A stretch of DNA of 63,974 nt, filler included, from Sluysia triapertura (taxonomy: Eukaryota), in NCBI GenBank assembly GCA_046118255.1. It is 4 parts of 4 records of this genome, joined end to end, with 100 filler letters (N's around TTAATTAATTAA, not from the genome) between each part and the next. Parts side by side here need not be neighbours in the genome. Positions count along the whole stretch, not along the records: positions 13,420 to 40,740 come from JBJNIA010044349.1; 3 more parts are not named here. One strand, written 5' to 3'. The notes under the pieces were generated by a model. That model saw nothing but the letters and a program-made list of their open reading frames with translations. It searched no databases and was not told the DNA's origin. Positions within the stretch are counted from its first letter, which is position 1; every line of letters starts with the position of its first letter. The position numbers were made by a program, and so were the translations under genes. Shown one piece after another: positions 1 to 63,974 of the stretch.

Positions 1-14313: not shown

Positions 14314-15675
14314 TTAAGTAACTTTTTTAAAATATTGTTCTAAATCAATTATTTTAATTCTTTCTTGTTTCATCGTGTCTCTATTTCTTATCGTTACACT
14401 ATTATCTTTTTCAGTCTCAAAATCAACAGTTACACAATATGGTGTACCAATTGCATCTTGTCGACGATATCTTTTTCCTATATTACCTGTGTCATCATAA
14501 ACTACACTAAAATTATTTTTTAAATTTAAAAATAAATCATGTGCTTGTTTTTCTAATTGTTTTGATAAAGGGTTAACACAAATTAAATATGGTGCTAAAT
14601 TCTTATTAAGTTTTAAAACTATTCTTGTTCCATTGTCAATAACCTCTTCTGAATAAGCATCACACAAAATTGCAAGCATTAACCTTTCAACACCAACACT
14701 TGGTTCAATTACTCATGGGTAATATTTCTCATGTGTTATTGGGTCTAAATAACGTAAATCTTTATTAGATAAATTAGAATGGTTTTTCAAGTCATAATCT
14801 GTACGATTAGCAACTCCCCACATTTCTTCTCATCCAAAAGGATAATTATATTGAAAATCAACAGTTGCAACACTATAATGCGATAATTTTTCCTTCGGAT
14901 GTTCATATTGTTTTAGATTTTCTGATTTGATACCAAGAGTATTAATTAAAAAATCATTAATTTTTTTAATTCAATATTCTCACGCCTTATCGCTATTTTT
15001 CTCTTGAAAAAAGTATTCTAGTTCCATTTGTTCAAATTCTTTGGTTCTAAATATAAAATTTCCAGGTGTAACTTCATTACGAAAACTTTTCCCAATTTGT
15101 CCTACACCGAAAGGTATTTTAGCTCTTTGCGATCTTTGAATATTGTCAAAATTAATAAATATTCCTTGGGCAGTTTCTGGTCTTAAATATACCTTATAGT
15201 CTTGGTTATTGTTTAGATTAAAATTAGTATTAAACATTAATTGAAAATATTTAACATCTGTTCAATTAAATTTATTACATTTTGGACAAGGAATGTGATT
15301 ATCTAGAACTATTTTCGTCATTGCATTTAAATCTTTTTCATCAATGTTTATTTCTTTATTAAATTTTTCAATTAAGTGATCAGCCCTAAAACGAGATTTA
15401 CAACTTTTACAATCAATCATGGCATCAGAAAAATTATCTAAGTGTCCGCTTGATTTTCAAACCTGAGAATTCATAAAAATATCTGAATCAATAAGAAAAT
15501 TATTTTCGTCAGTTATAAATTTCTTAATTCATAGGCTTTTAAGATTATTCTTGAGTAAAGCACCAAGTGGCCCGAGATCTCATGTATTCGCTAGTCCACC
15601 ATATATTTCACTACCTTGGAAAAAGAAACCAGTAGATTTTAAATGATTAACGATATTATCTATTGAGTATTTCAT
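14314..15675 (-). CDS. glyS: Glycyl-tRNA synthetase, alpha2 type, 453 aa in code 4
   Basis: EIYGGLANT(W)[48 protein letters not shown]; the three ORF-track pieces are one frame joined through TGA. Confidence 0.97.
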
Positions 15676-15683
15676 ATTTCTAA

Positions 15684-16091
15684 TTATTTCATTAAAACAT
15701 CAGCACAAAATTTATGTGGTAATAAATCATCGTTTTTAATTGTTTTAACAAATCCTTTGTTATTGTAAATATCTACTGGAGTTTCAGGAGATATTAATTC
15801 ACTTAGTACTTGTCTACAAATTCCACATGGGGTTCCTAAACCATCAGTTGATGTTATTAAACTAACGCAAATAACATCTTTTGCTGAATATCCTTGGGCA
15901 ATTAATTGTGTTAATGCAGTTCTTTCAGCACATATTGTTGCTGGATATGCTGCATTTTCAACATTAACCCCAACAATTTCTTTATTGTTTTTTAATGAAA
16001 TAATGCATGCAACATGAAAATTTGAATAAGGAGCATAAGCTTTTTTTCTTAGTTCATCCAATTTTTTAAACATTAAATTATAATCTTTCAA
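15684..16091 (-). CDS. cdd: Cytidine deaminase
   Basis: AYAPYSNF, NVENAAY, CAERTA, PCGICRQ; TTG start with AAGGA RBS. Confidence 0.97.
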   Translation of the reverse strand: MKDYNLMFKKLDELRKKAYAPYSNFHVACIISLKNNKEIVGVNVENAAYPATICAERTALTQLIAQGYSAKDVICVSLITSTDGLGTPCGICRQVLSELISPETPVDIYNNKGFVKTIKNDDLLPHKFCADVLMK

Positions 16092-16158
16092 AATAATCCT
16101 TTAGGTGTATATCTTAATTTATTTTAAATTAATTAATCATATCTAATTAACATTTTTA

Positions 16159-17433
16159 TTATTTTTTTTCTTTTATAAAAAAAGAAAGCAGAATTGCAAT
16201 TAAATAAATAATGATTAAAGATATTATTAAATAAAAACTTCCATTATTTTGCTTAAAAATTACCCCAATAATATTTTGACTAGCTGCACTAACAACTATT
16301 ACAGTAAAAGAAGCTAAAAAACTAGCTATGTTTTCATTTTCCTCTTTGTTAATTTTACCAATTAAGGCATACCCTACGCTTTGAGATCCAGAAAATAATC
16401 CCATAAGTAAAAATAATATACAAATGGCAATAAACTTTAAATTTGGTAATAGCAATAATAGTAAAGTAATTAATGTAATGAAAAATGTTATTACTAATAT
16501 TATTTTGCGATTATCTATGAAATCTGAAATTTTTCCCCAAAATAATGTACCAAAAATTGTACCTATTAAAAAACAGAAAATTATTATATTTATGTCATTT
16601 TGTAATGTTGCATTTATTGCAAATTTAAAATAGCTAGCAAATCATTGCCCACCCAAACTTCATACAAATATAGAAAGTGGGATATTTAGTACTCCGATTA
16701 ATATTCCGATTAATAAAGTTTGTTTATTTCTAATAACATATTTTAGTTTTTTTAATTCTGACATAAAAAAGATTTTTAATGGCATATTGTTGGATTTTAT
16801 AATTGGCTTTTCTTGAATAAAGAAGATTAAAAAGAAAATAACAAAAGAAAAAATAGTTAAAAATATTATCAATGTTTCATTTCCTAATTTATTAATAAGA
16901 ATTGATCCGACAAAACTTATAAAAATTCCGCCCAAAGTTCCAAAAGAAATAGAAAAAGCTAGTGGAAATGCAGTTTTTCTTTTTTCAAATCATTGAAAAA
17001 TTAATTTCATGTTTGGAATTAGAAATACAGATCCAAATGTTACACCACTTAAGAAAGCTAAAATACAACTAATTATTGGATTATTTACAAAATTAAAAAA
17101 TAAAAATATAAAACTTCCGGAGCCAATACCTAGCAAAATAACTTTTTTAATTGAATATTTATCTAATAAAATAGCAACAAAAAATAATGCTACAGCATTC
17201 CCAATCATAAATAATGAAACAAATAAAACAAATTCTGTTTGATTTAAATTAAATAAGACTTTAAAAACATTTGTATGAGTTTTTAAGTCAAATAAATTAG
17301 CAGAACCGCCAAGTATGAACCAATAAAATATAGGTAAAGTTAAAATTATAGTATTTTTTCAACCTATAAATGTATGATTAGAAGTAAATTTTTTAAAATT
17401 TAATATCTTTAGAATAATTTCTTCTTTTTTTAT
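16159..17433 (-). CDS. MFS-type multi-pass transporter, ~420 aa in code 4 (start uncertain)
   Basis: ORF pieces at 16159, 16660 and 16990 share one frame across TGAs; many hydrophobic segments; motif-A-like ILLDKYSIKK and GKISDFIDNRK. Confidence 0.75.
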
Positions 17434-17973
17434 TTATATTAATTTTTTAGCATATTCATTAAATAAATCAAAATTGAAAGAATTTATCTCATAATTTTTA
17501 ATAAATGTAAAGTTATCACTTAAAAAACTTAACATTGTATTCAAATCCGCAAAATAACATTCATAAAAGTAATCAAAATTATAAATATCAAAGGCTTTTA
17601 ATTTTAATTTAAATAAATCGATCTTATTAATAATTAGTTTTAAATCTGAATATGTTTTGCTTAATTGATCAAAATCTTTAGGTGATAAAACTTGTTTTTT
17701 AACCTGCATTAGGCGAAACAATTCTCTTTTATATGTTTCAAATTGTTTTAATGCTACTAAATAATCATTTTTTAATAAACTTAGTTTGTTTTTGGTGATA
17801 ACTTTTTTCTTTTTCATAAAATAAGCTATAAAACCCAATAAAGGAATAAAAATTCCAACAATTCCTAATACTTTTTGACGATAGTAATGAGATTTATTAG
17901 CTTCTCTAATTGCAAGAATAGCGCAAATAATACTTAATATTTCTATAATTATTAAAATAAAATATGCTTGCAT
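17434..17973 (-). CDS. Hypothetical protein with two N-terminal TM helices
   Basis: 179-aa ORF in operon position. Confidence 0.75.
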   Translation of the reverse strand: MQAYFILIIIEILSIICAILAIREANKSHYYRQKVLGIVGIFIPLLGFIAYFMKKKKVITKNKLSLLKNDYLVALKQFETYKRELFRLMQVKKQVLSPKDFDQLSKTYSDLKLIINKIDLFKLKLKAFDIYNFDYFYECYFADLNTMLSFLSDNFTFIKNYEINSFNFDLFNEYAKKLI

Positions 17974-18000
17974 AAAGTAAATATATTATAAATGATTATT

Positions 18001-18693
18001 TTATAGATAATATCCTAAAATATTTTTAAAATAGTCCTTAAAAATATTTACTAAATATATTTGCGTTTTTTCGCCATAATTCAAGAAACAATTAACATTT
18101 TTTTCATTAATTTCTTTAAAAGCCTTTAATACATTTTGAGGTAATATCTTTTCTTCTTTTGGGTTATAACCTTTTTCTGAAATAAATCCGCCTTGGGTTA
18201 AATTAATACTAACGATATTAGATTTACTGTTAGTTTTTACACATTTAGATGTATAAAAGAAAACATTAATTAGTCTTAAATATTTGAACATGAAATAGAA
18301 AATTACATAATTTGGCGTTATAAAATTATCTAACATTTCCATACATTCTTTTAAAAGATTAAATAGTTTTTTAAAATCTAGATCATTAAAGTTATTTTGC
18401 TTAATGATGTTTAATATAAACAATCCGCTCTTCAAACTATCAATATTTTCATATATATTTTTATAAAAAATTACAGGGGAGGCTTTTTTTAATTTACTCA
18501 TTTTGTCAAGTTTACCTAGAAAAATTTCTATTTCTGAAAAGGTAAAAAATAATAAACCTGCTCTATTTTTAGAAATAGGTTTGTTTATTCCTTTGGCTAA
18601 AAAAGTATATTTACCGTTATCTGAAAGGAAATTAATAATCTTATCGGATTCTTCATAATCTAATTCATCTATAACAAAGCCTTGAACTATCAT
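18001..18693 (-). CDS. recO: DNA repair protein RecO
   Basis: GFVIDELDYEESDKII...AKGINKPISK N-terminus; directly downstream of era. Confidence 0.9.
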   Translation of the reverse strand: MIVQGFVIDELDYEESDKIINFLSDNGKYTFLAKGINKPISKNRAGLLFFTFSEIEIFLGKLDKMSKLKKASPVIFYKNIYENIDSLKSGLFILNIIKQNNFNDLDFKKLFNLLKECMEMLDNFITPNYVIFYFMFKYLRLINVFFYTSKCVKTNSKSNIVSINLTQGGFISEKGYNPKEEKILPQNVLKAFKEINEKNVNCFLNYGEKTQIYLVNIFKDYFKNILGYYL

Positions 18694-18711
18694 AATATTT
18701 TAAATCTTATA

Positions 18712-19596
18712 TTAAGTAGATAAAATGCCACTTACATTGTTATTTTTTTGTTTTCAATTCTCTGATACTCTAACAAATAATTCTAGATAGCATTTATCCT
18801 TTAGATAAAATTCAATGTCCTTTCTAGCTTCTACACTAATTTTTTTGATCATCGAGCCATTTTTACCAATAAGAATCCCTTTTTGTGATTGTCTTTCTAC
18901 AATAATTGATGACTGAATAACTCAACTCTTGGCTTTTTTCTTCATACTATCTAAGGTTATATAAATAGAGTAAGGGATTTCATCTTGTAAAAATATGAAA
19001 CATTTTTCCCTAATAATTTCCCGAACCATAAATTCTTGACTAATTATTGCAATTTCATTATTTTCGTAAAAAACACTACCTTCAGGCATATGTTGTTTTA
19101 AAACTTCTAATAAATGGTTAATATTATCGTTTTTTAATGCAGATATTGGAATAATTTCCATTCAATTAAATAATGTTGATATTTCAGTTAATTTTTCTAT
19201 TAATTGTTTTTTTGATACTTTATCTATTTTAGAAACAATCGCAATTATTTTGCTATTAGTATTTCTATCTTTTAAAATCTGCACAATTTTACGATCGGAA
19301 TCAGAGATAAATGAATCACATGAAAACATAACACATATTAAATCCACATCTTTTATAGAATTAATAGCTACTTTATTTAATAAGGTTCCGATTTTATCCT
19401 TTGGGTTATGGATTCCAGGTGTATCAATAAATATTATTTGTGCTTCTTTGCTATTATAAACTCCACGAATTTCATTTCTAGTAGTTTGTGGTTTATTTGT
19501 AACAATACTCACTTTTTCTTTTAATATAGCATTAAATAAAGTACTTTTCCCTACATTTGCTTTTCCAATGATTGATATAATGCCTGACTTAAACAT
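18712..19596 (-). CDS. era: GTPase Era, 294 aa in code 4
   Basis: [37 protein letters not shown] (KH domain); continuous through TGA at 19162 and 18922. Confidence 0.97.
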
Positions 19597-19600
19597 ATAA

Positions 19601-20038
19601 CTATTTTATACTATTGTTAAATTTAGACATGATATTGTTTTCTAATTTTTGCATAATAAGTTTATTTTCTAGTTCTTCATGATCAAAATAAAATAAATGT
19701 AATATCCCATGACAAATCATAAAATATAATTCCTCTATCATTGAAGATGAATAATATTGAAATTGTTTATTAATTTGGTTCATTGATATGAATAATTCAC
19801 CTAATTCATGTTCTTGATTATTTGGGAAAGATAATATATCGGTGGTTTTATTTTTGTGTCGATAAGTATTATTTAAAAATGTCATATATTCATCATTAAT
19901 AAAAATAATAGAAATAGTATACTTACCTATATTTTTTTTATTAAGTTCTAATAAAACTAATTTAAAAAGTTTTTGAATATTATTTTTTATTTCTATATCC
20001 AGCTTGAATTGAGAGTCTTGATTGATAAAGTTAATCAT
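19601..20038 (-). CDS. ybeY: rRNA maturation endoribonuclease YbeY
   Basis: LNNTYRHKNKTTDILSF, LGELFIS, HGILHLFYFDH. Confidence 0.95.
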   Translation of the reverse strand: MINFINQDSQFKLDIEIKNNIQKLFKLVLLELNKKNIGKYTISIIFINDEYMTFLNNTYRHKNKTTDILSFPNNQEHELGELFISMNQINKQFQYYSSSMIEELYFMICHGILHLFYFDHEELENKLIMQKLENNIMSKFNNSIK

Positions 20039-21014
20039 TTAATTTAATTTTATATTGAAAAGTTTGAATTTCTTTACAAAATTTTAAGTAATTAAAAGAA
20101 TTAATAAAATTACTTATTATTATGAAAGCTATTAGGTTAATACTAATTACAGGAACATCAACATCTAATAATTGGAAAATTAAATACAATAATATGAAAA
20201 TAATAAATTCTAATCCTGAAACTTTCAATTTTTTGAGGTAATAAGTGATTATAGAAGCAAGAAATATAACAAAATAGTTTATTTGGTAACAATAAAAAAG
20301 ATTAATTAATATTATAAAAATAAGAAAAATTGATAAATTTACAAAATTTTTTATATCAATAAAAAATTTATTTAAATAATTATTTAGTAAGCAAAATATT
20401 ATAGTTAATAAAAATAATAAACATATCATAAATATGAAATTTTTATTAAATGTATCTATCAATAAAATTCTAGCAACAAACAACAAAATAATTAAAATTA
20501 ATTTGCTAGAAATATTAATAAACGTAGTAATTAAATATTTATAAAGCATAACTTTGTTATATTTAATGTTTTTATATGATAAGTAATAATTCTTTAAGTT
20601 TGTGTAATCAAATTTTTTTATATAAATAATCACATTTATATAATTTAGTAAAATGTCTTTAAAACTTATTTTAAAATAACCATTAATTGGACAAAAACAA
20701 TAAAAAATTTGATTAATTATTTTATAGCAAATAATAGCATGGAAACTGGATGGTTCTTTTTTTATTAAAATTATAGGAAATGCTAAATCTAATGATTGAA
20801 AAGTTGTTAAAGATATGTTTTTAATATATATTTTTGTGTTAAATTTTTTTAAAAATAATTCTAATTCATATAAGCTGATAGATTTATTTTTATAAATTAA
20901 TAACAAAAATTGTGGATAACCTATTAGGTTATTATATGAAACAAAATTAAATAATGAATAACAACAAGCAATTAGGCAATCATCAGCAAATAATTGTAAT
21001 TGAAATTTTGGCAC
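20031..21014 (-). CDS. Peptidase C39-like domain fused to TM helices, no ATPase domain
   Basis: QLQLFADDCLIAC resembles C39 Q-x-DCGxAC; FHAIICYKI...FCPING resembles HFVV...DPxxG; hydrophobic C-terminal half; overlaps the ybeY start. Confidence 0.6.
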   Translation of the reverse strand: MPKFQLQLFADDCLIACCYSLFNFVSYNNLIGYPQFLLLIYKNKSISLYELELFLKKFNTKIYIKNISLTTFQSLDLAFPIILIKKEPSSFHAIICYKIINQIFYCFCPINGYFKISFKDILLNYINVIIYIKKFDYTNLKNYYLSYKNIKYNKVMLYKYLITTFINISSKLILIILLFVARILLIDTFNKNFIFMICLLFLLTIIFCLLNNYLNKFFIDIKNFVNLSIFLIFIILINLFYCYQINYFVIFLASIITYYLKKLKVSGLEFIIFILLYLIFQLLDVDVPVISINLIAFIIISNFINSFNYLKFCKEIQTFQYKIKLND

Positions 21015-21068
21015 ACAAAATATAGTGTTTTTTATTTTATTAATAAATAAATAATTTAAAATATATAA

Positions 21069-21707
21069 ATGCCGAACAATAATTATATTGAAGTAAAATA
21101 TCCAAAAAAATTACAAGAAATTCAATTGTTATGAATTAAAGAATATCGCCACGTTATTATTTTGACATCAATTGCTTTATTATTTTTTATTTCTATTGTT
21201 ATATCAAATGCAGTTATTGATATTTACATTTTTAAAACATTATGAGATTCAAAAGCATACATTATCGAATTTAGCATTTTTATTTTTCTATTTGTTGTAA
21301 GTAATTTTTCACTATTTTGAATATATTTTTGAATGAAAAAAACCAAAGAAATAAATAAAATTCCGTGAGCTAGTTTGGGCTGTATTTTGTTGAATTTAGG
21401 ATGCTTTGTTTTATTAGTTGTTATGCTTATGCAACTGTATAGTCTTTTATTTTCAATAACTTTTAATTTCTTTGGCCAATTTACTGATTTACCAGTTTAT
21501 GGGAGACTTAGTTATAACCAAATATACAATATTCAAATGAATTTAATATATAGTAACATGGCATTTATTATTTTTTACATAATATATTTATTTATTTTAA
21601 GCATTAAAATATCCAAAATTAATCAATATCGCAGAATTATTTGAAACAATTATAATTCTAAATTTCAATGAATTAATAATGGTGAAACTACAAACAAACA
21701 AAAATAA
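21069..21707 (+). CDS. Hypothetical membrane protein, ~4 TM, 212 aa in code 4
   Basis: Open from ATG 21069 to TAA 21707 with TGA=Trp; only plus-strand gene found in this contig. Confidence 0.75.
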
Positions 21708-21827
21708 TAAGAATAATTTCCAATATCCAATGAAATATTAACCCATCATATGGACGAAATGGCTTTATTTATTGCGGAGATATTTTTATAATATGAAAGA
21801 TTAATTACTGCTACGTTTAGAATATTT

Positions 21828-23675
21828 CTATAAGGATTGACTGTTCTCGCTACTACTTACTTTTTCTGATTTCAATTTTAAATAAGTGTTGCGATATCAA
21901 AATCCTAATCCAAAAAGTCCAATTAATCCTCCGGCACCAAGAACAATTAAAACAATTGCTCATGTTGGGAAAACATTAATTGAATTACTAGGATTTGGTT
22001 GTGGTGGGATAGGTTTTACTGGTATTATGTTTGTTCCACTTCCGTTTGTATTGTCTATTATTGGTTTTTCAGACATTTTACCAATTTGCAATAAATATTG
22101 AATTTTATTTCCTAATTTATCTTGAAGGGTTATTAGATATTTTCCGTGCCCAGTAATGCTACCACTGTTTTTAATTATATTGGTTGGTTTTCCTTTAAGA
22201 ATAATTTGTTTATTTACCATATCACAACTCTGATAAGTAGATGTTGTTAAATCTAAAATCGGGTCATGGAAAATATAGTTTAAATTAGGTGTGCCATTAT
22301 CTCCTTGGACAAATAAGAAATTAATATTTTCTTTCCCTCAGTTATAATAACCTAAATATTGTGTTAATTTGCAAGTTTTATCAGTAGAAAAATTATTTGT
22401 TCATGGATCAATTGATTTTTTAATGTAAAAATGATAGCTTAATGAAAGCCCGTTTGTTTTGGATACAACAATATTAAAAATGCCTTTGTTATCTTTGTTT
22501 GTTAGAATACAACTAAAATCACCGGCATTAATATAATCTTTCCCGTTTATGATAATTTTATTAATTGAACTATCATTTACATAAAATAAAATGTCATCAT
22601 TAATAAATTTATAGGTTTGCCCTTGGTATAAAGAATCCACTTCTTTTCCATTGGTTCTATATTTTACACCTGAAAAACCTTCATCTGTAGATTTTCACAA
22701 ACCATTGCTAGCTGTTCCTGCTAAAATGTCACCAGATTTATCCTGATAAAACGATGATATGCTTCAATTACTTTTAAGCCCATTTGTTATTTGAGTGAAA
22801 TCAACCCCATTAGTAGAATTTCATAAACCATTATAATCTGATCCTACTCATATATTTCCAGATTTATCCTGAATAATCGATTGTATGCTTCAATTATTAC
22901 CGATATTCCCATGAACTTGAGCGAAATTTAACCCATCAGTAGATTTATATAAACCATTATAATAAGTACTAGTTCATATATCCCCTTTATTATCTTGGAT
23001 AATTGAAACTATGTCTCAATTACTTCCGATCTTTCCATGAACCTGAGTGAAATTTACTCCATCATTTGATTTATATAAACCTTTTTTTTCTGTTCCTACT
23101 CAAACATTTCCTGCGTTGTCTTGAAAAATTGAATCTATATATCAATCACTTCCGATACCGCCATTAACTTTATTAAAATTTAATCCATCGGTAGATTTTC
23201 ATAGGCCATTACCAGCAGTAACAAATCAAATATTACCTAATAAATCTTGATAAATGCTATTGATTATTGCTGAATTACTTCCAATTCCTCAATCAACTAA
23301 GAAAAAATAGATTCCGTCAGTAGATTTTCATAAGCCATGATAATCTGTTCCTACTCATATATTTCCAGATTTATCCTGAATAATTGATTGTATACTTCAA
23401 TCACTTCCGATGCCGTCAGATACTTTATTGAAATTTACTCCATCAGTAGATTTTAATAAGCCGTTGTTTGTTGTCCCAACTCAAATATTACTTTTGTTAT
23501 CTTGAAAAGTAATATTTATAGCTCAATTACTTCCAACCCCTCCAGCAACTTTATTAAAAGTGAAATCTGTTTTTTTAGATGAATGTGGAGAAATGTTATA
23601 GATCGCTTGTATAATTGACCCAAAACAAAAAACCAAAATTCCTATCATTCATAAACTAGTTAATAACTTTTTCAT
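21828..23675 (-). CDS. Beta-propeller surface protein, copy 1 (615 aa)
   Basis: AGGAG RBS; signal MKKLLTSLWMIGILVF; seven WxIxSIxQDKxGNIWVGTxxxGLWKSTDGxNF repeats; stalk; Pro-rich linker; TM WAIVLIVLGAGGLIGLFG. Confidence 0.9.
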
Positions 23676-23949
23676 ATTTACTCCTGTTATATCTTTTACA
23701 AATCAACCCATTATTTTTATGGATTTATAAAAAAAATAAAACATGAATAATTTTAAAATATTTTTGGTTTTTTATTAAATTTTTTTTCTATTTACTAACT
23801 ATTTACTAATTGCTTACTAATAATAAATTATGTTTTGTATGGTTTTTTATTGTCATAATTTTTAGTAAAATGTAGTATTACCGTTAATAAATTTATATGT
23901 TTTCCCTCGAAATGTAAATTATACTTACTTGTTCTTTGGTATCGTGCCC

Positions 23950-24957
23950 CTATATTGAATAATTTTCATCAGTATATTTGAAAAGCCCATGACCCCCGGT
24001 CACAACTCAAATATTTCCAACATTATCTTGATAAATTGATCGTATAGTTCAATCGTTTGCTAACCCTCCACTCACTTGAGTAAAATTCACTTCGTCTATA
24101 GATTTTCATAAACCATTTTGTTCTGATCCGACCCAAATATTTCCTAATTTATCCTGAAAAATTGAACATATGCTTAAATCACTTCCGATGCCCTCAGATA
24201 CTTTATTGAAATTTACTCCATAAGTAGATTTTCACAAGCCATTATGATTTGTCCCCACTCAAATATTTCCTAATTTATCTTGAAAAATTGAAGATATATA
24301 TCAATTACTTCCAACCCCTCCAGCTACCTGTGTAAAATTTTCACCATCAATAGATTTTCATAGGCCATTCATAAAAGTGCCCACTCAAATATTTCCTTTA
24401 TTATCTTGAGTAATTGAAAATATAACTAAATTTGTTCCAAATTCCCCACTCACTTGGGTAAAATTCACTCCGTTAGTAGATTTTCATAACCCGCCTTGAA
24501 TAGTCCCCACTCAAATATTCCCAGACTTATCTTGGATAATACTAGTTATTGTATAATTTTTAAAATAACCACATATATCAAAACTATTTCCCCCATTAGT
24601 AGATTTTCATAAACCATTCGCAAATGTACCAACTCAAATATTTCCTATTTTATCTTGAAAAATTAAGTATATACCAATATTAGTTCCTAACCCATTAGTT
24701 ATTTGAATAAAATGATTTCCCCCGTCAGTAGATTTATATAAACCATGTAAAAGAGTACCAACTCAAATATTTCCATCTTTATCTACTAAAGTAGAATTAA
24801 TTTGAATATTTGTTCCTATCCCACCATCTACTTTAGCAAAATTAAAATTTATTGTTTTTAAATTTTGTGAAATACTATTATAAGTAGCTTGAGTAATTGT
24901 CCCTGCCCCAAAACTTAAAATTCCTATCATTCCTAAACTAGTTAATCATTTTTTCAT
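23950..24957 (-). CDS. Beta-propeller protein, copy 2 (335 aa): signal + 7 blades only, stalk and anchor lost
   Basis: Frame ends at TAG right after blade 7 (HGLFKYTDENYSI*); out-of-frame stalk remnant GKTYKFINGNTTFY at ~23860-23945. Confidence 0.8.
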
Positions 24958-25056
24958 ATTTCTCCTTTGGAAATTATATTTTTAAATATGTATTATTATT
25001 AATAAAACATATGAATTATATATATTTTTAATATCAAAACAAGATTATATTTATAT

Positions 25057-25080
25057 AAAAAAAATAACCTTGCGGTTATT
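25057..25080 (-). terminator. Rho-independent terminator downstream of copy 3
   Basis: Minus strand AATAACC-GCAA-GGTTATT hairpin running into a T tract. Confidence 0.8.
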
Positions 25081-25295
25081 CTCAAATAAGATGCATTTTT
25101 TATATTTACAATTGTTTAGAACTTAAATTATTTTGAATCTTTTCTATAAACAGAAATAAATTTATCTATCGAGCAATTAGAAATAATTTTTTGTTTTGTT
25201 AATTTAAATTTTCATTAATAATAACAATATGAGATCAAATACTAATAATTTCTAAAGCTAATATATCTTATAAATAAGAATTATTATCACTTACA

Positions 25296-27101
25296 TTAGT
25301 TTTTCTCAGGTTTTTGTTTTTGATGAGTATTGCGATATCATAATCATCATCCTATTAATCCAATTAATGCTAAACCACCAAGAACAATTATTATAATTGC
25401 TCATACTGGGAAGGTGTTTGGAATAGTTTTTGGTATGTCAGGAACTAGTGTGCTTCCGTCATTACTTTTATCCCCAGCTTTTGGTATAACTGGCTTATCA
25501 GTTGTATGTCCTATTTGTAATAAATATTGAATGTTATTTCCTAATTTATCTTGAATAGTTATTAAATATAAACCATAAACTAGGGCAAGATTTCCTGCTT
25601 TCTGTAGATTGGTTGGCGTACCTACAGCAAGAATTTTGCCATTTTCAAATGTACACTTTTGATAAATGGAATTTGTTAAATCTAAAATTGGGTCATCTAA
25701 AGTATATTTTAGATTTGGCATACCATTGTCCCCTTGAACAAATAAAAAATTAATACTATCTTTCCCTCAATTGTATTGACCTAAATACTGGGTTAGTTTG
25801 TAAGCACTATCTATGGAAAATTGATTTGTAGAAGGGTCGATTGATTGTTTGATGTAGAAATAATAGCTTAATAAAAAACCACTTGTTTTTGTTACTACGA
25901 TAGTAAAAATACCTTTATTTTCTTTACTTGTTAATACATATTTAAAATCAGTAACATTAGTATGATCTACACCATTAATAGTGATTTTATTAACCTCACT
26001 ATTTTTTGAATAAAATGTAGTATCGCCATTAATAAATTTATATGTTTGCCCTTGAAATATAGATTCTACTTCTTTTGCTCCTTTGGTATCATACCCTATA
26101 CCTGAATAATTTTCACTAGTTGATTCTCACAAACCATGATTTCTTGTTCCCACTCAAACATTTCCCACATTGTCTTGAATAATTGAATCTATATATCAAT
26201 CACTGCCGATACCACCATTAACCTTATTAAAATTTAATCCATCAGTAGATTTTCATAAACCATTTTTATCACTTCCTAACCATATATTTCCGAACCTATC
26301 TTGAAAAATTCAGAATATATTTCAATTATTTCCTATCCCGCCATTTACTTGGGTAAAATTTACTCCATTAGTAGATTTTCAAAGACCATTCTGAACAACC
26401 CCAGCTCATATATTTCCGGATTTATCTTGAATAATTGAGTATATATCTCAACTACTTAATAACCCACCACTAACTTGGGTAAAATTTACTCCATCTGTAG
26501 ATTTTCATAAACCATTATTGCCGGTTCCAACTCATATATTTCCAGATTTATCTTGAATAATTGAGTATATAATTCAATTATTTCCTATTCCACCATTAAC
26601 TTGACTAAAATTTGTTCCATCACTAGATTTTCACAAACCATTAAAACTTGTTCCCACTCAAATATTCCCTTTATTATCTTGAAAAATATTAATAATATAT
26701 CCGATATTATTTCCAACAATTACTTTGGTAAAATTTACTCCATCTGTGGATTTTCATAAACCATTACTGTTGGTTGCAACTCATATATTTCCAGATTTAT
26801 CTTGAATAATTGATAATATACTTCAATTAATTTCTAACCCGCCATTTACTTGGGTAAAATTTACTCCATTAGTAGATTTTCATAAACCATTTTTTTCAGT
26901 CCCTACTCAAAGAGTTCCGTTTTTATCTTGAAAAGTAGAATATATTGATCAATTACTTTCAATGCCGCCACCAATATTTGTAAAAGTAAAATTTACATCC
27001 TTTAAAGATTGTGAAACAATATTATAAGTAGCTTGAGTAATAGTTCCCACACCAAAACTTAAAATTCCTATCATTCCAAAACTAGCTAATAATTTTTTCA
27101 C
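25296..27101 (-). CDS. Beta-propeller surface protein, copy 3 (601 aa, GTG start)
   Basis: MKKLLASFGMIGILSFGVGTITQATYN; seven blades; stalk; TM; tail WWLWYRNTHQKQKPEKN*. Confidence 0.9.
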
Positions 27102-27145
27102 ATTTATTCCTAAATATTTTTTTATTATCTTTATACACTATTCTA

Positions 27146-27151
27146 ATTATA
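27146..27151 (-). promoter_or_regulatory. Putative -10 box (TATAAT) for copy 3
   Basis: AGAGTATAATT, conserved with the upstream region of copy 6. Confidence 0.5.
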
Positions 27152-27394
27152 CTCTTTGCTGCGTTTACTAACTATTTATTGAGTAATTAATTATATTTTT
27201 GTTTATTAATTTTAATTACTCAATAATAATTATTAAATAGTTATAAATAGGCATTGTAGTTAAAATAACTATAATGCCAAGAAATTATGCCTTGTTTTAT
27301 ATGATTTATAAAACTGAATAAAGCTATTTATATGAAATCAAATACTAATAATTTCTAAAGCTATTATGGATTATAGAAATTATTATCACTTACA

Positions 27395-29206
27395 TTAGTG
27401 TTTCTCAGGTTTTTGTTCTTGACGAGTTTTGCGATATCAGAATCATCATCCTATTAATCCAATTAATGCTAAACCACCAAGAATAATTATTATAATGGCT
27501 CATACTGGGAAGGCATTGGAAATAGTTTTTCCAGGAACTAGTTGGTCTCCGCTGTCATTTTTATCATTATCCCTTGGTATAACTGGTTTATCGGTAGATT
27601 TAGCAATTTGTAATAAATACTGAATTTTATTTCCTAGTTTATCTTGAATAGTAATTAAATATAATCCATAACCAGCAATCATTCCAGGTTGCACTAGATT
27701 AATTGGTTTCCCTACAACAAGAATTTTGCCATTTTCAAATGTACAATCTTGATAAGTTGAATTTGTTAAATCTAAAATTGGGTCATTTAAAGTATATTTT
27801 AGACTTGGAATACCAGTATCACCTCGGAGGAATAAAAAATTAATGTTATCTTGCCCTCAATCATATTTACCTGAATATTGTGCTAAAGTATTTGGGGAAT
27901 CAGCAAAAAATGCATTTGTTGATGGATCGATCGCTTGTTTAATATAAAAATAATAACTTAATGTAAGTTTATTTGTTTTTGTTACAACGATAGTAAAAAT
28001 ACCTTTGTCTTCTTTGCTTGTTAAAGTATATTTAAAATCACTAACATCAGTATAGTCTTTCCCATTTATGGTAATTTTATTAACCTGACTATTTTTTGAG
28101 TAAAAATCAGTATTACCATTAATGAATTTATATGTTTGACCATTAAATACAGATTCAACTTCTTTTGCCCCTCTAGTATCGTACCCCACCCCAACAAAAC
28201 TTTCATCAATTGATTCTCATAAACCGTTGTCTTTAGTACTAACTCAAATATCTCCGTCTTTATCTTGATAAAGTGATGCTATATTTCATTGGTTTCCTAA
28301 CCCACCACCAACTAGATTAAAATTCACTCCATCAGTAGATTTTCATAAACCATTTAGAGCTGTCCCGAATCATATGTCTCCTATTTTATCTTGTAAAATT
28401 GTATCTACATAAATCTCACTAGGTAAATTTCCTCCTGTAAATATTTTAAAATTTACTCCATCGGTAGATTTTCATAAACCATATATGCCTGCCCCAACTC
28501 AAATATTCCCGGCCTTATCTTGGTAAAGTTCTACTATATTTCAACTACTTCCGATTCCTCCACCAACTTTGTTAAAACTTATTCCTCCATTAGTTGTTTT
28601 AAATAGTCCATTTCGTTCTGTCCCAACTCAAATATTTCCAGTTTTATCTTGAAACACCATATTTATATTTCAATTACTTCCAATGATTCCATTACTAATT
28701 ATTTGTGTAAAATTCAATCCATCAGTAGATTTTCATAGACCATTACCTCAAGTTGAGACTCAAATATTTCCGGCTTTATCTTGAAATAATGATTGTATAT
28801 CCCAATTACTCCCGATTCCCCCACCAACTTTGGTAAAATTTACACCATTGCCAGATTTTCATAAACCTTCAGAAAAGGTTGCCACTCAAATATTGCCAAA
28901 TGTATCAATAATAGCTGAATATATATTTCAATTACTTCCGATTCCCCCGCCTACTTGGGTAAAATTCACTCCATTAGTAGATTTTCATAAACCATTCTTT
29001 CATGTTCCTACTCATATAGTTCCGGACTTATCTTGCAAAGTAAATCTTATATTTCAATTACCCCCAATTCCCCCGCCTACTGATTTAAAAGTAAAATTTA
29101 TATCTTTTAAAGATTGGGAAACAATATTATAAGTGGCTTGGGTAATTGTTCCTACGCCAAAACTTAAAATACCTATGATGCTCATGTTAGATAATAATTT
29201 CTTCAT
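27395..29206 (-). CDS. Beta-propeller surface protein, copy 4 (603 aa)
   Basis: AGGAG RBS; MKKLLSNMSIIGILSFGVG; same architecture; start and stop in frame. Confidence 0.9.
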
Positions 29207-29214
29207 ATTGCTCC

Positions 29215-29520
29215 TAATATTATTTATTATACTTGGTTTTTTAATAGTATTTTCCCCTCTATTACTGTTCTATTTCAAATAAATAATTTCTTTTTTGATA
29301 TTAAAATGAATGATTTTAAATGTGTTTTAAAATTTAAATTTTTATTGTTAATCATACATGGATAATTAACATAAAACTTACAATAATAGTTAAAGTTAAA
29401 ATAACTAGAATTACAAAAGTAATTACTGTAATTATTTAAATAATTAATAGAACCGATGAAACTATCTATATAAGATCAAAACCAATAATTTCTAAAGCTA
29501 TTATGGATTATAGAAATTAT
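29215..29520 (-). pseudogene. Frameshifted remnant of the small membrane gene at 31348-31767
   Basis: Shared blocks AGTTAAAATAACTAGAATTA, TTTTAAAATTTAAATTTTTATT and GATATTAAAAT; FVILVILT segment followed by stops. Confidence 0.65.
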
Positions 29521-29531
29521 TATTAGTTATA

Positions 29532-31334
29532 TTAGTTTTTCACGGATTTTTGTTTTTGATGAGTATTACGATATCACAATCATCATCCTATTAATCCGAT
29601 TAATACTGACCCACCAAGAACAATTATCACAATGGCTCACACCGGGAAGGAATTAGCAGTAGGTTTTGCAGGTAATATTGTTGTTCCGTTTTCGTTTTTA
29701 GATACTACTGGTTTATCAGTTGTTTTACCAATTTGTAATAAATATTGAATTTTATTTCCTAATTTATCTTGAATAGTTATTAAATATAAACCATGACCTG
29801 GGGCAATGCTTCCAGGATTATTTGCTAGATTAGTTGGCTTTCCTACAACAAGAATTTTTCCATTTTCAAACGTACATTCTTGATAAGTGGAATTCGTTAA
29901 ATCTAAAATTGGATCATTTAAGGTATATGTTAGATTTGGTGTACCTTTATCCCCTTGAAGAAATAAAAAATTAATGTTATCTTGCCCTCAATCGTATACA
30001 ACTGAATATTGAGATAACTTATAATTATTGTCAGTAGAAAAGATATTTGTTGACGGATCAATTGTTTTTTTAATGTAAAAATAATAGTTCAATGTAAGAT
30101 TATTTGTTTTGGTTACAACAATATTAAAAATACCTTTATTTTCTTTATTTGTTAAAGTATATTTAAAATCAGCAACATTAGTATGATCTTTCCCATTTAT
30201 CGTAATTTTATTAACTGAACTATTTTTTGAGTAAAATGTAGTATCACTATTGATAAATTTATATGTTTGCCTTTGAAATGTGGATTCTACTTCTTTTCCT
30301 CCATTGGTATTGTACCCTACACCCGAAAAACCTTCATCGGTAGATTTTCATAAACCATAGGATTGTGTTGATACTCAAATATCTCCAACATTATCTTGAT
30401 AAATTGAATTTATACCTCAATTAATTGCTAATCCTCCGCTAACTTGGGTAAAATTTACTCCATCTGTAGATTTTCATAAACCCTTATTCGTTGCAAATCA
30501 AATGTTGCCAATTTTATCTTGGCAAATTAAATATATGAAAGAAATACTACCAATATTCCCGGTAATTTTGTTAAATGTTTTTCCATCATCTATAGACTTT
30601 CATAAACCATTACCCGTAACTCCTACTCATATATTTCCGGTCTTATCTACACATATACTATCTATGCTTCAATTGATTTCAATACCTCCACTAACTTGTA
30701 TAAAATTTATTCCATCAGTAGATTTTCAAAGACCATTCATAGAAGTCCCTACTCAGTAATTACCTTTATTATCCTGAGTAATTGGAGTTATGTCTCAGCC
30801 ACTACTTGCACTAGAGCCCACATTTACTCGTTCAAAAGTTTTTCCATCATCTGATTTATATAAACCGTGCCCACTAGTTCCAACTCAAATATTTCCTAAT
30901 TTATCTTGAAACAAGTAATTTACATTCCAACTGGTTACTAATCCGCTACCTATTTGAGTGAAAGTTACTCCATCATTAGTTGATTTTCATAAACCATTAT
31001 CTCGCGTGCCAACTCAAATATTACCTAACTTATCTTGAAGCATTGTTTGTATATGTCAATCTTTACCTATTAGACCGGTTATTTGTGTAAAATTCACTCC
31101 ATCAGTAGATTTTCATAAACCTTTTCCGCCAGGGGCAACTCAAATATTCCCTAACTTATCTTGAAAAGTAAAAATTATTCTTCAACTACTTTCAATACCA
31201 CCACTAACTTGCGTAAAAGTAAAATTTATATCTTTTAGAGTTTGAGAAACAATGTTATAAGTGGCTTGGGTAATTGTTCCTACGCCAAAACTTAAAATAC
31301 CCACCATTCCCAAACTAGCTAATATTTTTTTCAT
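29532..31334 (-). CDS. Beta-propeller surface protein, copy 5 (600 aa)
   Basis: AGGAG RBS; MKKILASLGMVGILSFGVG; same architecture; absent from the ORF track because of frequent TGA-Trp. Confidence 0.9.
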
Positions 31335-31347
31335 ATTTACTCCTACA

Positions 31348-31767
31348 CTATTTACTTATTATATTTAGTTCTTCATTATATTTTTTTACTTGATATCATT
31401 CTTCTCCAAATAAATAATGTTCTTTCTGAATATTAAAATAAGTTCTTTGAAATCTATTTTTAAAATTTAAATTTTTATTTTTTAATCATTCATTAATAAT
31501 CAATACAGCACTTATAATGGCCATTATAGTTAAAATAACTAGAATTATAAAAGGAATTGGTATAGTACTTAATGGATTATAGAAGCTTGTAAAAACATCT
31601 GTATTAACCAATAAACTAATAAACGCTAAAATTATAAAGTTTGCTATTACAAACCGAATATAAAAGAAAATTCAAACATATTTAATTTTGTATTTAAAAA
31701 ATGTATTAATAGTGAATTTAATAGGATAATAAAAAATGTATTTTAATATCTTAAATATTATTGACAT
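31348..31767 (-). CDS. Small membrane protein (139 aa in code 4), 2-3 TM, immediately upstream of copy 5
   Basis: MSIIFKILKYIFYYP...PFIILVILTIMAIISAVLIINEWLKNKNLNF...NIISK*; stop abuts the RBS of copy 5. Confidence 0.7.
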
Positions 31768-31981
31768 ATATCTTATTTTACAACTTTTTACTTAGTGTAT
31801 TTTAGAGTTATTTATTTTATTTATCATATAAACAATTATTTATTCAATAAATTAACTAATAATGATATATTACTCTAGTAATATCATAACTAACTCAACA
31901 CATTTAACATTTTTCAATATAGTTAATTATTTATTTTTGCAACTTAATTAACTAACTTTGTTAATTTAAAATATTTTGTTC

Positions 31982-33820
31982 TTATAAATGAGAATTTTTA
32001 TTTTTACTATAAGTGTTTTCTTGATTTTGTTTTTTATGAGAACGGCGATAAAACAGCAATCATCATATTAAACCAATTAATGCTATGCCACCAAGAACAA
32101 TCAATACAATTGCCCACACTGGGAAGGTATTATTGGAAACAGGTTTTGGTATATCTGGGGATACCGGCTCTGGGGGGTTATTTTTATCCTCAGGGTTAGG
32201 TATAACTGGCTTATCGGTGGTTTTCCCAATTTGTAATAAATATTGAATTTTATTTCCGATTTTATCTTGAATAGTTACTAGATATAAACCATAACCTGGG
32301 GCAATGCTTCCAGTTTGCATTAGATTAGTTGGTTTCCCTACGGCAAGAATTTTGCCATTTTCAAATGTGCAACTTTGATAAGTAGAATTCGTTAAATCTA
32401 AAATTGGGTCATTTAAAATATATTTTAGACCCGGCGAGCCACTATCTCCTTGGAGGAATAAAAAATTAATGTTATCTTGCCCTCAATCATATTTACCTGA
32501 ATATTGTGCTAAATTATTTTGGGATTCAGTAGAAAAGACATTTGTTGCTGGGTCAATCGCTTTTTTAATGTAAAAATAATAGTTTAATGAAAGGCCATTT
32601 GTTTTGGATACAACAATATTAAAAATACCATTGTTTTCTTTGTTTGTTAATGTATAGTTAAAATCACCAGTATTAGCATGATCTTTCCCATTTATTGTAA
32701 TTTTATCAATTGTACTATTCTTTACATAAAATTTAGCATCGTCACTTATAAATTTATATGTTTGACCCTGATATGTGGATTCTATTTCTTTTCCTGAGGT
32801 AGTGTATCCAACTCCAGTAAAATTTTCGTCTGTAGATTTTCACAAACCCTCATTCATTGTTCCTACTAATATATTATCTTTATTGTCTTGATAAATAGAA
32901 TATAGCATCCAATCATTTCCGATTCCTCCACCAACTTGGGTAAAATTTGTTCCATCCGTAGATTTTCATAGGCCTTTGACACCTGTTCCGACTCACAAGA
33001 ATCCCATTTTATCTTGAAATATTGAGAATATGGTTTCTGTAGCTGGTATTCCGCTAGTTACTTTGGTAAAAGAATTTCCCCCATTAGTAGATTTTCATAA
33101 GCCATCCTCTGATCCGACCCAAATATTTCCTAATTTATCCTGAAAAAGTGATTTTATAGTTAATTTACTTGTTATCCCACCACTAACTTGAGTAAAATTT
33201 ACACCATTAGTAGATTTTCATAGGCCTTTGTTATTTATTCCTGCCCACATATTTCCATTTTTATCTTGAAGCAAACTATTTATCGGTCAACCGATTCCTA
33301 TTTCAAAGCCAACTTGAAAAAAATCAGAGCCTCCATTAGTAGATTTTCATAAGCCATTATTGGCTGTTCCAATAAATATATGCTCATTTTGATTTATATA
33401 TAAGCTTTGTATGCTTCAATCTAATCCTATCATCTTGCCAACTTGGGTAAAATTCACTCCATCAGTAGATTTTCACAAACCATTACCTTGAGTACCCACT
33501 CATAAATTACCCGTTTTATCTTGACATAGATTTGAAATATTTCAATCCTTCCCAATTCCTCCACCAACTTGGGTAAAATTAACTCCGTCAGTAGATTTTC
33601 ATAAACCGTTACTAATAGTTGCAACTCAAATATTTCCATTTTTATCTTGAAAAATATTATATATTGTTCATTTACTTCCGATTCCCGCAGATACTTTATT
33701 AAAAGTAAAATTTACATCCTTTAAAGATTGCGAAACAATATTGTAAGTAGCTTGAGTAATTGTCCCAACACTAAAACTTAGGATTCCTATCATTCCTAAA
33801 CTAGTTAATCATTTTTTCAT
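31982..33820 (-). CDS. Beta-propeller surface protein, copy 6 (612 aa)
   Basis: AAGGA RBS; MKKWLTSLGMIGILSFSVG; seven blades; stalk; linker IPNPEDKNNPPEPVSPDIPKP; TM. Confidence 0.9.
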
Positions 33821-33864
33821 AGTCATCCTTAAATATTTTTTATTATCTTTAATAATCTATTTTA

Positions 33865-33870
33865 ATTATA
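33865..33870 (-). promoter_or_regulatory. Putative -10 box (TATAAT) for copy 6
   Basis: AGAGTATAATT about 45 nt upstream of the start codon. Confidence 0.5.
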
Positions 33871-33910
33871 CTCTTCGTTATATTTGACTAACTATTTACT
33901 TAGGAATTAA

Positions 33911-34906
33911 TTATATTTTTGTTGACTTTTTTTGATCGTCAAACTTATCATATGCCTTAACTATTTCTTTAACAAGTGGATTACGAACAATATCTCCTTC
34001 TGTTAATTTAACTAACTTAATGCTCTTAACATTTTTTAATATATTTAATGCGGATAACAATCCAGAAACGACATTAAATTTTAAATCTATTTGAGTAATA
34101 TCCCCTGTAATAACCATTTTGCTATTAAATCCAAGTCTTGTTAAAAATAATTTCATTTGATTAAAATTACTATTTTGGGCTTCATCTAAAATTACAAAGC
34201 AATTATCAAATGTTCTTCCGCGCATAAAGGCAAGGGGGGCTATTTCAATAACATTTGTTTTTAATAAATTCTCAGTTTTTTCTTTTCCTAGAATAAAATA
34301 CAAAGAATCATATAAAGGAATCAAATAAGGGTCAATTTTTTCTTTTAATCCACCTGGTAAGAATCCTAACTCTTCTCCTGCTTCGATAGCTGGTCTAGAT
34401 AAAATAATTTTTTTAATTAAGTTACTTTTAAGCATCTCGATTGCATAAACCATTGCAATAAATGTTTTCCCAGAACCAGCCGGTCCAATACAAAAAATTA
34501 ATTCATTGTTTTGTAATATATTTAAATATTCAACTTGTCCTAATGTTTTAGGATAAATTTTTCGACCCTCATAATTTGATGTAATTGGCTTTTCATATAG
34601 CTCTTTTATTTCATCTTTTTTATCATCTTCTAGTATATTTTTGTTATTTGAACATAAATAATTAATATCTCATGAACGAATTTTATTAGATTTATCTTTA
34701 TTTGATATATCTATTAATGTTTTTATAATAGAAAGTACTTTTTTAGCTTTCTCTTCACTATCAGCATTAATAATAATGTATGATGGTTGAATTTCTATGA
34801 ATGTATTTGTTTTTTCTTCTAATAGATTAATGTTTCGGTTATTAACACCAACTACATTAGTAATATTTTGAATTATTGGGTCTATATTATATTTAAATGG
34901 TTTCAT
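33911..34906 (-). CDS. phoH: PhoH-like ATPase, 331 aa in code 4
   Basis: GPAGSGKT, RPAIEAGEELGFLPG, LAFMRGRT, ILDEAQN, GDITQIDL; joined through TGA at 34670. Confidence 0.97.
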
Positions 34907-34920
34907 TGGTTTATTTTTCC

Positions 34921-36858
34921 TTAAGATATATTATTTTTATTTTTTTCTATCTCTTTTTTTATGTGCGAATTTTTATTAGCTTCGCTTCTAGTATTTTTAA
35001 AACTCCTTTTTAAAACATTAGCAAAAAAGAATGCTCCACCTTTAACACGCATCTTGTTTCCGAAAACTTTAAGCATAACTTTTCCTCTTCCTGAAAGAAT
35101 ATCTTTTAAAGAATTACTGTAGGTTCAGACAAAATAAGTTGATTCTAATGCTTTTTCAAAGGTCATTTCTTTTAAAACTGCAAATTTAGCTCCTAAATGC
35201 ATTTGAAAATTATATTTCTCATCAAGTGTAAAGCCAATTGTTTTATTAATATATTTAGGATAAGGCTCATAGTTTTCAACCATAAATACTAATATTTCTT
35301 TTGCATTTAAATGGTCAATTGCTGAATATTCATTACTTTTAATTTTTACATCTAGCGCCGATGTAACAAAACTTGTTGTTAGGAAAATACTATTTCCTCT
35401 TATTCCTGGGTATCCATCAATTGATGCTATTAAGGCATTTTTATAAATTGTTTCAAATGATCTTTTTTCTAAACTATAATTAACAGTTGCCGGAATGCCA
35501 TAAACATTACCTTTTTCTCTACCAATTTTATCGTTTATTAATTTTGATGTATAAACCTTGCAATATGTTATGTAAGTAGATAATAATGGGAACAAGGCAA
35601 TTATTCTTCCTTTAACGTATTTTTCTATTTCTTCTACTTTTTGGTTATTTATATTTTCTAAAACATCATATATTTTAATAACAAATGAGCCAGTTTTAAG
35701 TGGATTATCTGAATAGATGCTATTCATATTGTAGATATATAAGGGACTTTTTTTATAACCATATTGTGTTATTTTTTCAATGATTTTTTTTGTACCTTCT
35801 CAATTCATCCCATCATAAACTGTGTAGATAGGTTCATGAATATTAAAGATCCCTAAATTTTTACTTACACCTAAATGGATGATGATTTCTGAAATTGCTT
35901 TCTCTTGTTCATTAATGATTTTTTTATATTCCAATAATGATTTATCTTTGGAAGTAAATTTTTCTAGACTATCTTGAATTGAATTAGCAAAAATATATTT
36001 TGATCCTTTATATACAAAGTTTTTTAATTTATCATCATTTTTTTTATCACAATATATATTGGTTATATTATTCCCAGAATTTTTAACTTTAACCACTTCT
36101 TGGTTTAATTTTAATGTACCTTCTAATTGATGAATTTTATTTTCTAACGATTTTAACAAAGCATTAGTATAGTTTTTTACATAATGAAATCCACCAATTA
36201 AATAATGAGATAAGTTATATAGAAATGATTTTATTTCTAATTTATCATATGATAATCCGAAAAATGGTCAAAATATTTCAAAAAATCATAGTACAGAAAT
36301 ATCATTATGAAAATAATTCATTAAGAATTCTTCAACTGTTGGATATTTTTGAAATTCTGGAATATTGTATTTATAATCAACCCTAATTGATTTTAAAATG
36401 CCAAAAAAACTATCTATTTGTTGCGATACAAGCGGATGCTTTCTTTTTAATATTGATCCAATCATTTTTCAATCATTTGGAAAAATTATCCGATCTTTAT
36501 TATTTTGGAAAACTAACATCGTTTTAGATTTAAAATAATTAACATTTTCTAATTGAAGGCTATCTAATACACTATATGCAAATGAAGAAAGTGATAAATC
36601 AATAGGTACTCAATTATCAAAAATGTATGTTTGGTTATTAATGAATTCTGTTTGTGTATATAAATAACCTCCAACACTTTCATTTTTATCTATTAAGATT
36701 GTTGATTCTTTTCTAGTTAATAAAAATATTGTTGTTAGTAACCCTGAAAGACCACCACCAATAACTATGTTTTTAAAACTTCGCTTATCTGATTTTTTAA
36801 TTTTAGATTCTTTTTTTACTTTTCTTTTGTCCTGAACTTCTTCTATTTCATATATCAT
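34921..36858 (-). CDS. FAD-dependent oxidoreductase (phytoene desaturase-like) with a putative C-terminal SCP2 lipid-binding domain, 645 aa in code 4
   Basis: IVIGGGLSGL...IDKNESVGG Rossmann fold; HYLIGGFHY; GNVYG; three ORF pieces in one frame; C-terminal SFKDILSG...VFGNKMRVKG resembles SCP2. Confidence 0.7.
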
Positions 36859-36886
36859 GGATACCTCTTACTAATTTTTTAACTTA

Positions 36887-37387
36887 TTAACTATTAACAA
36901 TAGCAATATACTTCAACATTTTTGTTGTATCAAAATAAATTAATAAAAAACTAAAGAAAATCTGAATAATTATTAAAATTGTAAAAACTACAGCTGTTAA
37001 ATTATATTTTCATCCTAATGCATAACAAACAATAGTAACCAATAAAATTATCATAATTACAAAACCTATGAAGTAAATATTTTTTTTATTTTCTGCGCGA
37101 TGAGGATTGTTTTTACTTATTATTGAGTGTGTATAAATATAAATTACAAATGAGAATATTAAAAATATAATTGATAAAATAAAAAGTGTTAAAAATACTG
37201 ATTTTAAAGCTACTACATGACTTGGTGAACTAAAAACATAACTAAAAGTAGTGGCTGCTAACAAGAATGAAATGATTAAGGTTAATAAGAAACTATTAGC
37301 TACTCTTAATCTACAACAAAATTTTATTTTTTTTTGAGACTTATATTCGGGGGTTTCGGGAGCTTTATTTTTGATTTTATTTAGCAT
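36887..37387 (-). CDS. Hypothetical 4-TM membrane protein (166 aa in code 4)
   Basis: Reads through TGA at 37010 to TAA at 36887. Confidence 0.75.
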
Positions 37388-37415
37388 AAATATTTATATT
37401 GAATAACATTAAAAA

Positions 37416-37871
37416 TTATTTTAGATTTTTAATAAATGCTAAATTGTCTTGTGCATCTGAATTAAAATCACAATCTCTATTTTCTTTTATTATTGATTGA
37501 TTTTCACCAATTATAAAAGATGATCTGCAAATACCTGCAAAAGATTTGCCAAACATTTTTTTGTCAGTTGCAACATCGAAAGCTTTGCACATTTCCATTT
37601 GGGGATCTGCTAGTAGCAAGTGTTTATAGTTGTACTTATTGCAAAAATCTATTTTAGAATCTACATCATCTTTGGAAATACCAATAACAAAGGTATTTAA
37701 TTTCTCAAATTCTGGCAATAATTTAGTGTATTGTGTTCCTTGAATTGTACACCCTGGTGTTCTGTCTTTTGGATAAAAGTATACAACTATTTTTTTTCCT
37801 TTGTAATCTGATAATTTATGTGTTTTGTAATCTGAGCCTTTTAAGCTTATATCTAAGTATTTTTTGTCCAT
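37416..37871 (-). CDS. bcp: Peroxiredoxin, BCP/PrxQ family
   Basis: VVYFYPKDRTPGCT, VIGISKD, LLAD, RSSFII. Confidence 0.93.
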   Translation of the reverse strand: MDKKYLDISLKGSDYKTHKLSDYKGKKIVVYFYPKDRTPGCTIQGTQYTKLLPEFEKLNTFVIGISKDDVDSKIDFCNKYNYKHLLLADPQMEMCKAFDVATDKKMFGKSFAGICRSSFIIGENQSIIKENRDCDFNSDAQDNLAFIKNLK

Positions 37872-37954
37872 GAAATCTCCTTATATTAATAGTTTTTATT
37901 AATATATTTATATTTTAAATGTTTTATATTAATTCAATAAATAATAGTTAATAA

Positions 37955-38431
37955 TTATTTTAAGTTTAAATATAAATTACCAACTGAATATAAATAAATA
38001 AAATGTTTTTTTAATACTATTCTTATTTCCTCTATTGTTTGATCTTCTAATCTAGCCTTAACTAACTCATTTTCTATTAATAATGATTTTAATTTTTCAG
38101 TAGATACATACATTGTATATATATCATCAATTGTGTCACCTTTATAATGTTCTAATTTAACAACTTCTAGATATATTCCTTTATAATCCGAATGATATAT
38201 TTTTAGTTTTGGAGAGTCTTTTAGAAATGAATCATATGTCATTTCTATGAAATTTTCATCTTTTAAAACACATGGAAATCTAGATGGATATAAAGAAACT
38301 TTATAGATAATATTATCTTCAATGTGGTATTTAAAATTTATTAAAGTGTTATGTGAACATATTAATTTAGACATTTTTTCATCTAGATTTAGTTCTATTC
38401 TGCTTGGAAAGTATTCTTCTTTTATATCCAT
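37955..38431 (-). CDS. Hypothetical protein
   Basis: 158-aa ORF with AGAGG RBS, in operon orientation. Confidence 0.75.
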   Translation of the reverse strand: MDIKEEYFPSRIELNLDEKMSKLICSHNTLINFKYHIEDNIIYKVSLYPSRFPCVLKDENFIEMTYDSFLKDSPKLKIYHSDYKGIYLEVVKLEHYKGDTIDDIYTMYVSTEKLKSLLIENELVKARLEDQTIEEIRIVLKKHFIYLYSVGNLYLNLK

Positions 38432-38458
38432 GATTCCTCTTTATTTTTCCTCTTATAT

Positions 38459-39175
38459 TTATATTGTAATTAAATAATTCACAATTGTTAGTGCCGATAT
38501 AACAGCTGTTTCAACCTTTAAAATTGTTTTGCCTAAACTATATGTATTAAAACCGTTTGCAGCAAAAAAATTTATTTCATTTTCAGATAAACCGCCTTCT
38601 GGTCCAATAATAATTTCTATATCCTTATTCATATTCAAATTATCTCTTTTAAGAAGATTATTTTCTTTTTCGTAAAATACTATTTTATTACTATCTTTTT
38701 TAAAGATAACACTTTTAAAATCATAATAATAATTAATTTTTGGAACATAACTTCTTTCTGATTGTTCGACTGCTTCTTTAATTATCATATTTCATTTTTT
38801 TATCTTATTTTCTACATCATCTTTTTTAAAAGAAATTGCACTTCTTTCGGAGTGAACAATATTTATTTCATAAATATTTAATTCTGTTGCCTTTTGAATG
38901 ATAAAATTAAGATTATTATTTTTTATTAAACATAAATATAAAATTATTTTTACATCATTTTCTTTATTTACACATATCATATTCAAAATATTAACCACTA
39001 CTTTTGTTTTTGATATTTCCACTATTTCTGTTAAAAATTGTTGATTATCATGAATAACAATGATATTTTCATGTAATCTAAAACGCATTACATTTTTTAT
39101 ATGATTGATATTATTTGAATCTACAAATATAAATCTATTATTAATTGGTTTATCAAAGCAAACATATCTTTGCAT
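38459..39175 (-). CDS. rsmE: 16S rRNA m3U1498 methyltransferase, 238 aa in code 4
   Basis: HIKNVMR, QKATEL, K(W)NMIIKEAVEQSER, IGPEGG, LGKTILKVETA. Confidence 0.95.
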
Positions 39176-39177
39176 AA

Positions 39178-40152
39178 TTAGCCTTTAATTCTTTTAATGT
39201 TCTTTTCATTGAATTTCTTGATTTTTTCTACATTATCAATAAAATCATGGATTCTTTCATAATATTCTTCTTTATGGATAGCTATTGTTAATACATGTGG
39301 CGAATCATTTGTTAAATAACTATCGAATTGTAATGGTGTTTTTTTTAACTCTTCATACTCAGAGAAAGGGATCATCGAATCACATGTGGAAAAAATAATT
39401 AACATTGGTACAGAAATATTATCTAGGCATTCAACAATATTTAATTTTTTTAATGAAAATCTCTGATGAAACAATCACACTTTAGAAAAGAAAAAATGAA
39501 TATATTTAAAAGGTAATTTGGGAAAATTTTGATATGAATGAAATTTTAAAACATTATAAAAATTTATGAATGGACTATCAACTATTGCATATTTAATATT
39601 CTGTTCATTTTTATATTTAGCTAAATATTGTAATATTGTTGCAGCGCCCATGCTTTCCCCATGTAAAGAAATAGATGAAGGATTAAAAGTATTTTTTAAA
39701 TAATTAATGATGTCATATAAATCTTGTTTTTCATGATACCCAAATGAAACAAATCCATTATCTTTAGATTCTCCTCATCCTCTAGCATCAAATGAAACAA
39801 ATACATGATTTTTTTTATTTAAATATAATAAAGAATACTTTTTCCCTACTTTATGATTACATTTAATCCCATGATGGAATATTACAAAATTAGTATTATG
39901 AAAGTCATTCACATTGCCATAGAAAAATAACTTGATTTTGTAATTATTTTTAACAAAAATTTCATCCTCAAAATAATGATATTTAACAAATGTTTCCGAA
40001 TTATATTGTTTTAAAAATCTCTCTTCATTTAAATCAATATTTTCATATTCTTTTTGTTTTATAAGTGAAAAGTATAGTTGAACAATAGCCAACACAGATG
40101 TGGCTACAATAATTAAAAGAATAAAAAATATAATAATTGCTCATACTTTCAT
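39178..40152 (-). CDS. Membrane-anchored alpha/beta hydrolase, 324 aa in code 4
   Basis: N-terminal TM; HHG, FDARG(W)GES, nucleophile elbow HGESMGAA, late Asp and His. Confidence 0.88.
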
Positions 40153-40224
40153 ATATAAATTAAATCATAATAATCAATTTTTATTTCTAATTATAAATAT
40201 GAAATTAACAAATTTTATAAATAA

Positions 40225-40740
40225 TTATGATATTATTTGTAAACCCTTGGTAATTAATTTATTTAATAAAATTTTTGCCTGTTTTTCATCGATTGATTTA
40301 GTTAAGTTTAAGTTTAAATAACATTTATAGCCCAAATCCAAGGCATCATTTATTGAATGGTATACACAATAATCTAATGCTACTCCGCAAAATTCTATAT
40401 CTGTGATGTTATTTAAATTTAAATAATTTATTAAATCATTTTCTATTTCATGATTGTTATTATAAAAGCAACTATATGAATCAACATTTTTATTTATGCC
40501 TTTATCAATTATTTTATTAATTGATAATTCCTTAATTTCTTTTATTAACTCACATCCTTGTGTATTATTAACACAATGTTTTGGTCATATTTCAAAACTA
40601 ACATGATCTATAGGATGATAATCTCTAGTGGCAATAACTAAATTATTTTCTTTTTTATATTTAATAATTCTATTAACTATTTTATTAATTAATAGCTCGG
40701 CATCATTAATATATAATCCCCCACCAGGAATAATAAAATC
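40225..40740 (-). CDS. pncA: Nicotinamidase / isochorismatase family (5' truncated)
   Basis: DF..GGL, TRDYHPIDHVSF, (W)PKHCV, KG...DSYSCF, CGVALDYCV. Confidence 0.9.
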
Positions 40741-40840
40741 NNNNNNNNNNNNNNNNNNNNNNNNNNNNNNNNNNNNNNNNNNNNTTAATTAATTAANNNN
40801 NNNNNNNNNNNNNNNNNNNNNNNNNNNNNNNNNNNNNNNN
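40741..40840. other. Artificial contig-joining spacer
   Basis: Same 100-bp N/TTAATTAATTAA linker. Confidence 0.99.
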
Positions 40841-40912
40841 GGCCCACGGGCCGCTTGCGGCCCGCGGAGGCAAATCATGCGGCCCGTAAAGCAAAAAGGT
40901 TTGACACCACTG
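40841..40912 (+). mobile_element. Right end of a hAT-Charlie-like MITE
   Basis: GCGGCCCG motifs and terminal TTTGACACCACTG followed by CACTAGAA. Confidence 0.65.
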
Positions 40913-41622
40913 CACTAGAATGATATTTTGAACATTCTTCGAATGTTTAAGAATGTTTCATGTCCGAGTTTTCGTCCTTTTTTACAACTTTTTTTACGAT
41001 TAAACTGAAATAAATTAAGCGTAAATTTTATTTTACATTTAGCTAATATAATAAAATTAATCTTTGTTTGTATATTATGCATAAATATAACTTAAATATG
41101 TTTGTGTTTTTTCGCTCTAAATTTGCATTCAATTACTTTGATGAAGCATTTGATAAAAATATGTTTACTAAATGATAAACGTTTTAAAATTGGTCATATT
41201 TTTGTTCATTGACGATATTTATTTAGGTCATAACTTGATCTACATATTACTTCCTTATGCTTCAAGTGTTCCGGTCGATATAGTTTGTAAACATTCAGTT
41301 TACGGTACCAGAAAAATAGTACATTAAAAGTTAATCTTAAAAGGCTTGCCGATTTATTTGAATATTATAAATCCTTAATTAAATCATATAATTTGAATTT
41401 ATTAATAGTAAAATAATAATTTATTTTAATAAATCATTTAACTGTAATATTTCTTTTTCTGGGCCATGTTTATTCAAGAAAACTCTACATGATTTTTTTT
41501 GTTATTTTTGAAATTTGAACAATAACATAATTTAAAAAATCTTTGTACAACTTTCTGTGAATAAAATTTCATATAAAACTAAAACTATATAAAAATAATT
41601 ATTCATTTCAATATAACGCTAT

Positions 41623-41625
<3 letters not shown>

Positions 41626-41674
<49 letters not shown>
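41626..41674. repeat. (ATT)n microsatellite
   Basis: Direct inspection. Confidence 0.95.
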
Positions 41675-43214
41675 CATCTAGAAATTAAATAAAATTTATT
41701 TTCATAAATAAACAAAACACATAATCAATTATGAATTTACTAAATGATAATATATCGATTATTGTCTAGGTTATTGTTTATTGCAAGAAAACATATAATA
41801 AAGACAAAGACAATGAAAATTATGAAAAACCACAACAATCCCAGAATCAATTAATTGTAGCAAATATATGGGAAAATATGGAGGATTCAACAGAACTGTT
41901 ACAGGTAAATTTGATAAATAATATAATAAATAGTAATAATAATAATAATATTACATGTTTAATTTTAATATATTTAGCGCACATTTGATTTAATATTAAA
42001 ACAGTTATAACATGATATTTATTAAGCCATATGGGTAAATGTAAATGATTGACAATAAGTTTGATTAGGTGCAGAGTCAAAAGATGTAAGTTATTATATA
42101 GTTTACTATATAACAGTATCAGTTAAAACAATTAGAGAAATTTGTTTGAACGATTTTTTCTTGATATAATAAAAATTCAGAAAATGATCGGAAATAGAAC
42201 TATGGAATCTCATTGCGCAGTATATATTCAGTCCAGTTTTACATAGTCAATTATATCTCTTCTTTAATTCGCCCACACCTCAATGACCAATAAAAAATCA
42301 GCTCAGACTTTATAATATTTCCTTATTTAAATTTAAATTTTTAATTTTTAGGGCAATTTTCATTTGCACTATTCAAGTATCCAATTAAATTTATTGATTA
42401 CATTAAACAATTATAAATTAATTACAAGCTTCATTTATATGAATTTAAATTAGTTTTGAAATAATTTCGTCATATTTACCTTCTTACTCTCCATACAGAA
42501 TTATCAAAATTATTAAAAAATGAAAGGTCAAATAAGTTCTAAAATGTAAATATTTTGTGGTACTTTTTGAAATCAATTAATAATGGTGATTCTAATGAAC
42601 GGGATTGGCAGTTGAGACTGTTTATTGAACTACAATCCAGTTTAACAATAAAATAAAATTATAGAATATCTTTTAGTACACCATTTTGCAATCCAAAACT
42701 CTAATGTTAAATTTACATTAAACATAATTTACAATATAAAGATTTATTTTTGTTGTTTAAATTTTAATGTAGTATTAAAGCTATTTATGACACAAAACAC
42801 TTTTTAGTTTCAAATTATTATGGGTGATAATATTAAAAGTCAAAGCCTTTTAGAAAACATATCACACAGAAATAGAAAAAGAAAAGACAACTTAACTCTG
42901 CAAATGTTAGAAATATTAAATTAGCAATCAGGATTGAATTAGAAAAATAGACGTAAACAAAAAATACATTTAATGATGATTTATGTCAAAATATTATTAA
43001 TTGTGCTTCCAAAATGCCATATAATCATCAATAAATACTTATTTACTGAAATGTTTTAAATTAATGAATTTTTCATTTAATTAACGCTTGTTTAAATAAA
43101 AATGTAGCTTTTATCTTTATTTTTTGTGATGTTGAATTGTTCAAAATGAAATTATGCTATTGCAAAACTTATTAAAATATAAAAATTTAAATTAATTATT
43201 ATTAATTATTTTAG

Positions 43215-46034
43215 TTAACAAATCAAAAATGTTTTCATTGGTCAAACTATTTTTCAATCATTTCTTCAACCATAACAGATCAATTTAAAGTTCATCCAAT
43301 AACTGGTCATTTGTATTTATCCAATCCAATCGATGCAGATACTTTAACTACCAATCAAATCAATCTCACTGTAGTTTTGAGCTATTACAATTATCCATCT
43401 AATTTGATAAAATATCAAATTAAATTTATTATCAATGATTTAAATGATAATTCACCAAAATGTCAACTAATAAATAAACAAATCACAATTAATTATAATG
43501 AATTAACAAATAGTCATTCTTTAAGAAATTCATATTGTCCAGTTAAATGCTACGATCTTGATATCAATCAAATCAATTCAAAATTAAATTATAATTTGTA
43601 TTTACTACATCCAATTAAAAATGTTAAAATTAATCCATTTAATATTGATTTGTTAAATGGTTGTATTAAACTGAAAGATGATGTTAAACGAATAGATATA
43701 TTTAATGAAAATGAATTTGAAAAATTGTTTTACGTACTCATTATTGTCAATGATATGGGTTATTTTACAAGCAATAACATTAAATTAAAGGTTAAATTAT
43801 GAAATTGTGATTGTTAAATTAAAATTAAAAAACTAAACACTTATTCCGAGGTTTATCCTATTCTTACCAAATTTAAGAGTTTAAAAATATCTTGCTTTTA
43901 AATCATCATGAATTAGACATCTCAGAATCCAAAAGAAGAGCCCTTTTCTCTTGATACATTACTCTAAATTATCCTTTAAAAATGCTCTAAACATTGACCT
44001 TTATACGAATACATATTTATTAAATACTTAATTTATTTTTATATTTTAAATAATTTTTATCTATTCAGATTCAAATATTAATAATTGACAGTACACCATC
44101 AACTCCTCTATTAATTAGTTATCCCTTAATACAAGTTACTATTCCACTGAAATCCGGTATTCTTTTAAGTCATTTACTTGTTAAAAATGTGTCCAGTATA
44201 AAATTAACAGCAATTCAAGATGAAAACAAATATGATTCGCTAACAAAATATATTATTAAAAATTTACGATTTATACCACAATATCAAAACAATGATAATG
44301 GTTGGACAAAAGTACTTATTGTTACTAAAGAACCATTGGAAACACTTCAAACAATCAAAATTAACCAATCGGTGACTTTAAATTTAGAATTAAATTTGAT
44401 TGGGCAATCGGAGATATTGATTAAAAAGATTGTTATCATAAAATTGATACCGTCTAAAATTGAAATACCAAAATTTAAAATACCTAATGAAGTAAGTAAT
44501 ATTTGAAAGCTAGAATACATAATATCTTATTTAATATTTCATTTATTAACAATTGTGTAAGAATATGCTTTAAATTCAATATAAATTTTTTAAGAGCTGC
44601 ATTTATCTTGCAACTTCAATTATTTAAGAAAGTTAAGTTGCATTAAACATTTATCAATTATACTTGAATTATGAAATAAACTATATCTAATACTAAATGT
44701 TTTAATAATACATTAATTTATTACTATATATTAATTATAAAAATATTAACTATTATTATGTAACAAAGCATTGATAATATTTATTTATTTACATAGTGCT
44801 AATATGTACATCATTTTATATATTTTCAAAATATTAATTAGTTTATTTTCTTTTTAAATATCCCGTTATTTGACATTTTCTGGTAGTTGGTTGTATATTT
44901 TTGAATCACATCACTTATCTTAATTATCACCGTTGATTAATATTAATAATAATTTTTTTATTTGAAAAATTATTCGCGTCGATTAATGCAATATCATTTA
45001 TAACTTTTACGCATTTAAAAAAATTAAATTGTCAAGAAATATTACTGTAGTCGACTCTGAATCAACTCATCACAAATCAACACTTCTTACATAAACAAAT
45101 TATTAAACAAGTTACTTAATACATTCAAAACATAAACGTCGTAATAATAATTACAATTATTATTATCATAATTATTGTCATAACAATGCTGGGTTTTTTT
45201 GTTCCTCTTTTTGTATGAATGCATGTATGTATGTTTATTTTTATGTATATATTTTATTGTTACCCGTATTTTATCACTATTATTATTATTATGCTACTTC
45301 TACTTCTACTCGTTTTATTGTAATATTCAAAATTGTTTAATATAAATCATTTATTCATTAAAACATTTTAAAAACATCTTTGTATAAACGTCTAATCCTA
45401 ACTAAAATTTAAATTAATAGTTTAAATTATGAAGCAGAAATGATTTTAAATTGTACGAAATATTCCATCATAACTATTATTATTTATATTAATTATATTA
45501 TTATTATTATATTATTTCCATTAATATTATTTATATTATTATCAATTGGTAACTTAATAAAACGATCAGAATGATTAAAGATGAATTTAATAAAATTTGT
45601 TCTACATTGTTTTTCTTTAATAATTCTAACATTTCAATTGAACTGTCTCCTAGAAAGTCAATTATTCGAATATAATGGTTGCACCCTTTATCGATAATAT
45701 TACTTTATCAATTACTTCGAGACAAGATGTAAAATCAAATATTTTCATTGTTGCTTGTGCAGATGCTCCAATTATATATAATTATAGTATATTAGCTCAA
45801 ACAGAAACACTAAAATTTTTTCGGTTACTCGAATGTCTTATTGAAAATCGTATGAAATTATATCAAAGTTGAATCCTAATTTAGATCGTGAAAAAACTTT
45901 TGAGTTAGGTTGGATTAATCAAGGTAAAAATTCGTTACCAGATAATTTAAAGAATTTTACAGATGATTTATGTTTAATATACAAAATTGTCGTTAAATCT
46001 GATCTATCATCTATGCGTTATTTAACATCATTAG
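43215..46034 (+). CDS. Cadherin-repeat gene, internal exons (43215-43790, 44069-44491, 45654-~46034)
   Basis: FKVHPITGHLYL, DLNDNSP, YDLDINQIN, FNIDLLNGCI, LDRE; AG/GT boundaries give phase-0 joins; apparent frameshift near 45850. Confidence 0.75.
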
Positions 46035-49000
46035 GTAAATACAAAAGAAATCGTCTTAAATGATATTATTTTTGTTATATGTCAAAATATTGTCATTATT
46101 TCAACCTAATATAAAGTTCTACATTGTATTTCCTAAAAGAGCAATTAAATCAAATAATGACTTTGTTAGCTACGAATTGAAGTTAACGAGAAATATCATA
46201 AATAGAAATTGAAAAATCAAATTTTAGAATAAAATGTATATGATTAAATGCGTTATTCCTGAACAACAGTTTAAAGATGATTTAACTATTAAACATTGTC
46301 CGAAAAGTGATTCTGAACCGATCGAAAATAACGTTAGATCAACTATTATCTTATTAATTATATTTTAGTGTTTGGTTAATATAAAGTTCATTTTAAATTT
46401 AATTGTATTGTTAAAATTAAAAACCCAACAATAAAGTGATAAAGTTAACTTTGAGTTAATTGTTAGTTATTTTAAAGAAAAAATAATAACAATTTCTAAT
46501 AAGTTGAAACTTTTTAATTTTAAAGAGAAAATAAAACTTTAATAAAATCCTTAAAAGCAAGAGCAGTCCATAATTACTTATTTTTTGGGTTAACAAATGG
46601 ATTTAGTTTTATTTAATGTCTCTTTTTGAGTTTGAATAATTTCTCCTAAGATTTATGATTGGTTAAATTAGGTTTTATTAAATTTTATTCAATGCTTCTA
46701 TAATAAGTAATATATTTAATAAATATACATTACATTAACCATTTAATCACTGATCACATCAATAGCATTTTTACGTTACTTCCGCGACATCCTCGTAGCA
46801 TCAATAAGCGTTCTAATGAATTTACTTGCTTTAATAGTCGAATAACGTTTGTTGACGCTGCATTTATGTTGAATATGCGTTGTTTATTTGCGGAATCTCG
46901 TCATTTCATTCGTATTTCGAAGTTAGTCTTTATTGTCCGCTCTTTGATGATTCATACAGTGATGAAAAATAATGCTTAAGTGAAACAGAGTAGTGATCTT
47001 AGTGATACTAGCACTGACAATAATGATAAGCAGTTTTACTTGGCGAAATGTGGACATTTTTACAACGAATTTTTTTGCATTCTGCGAGTGTGATATTTCG
47101 AAATATACCTTTTTGCTTTTCATGAGAGTACTACAATATACAACAGAAAAGAGATTTTAAAAAATTCTAAAAACACAACGGATACAAATTATTTTTCATA
47201 TATATTTTAGAGTATATTTATCGTATAACTTATGATAATTATAAGTTATTTTGAATAATGAAAAATAAAGATTAAGCAATTGCACATCGTTTTGATATTG
47301 CCGTTAATTGGATTTAACTTTAATAAAATATAATATAAAAGTTTACTTATAAATTAATTATAAACTATTGTATAAATTATTGTACTAAATTAAAAATGAC
47401 TTATAAATTTGATTGAGAATTAAATTAAATTTATAGTACAAAATAATTATTATATAATTTATTATTATTGAATATAATAATTACAGTATAGTAAAATTGG
47501 AATCAATGAAATAAATATTAACTGTAGAATTTAATATTGGAATTATGGAAATAAATATTGTTGTAATTTATAATTACATTATATTATCAGGTTTGTATTG
47601 AAGATAACGAAGGTTTTCTCAAAATTAATATAAGTTTAATGGAAGTTTTTTTTGTAGATTTGTAACAATTTCTATTCCTAGATTTAATGAATTAAAACTT
47701 TGAATTATATTTAATTTAATTGTGAAGTCAAACACAGAAAGAGAATTTAACAATAAACTTATTGAATAAACTAATATAAAATTTAAAATAAAAAATATAA
47801 TTTAAAATCACCATTAAATTATGTGTAGTACTCTTACCTTTGTTAAACGTGATTTTTATATATAGTTTTGTGGTTATTAAAACTTTTCTTTTAACTAAGT
47901 CCAGAAATTTTAAATTAATTACACTTTCATCTCTTGCATTAGAGACTTTAATCTTCACATTAACTTTGATAATTATAAAGAATAGAATTTAAATAGTTTT
48001 ATAAAAAGTTAATCATAAATAACCAGGTAATAGTTAAAGTAAATTTAATTATAAAAGTTATAAAATATATAACAATTTAAGCTAAAATTTAATTGTTTAA
48101 AATAGATTAATTTCTGCACTTGCAGTTTTAATCCAAACAATGGCAAGACTTACTACAATTCTAAATTATATGCTCATTTTGTGTTTCTAATATTCTTACA
48201 AAATTCTGATGTTTATATACTATTTTTCTTGTTCACAATTATGGTCACTATATTCTTATAGTTTGTCGTATAACGTTTTCCTTATAATCAATTTTTCTTC
48301 AGCTCATCATTTTAGTGCCTAACAATTTTTAATTCTGCGATTATTAGTATGTACCGAATATACCGATATTTAAAACAATTTTCATTGAAAATTTTTGTAC
48401 TTGTAACTTTTTTAAAGATTAACCTTTAAAAATTATGCGTGCATTGCATATTATGTGGGTCCATTGGATCCATATATTGACAAAATGTAAACCACCACAT
48501 AGATAAACACATTGGTCTATTTTATAAAAAGTTAGAAAATTAAAACAATTTTCATAACATATTACTAGTGAAATTTACACTTGGATCCATTGGACCCGAC
48601 TGGTAGGCGGAAGATTAATAAAGAAAACATTTATCTAATTTCCTTACTTTTGTAATCGATTTAACAGTGACACATCACAATAAAAACTTTACGTCTAAAA
48701 CTTAGAAAACAATTTCATTCTAATAATTCACACTAAATTAACACTTTTTTGTATATATCTATTTCGACCAAAAATTATACCGCTAAATAAATTTAACAAT
48801 TATTATACGAAAAGTCAAAACATGAACTGAGAAAAAATGGTTAAACTTAGAAAATGATTTCACATTAAAATGTTAAAACATGTCTTTTGACACCTTTGGT
48901 AATGTTAAAAAATAAAGGATTCGGTTACTGTTCGAAGAAGATTTACTCAACCTTTTAGTAGCTTCTGGTGCATTTCTATTGAATTTATGTTAATATAATA

Positions 49001-49243
49001 TAAATTATAGTTTCAAAGCTACTATAACATAATAATTAAAGCAATTACACACTATAATTAATTTTTGTATTATAATATTTTTAATGTTTATAATATTATA
49101 ATATGAAAATAATTAAAAATTGCTATTATCAAAATATTCAAAAAAATTTAATATTAAATTCACTTCACGAAGCAAATATAAAATTAATTTTAAAAGATAT
49201 TTTAAAAAATAATGAAACTAAAATTAAAAACGTTTCATGCAGG

Positions 49244-49277
<34 letters not shown>

Positions 49278-52200
49278 GATTTTGATTATTGATTATTTGA
49301 ATTTTTTATTAAAATATACGGCAAACATAAAGCATATTTACGTAAGTAATTCAATATATTAATTTAAAATTATTCATTTATATTTTAGTATATAGCGTCA
49401 TATATAAATATAACTAGACGTAAAGTTTAAGTCAATAGACGTATTATAAAATAGAACATGAGAGATTGTAGTTGTGAATTAGGCTGACAAATGATGCTTA
49501 ACAAACTTTTAAAGGTTATGTCAATGTTATTGTAACCTCTTACGTTGAGTTTTGCAATACCTCGCGAGTAGTCTGTTAAATTAGTCAAATTCTGAGAAGA
49601 CGTGTTTTTTGACATCAAAGATGAACGGAAATCAATGCAGTTATTAGAGATATTGTGGCATAGAAAATGCACTTCAAGAAAGACTTGGGTAAATGTCTAA
49701 ATATCTGTGAGGATTATGTGTTAAAATTAATTTAATTTATTTATCTTATTGTGAGTCCTCTATGATACTGGACTTATTCACTTAAGGGCCAGCACAAAGA
49801 TTTTGCAGTTTTAATAGTGGATAAATTCTGGAGGTTGGTTGTTTATAATTCTTTATTAATTCTATCAATTAACTAGCTCGCTTTATTATTGAACTTACTT
49901 AACGAGTAACTTATTATAATTTAATAAATAGGAGTAGTAAACTCTTATAAAGAACTAATTCAATTATTTAAGACTTATAAAAAGAAATGCACTTCTTAAT
50001 ATTATAATTAATTAATAACAAACACCGAATATTATATTTAAACTAAACTAATTGTACAGCAATTTAGATAAAATTATAAACTGTAAACTACGTTAATAAA
50101 TGTATGATAAAACAGTATATACGTGATGTAGAAAAAATTAACCTCAATATAAAAATTATTAATTCACTTATAATTCTACAAATTATAAACTTTGAATGCT
50201 CGTTCTTATAATTTAAATTTTAATGGTTGTATAATACGTCGAATACAACAAAAAGAATTTAATAATATTAATCGTATCAATTAATATTCAATGAATTTTA
50301 TGTTGTGTAAAAATCACTAAAGTAACAAATTGAGTTTATTTTGGGTTTAGTCTAACTTTATTGAAATATATTTTACTGAATGTAATTTAATATAATATGT
50401 CAATTATGATATTTAGCAATATTAATTTTCTCAATTAATATTTAGTATATTTTATTTTTAAAAGTGAATTTATTTTGTAATGAAAAATTACTAAGTAATT
50501 TAATTGATAATTAAGTGTATTTATATTAGTTTAAAATCAATTCTTATAAAATAATAGACTAACCATTGACTTTTCCAATCAAATTACAATCAAATAAATG
50601 AAATATTCGTCCTTAATTATAATGTAATTCAATAAATTAAATTTCGTCCTTCCGGATTATAATGTAATTAAATATTCTTCTCTCCAAACAATATAAATTT
50701 TACAAACAAAAAATTTTGTATGAACTTAATTATAAACTTCTATAAAATTCTATTGTCTTTATGTACACATATTTTGTTTGCAAACACTTATTACCATGGA
50801 GATCTTTGTTTTAAATAATTTATATTTTATAATAATTATTTTATTTTTATAAGTAATTTTAAATAATTTTTATATTTTATAATAATAATAATTTTATATC
50901 TATTTTATTATTTTATTTATAATAATTATTTTATTATTTTTAATATGATTTTATAATATTTAATAATAATTTATATATTTAAATTTATTGATAATTTCAA
51001 AAATTAAATTCTAAACTTTATTATATTAAAAACTTTAATTATATTAAATTCTAACTTTACAATATTAAAACAACAAAATATATAAGAAAAGAAATCAATA
51101 TAACAAATTATTTATAACAATAATGATTGGAAATTATTGCTTGGATTTTAATTTAATCGTGATTTTATTACTAGTTTAAAATAAATTGGATTTAAATTAG
51201 GATTTTGTCTTTTCGATAATGACACGCAATTTTTAACTAAAACTTTTAACAATAGTCGGTACTCTAGACTTACTGAGTTCCTAATTTTATAATGAGTTCG
51301 CCTACAGTATACGTTCCATATTCTTATAGAAGACTAGGTTTTAATATTTTGTATATCTCTAATGAATTATCTCTACCTTTAAATTATATTGATACTATTT
51401 TAAAAACAAAATTTTAATAGTTATTTTAATTTTCTAATTCATATAAATGAAGATTCAATAAAAAGTTCGCTAAGGTTTATTAACTATAAGATAATCTTCT
51501 ATATAAGATATTCAAATGAAAATTGTATACAGGAAATATTTATTAATAATAACTATTAATAATAATTATTTAATTAGGTTTTTACATTAATGAATATTAT
51601 TTCAGATGTGAGAAAATTGATTTTGACTGACTTAAGTCAGCTAAGAAATTTCGAAATTTTACTTGGATTTTGGATAGAGTATGAAAATTTATAGATCAAA
51701 AATTTACGAAATTGCCAAAATTAAGGACGGCGAGATCCATGTCCAATAAAACCAAGTTATATATGAAATCTTGAAAGCAAAATATCTTCTCTAAAAATTA
51801 CATAACAATCAAAATGTCACATCAATTTTACTAACAAACTTCTCTTAAATTATTGATGATCTCAACTTATTAATTTTATTGTATCTTCGATTTATTCAAT
51901 TAATTATATTCTGCATAAATAATTTTTATAAAATATTACTTTTTATTTAACAAATAAGATAAAATTATAAATTTAATTTTCATAAATTATTAATTTAAAG
52001 ATAAAATTCTTATTTATCATAAATTATTACCACATCTTATTTCTCATAAATTATTATTTGAATTATTTTTCATATCATACCACCAATAAAATCGTAATTT
52101 TCTGACAATAATACAAGTGTTTCTTTTAAAACTTAACTTACTTACAAAATATCTAAGGAGTCGGTTCGCCTAATATATACGACTTGTACCACTATTGGAG

Positions 52201-52305
52201 ACGTACTATTAGGATTCTTATGACTTAACTTAATTATAACTAACTTTAGAAAAGACTCTTTACTTATAACTTACTTTTTATCTGACGATGTCTAATTAAT
52301 TTATG

Positions 52306-52693
52306 ATACAACCCTTTACGAGGTGTTGTTTAATTGAAATTACATCTTTTATAATTACACAACCCGTATTAGGGTGTTGGTTGCAAAAGATATTAGTATT
52401 TTAGAAGATTACGCAATCCACATTAAGGTGTTGCTTTACAACTATTCGTTGATTTTAGAGATTACACAACCCGTATTAAAGTGTTGCTTTAAAAAATTAA
52501 TTAATAAAATAAACTAATGACTAAAAAACAATTGAATGCTCTAAAAGTATATTAATGCGATGCAAATAAAAATTAATCCTTAAAAAGATAAAAACCTGTA
52601 ATAAAAATAATAATTTAATTAACTACTCAACTTTGGTTGGCTGTTTTAAAAGATTTTAAAATAAGTTTTCGCAACCCGTATTAAAGTGTTGCA
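52306..52693. repeat. Five interspaced copies of a ~24-30-bp imperfect palindrome CAACCCGTATTA(A/G)(A/G)GTGTTG
   Basis: Copies at ~52306, 52354, 52408, 52461 and 52670. Confidence 0.8.
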
Positions 52694-52985
52694 TCAAAAT
52701 AAAAATGAATTTTTTAAAGTGAAACTATAAAACTTATTAAAATAAAAATTACTTGCTATTCATGGAATTGAATTAAACAATTTTCTTCTTAAAGTCTGCA
52801 AGATTTTAATTAATTTTCTCTGAAAACCTAAAAATTTCTTCTCCAAGTTTTATGGTAAAACTCACCTATTTATAATTGATTTTCTTCTGTACTGGCCAAC
52901 CTCATAATTTAAGATTAAAAATAATCTCATTAAAATAACCTCACCAACAACCATACTTTTCAACCATAAGTACTACATAATCATC

Positions 52986-53085
52986 NNNNNNNNNNNNNNN
53001 NNNNNNNNNNNNNNNNNNNNNNNNNNNNNTTAATTAATTAANNNNNNNNNNNNNNNNNNNNNNNNNNNNNNNNNNNNNNNNNNNN
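52986..53085. other. Artificial contig-joining spacer
   Basis: Same 100-bp linker. Confidence 0.99.
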
Positions 53086-53157
53086 CGTGAAATACCATAG
53101 TGTCAGTGTTTCAAAACACGTGCAATTAAATAAAATATTTAGAAAATTTGTTTATAT

Positions 53158-53158
<1 letters not shown>

Positions 53159-53196
<38 letters not shown>
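53159..53196. repeat. (TA)n microsatellite
   Basis: Direct inspection. Confidence 0.95.
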
Positions 53197-53198
<2 letters not shown>

Positions 53199-53822
53199 CA
53201 TTTTTTTATTTTTTTCAGAAAGTAAAAAATTGTCTTATTGTAAAAATAATAAAAAAGCTCACTAGAAGACGAAGACAGAATTTTTCAACCAAAGTAGGAG
53301 TTAAATTACTTTTTTATAGAGTAAAAACACAAAGCTTCATGTTTAATTTGTTAACAGACTATAAATGTTTTGAAAGAATATAGGGCCTAGCACAATAATC
53401 GAAACGATCTAGATAAGATAACTGTTGTACTTCAAAAACAATACTCTGTCTTATAAAACTAACAAATTTCAAGAAGCAATTCGAGAAACTAGCTTTGCGG
53501 ATTTATTTTGCTTAATTAACACACGGGGATTTTATTAGTTTAAATATTAACAAATTCGAATATTGAAACTTAGTATTAGTATTACGAATTCTTAAAATTA
53601 GAACTGTTTAGATTACGGATTCAGGGATAAATGTGATAGAAAGAGTGTTTCAAATTGGCACGCGAACCATTTCTATATAAGTTCAATAACATAACATAGA
53701 GAATAAAGGAGGAAACAAGAATCAGAATAGCGAGAATTGGAAAAATAATAAGACAAAAAAGATCAAAAAGAAAATGACAACAGGAAAAATAAAATAACTA
53801 TAGAGTAGTGATATGTAGTGGT

Positions 53823-54239
53823 TCATCTAATATTATCAAAGTTATTTATCCACATAAAACAGAAATTATTTTTACAACAGTCTATAGAAGCAGCATCAAC
53901 CATTAACTTGTTACACTTGATGCAATCATGCAAATTACTCAATTTCTCTTTTTTGGTATTTTCTTTAAAATTGCCAAATTCAGCTGAATGCAGAATGGCG
54001 GGTGGAGTTTATTTGTGTTTTGGTACTCTCGATAAAATATACTTAGCTTCAAAATCTAAAACATCATTATTTTTTATTACATTTCCATTAGCATCATAAA
54101 CGTCTAATTGATACATATGATAATTCAATGAATGCTTTTTGCCAATTAATTCTTTAAATTGTTTCAGAGTTAAGATGACATATAATGAAACTTTCTCAAA
54201 TTCAATTTTTGTCTTAAATTTATAAAATATATCAGGCAT
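53823..54239 (-). pseudogene. Intronless RBBP6/Mpe1-like DWNN + RING sequence with in-frame stops
   Basis: IFYKFKT...YILSRVP resembles DWNN; after TAA at 54009 the same frame gives CIKCNKLMVDAASIDCCKNNFC, resembling the RBBP6 RING. Confidence 0.7.
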
Positions 54240-55435
54240 TCTTAAATATAACGCGACATGTGAAAATTGTACAATAAAGTTAGTCCATGTAGAATATAAA
54301 ATGGATGCACAAAATGTTGATAGAGTAAAAAGAATAATTTATGATACAATTAATTTATTTTACTTTGTTCTTTTTTTAAATAATACGTTTAATTTTTATT
54401 ACAATATTATTTATTAAAATATTTTTATCGATGCTAAAAATGGAGCCTTAATTCTTGAACGACAACTATAAAGCATCACCTCTTAACGAAAGTGAAACAG
54501 CAGATGATTATTGTAGGGTTGATGAACCTGTTCATGCTAATGTAACTGAATGTTTCTTGATTTCAAATAATACAAATGATAAAAATAACAATTACGGATT
54601 GAATGATAAAATAGGTAAGAAATTATTTATCGATGAAAAATTACGTCACGATGCTGCTAGGCGAATACGACGATTCTATTGTCGTATTAAGGCTCGTGAT
54701 TTAAATAGACTTATTAATTGCAGAGGGGTGTTTGTGCAGGAGAAATTTCAAAAATTGAATCAATCTGATGATAATTGTATTTATAACGATAAAAATTCGT
54801 TTATGAATCAAATCAAATTAAACTACCACTAAATGTAAGCTCTAGTAATAAAATTGATCAAGATCTTGAAATGTGGAGTAACTATGAATCCAGTACAAAT
54901 TTGGATATGTTAAATGAAAAAGAAGCGAATATTGACTTTAGCAATGAACATACATGTGATTCTATTCCTTATGAATACCTTACCAATACCTTTCTCTTCA
55001 CCTGAAACATCAAACAAGACCGATAAACATGAAATTCATCAAATTTGTTAAATGCTGATTATCAACTTTACAGAGTTCGGAAGTAAATCGAAGATAATTG
55101 TCGAAAAGTTCTACTAGAGATTCTTTTAAAAATGAATCTAGAGATTCATCATAAAAATGAACATTCTATAATCATGACAGAGCAGACTAATTCTAATGCC
55201 TTTATATAATAAATCAGTTAAATTTTATTGTTTTGTTTATGAGTCTAATTTTAATAGAGTAAAGGTTCTTAAGACCCATGTTTATGCTAAAGAATTGTGT
55301 AATTTTACATATAAATTATTAAAAATTATATTTTTACGCAACCATTTGAGCATAATATACAAAAATATTTTTCCTGTTTTAGTCTAATAATTTGGCCATC
55401 ACTGTATATATAATTGATTTAGTTTTAATCTATAG

Positions 55436-58313
55436 AAATATGGAAATAATAACTCGTCACGAAACCAGTCAAATAGCAAATCACATTTCATTCGATGAAT
55501 ATGGACAAATCATAAGTCGTCAAAAGGTTGCTCGTCAAAAAGGTACAACGACACGTGTCAGTAAACTATTTAACAGATTGCCTATTCGAAGATACAATTT
55601 AGTGAAAAATAATAAGACAGAATTGAATAAATTGATAAATATGGTCACTGGGTTTTGTATAGGAAATTCGATCTGCAGAATAAATTTGATTCGTAAGATA
55701 ACATTCTTTTGTTAATTGTTTTTTTAACAAGTTATCAAATTTCTGTACTTAAACTGACTATAGATCTATGAAAATAATGCTTTAAGATTATTTTATACTG
55801 TAAAACTTCTTCTACTTACCTACTCCTACTTACGAAAAATTTTAGAGAACTCTTTGGTGCTTTCGAGGAGCTAAACCGAAAGTTGGACCCAAGTTTTTAA
55901 CATTCTGGTTCAGAATGAAGTTGTTCCTGCACCTGTAACGGAATCTGACATGCTCGATATAATAAAAAATAATTGATATTTTGGTTTTATATCTTTATTG
56001 AATGAAAATAACTTTAAAAAACTTCTAGCATTTCCACACTGTCAAAAATTTATGAGGAAATGCGTATTTCCACAGGGCAAATAAAAGAAGTTTTGCAGTA
56101 TTAAATTATATCATACTTCTTAAAGTTTCCTGTGATATTTATGGTTTTAGTTACAAAAATCTTTTGAAATTTTCGTTATTTAACATTCTGAGATAATTTC
56201 TTTTTATTATTTTGTTTTTTCTAATTTTTAAAACAAAATATTTTCTTTAAATTTCTGTTTCATTCAGATTTTATTTTAAGTTTAAAAAATATGTTTTAAT
56301 AAAATTGAACCTTATTTGTGATAAGTTTATGAATTATATTGATCACTATTTCCGGTGTAATACATTGATTTTATAATTGATATGAAAGTTGATTATTGTT
56401 GAATATAAAAATCAAAAATGTTGTGATTTGTTACATTTTTCTAAAAGTTTTCTATTGGTTCCTAACGCAAAAATGAACCAAAATATGAAAAATAGAAGAG
56501 AAACCGTATTGAAGAGCTTTTTCAATCCGACAATTACGATGAAACAGTGATGAATTTTCTGGTGAAATGTAAACTCTTGAATAAAGATTGATATAATTCT
56601 TTACATATTATATTTCTTAAAAATACAATTTACACAAAGAGATTATCGTATCAAAGCCAAAAAGCAAAGTACGGTGAGGAGTTCGAGTCGAGTTTGGTCA
56701 TATAAAACAAAACAAAACAAATCCCGTGACACACTACGAAAAACGTAATAGTAAGTTTCTCGAATAAAATGTGTTATTTGACAGTGTTCATTTGTTTCGC
56801 CTTATGGGAAATGTTACAGCATCCACTTTATTTTTGAAAGAGTTGCATTTTTATTTTGCTCTAGCTTTGATATTACAAGTTAGAAATGTTGGGATATAGG
56901 CCTAAGGTGCCATTTGGTATGGTTGACTAAAAATTGTTAGACAAGGCCGATAGCTCTGTGGTAGAACATCGAACTGCGCAGCGAGAGGTCTCGGGTTCGA
57001 TTCCCGGTCCAATTTATGAAGTCTAACAGAAATATTATTTATTGATTATTTTATAATTATTTGTTATTTTTAATAATAAGTAAATAATAATAATTATTAT
57101 TGACTTTTTCAGATCAGATTGATAATGGAAATAGTAAAACTTTAATATCCGGAGGTGGCGGATCCAATCAAGTGTTAAGTGGTGATTTAGAAAAGGACTG
57201 GTTGAAAAGAAATATAGAACAAGTGTTGGGATTGGATGAATCAATTGATAAAGTAATGATTGAAGTGTTGCGAGATGATTTATCTAAAATTGACGAAATA
57301 ATTTGCGATAATGTATTAATGGAATTTAATTTAAAAGCGAAACAAATAATTGGATATGAAATGCGGTTAGTGCATTGTGTGTGTGTGCTGTTTATTTCAT
57401 GTATAAATAAAAATTTTCAGGTATAAATAAAAACATAATTCTTAAAAATTGATTTTTAGTTATTTTCCACTAAGTAATCTCTGCAGATCAAGAGTGTACT
57501 CTAACATTTTGTCACTTATGTCAGGCGTGCGCGCCCCCATTTTCAACATATTTATTTTTGGCGTCCCAACTTAATAAAAAATCATAACGCCACTATCAAA
57601 AAACTTCATAAATAAAATATACATCTTTTTAATAACAAAACGTGTTTTTCTGTTTCTTATAAATTAAATATTATGAACAACAACAGTTCTAATTCTTTAG
57701 AAAAAAATAATGAAAAATTAACAAAATTAAATTTTAATTCTTTATATCAAAAATGCAAATTATTATTTTTCTGCGAAATATTAATATCTTTTTCAACACG
57801 TCGCTGCTGCTATTTCGCGATTGTGATAGCAGTCTGCTAGCGTTATTTTTAATTAACAGCTAAAAATAGTAGAATACCAAATAACATAACATCTCTACTG
57901 CACATGTATAATTGATTTATGAATTTGTAAGTATATTTGCTTTGAAATTTTATTCTTGATGATTGTTCTACATCAAGAACGTGAATTATGGAATTACTTG
58001 AATTAGTAAAAAAACAACAAAAAATATTCAAATAAAAAACAAAACTTTGTAAAATCTAACATTTTTAAAATTTTTAGCGCCCCAATCCAAGGACTTGACC
58101 CATAGTTTGCGCACCTTTGACTTATGTGACTGGGCTCTTCTACAAGTCAACTACACTTTTAAAAGGGTCATTTTGGGACATAAATGTATTAAGTAGTAGA
58201 AGGGTTCGCAGTTTGTTTCGACCTCTGAAGTAGAGATATTTCTGTTGCTGAAATTATTATACTTATTATTATTATCATAATTATCATTTTTATGACAATT
58301 AATATTAACATTA

Positions 58314-58359
<46 letters not shown>

Positions 58360-61300
58360 ATCATCATTACTCCAGTGAATACAATTAAGCTAGTAGTAAA
58401 ATTGTATGTTTAGAATCTTGGGTTTTTATAAAATTTTGTCAAATCGAATTGTTTATATTACATTTGTTGTAGTTAAATTGGATGGACGAGTAAGATTAGT
58501 AGTGAAAAATTGCTTGATGTTGTAGGGAATTGAATTTCTTAGGTGAAATTATTTACTTAAGTTGTGATATTTTGTTTTTGTATGACTTAATAGAAATAAT
58601 ATTAGCACATTCTCATTAAATAACACGAAAATTCTTTATTATATTCAATTAACTTAAATTTTATAATCGTTGTTGTCACACAAAAAGAATAAAACTAGAT
58701 ACATGATACTTAAATTTACTAACGTTAATAGTTCTGGCCGAAATCGAGTCGTCGCATGCACCCACACTATTTCTTTTTGTAATACAAATTTCATAATAAA
58801 ATTTTAAGCATAAAACGCGGTCGAAACATCGGAATTTGAAAATATACTTTATACGACAAAAAATTTTATAGAACAAGGTAAGACTCTATAAACTTTAAAG
58901 TAAGTAATATAATCAACTTCATAACTTTTAAATGCATCTAAAATATCAATAAATTTAAAAATATTAAAAATATTAGATTCAGAATAAAAATATAATCAAT
59001 TGCATAAGATTTAAGGATATTTGAATTAATAAGTTTATCTGTATGAGATCTTTTATTAATTTTATTTATACCAATAAATTTAAAATTGTCAAAAGTGTTA
59101 GATTCAGAATAAAAAATATAATCAATGCATAATATTTAAGGATTTGTGTGATATGTTTGTAGGTGTGGGCCGTGCCACCACATTTGTGTAAAACAAAACA
59201 AGTCTCTTAATAAATTTATTCGTCTTCTATTTCAAGTTCATCTAATTCTTCGGAAACATCAATTGGTTCAATAGATCGATCACATACTTTCCTTTGTAAA
59301 TATTTTTCATTAAATAACGTTCCGTAGACATTATCCATTCACTAATGTCAGGGGAAAATCAGGCTGCATTAATAGATTTTATTATATTTCCAGATGATAC
59401 AGCATTCCAAGATTTGACTTTGGAATTGCCAGGTGGCTAAGGATTTCCATTTTTGGTGAATTCTGTTTCATAAGAAACTTTCCACGAATTAATTTTCGAA
59501 GATAAAAATCTTTGAATTCCTTAAATATGATGTTAATCAACCTGGAATAATGTTACTTTTTTGGCAATGTTCTTTAACTGCCTTGGAAATATGTACCCTA
59601 TAAGAATTCCGAACTTATCTCAAATCTAGGGAACATTATCTTGGGTTATCCAAACTCGGTTTTGGGTCGTTGTCATTAATCCATTTTTGGTTTGCAATTG
59701 ACCTCTGGTCTGTCCCCCACGAATAATCAAAGGCGGAACTTTTTCCAGTAACCCAAACAGAAAGAGAAGCCATTACTCTTATTGAAGAAAATCCTGTTGA
59801 CCGCATAACGACATGCCACCTTCCTTTCAATTCAATAGTTTGAGTCCTATTTTCTTCGAAATGGACAGATGTTTATTCATTAGTATTGTTTTCGATATGT
59901 TGATGGTATTAATTTCTGAAGGTGCACAATAAATGAAACATCGTCTGACAGGGTTGTAAGATTGGTTGTTCTCTTCATAAAACCATCAATTCATCTACCG
60001 CTTCCCATTATTGGAATGTTTTCTTCAGCTAAATAGACTGCTCTGTCAGAATAAATGTCCTTGCTACTTTTAATTACTGCGAACATCTCTTCTAGTTCTC
60101 CTAGTGATGTTTTCTGATCTTCTCTTTTAACTCATTTAATAAGATTTGACAGGGTTTGAGTTGCCTCTTTATTCATATACTAATTCCTAAATATTGAATG
60201 GCAATATTCACAACGATCTCTTTCTCCAAAGTGTTGCGTCGCTTTATGCGAACTATTTCCATGCTCCGTATAGGTAATGACTTCCTTCTTGAATACCATT
60301 GTAAAATAATAAATTATTATTTAACTCATAATTGAAATAAATTTTTTAATCATAATATTGTAAGAAAATGTGACGTAAGGTATACAGAATAAAGACAAAG
60401 TTGAAGTGAGTCCACCAACGTATTGGACTTACTTATGTGGCCAACCGTTGGATTTTTATACAAGAATTCGTGAAAGTGGTTGAATTGTAATATCACTAAT
60501 CTTAAGGAGGATTTTAGTTTAGTTTAACGAGATTTTAATGTGGTTCTTACTTTGAACCAGAGATGATTTTAATTTGGTTCTTAAATATACTATTAAGATT
60601 TTAATAAGGTTCTTATACCGAACCTATTCTTCGTGCAGATTTTAAAATGAATTAAAAAACAATTTTAAAATAATATGTCTATTAATAACAAATGACAAAC
60701 TATAAAATAGATACAATTAATAAAACAATATTATATAATAAAATAAATATAATAGAATAAATAAATATAATAAATATAATTTTTAAAGGATTATTCCTTG
60801 AATAATCACTACAGTTGATAGTTTAAAGAGTTATTTTAATGAGCTATCAATAAAAGATAGCTATATGCAATTTAAATAAAGAATTTAAGTTTATTTTAAA
60901 AAGGCAACATTAAAAGTTGCAGGAACCTTACATATAAAAAAACTAACGATGAAAATTTTAATGATTCAGAATCAATGAGAGTCCACGTTAAGAATCGTTA
61001 TGTGAAGAATAATCTCTGAATGATCTGTTCTTTTGTTACAAGAAACGAGAATTCCGCTTAAATGATTTATCTGATGAAAGACTTGTGTCAAATATTGTGT
61101 GTGAATTTGGTGTAAAATGTTAAGTGTTTATATATAAAATTAAACGACCTTACATAAATATAACAATTTAAACAAAAGTAAATATTAAAATTAAATATTT
61201 TGAGCAAATAATAAGAAATAAAATAGACAACAATTGTGACCATTGTGACAAAATTAAAATTAAAAATATTAAAAAATTAAAATTAAAATAATTAAAATTA

Positions 61301-63340
61301 AAAATTCTTATGTTTAGAATATTATTATGTCCAGATATTTTTCAAAATTGATTTATTTCACAAAAATATTATTAACTAATTGTGAACACATTTAATTATT
61401 TAGTACAAATACATTTTAAATTTAATAGCTTTAATGTGTTTTTAATAGTTAACTAAAAATAGATTATTGTTGTGTGTTTATTTATTTAATACAATTTAAT
61501 ACAACAGTGTTTATTTAACACAATTTAATAAATTTAATTATTTATTTACATATTAATACAACAATGTGTTTTATTTATTTACATATTAATACAACAGTGT
61601 GTTTTATTTATTTACAATATTAAAACAATATTTATTTAAAAAATTGATGACACTATTAAATAGTATCACTAATTTTATTTGATTGATGATACTATTTTAC
61701 ACCACTCAAAATAAATAAATTCGATATATTATTCGAACTTTTATTTAATTGAATGCAGCAATTACTTAATGTATCGAAATTCTATAGAATCCTAAATATT
61801 TAGATCAAAATTAACTATTGAAAAGTATATTTCCATCAGAGACCAGTTCAGAACTAATTCCCAATAGAATAAATGTATCTTCGTGTTTATCGATTTAATT
61901 TATAAAAACGAATATTCGGAAAATTAATGACTGTTCAAAATAAATAAATAATTAATTATTGCGAAATTAAATTAAATATTTATTACTTTTTAGTAAAGTA
62001 AAATGAACTGTTTTAACAGGAAAATAAATTTTGTATTAAAATATTAAAACAAAAACTAAAAATGGGATCATCCCTTTTCAATTCCCTTTATATTTATATG
62101 TTATAATATATTTATATTATATTTATAATTATATTTATATTTATAATGAAATACACTTAAATAATAATAATTTCAGTATTCGCGGTTGGATCCAGCGACC
62201 TACCAGTAGTAATTGGAGTGTTAAGAATAAAATAATCAATACATCACAGATACAATATCTTATTGTAAATGGAAGACCTTGTCACTCCAAAGAACTTGCA
62301 GATATCATCAAAACCGTTTACAAAGAAGTTGTACCCAACTATTCCAAATCACCGAACTATATCTTGATATTTGATTTGCCGCCACGTTAGTGATTGTTCA
62401 CTTCATTATTGATGGTGCATTAATATAGAAATAATACGATTACTTTATTTCTGCGGTTTTAATTGGTTTATTTCCATTAATTTAGCAGTTTGGAAGGCTT
62501 GTGATTTTTCTGTTGCATATGCTGTGGTTATATTTTCATCCTTAATTTCATTCTATAATATAACTTTTTATATCCGTCTAATTGTTAATTCATGTCTTTT
62601 TACTTCTTTGTTATTCTTGCTTATTTTGCAACTCTTTCATTGGTTTATTGTGATAAACTCGATTCTTATTGTTTTCTGAAATGTTTCGAATTTCTAGGTT
62701 CTTAAGGTTCTTGAGTTTTGTTCAGTGATTTATTTATTTACAAATGATTTAACAACTTGGAGTTTGTTATCAATTTTCAGTGCATTTTTGACACTCATTA
62801 AATCTTTTATTAATTTAAGAATTGTCTTCCGCTTGGACAATCTCCCTAAAATTGAAAAGTCATAAATTCACAGTCGTACAATTAGGAAGGGATCTGATCA
62901 CATTTATTTCTGCAGCTTAGACTTTAGTTAACTGATTAGTAGTGAGGTTAATAAAACCGAATCAACAATGATCTTTGATACACCTTTTTTATTATCTTTA
63001 ATATCCGGGAGAATTCAGTTGCCTTTTTCGTTACAACTCGAAATCTGTATGATTACTTCATTCATTTATTAATTACAGAAAATATTGATGTCAATTTGGA
63101 TCCTGACAAACGTTTTGTACTTTTTCGACACAATTCAATTGTTAAATCTATACTGAAATTAAGTCTTATGCATTCTTTATCAAAATGTGGATTTTCAATG
63201 GACAAACAATTTCTTGGCCCATCCGTATTAGTAACCAATCACAAAACACATAATTCAAAATCAAATGCATCACCACAATTGGAAGAATTTATTCGCTCTG
63301 GAAGAAGATTTCAGTTTCCAAGTAATACATTGAGTAATAT
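55436..63340 (+). CDS. PMS2: PMS2-like MutL mismatch-repair gene, exons 55436-55692, 57113-57365, 62177-62385, 63079-63340 (partial)
   Basis: ISFDEYGQII...RQKGTTTRVSKLFNRLPIR, LKRNIEQVLG, IRGWIQRP...QYLIVNGRPC, PQNIDVNLDPDKR; all three junctions are GT-AG and phase-compatible. Confidence 0.85.
56898..57028 (+). mobile_element. tRNA-like (SINE-type) dispersed repeat, copy 2 (intronic)
   Basis: A box TAGCTCTGTGG and B box GGTTCGATTCC; flanks shared with 9563-9717. Confidence 0.7.
57522..58119. mobile_element. hAT-type MITE (598 bp) with an exact 8-bp target-site duplication
   Basis: ACTTATGT|CAGGCGTGCGC...GCGCACCTTTG|ACTTATGT. Confidence 0.85.
58254..58360. repeat. (ATT)n microsatellite
   Basis: Direct inspection. 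Confidence 0.9.
59220..60300 (-). mobile_element. Decayed pogo-like transposase (intronic)
   Basis: FKKEVITYTEHG...ATQHFG (HTH-like), WIDGFMKR (CENP-B HTH-like), TSVHFEENRTQTIELKGRWHVVMRSTG (DDE_1-like); many stops. Confidence 0.7.
61470..61640. repeat. Degenerate AT-rich minisatellite (TTTATTTATTTACATATTAATACAACAGTGTG-like)
   Basis: Direct inspection. Confidence 0.7.
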
Positions 63341-63974
63341 GTAAGTTGTCATTATGATTATTATCATTATTGTACAGAAGAGAATCAATATCTTCGCGTC
63401 TCGATAATTTACTTACATAATGTTCAGAAATACATTTATTGATCTTGTAATGTTACAGGGTTTTTCGATCTATCACATAACGTAAACCTTGCAATCAATA
63501 AAGTAATATAAATATTTGAAAAATATTGAGTTGGATTAAAAAATGAAAATCCAAAATAGAAATTTAGTTTTTATTCTAGAATTATTTCTCTGTTTACAGC
63601 TTGATTTAAATATGTAAGTATTTTCATATAAAAAGCACTACAATATTCTGGAGTTATTTCTCCGAATTTATCAATTCATTTTCATTTTTTGCGCGCCATC
63701 TCGACTAACATTTTCTATTGGATTTAAAAAAGGAGAATAAAATTACAAGTATTTCAAATGAAGTCTCGAAATCTCATCATCATATTTTAATGGTTATTTT
63801 ATTTTTTAATAGTTGTTTTATAATTTTATTCACTAACTGCTTTATCAAACATTTATGATTGGTTGCAAGGTTTACGTTATTCATGCAAAAATTACGCGAT
63901 AGATCGAAAGACCCTATAATAGAAAACAAAATGTACGATGTAGAGTAAATCCAATTTATTTGAATATTGTTTAA

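What the first reader, a model, noticed from the sequence alone, without database searches (positions are those of the whole stretch)
21828..33820. Hidden tandem array of six seven-bladed beta-propeller surface proteins in a Mollicute
Seen: with TGA=Trp there are six co-oriented paralogs. Each has an N-terminal signal without a shared lipobox and exactly seven ~43-aa repeats (WxIxSIxQDKxGNIWVGTxxxGLWKSTDGxNF) in the copies counted (1, 2, 3, 6). Five also have a ~200-aa conserved stalk, a Pro-rich linker, one TM helix and a short basic tail. The standard-code track misses them because the repeats are rich in TGA-Trp. Known: QDxxGNIWVGT matches two-component-regulator propeller (Reg_prop) repeats and KSTDG/STNGGxxF matches Asp-box/BNR repeats. 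The M. genitalium P110/P140 and M. pneumoniae P1 adhesins also combine a seven-bladed propeller with a C-terminal TM, but I see no sequence similarity to them. Inference: an expanded and possibly undescribed adhesin or ligand-binding family of an invertebrate-associated Mollicute. No kinase domain is attached, so these are not sensor kinases.
Basis: partly seen in the sequence, partly recalled or inferred. Interest (0 to 1): 0.9.

Follow-up and report, generated by a model that had tools for sequence, protein, structure and literature searches.

The report
Mollicute propeller surface-adhesin gene array
Six tandem genes, readable only when TGA is taken as tryptophan, belong to a family of about 20 membrane-anchored seven-bladed propeller proteins in an unsequenced wall-less bacterium hidden in a eukaryote assembly; they are distant relatives of the Spiroplasma 'sarpin' adhesins that attach to and enter insect cells, so this is a new branch of a known kind.

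Summary
With TGA=Trp, 21828-33820 (minus strand) carries six co-oriented paralogs. Each has a signal peptide and exactly seven ~42-aa blades. Five also have a ~205-aa stalk, a variable Pro-rich linker, one TM helix and a short basic tail. Copy 5 is a truncated derivative with a decayed stalk remnant behind its stop.

The blades pass Pfam Reg_prop, match the seven-bladed propellers of Bacteroides hybrid sensors, and carry an Asp-box-like turn. The stalk models as two Ig-like beta-sandwiches with no Pfam, PDB or fold relative.

The family is larger than six: 21-22 stalk matches on 15 or more contigs of the same 619-Mb assembly, one beside a Rep3 plasmid-type initiator.

It is not an orphan. The family HMM aligns over signal peptide, propeller and stalk with plasmid-borne 'hypothetical' proteins of the Spiroplasma ixodetis clade. 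The blade HMM scores 54 bits on the seven sarpin repeats of a S. citri ScARP adhesin, which themselves hit Reg_prop. ScARPs have the same layout, and their repeat domain is shown experimentally to drive adhesion and entry into leafhopper cells.

Best reading: a compact, chromosomally expanded branch of the sarpin/ARP adhesin superfamily. Function is inferred. The propeller could not be folded here.

The parts
31982..33820 (-). Copy 1, 612 aa: signal peptide, 7 blades (blade 3 divergent), two-domain stalk, Pro-rich linker, TM, basic tail
   Evidence: Table-4 ORF and translation; blades; hydropathy; Reg_prop 21.9 bits on 33098-33217
31348..31767 (-). Small 139-aa ORF with two hydrophobic helices and three TGA-Trp codons, between copies 1 and 2; probably part of the original duplication unit
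   Evidence: 90%-identical copy upstream of a paralog on contig C253495, plus two weaker copies. Decayed remnants upstream of copies 3 and 4
29532..31334 (-). Copy 2, 600 aa, full architecture
27395..29206 (-). Copy 3, 603 aa, full architecture; reference copy for the stalk models
27860..28216 (-). Copy 3 stalk domain 1 (TGA-free piece, 119 aa): nine-strand beta-sandwich
   Evidence: AlphaFold2 on 21-sequence alignment A3, pLDDT 84.5. Only generic Ig/FN3/CBM-like matches, Z <= 5.9. No Pfam, NCBIfam or PDB sequence hit
27572..27856 (-). Copy 3 stalk domain 2 (95 aa): Ig-like beta-sandwich ending in the conserved G-x-Y-L-x-T-I-Q-D-K-L-G-N motif
   Evidence: AlphaFold2 on A4, pLDDT 86.9. Ig-V/Big_2/PKD-like matches only, Z <= 6.1, TM 0.5-0.6. 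No PDB sequence hit
25296..27101 (-). Copy 4, 601 aa, GTG start, full architecture; most regular blades (126-bp period x 6.7, 74% matches)
23950..24957 (-). Copy 5, 335 aa: signal peptide and 7 blades only, ending at a premature stop at the propeller/stalk junction
   Evidence: Reg_prop 23.1 bits on 24109-24231
23860..23949 (-). Frameshifted remnant of the start of copy 5's stalk (K-T-Y-K-F-I-N-G-N-T-T-F-Y), followed by a deletion of the rest
   Evidence: Three-frame translation of the copy5-copy6 spacer
21828..23675 (-). Copy 6, 615 aa, full architecture; most divergent stalk and tail

Best explanation
The array encodes type I surface proteins of a wall-less, TGA-recoding Mollicute-type bacterium whose contigs lie inside a eukaryote assembly. 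Each protein is exported by an N-terminal signal peptide, probably cut after T-Q-A, and held in the membrane by one C-terminal helix with a short Lys/Arg tail inside the cell. Outside the cell it carries one rigid seven-bladed beta-propeller of Reg_prop type (with an Asp-box-like turn in every blade) on two Ig-like sandwich domains and a variable Pro-rich linker.

The proteins are a compact branch of the sarpin / adhesion-related-protein superfamily of Spiroplasma. By analogy with ScARP3d, the propeller most likely binds a host-cell surface molecule and mediates attachment, and possibly uptake. The roughly 20 diverged paralogs would then give a repertoire of specificities or antigenic types.

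Shown here: the genes, the genetic code, the repeat count, the domain layout, purifying selection, the family size, and homology to the S. ixodetis-type proteins and to sarpin repeats. Inferred: the closed propeller, surface exposure, signal-peptide cleavage, and adhesion with its ligand.
For: Architecture and code.

Reg_prop blades: Pfam above cut-off on single blades. The blade profile hits the seven-bladed Bacteroides hybrid sensor propellers 3v9f (1.4e-15), 4a2l (1.7e-14) and 3ott (7e-10).

Stalk: two confident beta-sandwich models.

Functional constraint: NG86 dN/dS of 0.17-0.42 in the signal peptide, propeller, stalk and TM+tail regions, and 0.88 only in the linker. Propeller identity is 56% against 67-74% for the stalk. 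Variability concentrates at a few loop positions of the blade.

Family size: 22 and 21 matches on 15 or more contigs, in two subfamilies.

Homology:
- The window HMM aligns to the 917-aa protein of genome G427 over HMM positions 1-535, E 1.5e-47.
- A 15-sequence stalk HMM scores 27-38 bits on the S. ixodetis-type post-propeller region, against a maximum of 9 in 1000 shuffles. Those proteins also end in a TM helix and a KR tail.
- The blade HMM scores 54.4 bits on the S. citri pSci4 ScARP, against a maximum of 7.7 in 1000 shuffles and 2.2 on the reversed sequence.
- That ScARP has seven 39-40 aa repeats and hits Reg_prop at 57.6 bits.

Published function: ScARPs consist of a signal peptide, 6-8 sarpin repeats, a conserved region, a variable region, a TM helix and a KR tail (PMC2386487). 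The ScARP3d repeat domain is surface-exposed and triggers entry into leafhopper cells (PMC3485318). S. eriocheiris ALP, described as SARP1-like, binds EGF-domain host proteins (PMC5266718).

Mobile-element link, as for the pSci plasmids: one paralog lies next to a Rep3 initiator.
Against:
- The propeller itself was never folded, because every copy has TGA inside and tools take no read-through.
- The central region of S. citri ScARPs is not detectably similar to the window stalk (3.7 bits; 13 of 1000 shuffles reach it). Homology to the experimentally studied adhesins therefore rests on the repeat domain and the shared layout.
- The repeat-domain match could reflect a common ancient propeller type (Reg_prop is widespread) rather than a shared adhesin ancestor.
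- The window blades carry an Asp-box turn that S. citri sarpin repeats lack.
- The host is unknown.
- Some of the 21-22 matches may be fragments of the same genes or strain variants in a fragmented assembly.
Confidence: 0.6

Rival explanations
1. Structural surface coat. The many paralogs form a dense S-layer-like or glycocalyx-like protein layer that protects a wall-less cell, with no specific host ligand.
For: The family is large and abundant, with 21-22 matches. The scaffold is rigid and highly regular, with blades about 52% identical to each other. An archaeal S-layer protein with a YVTN propeller plus a PKD domain (1l0q) appears among the fold matches of stalk domain 2, Z 5.0.
Against: The relatives with experimental data act as adhesins and invasins (PMC3485318). 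Paralogs diverge most in the propeller loops and the linker, which fits recognition better than lattice packing. The 1l0q match is within the generic Ig-like background.
Confidence: 0.13
2. Antigenic-variation or decoy family. The main role is immune or defence evasion by switching among paralogs, as with mycoplasma Vsp/VlhA families, rather than binding as such.
For: Tandem arrays occur at several loci, with a decayed copy 5 and decayed accessory ORFs. The linker is close to neutral, dN/dS 0.88. DNA-level blade repeats could recombine.
Against: No invertible elements and no long homopolymer or dinucleotide tracts at the 5' ends. Every copy has its own start and upstream spacer. Promoter and terminator scans are uninformative in this AT-rich DNA.
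Confidence: 0.12
3. Extracytoplasmic sensors. A Reg_prop propeller plus an Ig-like domain and a TM helix mirrors the periplasmic part of Bacteroides hybrid two-component sensors, with the signal passed to a separate partner.
For: The best solved matches are hybrid sensor ectodomains. The order propeller, Ig-like domain, TM helix is the same.
Against: The cytoplasmic tail is only 12-21 residues with no domain. No HisKA, HATPase or receiver domain lies in or next to the genes. About 20 paralogous sensors is implausible in a reduced genome. The stalk models do not retrieve the Y_Y_Y domain of 4a2l or 3v9f.
Confidence: 0.05
4. Glycoside hydrolases or sialidase-like enzymes of the BNR/Asp-box propeller type.
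For: GH74 xyloglucanases are hit at 1e-6 to 1e-3. A propeller relative groups with BNR/Sortilin/Ycf48-type clusters in the Atlas feature search, 0.91-0.93.
Against: The GH74 matches cover only the 11-residue Asp-box turn (profile positions 1-12). The proteins have a single 300-aa propeller with 42-aa blades, not the paired GH74 propellers or a sialidase six-blade with catalytic Arg triad. No glycosidase Pfam family is hit.
Confidence: 0.03

Closest known systems
Spiroplasma citri/kunkelii adhesion-related proteins (SARP1/P89, ScARP2a-5a, SkARP1) with the 'sarpin' repeat domain
   Same: Cleavable signal peptide; six to eight (here seven) tandem 39-42 aa repeats that match Pfam Reg_prop; a conserved region, then a variable region, one C-terminal TM helix and a short Lys/Arg-rich tail; multigene family; association with plasmid-type replicons for at least one paralog. 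The blade HMM scores 54.4 bits on a pSci4 ScARP (PMC2386487, PMC3485318).
   Different: The window stalk is about 205 aa (two Ig-like domains), against a central region of about 330 aa plus a variable region of about 110 aa, and is not detectably similar to it. The window blades carry a K-S-T-D-G Asp-box turn and Trp at three positions, which S. citri repeats lack. The array is chromosomal, between phoH and era. The organism is far from Spiroplasma (DnaG 42%).
Plasmid-borne 'hypothetical proteins' of the Spiroplasma ixodetis clade (for example WP_286642880.1 on pSIXOD1; homologs in S. ixodetis of Homona and the Spiroplasma of Drosophila atripex)
   Same: Homologous over signal peptide, seven G-L-W-K-S-T-D-G-type blades and the stalk, with a C-terminal TM helix and KR tail. 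These are the closest full-length relatives found.
   Different: They are 890-920 aa, with an extra region of about 300 residues, helical by its sequence character (not modelled), between stalk and TM. They are plasmid-borne, in few copies, and unannotated and unstudied.
Periplasmic sensor domains of Bacteroides hybrid two-component systems (BT4663 4a2l, 3v9f, BT4673 3ott)
   Same: Reg_prop blades. These are the best solved-structure matches (1e-15 to 1e-10), with seven-bladed propellers followed by an Ig-like domain and a TM helix.
   Different: They have two propellers per chain, a Y_Y_Y domain, and cytoplasmic kinase, receiver and AraC modules. None of these is present here.
Mycoplasma genitalium P110/P140 and M. 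pneumoniae P1/P40-P90 adhesins
   Different: No sequence match to any of their solved chains with the blade or stalk profiles at E <= 1-5. Those proteins are much larger, with irregular propellers and a crown domain.
Hepatoplasmataceae propeller proteins (for example BDV02923.1)
   Same: Invertebrate-gut Mollicutes with 7-10 paralogs that have an N-terminal seven-bladed propeller followed by Ig-like folds, proposed to act in host interaction (PMC10928387).
   Different: They are described as RCC1-like, 991 aa, with four Ig-like folds. No sequence link was testable here.

Membership tests
Sarpin / ScARP adhesion-related proteins (Spiroplasma) | N-terminal cleavable signal peptide | tested here: met
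   M-K-K start, hydrophobic core and T-Q-A before residue 25 in copies 1-5; a hydrophobic N-terminal window in copies 2, 4 and 6. No dedicated signal-peptide predictor was available.
Sarpin / ScARP adhesion-related proteins (Spiroplasma) | 6-8 tandem sarpin repeats of 39-42 aa | tested here: met
   Seven repeats of 41-44 aa in all six copies. The blade HMM scores 54.4 bits on a pSci4 ScARP against 7.7 at most in 1000 shuffles. Both hit Reg_prop.
Sarpin / ScARP adhesion-related proteins (Spiroplasma) | Central conserved region of about 330 aa shared by ScARPs | tested here: not met
   The window stalk is about 205 aa. The stalk HMM scores 3.7 bits on the ScARP central region (13 of 1000 shuffles reach it) and -3.1 on the DUF3688-annotated ScARP4a-type protein.
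Sarpin / ScARP adhesion-related proteins (Spiroplasma) | C-terminal TM helix with a short Lys/Arg-rich cytoplasmic tail | tested here: met
   One C-terminal hydrophobic segment (KD 2.4-2.8) and a 12-21 aa tail with 4-5 K/R in the five long copies.
Sarpin / ScARP adhesion-related proteins (Spiroplasma) | Adhesion to or entry into host (insect) cells through the repeat domain | not testable with these tools
   Shown for ScARP3d (PMC3485318). No data for these genes.
S. ixodetis-type propeller-stalk proteins (unnamed) | Colinear homology over signal peptide, propeller and stalk | tested here: met
   HMM positions 1-535 aligned at E 1.5e-47. The stalk alone scores 27-38 bits against at most 9 in shuffles.
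Pfam Reg_prop (PF07494) propellers | Repeats scoring above the gathering cut-off | tested here: met
   21.9 and 23.1 bits on single TGA-free blades, cut-off 20.4. Multi-blade matches to 3v9f and 4a2l.
Hybrid two-component sensors (HTCS) | Y_Y_Y domain plus cytoplasmic HisKA/HATPase/receiver/HTH modules | tested here: not met
   No such Pfam hits. The tail is 12-21 aa.
GH74 / BNR-Asp-box glycosidases | Catalytic propeller pair or catalytic residues beyond the Asp-box turn | tested here: not met
   Matches are confined to profile positions 1-12. No glycosidase family is hit.
P1/P110/P140 cytadhesins | Sequence similarity to the solved adhesin chains | tested here: not met
   Absent from the PDB profile searches with blade and stalk profiles.

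The most novel reading that the evidence does not exclude
These genes and their S. ixodetis-type relatives would show that the long-known 'sarpin' adhesin repeats of Mollicutes are seven-bladed Reg_prop/Asp-box propellers on Ig-like stalks. A deep-branching, still unsequenced Mollicute lineage living in a eukaryote host would have expanded a compact form into its main host-recognition repertoire (about 20 genes). The family would be diversifying through blade-level recombination and spreading on Rep3-type replicons.
Probability: 0.25. Interest if true: 0.6.

Novelty: new variant of a known kind. Interest (0 to 1): 0.45.

Why it matters
The finding gives a structural reading of a Mollicute adhesin class studied since 2001: sarpin repeats are blades of a single Reg_prop-type propeller. 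No paper in the searched library mentions both 'sarpin' and 'propeller'.

It extends that class beyond plant-pathogenic Spiroplasma to a divergent symbiont and to the S. ixodetis clade.

It also shows how a whole surface-protein repertoire disappears when symbiont contigs inside a host assembly are read with the standard code.

The compact, very regular propellers, with blades about 52% identical to each other, would be convenient for binding and structural work on how wall-less symbionts recognise host cells.

Tried and rejected
- Orphan family. I first believed this and then rejected it. A 5-sequence stalk profile found only one distant homolog (P0002) among 1.84 billion representatives. Pattern scans of GTDB genomes and JGI metagenomes found nothing. 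The stalk profile found nothing in 401 genomes of the order. tblastn of a stalk piece against plasmids found nothing. These were sensitivity limits: the blade profile then found relatives in 17 of 401 genomes, and a broader stalk HMM confirmed stalk homology to the S. ixodetis type.
- Specific fold relatives of the stalk. Foldseek against the PDB, VIA-align wide, and the ESM Atlas by shape and by features gave only generic Ig/FN3/CBM/PKD-like matches.
- Organism identification. PhoH reaches at most 57-62% identity. DnaG reaches at most 46% in 401 sampled genomes of the class and 42% to S. ixodetis. None of the named PhoH loci uses TGA=Trp. The lineage remains unnamed.
- Phase-variation signals. 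No invertible repeats or long simple tracts were found. The promoter and terminator scan was at background level.
- PF07494 on the whole 619-Mb assembly gave no hit at a genome-wide E-value. A 24-position model is too short at that scale.
- Long plus-strand ORFs under table 4 opposite the propellers (for example 26110-27027 and 32895-33746) are antisense shadows of the repeats, not genes.
Whole proteins with TGA could not be handed to any search or fold tool, so only TGA-free pieces were used there. Table-4 translations were used only in local scripts.

Full report
**The sequence and its setting**

The usable piece (13420-40740) is one 27.3-kb contig, C44349, of a 619-Mb assembly in 263,945 contigs. 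That size points to a eukaryote host assembly carrying bacterial contigs. The contig has 25% G+C. Under the standard code it yields 2,182 residues in ORFs of 150 aa or more; with TGA=Trp it yields 9,553.

Flanking genes are ordinary Bacillota/Mollicutes housekeeping genes: dnaG, recO, phoH, an AhpC-type peroxiredoxin and an MFS transporter by Pfam, plus ORFs I took for glyS and era without testing them. These genes also use TGA (9:1, 3:0 and 1:0 against TGG).

In the three Trp columns of the repeat, TGA alternates with TGG and with aromatic or Leu codons. So TGA is Trp, not Gly as in code 25.

No sequenced organism is close. PhoH reaches at most 57-62% identity. DnaG reaches at most 46% among 401 sampled genomes of the class and 42% to Spiroplasma ixodetis.

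**Checking the observation**

Six co-oriented minus-strand genes occupy 21828-33820. Each has 14-25 in-frame TGA codons, so the standard code breaks them into pieces of 139 aa or less.

All six have an M-K-K (or GTG-coded V-K-K) start, a hydrophobic leader ending in T-Q-A (I-Q-A in copy 6), and seven repeats of 41-44 aa. The 42 repeats align in one register, with consensus K-S-T-D-G-x-N-F-T-Q-V-x-G-G-I-G-S-x-W-x-I-x-S-I-x-Q-D-K-x-G-N-I-W-V-G-T-x-x-N-G-L-W. Tandem Repeats Finder sees the 126-bp period directly in the DNA at 67-80% matches.

Five copies continue with a conserved region of about 205 aa, a variable Pro-rich linker, one strongly hydrophobic segment and a 12-21 aa basic tail.

Copy 5 stops at the propeller/stalk junction. 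The spacer behind it still reads, in another frame, as the start of the stalk, after which the rest is deleted. Copy 5 is therefore a truncated derivative.

Between copies 1 and 2 lies an intact 139-aa ORF with two hydrophobic helices at 31348-31767. Decayed remnants of it precede copies 3 and 4. A 90%-identical copy precedes a paralog on another contig. The duplicated unit was probably a gene pair.

**What the domains are**

Tools here take no protein read through a stop, so only TGA-free pieces were submitted.

Blades:
- Single blades with a TGG Trp pass Pfam Reg_prop at 21.9 and 23.1 bits, cut-off 20.4.
- A 12-blade profile hits the seven-bladed sensor propellers of Bacteroides hybrid two-component systems: 3v9f at 1.4e-15, 4a2l at 1.7e-14 and 3ott at 7e-10, across many blades.
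- The same profile hits GH74 xyloglucanases, but only over the 11-residue Asp-box turn.

Stalk:
- The two halves have no Pfam, NCBIfam or PDB sequence relative.
- Using alignments of 21 and 17 paralog pieces, AlphaFold2 gives two confident all-beta sandwiches, pLDDT 84.5 and 86.9.
- Foldseek, VIA-align and the Atlas return only generic Ig/FN3/CBM/PKD-like matches, with Z of 6.1 or less.

The propeller itself could not be folded. Its closure is inferred from the seven Reg_prop repeats.

**Evolutionary behaviour**

- Paralogs are 56% identical in the propeller, 67% and 74% in the stalk domains, and 40% in the linker.
- Nei-Gojobori dN/dS is 0.17-0.42 in the signal peptide, propeller, stalk and TM+tail regions and 0.88 in the linker, with dS near saturation. 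The genes are old and under purifying selection.
- Blades are about 52% identical to each other whatever their copy or position, and 55.5% at the same position. This is unusually regular for a natural propeller.
- Entropy peaks at a few positions: after G-T, after the first Trp, and before G-G-I-G.

**Family size**

The stalk profiles find 22 and 21 matches on 15 or more contigs of the same assembly. They fall into two subfamilies with different leaders and TM segments. Other contigs also show tandem pairs. On C201707 a paralog follows a Rep3-type initiator and a second primase and precedes membrane proteins and an ATPase. This is a plasmid- or ICE-like setting.

**Relatives elsewhere**

At first the family looked orphan. 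A 5-sequence stalk profile found only one true relative in 1.84 billion representatives: P0002, from a 31%-GC TGA-recoding Logan contig that carries four divergent tandem paralogs. Pattern scans and a stalk search of 401 genomes of the order found nothing.

The blade profile, however, hit 17 of those 401 genomes. One of them is Spiroplasma ixodetis Y32. On its plasmid pSIXOD1 the 892-aa 'hypothetical protein' WP_286642880.1 is the match, and a neighbouring gene is already annotated 'two-component regulator propeller domain-containing protein'. Homologs are on plasmids of other S. ixodetis-clade symbionts.

The window-family HMM aligns colinearly with these proteins over signal peptide, blades and stalk, E 1.5e-47. 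A 15-sequence stalk HMM alone scores 27-38 bits, against at most 9 in 1000 shuffles. These proteins also end in a TM helix and a KR tail, after an extra ~300 residues.

**Link to a studied family**

A blade protein from another genome led to S. citri plasmid pSci4 and its 'adhesion related protein, transmembrane'. That ScARP has seven 39-40 aa sarpin repeats. The window blade HMM scores 54.4 bits on it, against at most 7.7 in shuffles and 2.2 on the reversed sequence. Pfam calls its repeat region Reg_prop at 57.6 bits.

The literature describes ScARPs as a signal peptide, 6-8 sarpin repeats of 39-42 aa, a conserved region of about 330 aa, a variable region of about 110 aa, a TM helix and a KR tail (PMC2386487). 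The ScARP3d repeat domain is surface-exposed and triggers adhesion and entry into leafhopper cells (PMC3485318). A SARP1-like protein of S. eriocheiris binds EGF-domain host proteins (PMC5266718).

The S. citri central region is not detectably similar to the window stalk. No paper in the searched library mentions both 'sarpin' and 'propeller'.

**Verdict**

This is a compact, Asp-box-bearing, chromosomally expanded branch of the sarpin/ARP superfamily in an unsequenced Mollicute lineage.

Adhesion is inferred from homology and layout, at about 0.6. A coat, antigenic-variation or sensor role remains possible.

Noticed in passing
window 31348-31767 (-): Intact 139-aa ORF with two hydrophobic helices and a basic tail between copies 1 and 2. 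A 90%-identical copy lies upstream of a paralog on C253495, and decayed remnants lie upstream of copies 3 and 4. Possibly an accessory partner of the propeller proteins.
   Followed up: partly
L104 (G000:C201707:1-10000), paralog at 4682-6586: A family member sits directly downstream of a Rep3_N/Rep3_C replication initiator and a second DnaG-type primase, and upstream of membrane proteins and a 710-aa ATPase-like ORF. This is a plasmid- or ICE-like context, reminiscent of ScARPs on pSci plasmids.
   Followed up: partly
L093 (Logan SRR31861032 contig, 6327 bp): A second TGA-recoding, 31%-GC organism carries four tandem, very divergent paralogs with the same propeller-stalk-TM layout (P0002 is one of them). 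Its source organism is unknown.
   Followed up: partly
L118-L120 (G602, 1.0-Mb genome, 31% GC): Another Mollicute genome has at least four loci with Reg_prop/DUF6242-type propeller proteins of 425-751 aa that score up to 204 bits with the window HMM but lack the stalk. Propeller surface proteins seem recurrent in the order (17 of 401 genomes).
   Followed up: partly
L122 (G420:C1), ORF 2678-3967: A lipoprotein-type protein (Cys after the leader) built of near-identical 46-aa blade-like repeats with two TGA-Trp codons each. This is a lipobox-anchored variant of the same blade type.
   Followed up: no
window 26110-27027, 28527-29132, 32895-33746 (+): Long plus-strand ORFs under table 4 with a recurring F-H-K-P motif lie exactly opposite the propeller repeats. 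They are antisense shadows of the repeat, not genes.
   Followed up: yes
window 21828-34930: The array sits between phoH and ORFs I took for era and recO, where Bacillus-type genomes carry pgpH-ybeY-dgkA. It may have been inserted into, or replaced part of, a conserved housekeeping cluster.
   Followed up: no
L124 (S. citri pSci4) 9962-12013: The repeat-less ScARP4a-type gene is annotated 'DUF3688 family protein'. The ScARP central region therefore already has a family name, and that family does not match the window stalk.
   Followed up: partly

What the first reader, a model, noticed from the sequence alone, without database searches (positions are those of the whole stretch)
22680..33720. 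Hypervariable positions at fixed sites in otherwise near-identical blades
Seen: the blade framework is highly conserved, but W-[x]-I-[x]-S and GT-[xxx]-GL differ in almost every blade. Examples are WAINI, WSIQS, WYIDS, WDIVS, WNIFW, WTIRS and GTTNNG, GTDYHG, GTEKKG, GTLLHG, GTFMNG, GTRNHG. Known: in propellers the start of strand A and the B-C loop lie on the same face, and fungal HET-E WD40 repeats diversify a few such codons under concerted evolution. Inference: each paralog displays a different binding surface on a constant scaffold, giving a repertoire for host-ligand specificity or immune/phage evasion.
Basis: partly seen in the sequence, partly recalled or inferred. Interest (0 to 1): 0.85.

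Follow-up and report, generated by a model that had tools for sequence, protein, structure and literature searches.

The report
Variable-faced surface propeller gene family
A wall-less, Mollicute-like bacterium carries six tandem copies of a membrane-anchored seven-bladed propeller protein whose 42 blades share a conserved scaffold but differ at five fixed positions each, probably giving each copy a different binding surface.

Summary
Read with TGA as Trp, 21828-33820 (minus strand) holds six tandem paralogs. Five are about 600 aa (signal peptide, 7 blades of 42 aa, about 200 aa orphan all-beta region, Pro-rich stalk, TM anchor); one is truncated after blade 7. Blades are Reg_prop (PF07494) repeats, each followed by an (s-)Asp-box.

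The blades are not near-identical. Framework identity is about 60% aa and 70% nt, and silent sites are about 80% saturated. HET-E-style concerted evolution is therefore not supported, except weakly within paralog g3.

In the few recently related blade pairs the five codons changed faster than silent sites (omega about 6, p 6e-5 to 5e-6). Parsimony counting puts only these five columns above 1.

By topology, four of the five lie on the propeller's entry face and one on the exit face. No 3-D model of the propeller could be made.

Best reading: an old paralog repertoire of surface ligand-binding propellers under diversifying selection. Ligand and organism are unknown, and the C-terminal region has no homolog anywhere searched.

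The parts
31982..33820 (-). g6: paralog of 612 aa. Signal/TM 33820..33695; 7-blade propeller 33694..32810; C-terminal all-beta region and Pro-rich stalk 32809..32117; TM and tail 32116..31985.
   Evidence: Table-4 ORF; 7 blades; RBS and TATAAT upstream.
29532..31334 (-). g5: paralog of 600 aa. Propeller 31208..30318; C-terminal region 30317..29640; TM and tail 29639..29535.
27395..29206 (-). g4: paralog of 603 aa. Propeller 29080..28187; C-terminal region 28186..27503; TM and tail 27502..27398. Example hypervariable codons of blade 1: 29051-29053 (N), 29045-29047 (R), 29024-29026 (S), 29000-29002 (W), 28997-28999 (K).
25296..27101 (-). g3: paralog of 601 aa with a GTG start. Propeller 26975..26097; C-terminal region 26096..25404; TM and tail 25403..25299. 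Its blades are the most alike at silent sites.
   Evidence: Within-gene pS is 0.41 against 0.52 for random sets, p about 0.001. The g3b2/g3b4 pair is 92% nt identical in the framework yet differs at 4 of 5 variable sites.
23950..24957 (-). g2: truncated paralog of 335 aa, with signal peptide and 7 blades (24831..23950), then a stop. It has no C-terminal region and no TM anchor.
   Evidence: The conserved Trp before the first variable site is lost in 5 of its 7 blades.
23859..23926 (-). Decayed remnant of the start of g2's deleted C-terminal domain (motif GKTYKFINGNTTFY, then a stop).
   Evidence: Repeat family D12; frame translation.
21828..23675 (-). g1: the most divergent paralog, 615 aa. 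Propeller 23549..22665; C-terminal region 22664..21963; TM and tail 21962..21831.
   Evidence: Its blades 1-2 resemble g2 blades 5-6 (88% and 82% nt).
31348..31767 (-). 139-aa predicted membrane ORF between g6 and g5. It is part of the ancestral duplicated unit. Decayed copies lie at 29325-29424 and 27189-27288.
   Evidence: Table-4 ORF; repeat family D13; translations.
33911..34930 (-). phoH-like gene directly upstream of the array. It marks one border of the array, which sits in the conserved order phoH / ybeY-era-recO-...-glyS-dnaG.
   Evidence: Pfam PhoH E 4e-71; ORF.
19601..20038 (-). ybeY, the conserved-operon gene on the other side of the array. Two uncharacterised ORFs (21069-21707 on the plus strand, 20031-21110 on the minus strand) lie between g1 and ybeY.
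   Evidence: Pfam YbeY E 2e-31; ORFs.

Best explanation
The locus encodes a lineage-specific family of six tandem surface proteins (five intact, one truncated) in a Mollicute-like bacterium that reads TGA as Trp.

Each protein has these parts:
- An N-terminal signal sequence.
- One closed seven-bladed beta-propeller. Its blades are hybrid Reg_prop plus (s-)Asp-box repeats.
- About 200 aa of orphan all-beta sequence.
- A Pro-rich stalk, a C-terminal membrane anchor and a short basic tail.

Shown: purifying selection holds the blade scaffold constant (omega about 0.2) even though silent sites are almost saturated. Five fixed positions per blade are as variable as random sequence.

Inferred: four of these positions lie on the entry face around the central shaft. 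They are the two residues flanking the Ile at the start of strand 1, next to a conserved Trp, and two residues in the strand 2-3 turn. This is where propellers, including the Reg_prop sensor BT4663, bind ligands. The fifth position is at the tip of the strand 1-2 turn on the exit face.

Shown with caveats: after gene and blade duplications these codons were driven apart faster than silent sites, which indicates diversifying selection.

Inferred consequences:
- Each paralog shows about 28 unique entry-face residues on one constant scaffold. The array is thus a hard-wired repertoire of different ligand-binding surfaces, most plausibly for glycans or other host or environmental surface molecules.
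- The diversity comes from ordinary duplication, occasional blade duplication or conversion, and point substitution. It does not come from programmed hypermutation or from HET-E-like homogenisation.
For: Anatomy:
- Table-4 ORFs and architecture.
- 42 blades and no others in the piece.
- One 41-aa blade matches Pfam Reg_prop above its gathering score (23.1 against 20.4 bits). It also matches the solved HTCS sensors 4a2l and 3v9f at E 1e-11.
- 38 of 42 blades carry the s-Asp-box or Asp-box motif. That motif always lies between strands 3 and 4 (PMC2716378).
- An N-terminal K-D-[VI]-N-F-T-F copies strand 4 and suggests velcro closure.
- Every gene has its own RBS and -10 box.

Variability:
- Five columns have 3.25-3.91 bits, within or just above the range of 42 random draws, which is 3.17-3.86.
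- Identity at these sites is 8.3%, and 7% between same-numbered blades of different paralogs.
- Their composition is depleted in Ile/Leu and enriched in Asn, Ser, Asp, Gly, Ala and Gln relative to mutational equilibrium.

Selection:
- Framework pN is 0.25 against pS 0.52; the variable sites have pN 0.67.
- In three blade pairs chosen on framework pN alone, pN at the variable sites is 0.65 against pS 0.26 (Fisher p 1.5e-4).
- Pairwise ML gives omega_hv 5.9 (LRT 16.0, p 6e-5) and 6.6 (LRT 20.7, p 5e-6), with omega_framework 0.18-0.19.
- The five closest pairs differ at 22 of 25 variable sites against 35 of 185 framework sites.
- Parsimony counting puts only the five columns above 1 (1.32-1.83).

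Face assignment and ligand site: PMC5121618 states that strand 1 lines the shaft and starts on the entry side, that strand 2-3 loops protrude on the entry side, and that BT4663 binds its disaccharide on the entry faces.
Against: - No 3-D model of the propeller could be made. The face assignment rests on motif-based strand assignment and general topology.
- One variable site lies on the opposite face and is equally variable.
- The same positions are also unconserved in the BT4663 blades that aligned to the query. They may therefore simply be the positions this fold leaves free.
- Across most comparisons silent sites are near saturation, so omega cannot be told apart from 1 there (control set C).
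- The omega estimate rests on 15-25 codon comparisons in pairs chosen after the fact. The five columns were themselves chosen for being variable, so there is a winner's curse.
- There are no orthologs, strains or reads to test current polymorphism.
- There is no ligand, host or expression information.
- The glycan idea is only an analogy with HTCS sensors and Asp-box propellers.
Confidence: 0.55

Rival explanations
1. Relaxed constraint only. The five positions are solvent-exposed turn and edge residues that the Reg_prop fold does not need. They have drifted to saturation in old duplicates, and the paralogs may all do the same job.
For: - Entropy at the five sites equals that of random draws.
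- Overall, pN at the variable sites (0.67) equals pS.
- The exit-face site is as variable as the entry-face sites.
- The equivalent positions also vary among the blades of BT4663.
- Silent sites are about 80% saturated, so the duplicates are old.
Against: - In the least-diverged blade pairs these codons are already saturated while silent sites are only 17-39% different. ML gives omega of about 6 and rejects omega = 1.
- Counting gives 1.3-1.8 for these columns only.
- The composition is not at mutational equilibrium: Ile plus Leu number 20 against 58 expected, and Gly, Ala and Asp are 3-6 times enriched.
Confidence: 0.25
2. Antigenic variation or immune or phage evasion. The array is a set of alternative surface antigens or receptors. 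Expression switches between copies, or copies exchange cassettes, as in the Mollicute Vsp/Vlp/VlhA/MgPa systems. The variable face is the epitope or phage-contact surface rather than a ligand site.
For: - The array is a tandem family of surface-anchored proteins in a wall-less bacterium with constant ends and a variable middle.
- Exchange does occur. The g3/g4 3' ends are 93% nt identical with pS 0.045. g1 blades 1-2 resemble g2 blades 5-6.
- The truncated g2 could act as a donor cassette.
- Diversifying selection fits evasion as well as it fits ligand tracking.
Against: - Every copy has its own RBS and -10 box.
- There is no lipobox Cys in 5 of the 6 signal peptides.
- No inverted repeats flank the promoters.
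- No repeat tract suited to slipped-strand switching was found, apart from one A8 run upstream of g1.
- The copies are old and divergent rather than freshly shuffled.
Confidence: 0.15
3. HET-E/NWD-like concerted evolution. Repeats are kept nearly identical by continual unequal exchange within and between genes, while selection diversifies a few codons.
For: - The geometry is very similar: 42-aa blades, with one variable pair at the strand 4-to-1 entry and one in the strand 2-3 turn, about 17-18 residues apart (PMC1805685).
- g3 shows lowered silent divergence among its own blades (0.41 against 0.52, p about 0.001). The g3b2/g3b4 pair is 92% nt identical yet differs at 4 of 5 variable sites.
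Against: - Mean framework nt identity is about 70% whether blades come from the same gene, the same position or neither.
- Framework pS is 0.52 against 0.645 at full saturation. HET-E repeats reach 100% identity (PMC1805685).
- All six genes have exactly 7 blades, so there is no variation in repeat number.
Confidence: 0.05

Closest known systems
Reg_prop (Pfam PF07494) beta-propellers of Bacteroides hybrid two-component sensors (BT4663 = PDB 4a2l/4a2m, BT4673 = 3v9f, BT3049 = 3ott)
   Same: The blade motif is the same (I-x-S-I-x-x-D-x-x-G-x-[IL]-W-[IV]-G-T-x-x-G-L). One blade matches Pfam above threshold and matches the PDB at E 1e-11. Both are seven-bladed and extracytoplasmic. In BT4663 the ligand (a disaccharide) binds on the entry face (PMC5121618).
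   Different: These proteins have one propeller, not two. They have no Y_Y_Y domain hit and no kinase or receiver domains, because the cytoplasmic tail is only about 20 aa. They are anchored by a C-terminal TM helix. Their blades are far more alike (about 60% aa) and each carries an (s-)Asp-box. The C-terminal region has no homolog.
Predicted Asp-box/Reg_prop hybrid-blade propellers (Quistgaard & Thirup 2009, PMC2716378; example: Clostridium phytofermentans A9KRI6)
   Same: A Reg_prop motif is followed within about 3 residues by an Asp-box-type hairpin in the same blade. 38 of 42 blades fit S/t-x-D/n-x-x-x-F/y or the regular spacing that is one residue longer. The example is also from the Bacillota side of the tree.
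   Different: I could not fetch or compare that protein. Here the short (s-) form dominates (31 blades against 7), and the protein is membrane-anchored in an organism that reads TGA as Trp.
Fungal HET-E/HET-D/NWD hypervariable WD40 repeats (PMC1805685, PMC2873952)
   Same: The scaffold is a constant propeller of 42-aa blades. A few fixed codons are under diversifying selection, in one pair near the strand 4-to-1 entry and one pair in the strand 2-3 turn, on the top face. Nearly every repeat has a unique combination (41 of 42 here; 55 of 69 there).
   Different: The repeat family differs (Reg_prop, not WD40). There is no NLR architecture, and the proteins are extracellular rather than cytoplasmic. 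Repeats here are about 70% nt identical with near-saturated silent sites, against up to 100% identity and clear concerted evolution there. Repeat number does not vary here.
Propeller plus Ig-like paralog families of isopod-gut mollicutes (Hepatoplasmataceae; PMC10928387)
   Same: Both are Mollicutes with 7-10 paralogs that carry an N-terminal seven-blade propeller followed by beta-sandwich domains. Those authors proposed them as host-interaction proteins.
   Different: PhoH, YbeY and RecO of this window have no close relative in the collections.
Mollicute variable surface protein systems (Vsp, Vlp, Vsa, VlhA, MgPa)
   Same: Both are tandem multigene families of surface proteins in wall-less bacteria with conserved ends.
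   Different: These proteins are not lipoproteins. They lack low-complexity in-frame repeats and invertible or slipped-strand promoter elements. All copies look independently expressible.

Membership tests
Reg_prop beta-propeller repeat (Pfam PF07494) | Match to the family HMM at or above the gathering score | tested here: met
   One stop-free 41-aa blade scores 23.1 bits (cut-off 20.4), E 6.7e-5. A second blade scores 16.7 bits and a third blade piece gave no hit. Whole proteins could not be submitted, because the tools read TGA as a stop.
Reg_prop beta-propeller repeat (Pfam PF07494) | Sequence similarity to solved Reg_prop propellers | tested here: met
   phmmer of one blade gives 4a2l and 3v9f at E 1e-11 and 3ott/3va6 at 5e-4, matching many blades of each chain.
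Reg_prop beta-propeller repeat (Pfam PF07494) | Seven repeats closing into one propeller | tested here: inconclusive
   There are exactly 7 repeats per gene, plus an N-terminal copy of strand 4 that suggests velcro closure. No 3-D model of the propeller was possible.
Hybrid two-component system (HTCS) sensor | Two tandem propellers (14 repeats), a Y_Y_Y domain, and cytoplasmic histidine kinase, receiver and DNA-binding domains | tested here: not met
   There are 7 repeats only. The C-terminal pieces give no Y_Y_Y or any other Pfam hit. Only about 20 residues follow the TM helix.
Asp-box / s-Asp-box propellers | Motif S-x-D-x-G-x-x-W or S/t-x-D/n-x-x-x-W/f/y in the hairpin between strands 3 and 4 | tested here: met
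   7 blades have the regular spacing, 31 have the short spacing and 4 have neither. The motif definition is from PMC2716378. The structural position is inferred, not seen.
HET-E/NWD-type hypervariable repeats | Repeats nearly identical at DNA level within and between genes (concerted evolution) | tested here: not met
   Framework nt identity is 0.695 within a gene, 0.703 for the same blade number and 0.688 otherwise. pS is 0.523 against 0.645 at saturation. Only g3 is lower, at 0.41.
HET-E/NWD-type hypervariable repeats | A few codons with dN above dS | tested here: met
   Omega_hv is 5.9-6.6 in the closest pairs, p 6e-5 to 5e-6. Counting gives 1.32-1.83 for the five columns only. Caveats: few codons, pairs and columns chosen after the fact, and saturation elsewhere.
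HET-E/NWD-type hypervariable repeats | Selected residues all on the top (entry) face | not testable with these tools
   By topology, four of the five lie on the entry face and one on the exit face.
HET-E/NWD-type hypervariable repeats | WD40 repeats in an NLR (NACHT) protein | tested here: not met
   The blade pieces hit Reg_prop, not WD40. The architecture is that of a signal-anchored surface protein.
Mollicute phase-variable surface lipoproteins (Vsp/Vlp/Vsa type) | Lipoprotein signal with a lipobox Cys | tested here: not met
   There is no Cys in the signal peptides of g2-g6. g1 has a Cys, but in an atypical L-V-F-C context.
Mollicute phase-variable surface lipoproteins (Vsp/Vlp/Vsa type) | Switch element: a homopolymer or dinucleotide tract in the promoter, or inverted repeats for a recombinase | tested here: inconclusive
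   No convincing inverted repeats were found. The upstream regions carry ordinary -10 boxes and RBS. Only g1 has an A8 run upstream. No recombinase was seen among the ORFs listed in the piece.
Diversity-generating retroelement target | A nearby reverse transcriptase and template repeat, with variable codons of NNY type derived from AAY | tested here: not met
   No reverse-transcriptase-like ORF was seen among the ORFs listed in the piece, and the flanking genes tested are housekeeping genes. No template-like extra repeat was found. 35% of the variable codons end in A or G, and they include Lys, Gln, Glu, Met and Trp codons.

The most novel reading that the evidence does not exclude
The array is a bacterial, extracellular counterpart of the fungal HET-E/NWD principle. 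Blade-level duplication or conversion, visible in g3 and between g1 and g2, followed by strong diversifying selection on four entry-face residues per blade, would keep generating new recognition specificities on a Reg_prop/s-Asp-box hybrid propeller. That would make it a germline-encoded recognition repertoire in a minimal-genome bacterium, in a protein family whose C-terminal region had no detectable homolog in any collection searched.
Probability: 0.25. Interest if true: 0.65.

Novelty: new variant of a known kind. Interest (0 to 1): 0.45.

Why it matters
Wall-less bacteria with tiny genomes spend little DNA on anything non-essential. Here about 12 kb, split into six copies of one surface propeller, interrupts a conserved housekeeping gene order. 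That suggests the family matters for how the organism meets its surroundings.

The locus is a clean natural example of a constant scaffold with about 28 variable face residues per protein. It would be directly testable with recombinant ectodomains.

It also gives sequence-level support, across 42 blades, for the hybrid Reg_prop/Asp-box blade that was predicted in 2009 but, as far as I know, never characterised.

It shows as well that HET-E-like site patterns can arise without concerted evolution.

Tried and rejected
- Table 11 ORF calling breaks every gene at TGA. Table 4 was needed.
- Searches for homologs of the C-terminal region:
  - The 1.84-billion-protein representative library gave only repeat noise from cadherin, Calx-beta and one unrelated 980-aa repeat protein.
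  - GTDB genomes, JGI metagenomes, plasmids, NCBIfam, Pfam and PDB profiles all gave nothing.
- A code-independent DNA pattern for I-W-x6-G-L-W-K-S-T found 120 single matches in metagenomes. None has blade-HMM hits, so they are chance matches.
- Organism identification failed. The best PhoH match is 65% (an Anaeroplasmataceae MAG), the best YbeY match is 40%, and RecO found nothing.
- AlphaFold2 models of the two C-terminal pieces had pLDDT 47 and 42. They are all-beta but unusable, so no fold search was run.
- The sigma-70 promoter scan is uninformative in 25% GC DNA: 98 sites found against 90 expected.
- A DGR, invertible promoters and a single expression site were rejected.
- The first ML run did not converge for the 5-pair set. 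It was repeated with bounded multi-start optimisation.
- Step left out: Pfam, PDB, homolog and AlphaFold2 runs on a full-length paralog or on the whole propeller. Only stop-free pieces were used: 41-42 aa for blades and 116-139 aa for C-terminal pieces.

Full report
**What is there**

The piece 13420-40740 has about 25% G+C. Under the standard bacterial code it shows only short ORFs across the finding. Read with TGA as Trp (table 4) it resolves into ordinary genes. In the six genes of interest 128 of 135 Trp codons are TGA. These TGA codons sit in the alignment columns where Reg_prop propellers have their conserved Trp.

Flanking genes are DnaG, GlyS-like, Era, RecO, YbeY, PhoH and an AhpC-type peroxiredoxin. 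Their order, phoH / ybeY-era-recO-...-glyS-dnaG, is from my own knowledge typical of Bacillota and Mollicutes. The source organism has no close relative in the collections:
- PhoH is at best 65% identical, to an Anaeroplasmataceae MAG.
- YbeY is at best 40% identical.
- RecO found nothing.

**The gene array**

Six paralogs lie head to tail on the minus strand between phoH and ybeY:

| Gene | Coordinates | Length |
|---|---|---|
| g6 | 33820..31982 | 612 aa |
| g5 | 31334..29532 | 600 aa |
| g4 | 29206..27395 | 603 aa |
| g3 | 27101..25296 | 601 aa |
| g2 | 24957..23950 | 335 aa |
| g1 | 23675..21828 | 615 aa |

Each intact protein has these parts, in order:
- An N-terminal signal/TM segment. 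Five of the six have no lipobox Cys.
- A short K-D-[VI]-N-F-T-F stretch that copies the last strand of a blade.
- Seven 41-44-aa blades.
- About 200 aa of conserved sequence without any homolog.
- A Pro-rich stalk, a TM helix and a short basic tail.

g2 stops right after blade 7. A decayed start of its C-terminal domain survives at 23859-23926. Every gene has its own AGGAG-type RBS and a TATAAT box. A blade HMM finds the repeat only in these six ORFs.

**Family of the blades**

Only stop-free pieces could be given to the tools.
- One 41-aa blade matches Pfam Reg_prop (PF07494) above its gathering score.
- The same blade matches the solved Bacteroides hybrid two-component sensors 4a2l and 3v9f at E 1e-11.
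- Directly after the Reg_prop motif, 38 of 42 blades carry S/t-x-D/n-x-x-x-F/y (31 blades) or the form that is one residue longer (7 blades). These are the s-Asp-box and Asp-box motifs, which always lie between strands 3 and 4 of a blade (PMC2716378).

That paper predicted such hybrid Reg_prop/Asp-box blades in a Clostridium protein. This locus is a clean 42-fold example at sequence level.

The motifs fix the strand assignment as follows:

| Element | Sequence |
|---|---|
| Strand 1 | x-I-x-S-I-F-Q-D |
| Turn 1-2 | K-x-G |
| Strand 2 | N-I-W-V-G-T |
| Turn 2-3 | x-x-N-G |
| Strand 3 | L-W-K-S-T |
| Hairpin 3-4 | the (s-)Asp-box |
| Strand 4 | N-F-T-Q-V |
| Linker to the next blade | x-G-G-I-G-S-N-W |

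The C-terminal region gave nothing in any search:
- Pfam and NCBIfam.
- PDB profiles.
- The 1.84-billion-protein representative library, where only Ig-repeat noise appeared.
- GTDB genomes, JGI metagenomes and plasmids.

AlphaFold2 models of its two stop-free pieces are all-beta but have low confidence (pLDDT 47 and 42), so no fold search was run.

**The observation**

In the alignment of the 42 blades, five columns have 3.25-3.91 bits of entropy and 11-17 different residues. They are W-[x]-I-[x]-S, QDK-[x]-G and GT-[x][x]-NGL. The next most variable column has 2.54 bits, and many columns are nearly invariant. G-L, for example, is present in 42 of 42 blades.

Three corrections apply:
- The third residue of 'GT-xxx-GL' is Asn in 26 of 42 blades.
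- The QDK-x-G site was missed.
- The blades are not near-identical. Framework identity is 60% at protein level and about 70% at DNA level.

At the five sites pairwise identity is 8.3%, which equals the neutral expectation of 8.1%. Between same-numbered blades of different paralogs it is 7%. 41 of 42 blades have a unique combination.

**How the pattern arose**

Blades are equally distant whether they come from the same gene (0.695 nt identity), from the same blade number in another gene (0.703) or from neither (0.688). Framework pS is 0.523, against 0.645 +/- 0.014 when synonymous codons are randomised. Silent sites are therefore about 80% saturated.

The scaffold is thus held by purifying selection on the protein (pN 0.25, omega about 0.2), not by ongoing homogenisation. 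This separates the locus from the fungal HET-E/NWD repeats, which reach 100% identity within and between genes (PMC1805685).

Traces of exchange do exist:
- g3's own blades are more alike at silent sites (0.41 against 0.52, p about 0.001).
- g1 blades 1-2 resemble g2 blades 5-6 (88% and 82% nt).
- The 3' ends of g3 and g4 are 93% nt identical, with pS 0.045.

**Selection at the five sites**

Over all pairs, pN at the five sites (0.67) equals pS (0.67 at those codons, 0.52 in the framework). With that much saturation the result cannot separate neutrality from positive selection.

The few recently related blade pairs are informative.
- In three non-overlapping pairs chosen only on low framework pN, pN at the variable sites is 0.65 against framework pS 0.26 (Fisher p 1.5e-4).
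- A pairwise MG94-F3x4 likelihood model with separate omega for the two site classes gives omega 5.9 for these three pairs (LRT 16.0, p 6e-5).
- For five pairs it gives omega 6.6 (LRT 20.7, p 5e-6), with framework omega 0.18-0.19.
- Unrelated control pairs are saturated and uninformative.
- In the five closest pairs, 22 of 25 variable-site residues differ against 35 of 185 framework residues.
- Parsimony counting on a framework tree puts only the five columns above the mean silent rate (1.32-1.83; all others 0.96 or less), including the other loops.

Composition at the sites is not at mutational equilibrium. Ile plus Leu number 20 against 58 expected, and Asn, Ser, Asp, Gly, Ala and Gln are enriched. 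This fits exposed, selected positions.

Caveats:
- Few codons carry the signal.
- The pairs and the columns were both chosen after seeing the data.
- No orthologs or reads are available.

**Where the sites lie**

No model of the propeller could be made. This step was left out.

By topology, strand 1 lines the shaft and starts on the entry side, and strand 2-3 loops protrude on the entry side (PMC5121618). The same rule places the HET-E sites on the top face (PMC1805685). The strand-1 pair (i and i+2, so on the same side of the strand, next to a Trp conserved in 31 of 42 blades) and the strand 2-3 pair therefore share the entry face. That gives about 28 variable residues per propeller around the shaft. 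This is where BT4663 binds its disaccharide (PMC5121618).

The QDK-x-G residue is at the tip of the strand 1-2 turn, on the exit face. It is as variable, and changes as often (4 of 5 close pairs), as the entry-face sites. Variability alone is therefore not proof of a binding role.

The equivalent positions also vary among the blades of BT4663. The unusual feature here is less that these sites vary than that everything else is held so constant across 42 old blades.

**Mechanisms considered and rejected**

- A diversity-generating retroelement. I saw no reverse-transcriptase-like ORF in the piece and no template repeat, and 35% of the variable codons end in A or G.
- Invertible promoters. No meaningful inverted repeats were found.
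- A single expression site. All genes have their own start signals.
- Classical Mollicute variable lipoproteins. There is no lipobox and no slippery tract, apart from one A8 run upstream of g1.

**Verdict**

- Fixed variable sites on a constant scaffold: yes.
- Mostly one face: inferred, not shown.
- dN above dS: yes, with caveats.
- Concerted evolution like HET-E: no.
- Host, immune or phage function: untested.

The most likely reading is an old, lineage-specific repertoire of surface ligand-binding propellers under diversifying selection. The closest architectural analogue in Mollicutes is the propeller plus Ig-like paralog families reported from isopod-gut Hepatoplasmataceae (PMC10928387).

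This is a new variant of known kinds, namely Reg_prop and Asp-box propellers and constant-scaffold/variable-site repertoires. It is of moderate interest.

Noticed in passing
window 13420-40740 (whole piece): The organism reads TGA as Trp: 128 of 135 Trp codons in the six paralogs are TGA. G+C is about 25%. Tools that use table 11 fragment nearly every gene.
   Followed up: yes
window 23859-23949: g2 ends right after blade 7. Downstream lies a decayed in-frame remnant of the C-terminal domain start (GKTYKFINGNTTFY, then a stop), so about 0.8 kb (C-terminal domain, stalk and TM anchor) was deleted. g2 has also lost the conserved Trp before the first variable site in 5 of its 7 blades.
   Followed up: partly
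window 31348-31767 (-); decayed copies at 29325-29424 and 27189-27288: A 139-aa predicted multi-TM ORF lies between g6 and g5, and recognisable but broken copies lie in the next two spacers. The ancestral duplicated unit was therefore the propeller gene plus a small membrane-protein gene. Its function is unknown.
   Followed up: partly
window 25291-25418 versus 27390-27517: The 3' ends (TM helix and tail) of g3 and g4 are 93% nt identical with pS 0.045, while their propellers have pS 0.47. This points to recent gene conversion confined to the 3' end.
   Followed up: partly
window 26097-26975 (g3 propeller): g3's blades are significantly more alike at silent sites than any other set (mean pS 0.41 against 0.52, p about 0.001). 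Blades 2 and 4 are 92% nt identical in the framework yet differ at 4 of 5 variable sites. This looks like local blade duplication or conversion.
   Followed up: yes
window 21828-34930: The 12-kb array sits between phoH and ybeY, which belong to a gene order conserved in Bacillota and Mollicutes. Two uncharacterised ORFs (21069-21707 on the plus strand, 20031-21110 on the minus strand) also lie between g1 and ybeY.
   Followed up: no
window 18001-18699, 19601-20038, 33911-34930: The housekeeping proteins have no close relatives in the collections: RecO found nothing, YbeY is at best 40% identical and PhoH at best 65%. The source is a deep or fast-evolving lineage, or it is absent from the databases.
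   Followed up: partly
window 25057-25080 (-): A terminator-like hairpin (AATAACC-GCAA-GGTTATT followed by a run of T) lies in the spacer between g3 and g2. The simple scan did not list it. Comparable hairpins were not looked for in the other spacers.
   Followed up: no
about residues 34-42 of each paralog, e.g. window 29081-29107 in g4: A K-D-[VI]-N-F-T-F-x-x-V stretch before blade 1 copies the blade's fourth strand. The seventh blade in turn lacks a normal fourth strand (it reads S-T-D-E-x-F-S-G-V). This suggests velcro closure of the ring by the N-terminus.
   Followed up: partly

What the first reader, a model, noticed from the sequence alone, without database searches (positions are those of the whole stretch)
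22834..26256. Out-of-register blade exchange within and between paralogs
Seen: blade 4 of copy 1 (~23098-23203; LNFNKVNGGIGSDWYIDSIFQDNAGNVWVGT) is nearly identical in DNA to blade 7 of copy 3 (~26152-26256; ...WYIDSIIQDNVGNVWVGT), including the variable residues Y and D. Blades 2 and 6 of copy 1 (23341-23400 vs 22834-22893) differ at only a few bases. The blade 1-2 linker of copy 1 (~23400-23453) matches the blade 5-6 linker of copy 2 (~24179-24232). Blade number nevertheless stays at seven. Inference: gene conversion or recombination shuffles single blades, giving a combinatorial mechanism without an obvious dedicated recombinase.
Basis: partly seen in the sequence, partly recalled or inferred. 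Interest (0 to 1): 0.8.

Follow-up and report, generated by a model that had tools for sequence, protein, structure and literature searches.

The report
Blade-to-blade gene conversion in propeller paralogs
Six neighbouring genes of a mycoplasma-like bacterium encode surface proteins with seven-bladed propellers, and a few short DNA stretches have been copied between blades at different positions, a known form of repeat evolution rather than a dedicated shuffling machine.

Summary
All three matches sit at the stated coordinates (98/106, 57/60 and 52/54 identical bases) with flanks at about 50% identity.

The piece reads with TGA as Trp (Mollicutes-like, 25% GC). It holds six tandem minus-strand paralogs, c1 to c6. 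Each has a signal peptide and seven 126-nt Reg_prop blades (PF07494). Five also have an uncharacterised C-domain and a membrane anchor; c2 is cut off after blade 7.

A scan of all blade registers against a column-shuffle null found seven significant tracts of 42-230 nt at 80-100% identity. All seven are out of register: three within a gene and four between genes. Synonymous sites and a nested mosaic in c1 blade 2 argue for shared descent, not convergence.

- Tracts are sub-blade to two-blade pieces that end in conserved motif cores. They are not modular blades.
- They are few and mostly diverged.
- Most blades are roughly equidistant, in a star-like pattern.
- I found no switch, silent-cassette system, reverse transcriptase or recombinase.

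The best reading is sporadic homologous gene conversion among repeats. This kind of evolution is already described for fungal WD-repeat paralogs. The protein family itself is nearly an orphan: I found one distant relative array.

The parts
21828..23675 (-). Paralog c1, 615 aa under code 4: signal peptide, 7 blades (22677-23561), C-domain, C-terminal membrane anchor.
   Evidence: Code-4 ORF and translation; blade segmentation.
23950..24957 (-). Paralog c2, truncated to 335 aa: signal peptide plus 7 blades (23962-24843). The stop follows blade 7. It keeps its own ribosome-binding site and ATG.
23859..23926 (-). Decayed remnant of the start of a C-domain downstream of the c2 stop. The rest of that copy is deleted.
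   Evidence: the repeat finder family D12, 85% identical to 26004-26071; three-frame reading.
25296..27101 (-). Paralog c3, 601 aa, GTG start. Blades at 26109-26987, with a two-blade DNA period of 249-252 nt at about 80% matches.
27395..29206 (-). Paralog c4, 603 aa. Blades at 28199-29092.
29532..31334 (-). Paralog c5, 600 aa. Blades at 30330-31220.
31982..33820 (-). Paralog c6, 612 aa. Blades at 32822-33706.
23091..23210 (-). Tract 1, c1 side: from the end of blade 3 through blade 4 to its GNVWVGT core. 120 nt, 91% identical to 26145-26264 (offset +3 blades).
   Evidence: (score 24.4, 0/200 shuffles).
26145..26264 (-). Tract 1, c3 side: end of blade 6 through blade 7.
   Evidence: The pair c1b4+c3b7 is the best supported clade of the blade tree (73% bootstrap).
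23340..23401 (-). Tract 2, c1 blade 2 side. 62 nt, 95% identical to 22833-22894 in c1 blade 6 (offset +4 blades, same gene).
   Evidence: (score 22.8, 0/200).
22833..22894 (-). Tract 2, c1 blade 6 side.
23321..23546 (-). Tract 3, c1 blades 1-2 side. 226 nt, 82% identical to 24099-24324 in c2 blades 5-6. Core 23395-23442 vs 24173-24220 is 96% identical. Tract 2 is nested inside it.
   Evidence: (p 0.005).
24099..24324 (-). Tract 3, c2 blades 5-6 side.
26722..26934 (-). Tract 4, c3 blades 1/2 side. 213 nt, 83% identical to 26473-26685 (offset +2 blades). Core 26727-26813 vs 26478-26564 is 94% identical.
   Evidence: (score 19.1, 0/200).
26473..26685 (-). Tract 4, c3 blades 3/4 side.
26838..26881 (-). 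Tract 5. 44 nt identical to 26337-26380 (c3 blades 1/2 vs 5/6).
   Evidence: p 0.005.
26470..26519 (-). Tract 6. c3 blades 4/5 vs c5 blades 6/7 (30439-30488). 50 nt, 98% identical.
   Evidence: p 0.005.
24124..24165 (-). Tract 7. c2 blade 6 vs c6 blade 5 (33110-33151). 42 nt, 98% identical.
   Evidence: p 0.02.
27827..27887 (-). In-register conversion tract in the C-domain, c4 vs c6 (32453-32513): 21 consecutive matching polymorphic sites.
   Evidence: permutation p 0.0005; 0.005 after correction for 10 pairs.
25291..25418 (-). 3' end of c3 including its stop. 93% identical in register to 27390-27517 (c4) and 87% to 29527-29654 (c5), above the roughly 80% of the rest of the C-domain.
   Evidence: the repeat finder family D10.

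Best explanation
The region is a chromosomal tandem array of six paralogous genes on the minus strand, read with TGA as Trp. It lies between phoH and ybeY in a Mollicutes-like genome.

Each gene encodes a signal peptide and a seven-bladed Reg_prop-type beta-propeller. Five of the six also encode an uncharacterised beta-rich C-domain and a C-terminal membrane anchor. These are probably surface ligand-binding proteins.

At DNA level the blades are 126-nt repeats, about 65% identical on average. They share 20-30 nt conserved cores that code for the GNIWVGT-type and GLWKSTDG-type motifs. Ordinary homologous recombination can pair any blade with any other at these cores. That could be short-tract, non-reciprocal gene conversion or template switching at repeats.

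Occasionally 40-230 nt are copied from one blade to another, irrespective of register, inside one gene or between genes. Conversion overwrites and does not insert, so the count stays at seven. Any product with another count would probably not close into a ring and would be lost. The same process acts in register on the non-repeated parts (signal peptide, C-domain, 3' end).

Shown: the tracts, their significance, the synonymous-site signal, the mosaic, and the absence of a dedicated enzyme in the scanned pieces.

Inferred: the recombination pathway, the direction and age of each event, selection for seven blades, and the surface location and function of the proteins.
For: Gene models and genetic code:
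- Table-11 ORFs break at every conserved Trp, while table 4 gives six long ORFs and intact housekeeping genes.
- Single blades reach Pfam Reg_prop PF07494 at 21.9-23.1 bits, against a cut-off of 20.4.

Out-of-register tracts:
- Seven segments exceed the family-wise 5% threshold of a column-wise codon shuffle. All seven have a non-zero blade offset.
- They were verified on raw ungapped diagonals, with flank identity of 0.22-0.58.
- No in-register propeller segment is significant.

Descent rather than convergence:
- Among the 15 blade pairs with the highest amino-acid identity, the excess of identical synonymous codons is concentrated in the tract pairs. Examples: c3b2-c3b4 29/33 vs 21.7 expected; c1b4-c3b7 25/31 vs 19.2; c1b2-c2b6 25/30 vs 19.7.
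- Equally similar consensus-like pairs show no excess (c1b6-c3b4 22/32 vs 21.3).

Mosaic:
- In c1 blade 2, 15 of 17 informative sites in an inner stretch of about 65 nt favour c1 blade 6.
- 30 of 34 outer informative sites favour c2 blades 5/6.
- 0 of 200 permutations reach this clustering.

Blade tree:
- The best supported clades are out-of-register pairs (73, 63 and 60% bootstrap). There is no clade by position.

General conversion in the family:
- In-register tracts are found in the C-domain and the signal peptide.
- The 3' ends of c3 and c4 are 93% identical.

No dedicated machinery:
- Neighbouring genes are rsmE, bcp, phoH, ybeY, era, recO, cdd, glyS and dnaG.
- There are no long simple repeats upstream of any copy.
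- There are no blade-like cassettes elsewhere in the piece.
Against: - Only one genome is available, so donor, recipient and age cannot be assigned. Population-level mosaic alleles are untested.
- Assembly correctness cannot be checked without reads.
- The shuffle null treats alignment columns as independent. Covariation among residues of blade subtypes could inflate some scores, although it would not explain the synonymous signal.
- The seven tracts do not explain why in-register blades are no closer at synonymous sites than any two blades (pS 0.528 vs 0.538), while C-domains of the same gene pairs are closer. That needs either older, now blurred exchanges or later in-register homogenisation of the flanks.
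- The two-blade period of c3 could come from unequal crossing-over rather than conversion.
Confidence: 0.7

Rival explanations
1. There was no exchange. The shared stretches reflect purifying or convergent selection on the blade motif together with the strong A/T codon bias of a 25% GC genome.
For: - Much of the blade similarity is of this kind. Identical amino acids use the identical codon in 64.6% of all blade pairs.
- Many nearest neighbours are simply the most consensus-like blade, c3b4.
- Several pairs with high amino-acid identity show no synonymous excess.
Against: - The column-preserving shuffle keeps motif and codon bias, yet never reaches the observed values.
- Tract pairs share hypervariable residues and synonymous codons beyond column expectation.
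- Identity drops sharply at the tract ends, and c1 blade 2 is a mosaic.
Confidence: 0.07
2. The tracts are assembly chimeras, caused by short reads mis-threaded through 126-nt repeats.
For: The array is highly repetitive, the provenance of the piece is unknown, and no reads are available.
Against: - Six of the seven tracts carry mismatches (80-98% identity). The only exact one is 44 nt, shorter than a read.
- Mis-threading would give exact identity followed by a switch to the other copy's flank. It would not give a diverged island, or a nested island within an island.
- All six reading frames stay open with seven blades each.
Confidence: 0.05
3. Blade turnover came from unequal crossing-over: duplication of one or two blades followed by loss of others, with selection restoring seven. 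Under this view conversion is not needed.
For: - c3 has a two-blade period of 249-252 nt at about 80% over 2.9 units, and c1 has a weaker one of 255 nt at 71%.
- c3 blades 2, 4, 5 and 6 are mutually 77-87% identical.
- Repeated re-amplification of blades is documented for propellers in general (PMC9218822).
Against: - Four of the seven tracts link different genes at non-integer gene offsets and are shorter than a blade.
- The nested mosaic in c1 blade 2 needs overwriting, not duplication.
- No copy has a blade number other than seven.
Confidence: 0.12
4. The array is a programmed diversification system. The paralogs and the truncated c2 serve as a cassette reservoir for frequent segmental conversion that varies a surface propeller. 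This would resemble MgPa repeats or vlhA pseudogenes in mycoplasmas.
For: - It is a surface-protein array in a Mollicutes-like genome.
- One truncated copy takes part in two tracts.
- Each blade has five hypervariable columns.
Against: - Five copies are complete, and all six keep a ribosome-binding site and a start codon.
- The tracts are few and mostly diverged.
- omega is 0.32-0.45 in the propeller, as in the C-domain. pN/pS is about 1 at the hypervariable columns, not above it.
- No phase-variable repeats or recombinase were found.
Confidence: 0.06

Closest known systems
HNWD (het-d/het-e/het-r) WD-repeat paralogs of Podospora anserina (Paoletti 2007, PMC1805685; Chevanne 2010, PMC2873952)
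   Same: The repeats code for beta-propeller blades of about 42 residues. Repeat sequence is exchanged both within and between paralogs, so repeats do not cluster by position or gene. A handful of hypervariable positions per blade sit between conserved cores. No dedicated enzyme is involved.
   Different: - The fungal repeats are far more alike, and their number varies widely between alleles. Here blades are about 65% identical in DNA and the number is fixed at seven in all six copies.
- Positive selection is shown there and not here.
- The blade family differs (WD40 vs Reg_prop), as does the host (eukaryote vs code-4 bacterium) and the location (intracellular NLR vs membrane-anchored surface protein).
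Highly repetitive beta-propellers re-amplified from single blades (Pereira and Lupas 2022, PMC9218822)
   Same: Propellers whose blades are still recognisably alike in sequence, alongside relatives with fully differentiated blades. Here that relative is the array on L001.
   Different: - That work explains symmetry by amplification and says nothing about later exchange: 'gene conversion' and 'recombination' occur 0 times in its text.
- Its threshold is a median blade identity above 60%. These genes have 48-60%.
Segmental gene conversion in mycoplasma surface proteins (MgPa repeats of M. genitalium, reviewed in PMC9262362; vlhA of M. synoviae, from my own knowledge)
   Same: A Mollicutes-type genome. 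Paralogous or partial copies of a surface-protein gene exchange segments by homologous recombination without a dedicated recombinase.
   Different: Those systems have one expression site plus silent partial cassettes, exchange in register, and vary within a culture or an infection. Here five complete genes sit in tandem, the significant exchanges are out of register between internal repeats, and nothing shows current activity.
Reg_prop propellers of Bacteroidota hybrid two-component sensors (Pfam PF07494 with Y_Y_Y PF07495)
   Same: The blade motif passes the Pfam threshold. The order propeller, beta-rich domain, membrane span is the same.
   Different: There is one propeller, not two. There is no Y_Y_Y hit in the C-domain and no kinase or regulator modules. 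After the membrane anchor the proteins end in a short tail.

Membership tests
Pfam Reg_prop (PF07494) beta-propeller repeat | The repeat unit matches the model at or above its gathering score. | tested here: met
   Stop-free single-blade pieces score 23.1, 22.8 and 21.9 bits against a cut-off of 20.4. Two further pieces score 16.7 and 15.0. The relative P0002 scores 20.8.
Pfam Reg_prop (PF07494) beta-propeller repeat | The units fold into a closed seven-bladed propeller. | tested here: inconclusive
   Each of the six genes has seven motif-bearing units. No usable model could be made. The AlphaFold model of the relative P0002 has pLDDT 34.
Hybrid two-component sensor (Reg_prop + Y_Y_Y + kinase) | A Y_Y_Y domain and cytoplasmic signalling modules follow the propeller. 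| tested here: not met
   The C-domain pieces hit no Pfam family at E<=0.01 and no NCBIfam family. The proteins end 15-30 residues after the membrane span.
Repeat arrays under concerted evolution within and between paralogs (HNWD type) | Repeats do not cluster by position or by gene. | tested here: met
   - Mean nucleotide identity is 0.662 for same position, 0.656 for same gene and 0.648 for neither.
- pS is 0.528, 0.523 and 0.538 for the same three classes.
- There are no positional clades in the neighbour-joining tree.
Repeat arrays under concerted evolution within and between paralogs (HNWD type) | Discrete exchanged tracts are shared by repeats of different genes or positions. | tested here: met
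   Seven tracts are significant family-wise, and all are out of register. There is a mosaic in c1 blade 2.
Repeat arrays under concerted evolution within and between paralogs (HNWD type) | Repeats have very high internal identity, and repeat number varies. | tested here: not met
   Median blade identity is 0.52 in amino acids and 0.65 in nucleotides. All six copies have seven blades.
Repeat arrays under concerted evolution within and between paralogs (HNWD type) | A few surface positions are under positive diversifying selection. | tested here: inconclusive
   Five columns have entropy above 3.2 bits with pN/pS of 0.75-1.16. Synonymous sites are close to saturation. No structure is available to place the columns.
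Mycoplasma-type antigenic variation by conversion from silent cassettes | One expression site plus promoterless or partial donor copies. | tested here: not met
   Five copies are full length. The one truncated copy keeps its signal peptide, ribosome-binding site and ATG.
Mycoplasma-type antigenic variation by conversion from silent cassettes | Variant mosaics occur within a population. | not testable with these tools
   Only one assembled sequence is available. The exact RecO protein of this genome is not on record in the contig collection, and no close relative was found.
Diversity-generating retroelement or site-specific shufflon | A reverse transcriptase with template repeat, or a recombinase with inverted sites. 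| tested here: not met
   No such Pfam domain was found in the ORF pieces scanned across 13420-40740. The tracts are direct repeats, not inverted ones. Several ORFs could be scanned only in part because of their TGA codons.

The most novel reading that the evidence does not exclude
The array, including the anchorless copy c2, could be a standing reservoir from which a host-associated Mollicute re-assorts sub-blade segments of a surface propeller on population time scales. Conversion in any register would multiply the number of binding-face variants while the fold stays at seven blades. That would be a propeller-based counterpart of the MgPa/vlhA conversion systems.
Probability: 0.1. Interest if true: 0.65.

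Novelty: new member of a known kind. Interest (0 to 1): 0.35.

Why it matters
This is a clean bacterial example of homologous gene conversion acting between the internal repeats of a closed-ring fold in any register, within and between tandem paralogs, without changing repeat number. It also shows that most of the 'neither by position nor by gene' pattern in such arrays can come from old, motif-constrained divergence. Recent shuffling accounts for only a small part of it.

The protein family is practically undescribed. It combines a Reg_prop propeller, an uncharacterised C-domain and a membrane anchor. I found it in two code-4 arrays only, so it may mark an unexplored kind of Mollicutes surface protein.

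Tried and rejected
Searches for relatives:
- I searched with the C-domain alignment A1 in genome contigs, metagenome contigs and the word-index protein search. All found nothing.
- A DNA pattern for two blade motifs with TGA as Trp gave one chance hit in metagenome contigs: L082, 36.5% GC, with no blades.
- The full profile search of 1.84 billion representatives gave one true relative, P0002. The other two hits, a CheA-like protein and a Calx-beta giant protein, I judged spurious.
- A word search with P0002 added only a kinase with Reg_prop/Y_Y_Y domains.

Taxonomy:
- A PhoH piece against genome contigs gave at best 65% identity, spread over Mollicutes MAGs and unrelated phyla.
- The exact RecO protein is not on record.

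Structure:
- The model of P0002 alone has pLDDT 34.
- The C-domain piece modelled with 5 sequences has pLDDT 47; it is all-beta but unreliable.
- I did not run fold search, because models this poor give meaningless matches.
- A sequence search of PDB gave only GH74 xyloglucanase at E 0.07.

Limits of the tools:
- The tools translate references with table 11, so the full-length window proteins, which contain TGA as Trp, could not be handed to the family, structure or look-up tools. Only stop-free pieces were used.
- All code-4 work was done in scripts on the window itself.

Other points:
- My first synonymous test on the tracts is circular, because the tracts were chosen by nucleotide identity. 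I replaced it with pairs chosen by amino-acid identity.
- I rejected a well-mixed pool model in which frequent conversion alone erases position. By my rough estimate, an exponential coalescent with the observed mean divergence would give on the order of a hundred near-identical blade pairs. Seven are seen.

Full report
**What the piece is**

The usable piece (13420-40740) has 18-31% GC. Under table 11 the stretch 21000-34000 holds only short ORFs, each ending at a TGA that follows a Trp-like context. Under table 4 the same stretch gives six long minus-strand ORFs, and the flanking housekeeping genes also become whole.

The neighbours, identified from stop-free pieces, are dnaG, glyS, cdd, recO, era and ybeY on one side and phoH, an AhpC/TSA-family peroxiredoxin (bcp-like) and rsmE on the other. 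The array therefore sits inside a conserved chromosomal cluster of a code-4, Mollicutes-like bacterium. I could not name the organism:
- a PhoH scan of species representatives gave at most 65% identity;
- the window's RecO is not on record in the contig collection.

**The genes**

There are six paralogs:

| Copy | Coordinates | Note |
|---|---|---|
| c1 | 21828-23675 | complete |
| c2 | 23950-24957 | truncated after blade 7 |
| c3 | 25296-27101 | complete |
| c4 | 27395-29206 | complete |
| c5 | 29532-31334 | complete |
| c6 | 31982-33820 | complete |

Each begins with a signal peptide followed by seven units of 41-44 residues (123-132 nt, mostly 126). Single units that happen to be free of TGA reach the Pfam gathering score of Reg_prop, PF07494.

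Five copies continue with a domain of about 240 residues that has no Pfam or NCBIfam match, then a membrane span and a short tail. Copy c2 stops after blade 7. A decayed remnant of the next domain lies just downstream at 23859-23926, and the rest of that copy is deleted. All six copies keep a ribosome-binding site and a start codon. No upstream region has a simple repeat longer than 8 nt.

**Relatives**

The family is close to an orphan. Pattern scans of species genomes and metagenomes, and the word-index search, found nothing.

A profile search of 1.84 billion representatives with the C-domain found one true relative, P0002. It aligns end to end with c3 at 27% identity. It lies on a 6.3-kb Logan contig (L001, 31% GC, also code 4) that carries at least four tandem paralogs of the same architecture.

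In that array the paralogs are only 24-29% identical to each other. Their blades are fully differentiated: Tandem Repeats Finder sees no blade-period repeat. In the window it finds 126-nt arrays in five of the six genes (all but c5), and a 249-252-nt two-blade period at about 80% matches in c3. Blade homogeneity is therefore a feature of the window's lineage and not of the family.

All three matches are present:

| Match | Identical bases |
|---|---|
| 23098-23203 vs 26152-26257 | 98/106 |
| 22834-22893 vs 23341-23400 | 57/60 |
| 23400-23453 vs 24178-24231 | 52/54 |

Identity falls sharply outside them.

**Is it more than motif conservation and codon bias?**

This check matters because identical residues use the identical codon in 64.6% of all blade pairs. 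I aligned the 42 blades by codon and shuffled codons within columns. That keeps the motif and the codon bias but removes linkage between columns.
- The observed top pair (0.873) and the number of pairs at 0.80 or more (7) exceed all 300 shuffles. The shuffle maxima were 0.85 and 2.
- A log-odds scan of every gene pair at every blade offset gave seven segments above the family-wise 5% threshold. Every one is out of register.

The seven segments link:
- c1 b3/4 with c3 b6/7
- c1 b2 with c1 b6
- c3 b2 with c3 b4
- c1 b1/2 with c2 b5/6
- c3 b1/2 with c3 b5/6
- c3 b4/5 with c5 b6/7
- c2 b6 with c6 b5

With a more tolerant score some tracts extend to 213-230 nt at 80-83% identity.

**Descent or convergence?**

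I chose blade pairs by amino-acid identity alone, so that the test is not circular. The excess of identical synonymous codons then appears in the tract pairs and not in equally similar consensus-like pairs.

c1 blade 2 is a nested mosaic. Its outer part follows c2 blades 5/6, and an inner stretch of about 65 nt follows c1 blade 6. Informative sites split 15 of 17 inside against 4 of 34 outside, and 0 of 200 permutations reach this clustering.

Its best supported clades are out-of-register pairs, at 73, 63 and 60% bootstrap. No clade corresponds to a position or to a gene.

First, the tracts are not blades. Tract 1, for example, runs from the GLWKS-type core at the end of blade 3 to the GNVWVGT core of blade 4. 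The others also cross unit borders. The conserved cores are the only long stretches of near identity between blades, so they are the natural places for pairing and resolution. That last step is inference.

Second, the events are few and not fresh. There are seven tracts among 861 blade pairs. Their identity is 80-98%, apart from one exact 44-mer.

Third, the lack of positional signal is mostly old.
- Synonymous difference is the same in register (pS 0.528) and out of register (0.538), with only blade 1 lower at 0.42.
- The probability of the same codon given the same residue is 0.658 for in-register blades of c3-c6, 0.646 for any two blades, and 0.772 for the C-domains of the same genes. The saturation level is about 0.55-0.58.
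- Propeller dS is 0.7-1.1, against 0.4-0.7 in the C-domain for c3-c6. omega is similar in both (0.31-0.47), so I see no sign of gene-wide diversifying selection.

Two readings fit these numbers. The non-repeated flanks may have been homogenised in register after the duplications: significant in-register tracts exist in the C-domain and the signal peptide, and the 3' ends reach 93% identity. Alternatively, older out-of-register overwriting has since been blurred. One genome cannot separate these readings. By my rough estimate, a well-mixed pool maintained by frequent conversion would predict far more near-identical pairs than are seen.

Fourth, nothing suggests a dedicated system.
- No recombinase, reverse transcriptase or transposase domain was found in the scanned pieces.
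- There are no blade cassettes outside the array.
- There are no phase-variable repeats.

recO lies 3 kb away, but in its usual place next to era.

**Hypervariable positions**

Five alignment columns per blade carry more than 3.2 bits of entropy between invariant cores, with pN/pS near 1. This resembles a variable binding face. However, it does not demonstrate positive selection, and I have no reliable structure to place the columns on.

**Comparison with what is known**

Exchange of propeller-blade repeats within and between paralogs, with hypervariable positions and no special enzyme, is described for the WD-repeat HNWD genes of Podospora (PMC1805685, PMC2873952). There the repeats are much more alike and their number varies.

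Propellers with still-similar blades next to differentiated relatives are described as re-amplification products (PMC9218822). That paper does not discuss later exchange, and these genes fall at or below its 60% identity threshold.

Mycoplasma surface-protein systems exchange segments from partial copies (PMC9262362), but they do so in register and from silent cassettes.

The present case is therefore a new member of a known kind. Its special points are a fixed blade number, exchange in any register, a Reg_prop propeller, and an almost orphan family in a code-4 genome.

**Limits of this work**

- Full-length window proteins contain TGA codons and could not be given to the family, structure or look-up tools by reference. 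Only stop-free pieces were used there, and code-4 translations were made in scripts.
- Both structure models were of low confidence, so no fold search was run.
- The assembly cannot be verified without reads. The tracts are diverged, and one is nested in another, which argues against chimeric assembly.

**Verdict**

This is ordinary homologous gene conversion among internal repeats of tandem paralogs, acting sporadically. Interest is moderate.

Noticed in passing
window 13420-40740: The whole piece uses TGA as Trp. Table-11 ORF calling shatters nearly every gene, while table 4 restores them. GC is 18-31%. Any annotation made with the standard bacterial code would miss the array entirely.
   Followed up: yes
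window 23950-24957 and 23859-23926: Copy c2 is a propeller-only gene with an intact 335-codon frame, signal peptide and ribosome-binding site, but no C-domain or anchor. A decayed remnant of the C-domain lies just downstream. Five of its seven blades have lost the Trp that is conserved in 31 of 41 blades at alignment column 15. It may be a secreted product or a decaying copy.
   Followed up: partly
window 31348-31791; 29325-29424; 27189-27288: The spacer between c6 and c5 holds a 147-codon ORF for a small hydrophobic protein. The c5-c4 and c4-c3 spacers hold decayed copies of part of it (76% and 60% identity). The duplicated unit therefore once included this small gene.
   Followed up: partly
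window 20031-21110: A membrane-protein ORF next to the array has a weak match (29 bits, cut-off 500) to the N-terminal part of the NCBIfam model for Mbov_0121-type peptidase-domain ABC transporters of mycoplasmas. It covers only about half of the model and is perhaps a fragment.
   Followed up: no
L001 1-6327 (Logan SRR31861032): This is the only relative found. It is a second code-4 contig (31% GC) with at least four tandem paralogs of the same architecture. The paralogs are 24-29% identical to each other, and their blades are fully differentiated. One of them (772-2139) also ends early, inside the C-domain.
   Followed up: partly
window 26228-26945 and 22807-23550: c3 has a two-blade DNA period of 249-252 nt at about 80% matches, and c1 a weaker one of 255 nt at 71%. 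This points to duplication or conversion of blade pairs, not only of single blades.
   Followed up: partly
window 25242-25464, 27341-27563, 29478-29700: Similarity between c3, c4 and c5 continues past the stop codons into the downstream spacers, and the last 128 nt of the genes are 87-93% identical. In-register homogenisation therefore extends beyond the coding sequence.
   Followed up: no
window 21069-21707 (+ strand): This is the only plus-strand ORF of the neighbourhood (212 codons, hydrophobic). It overlaps the 5' end of the minus-strand ORF 20031-21110. No family match was found for the piece tested.
   Followed up: no
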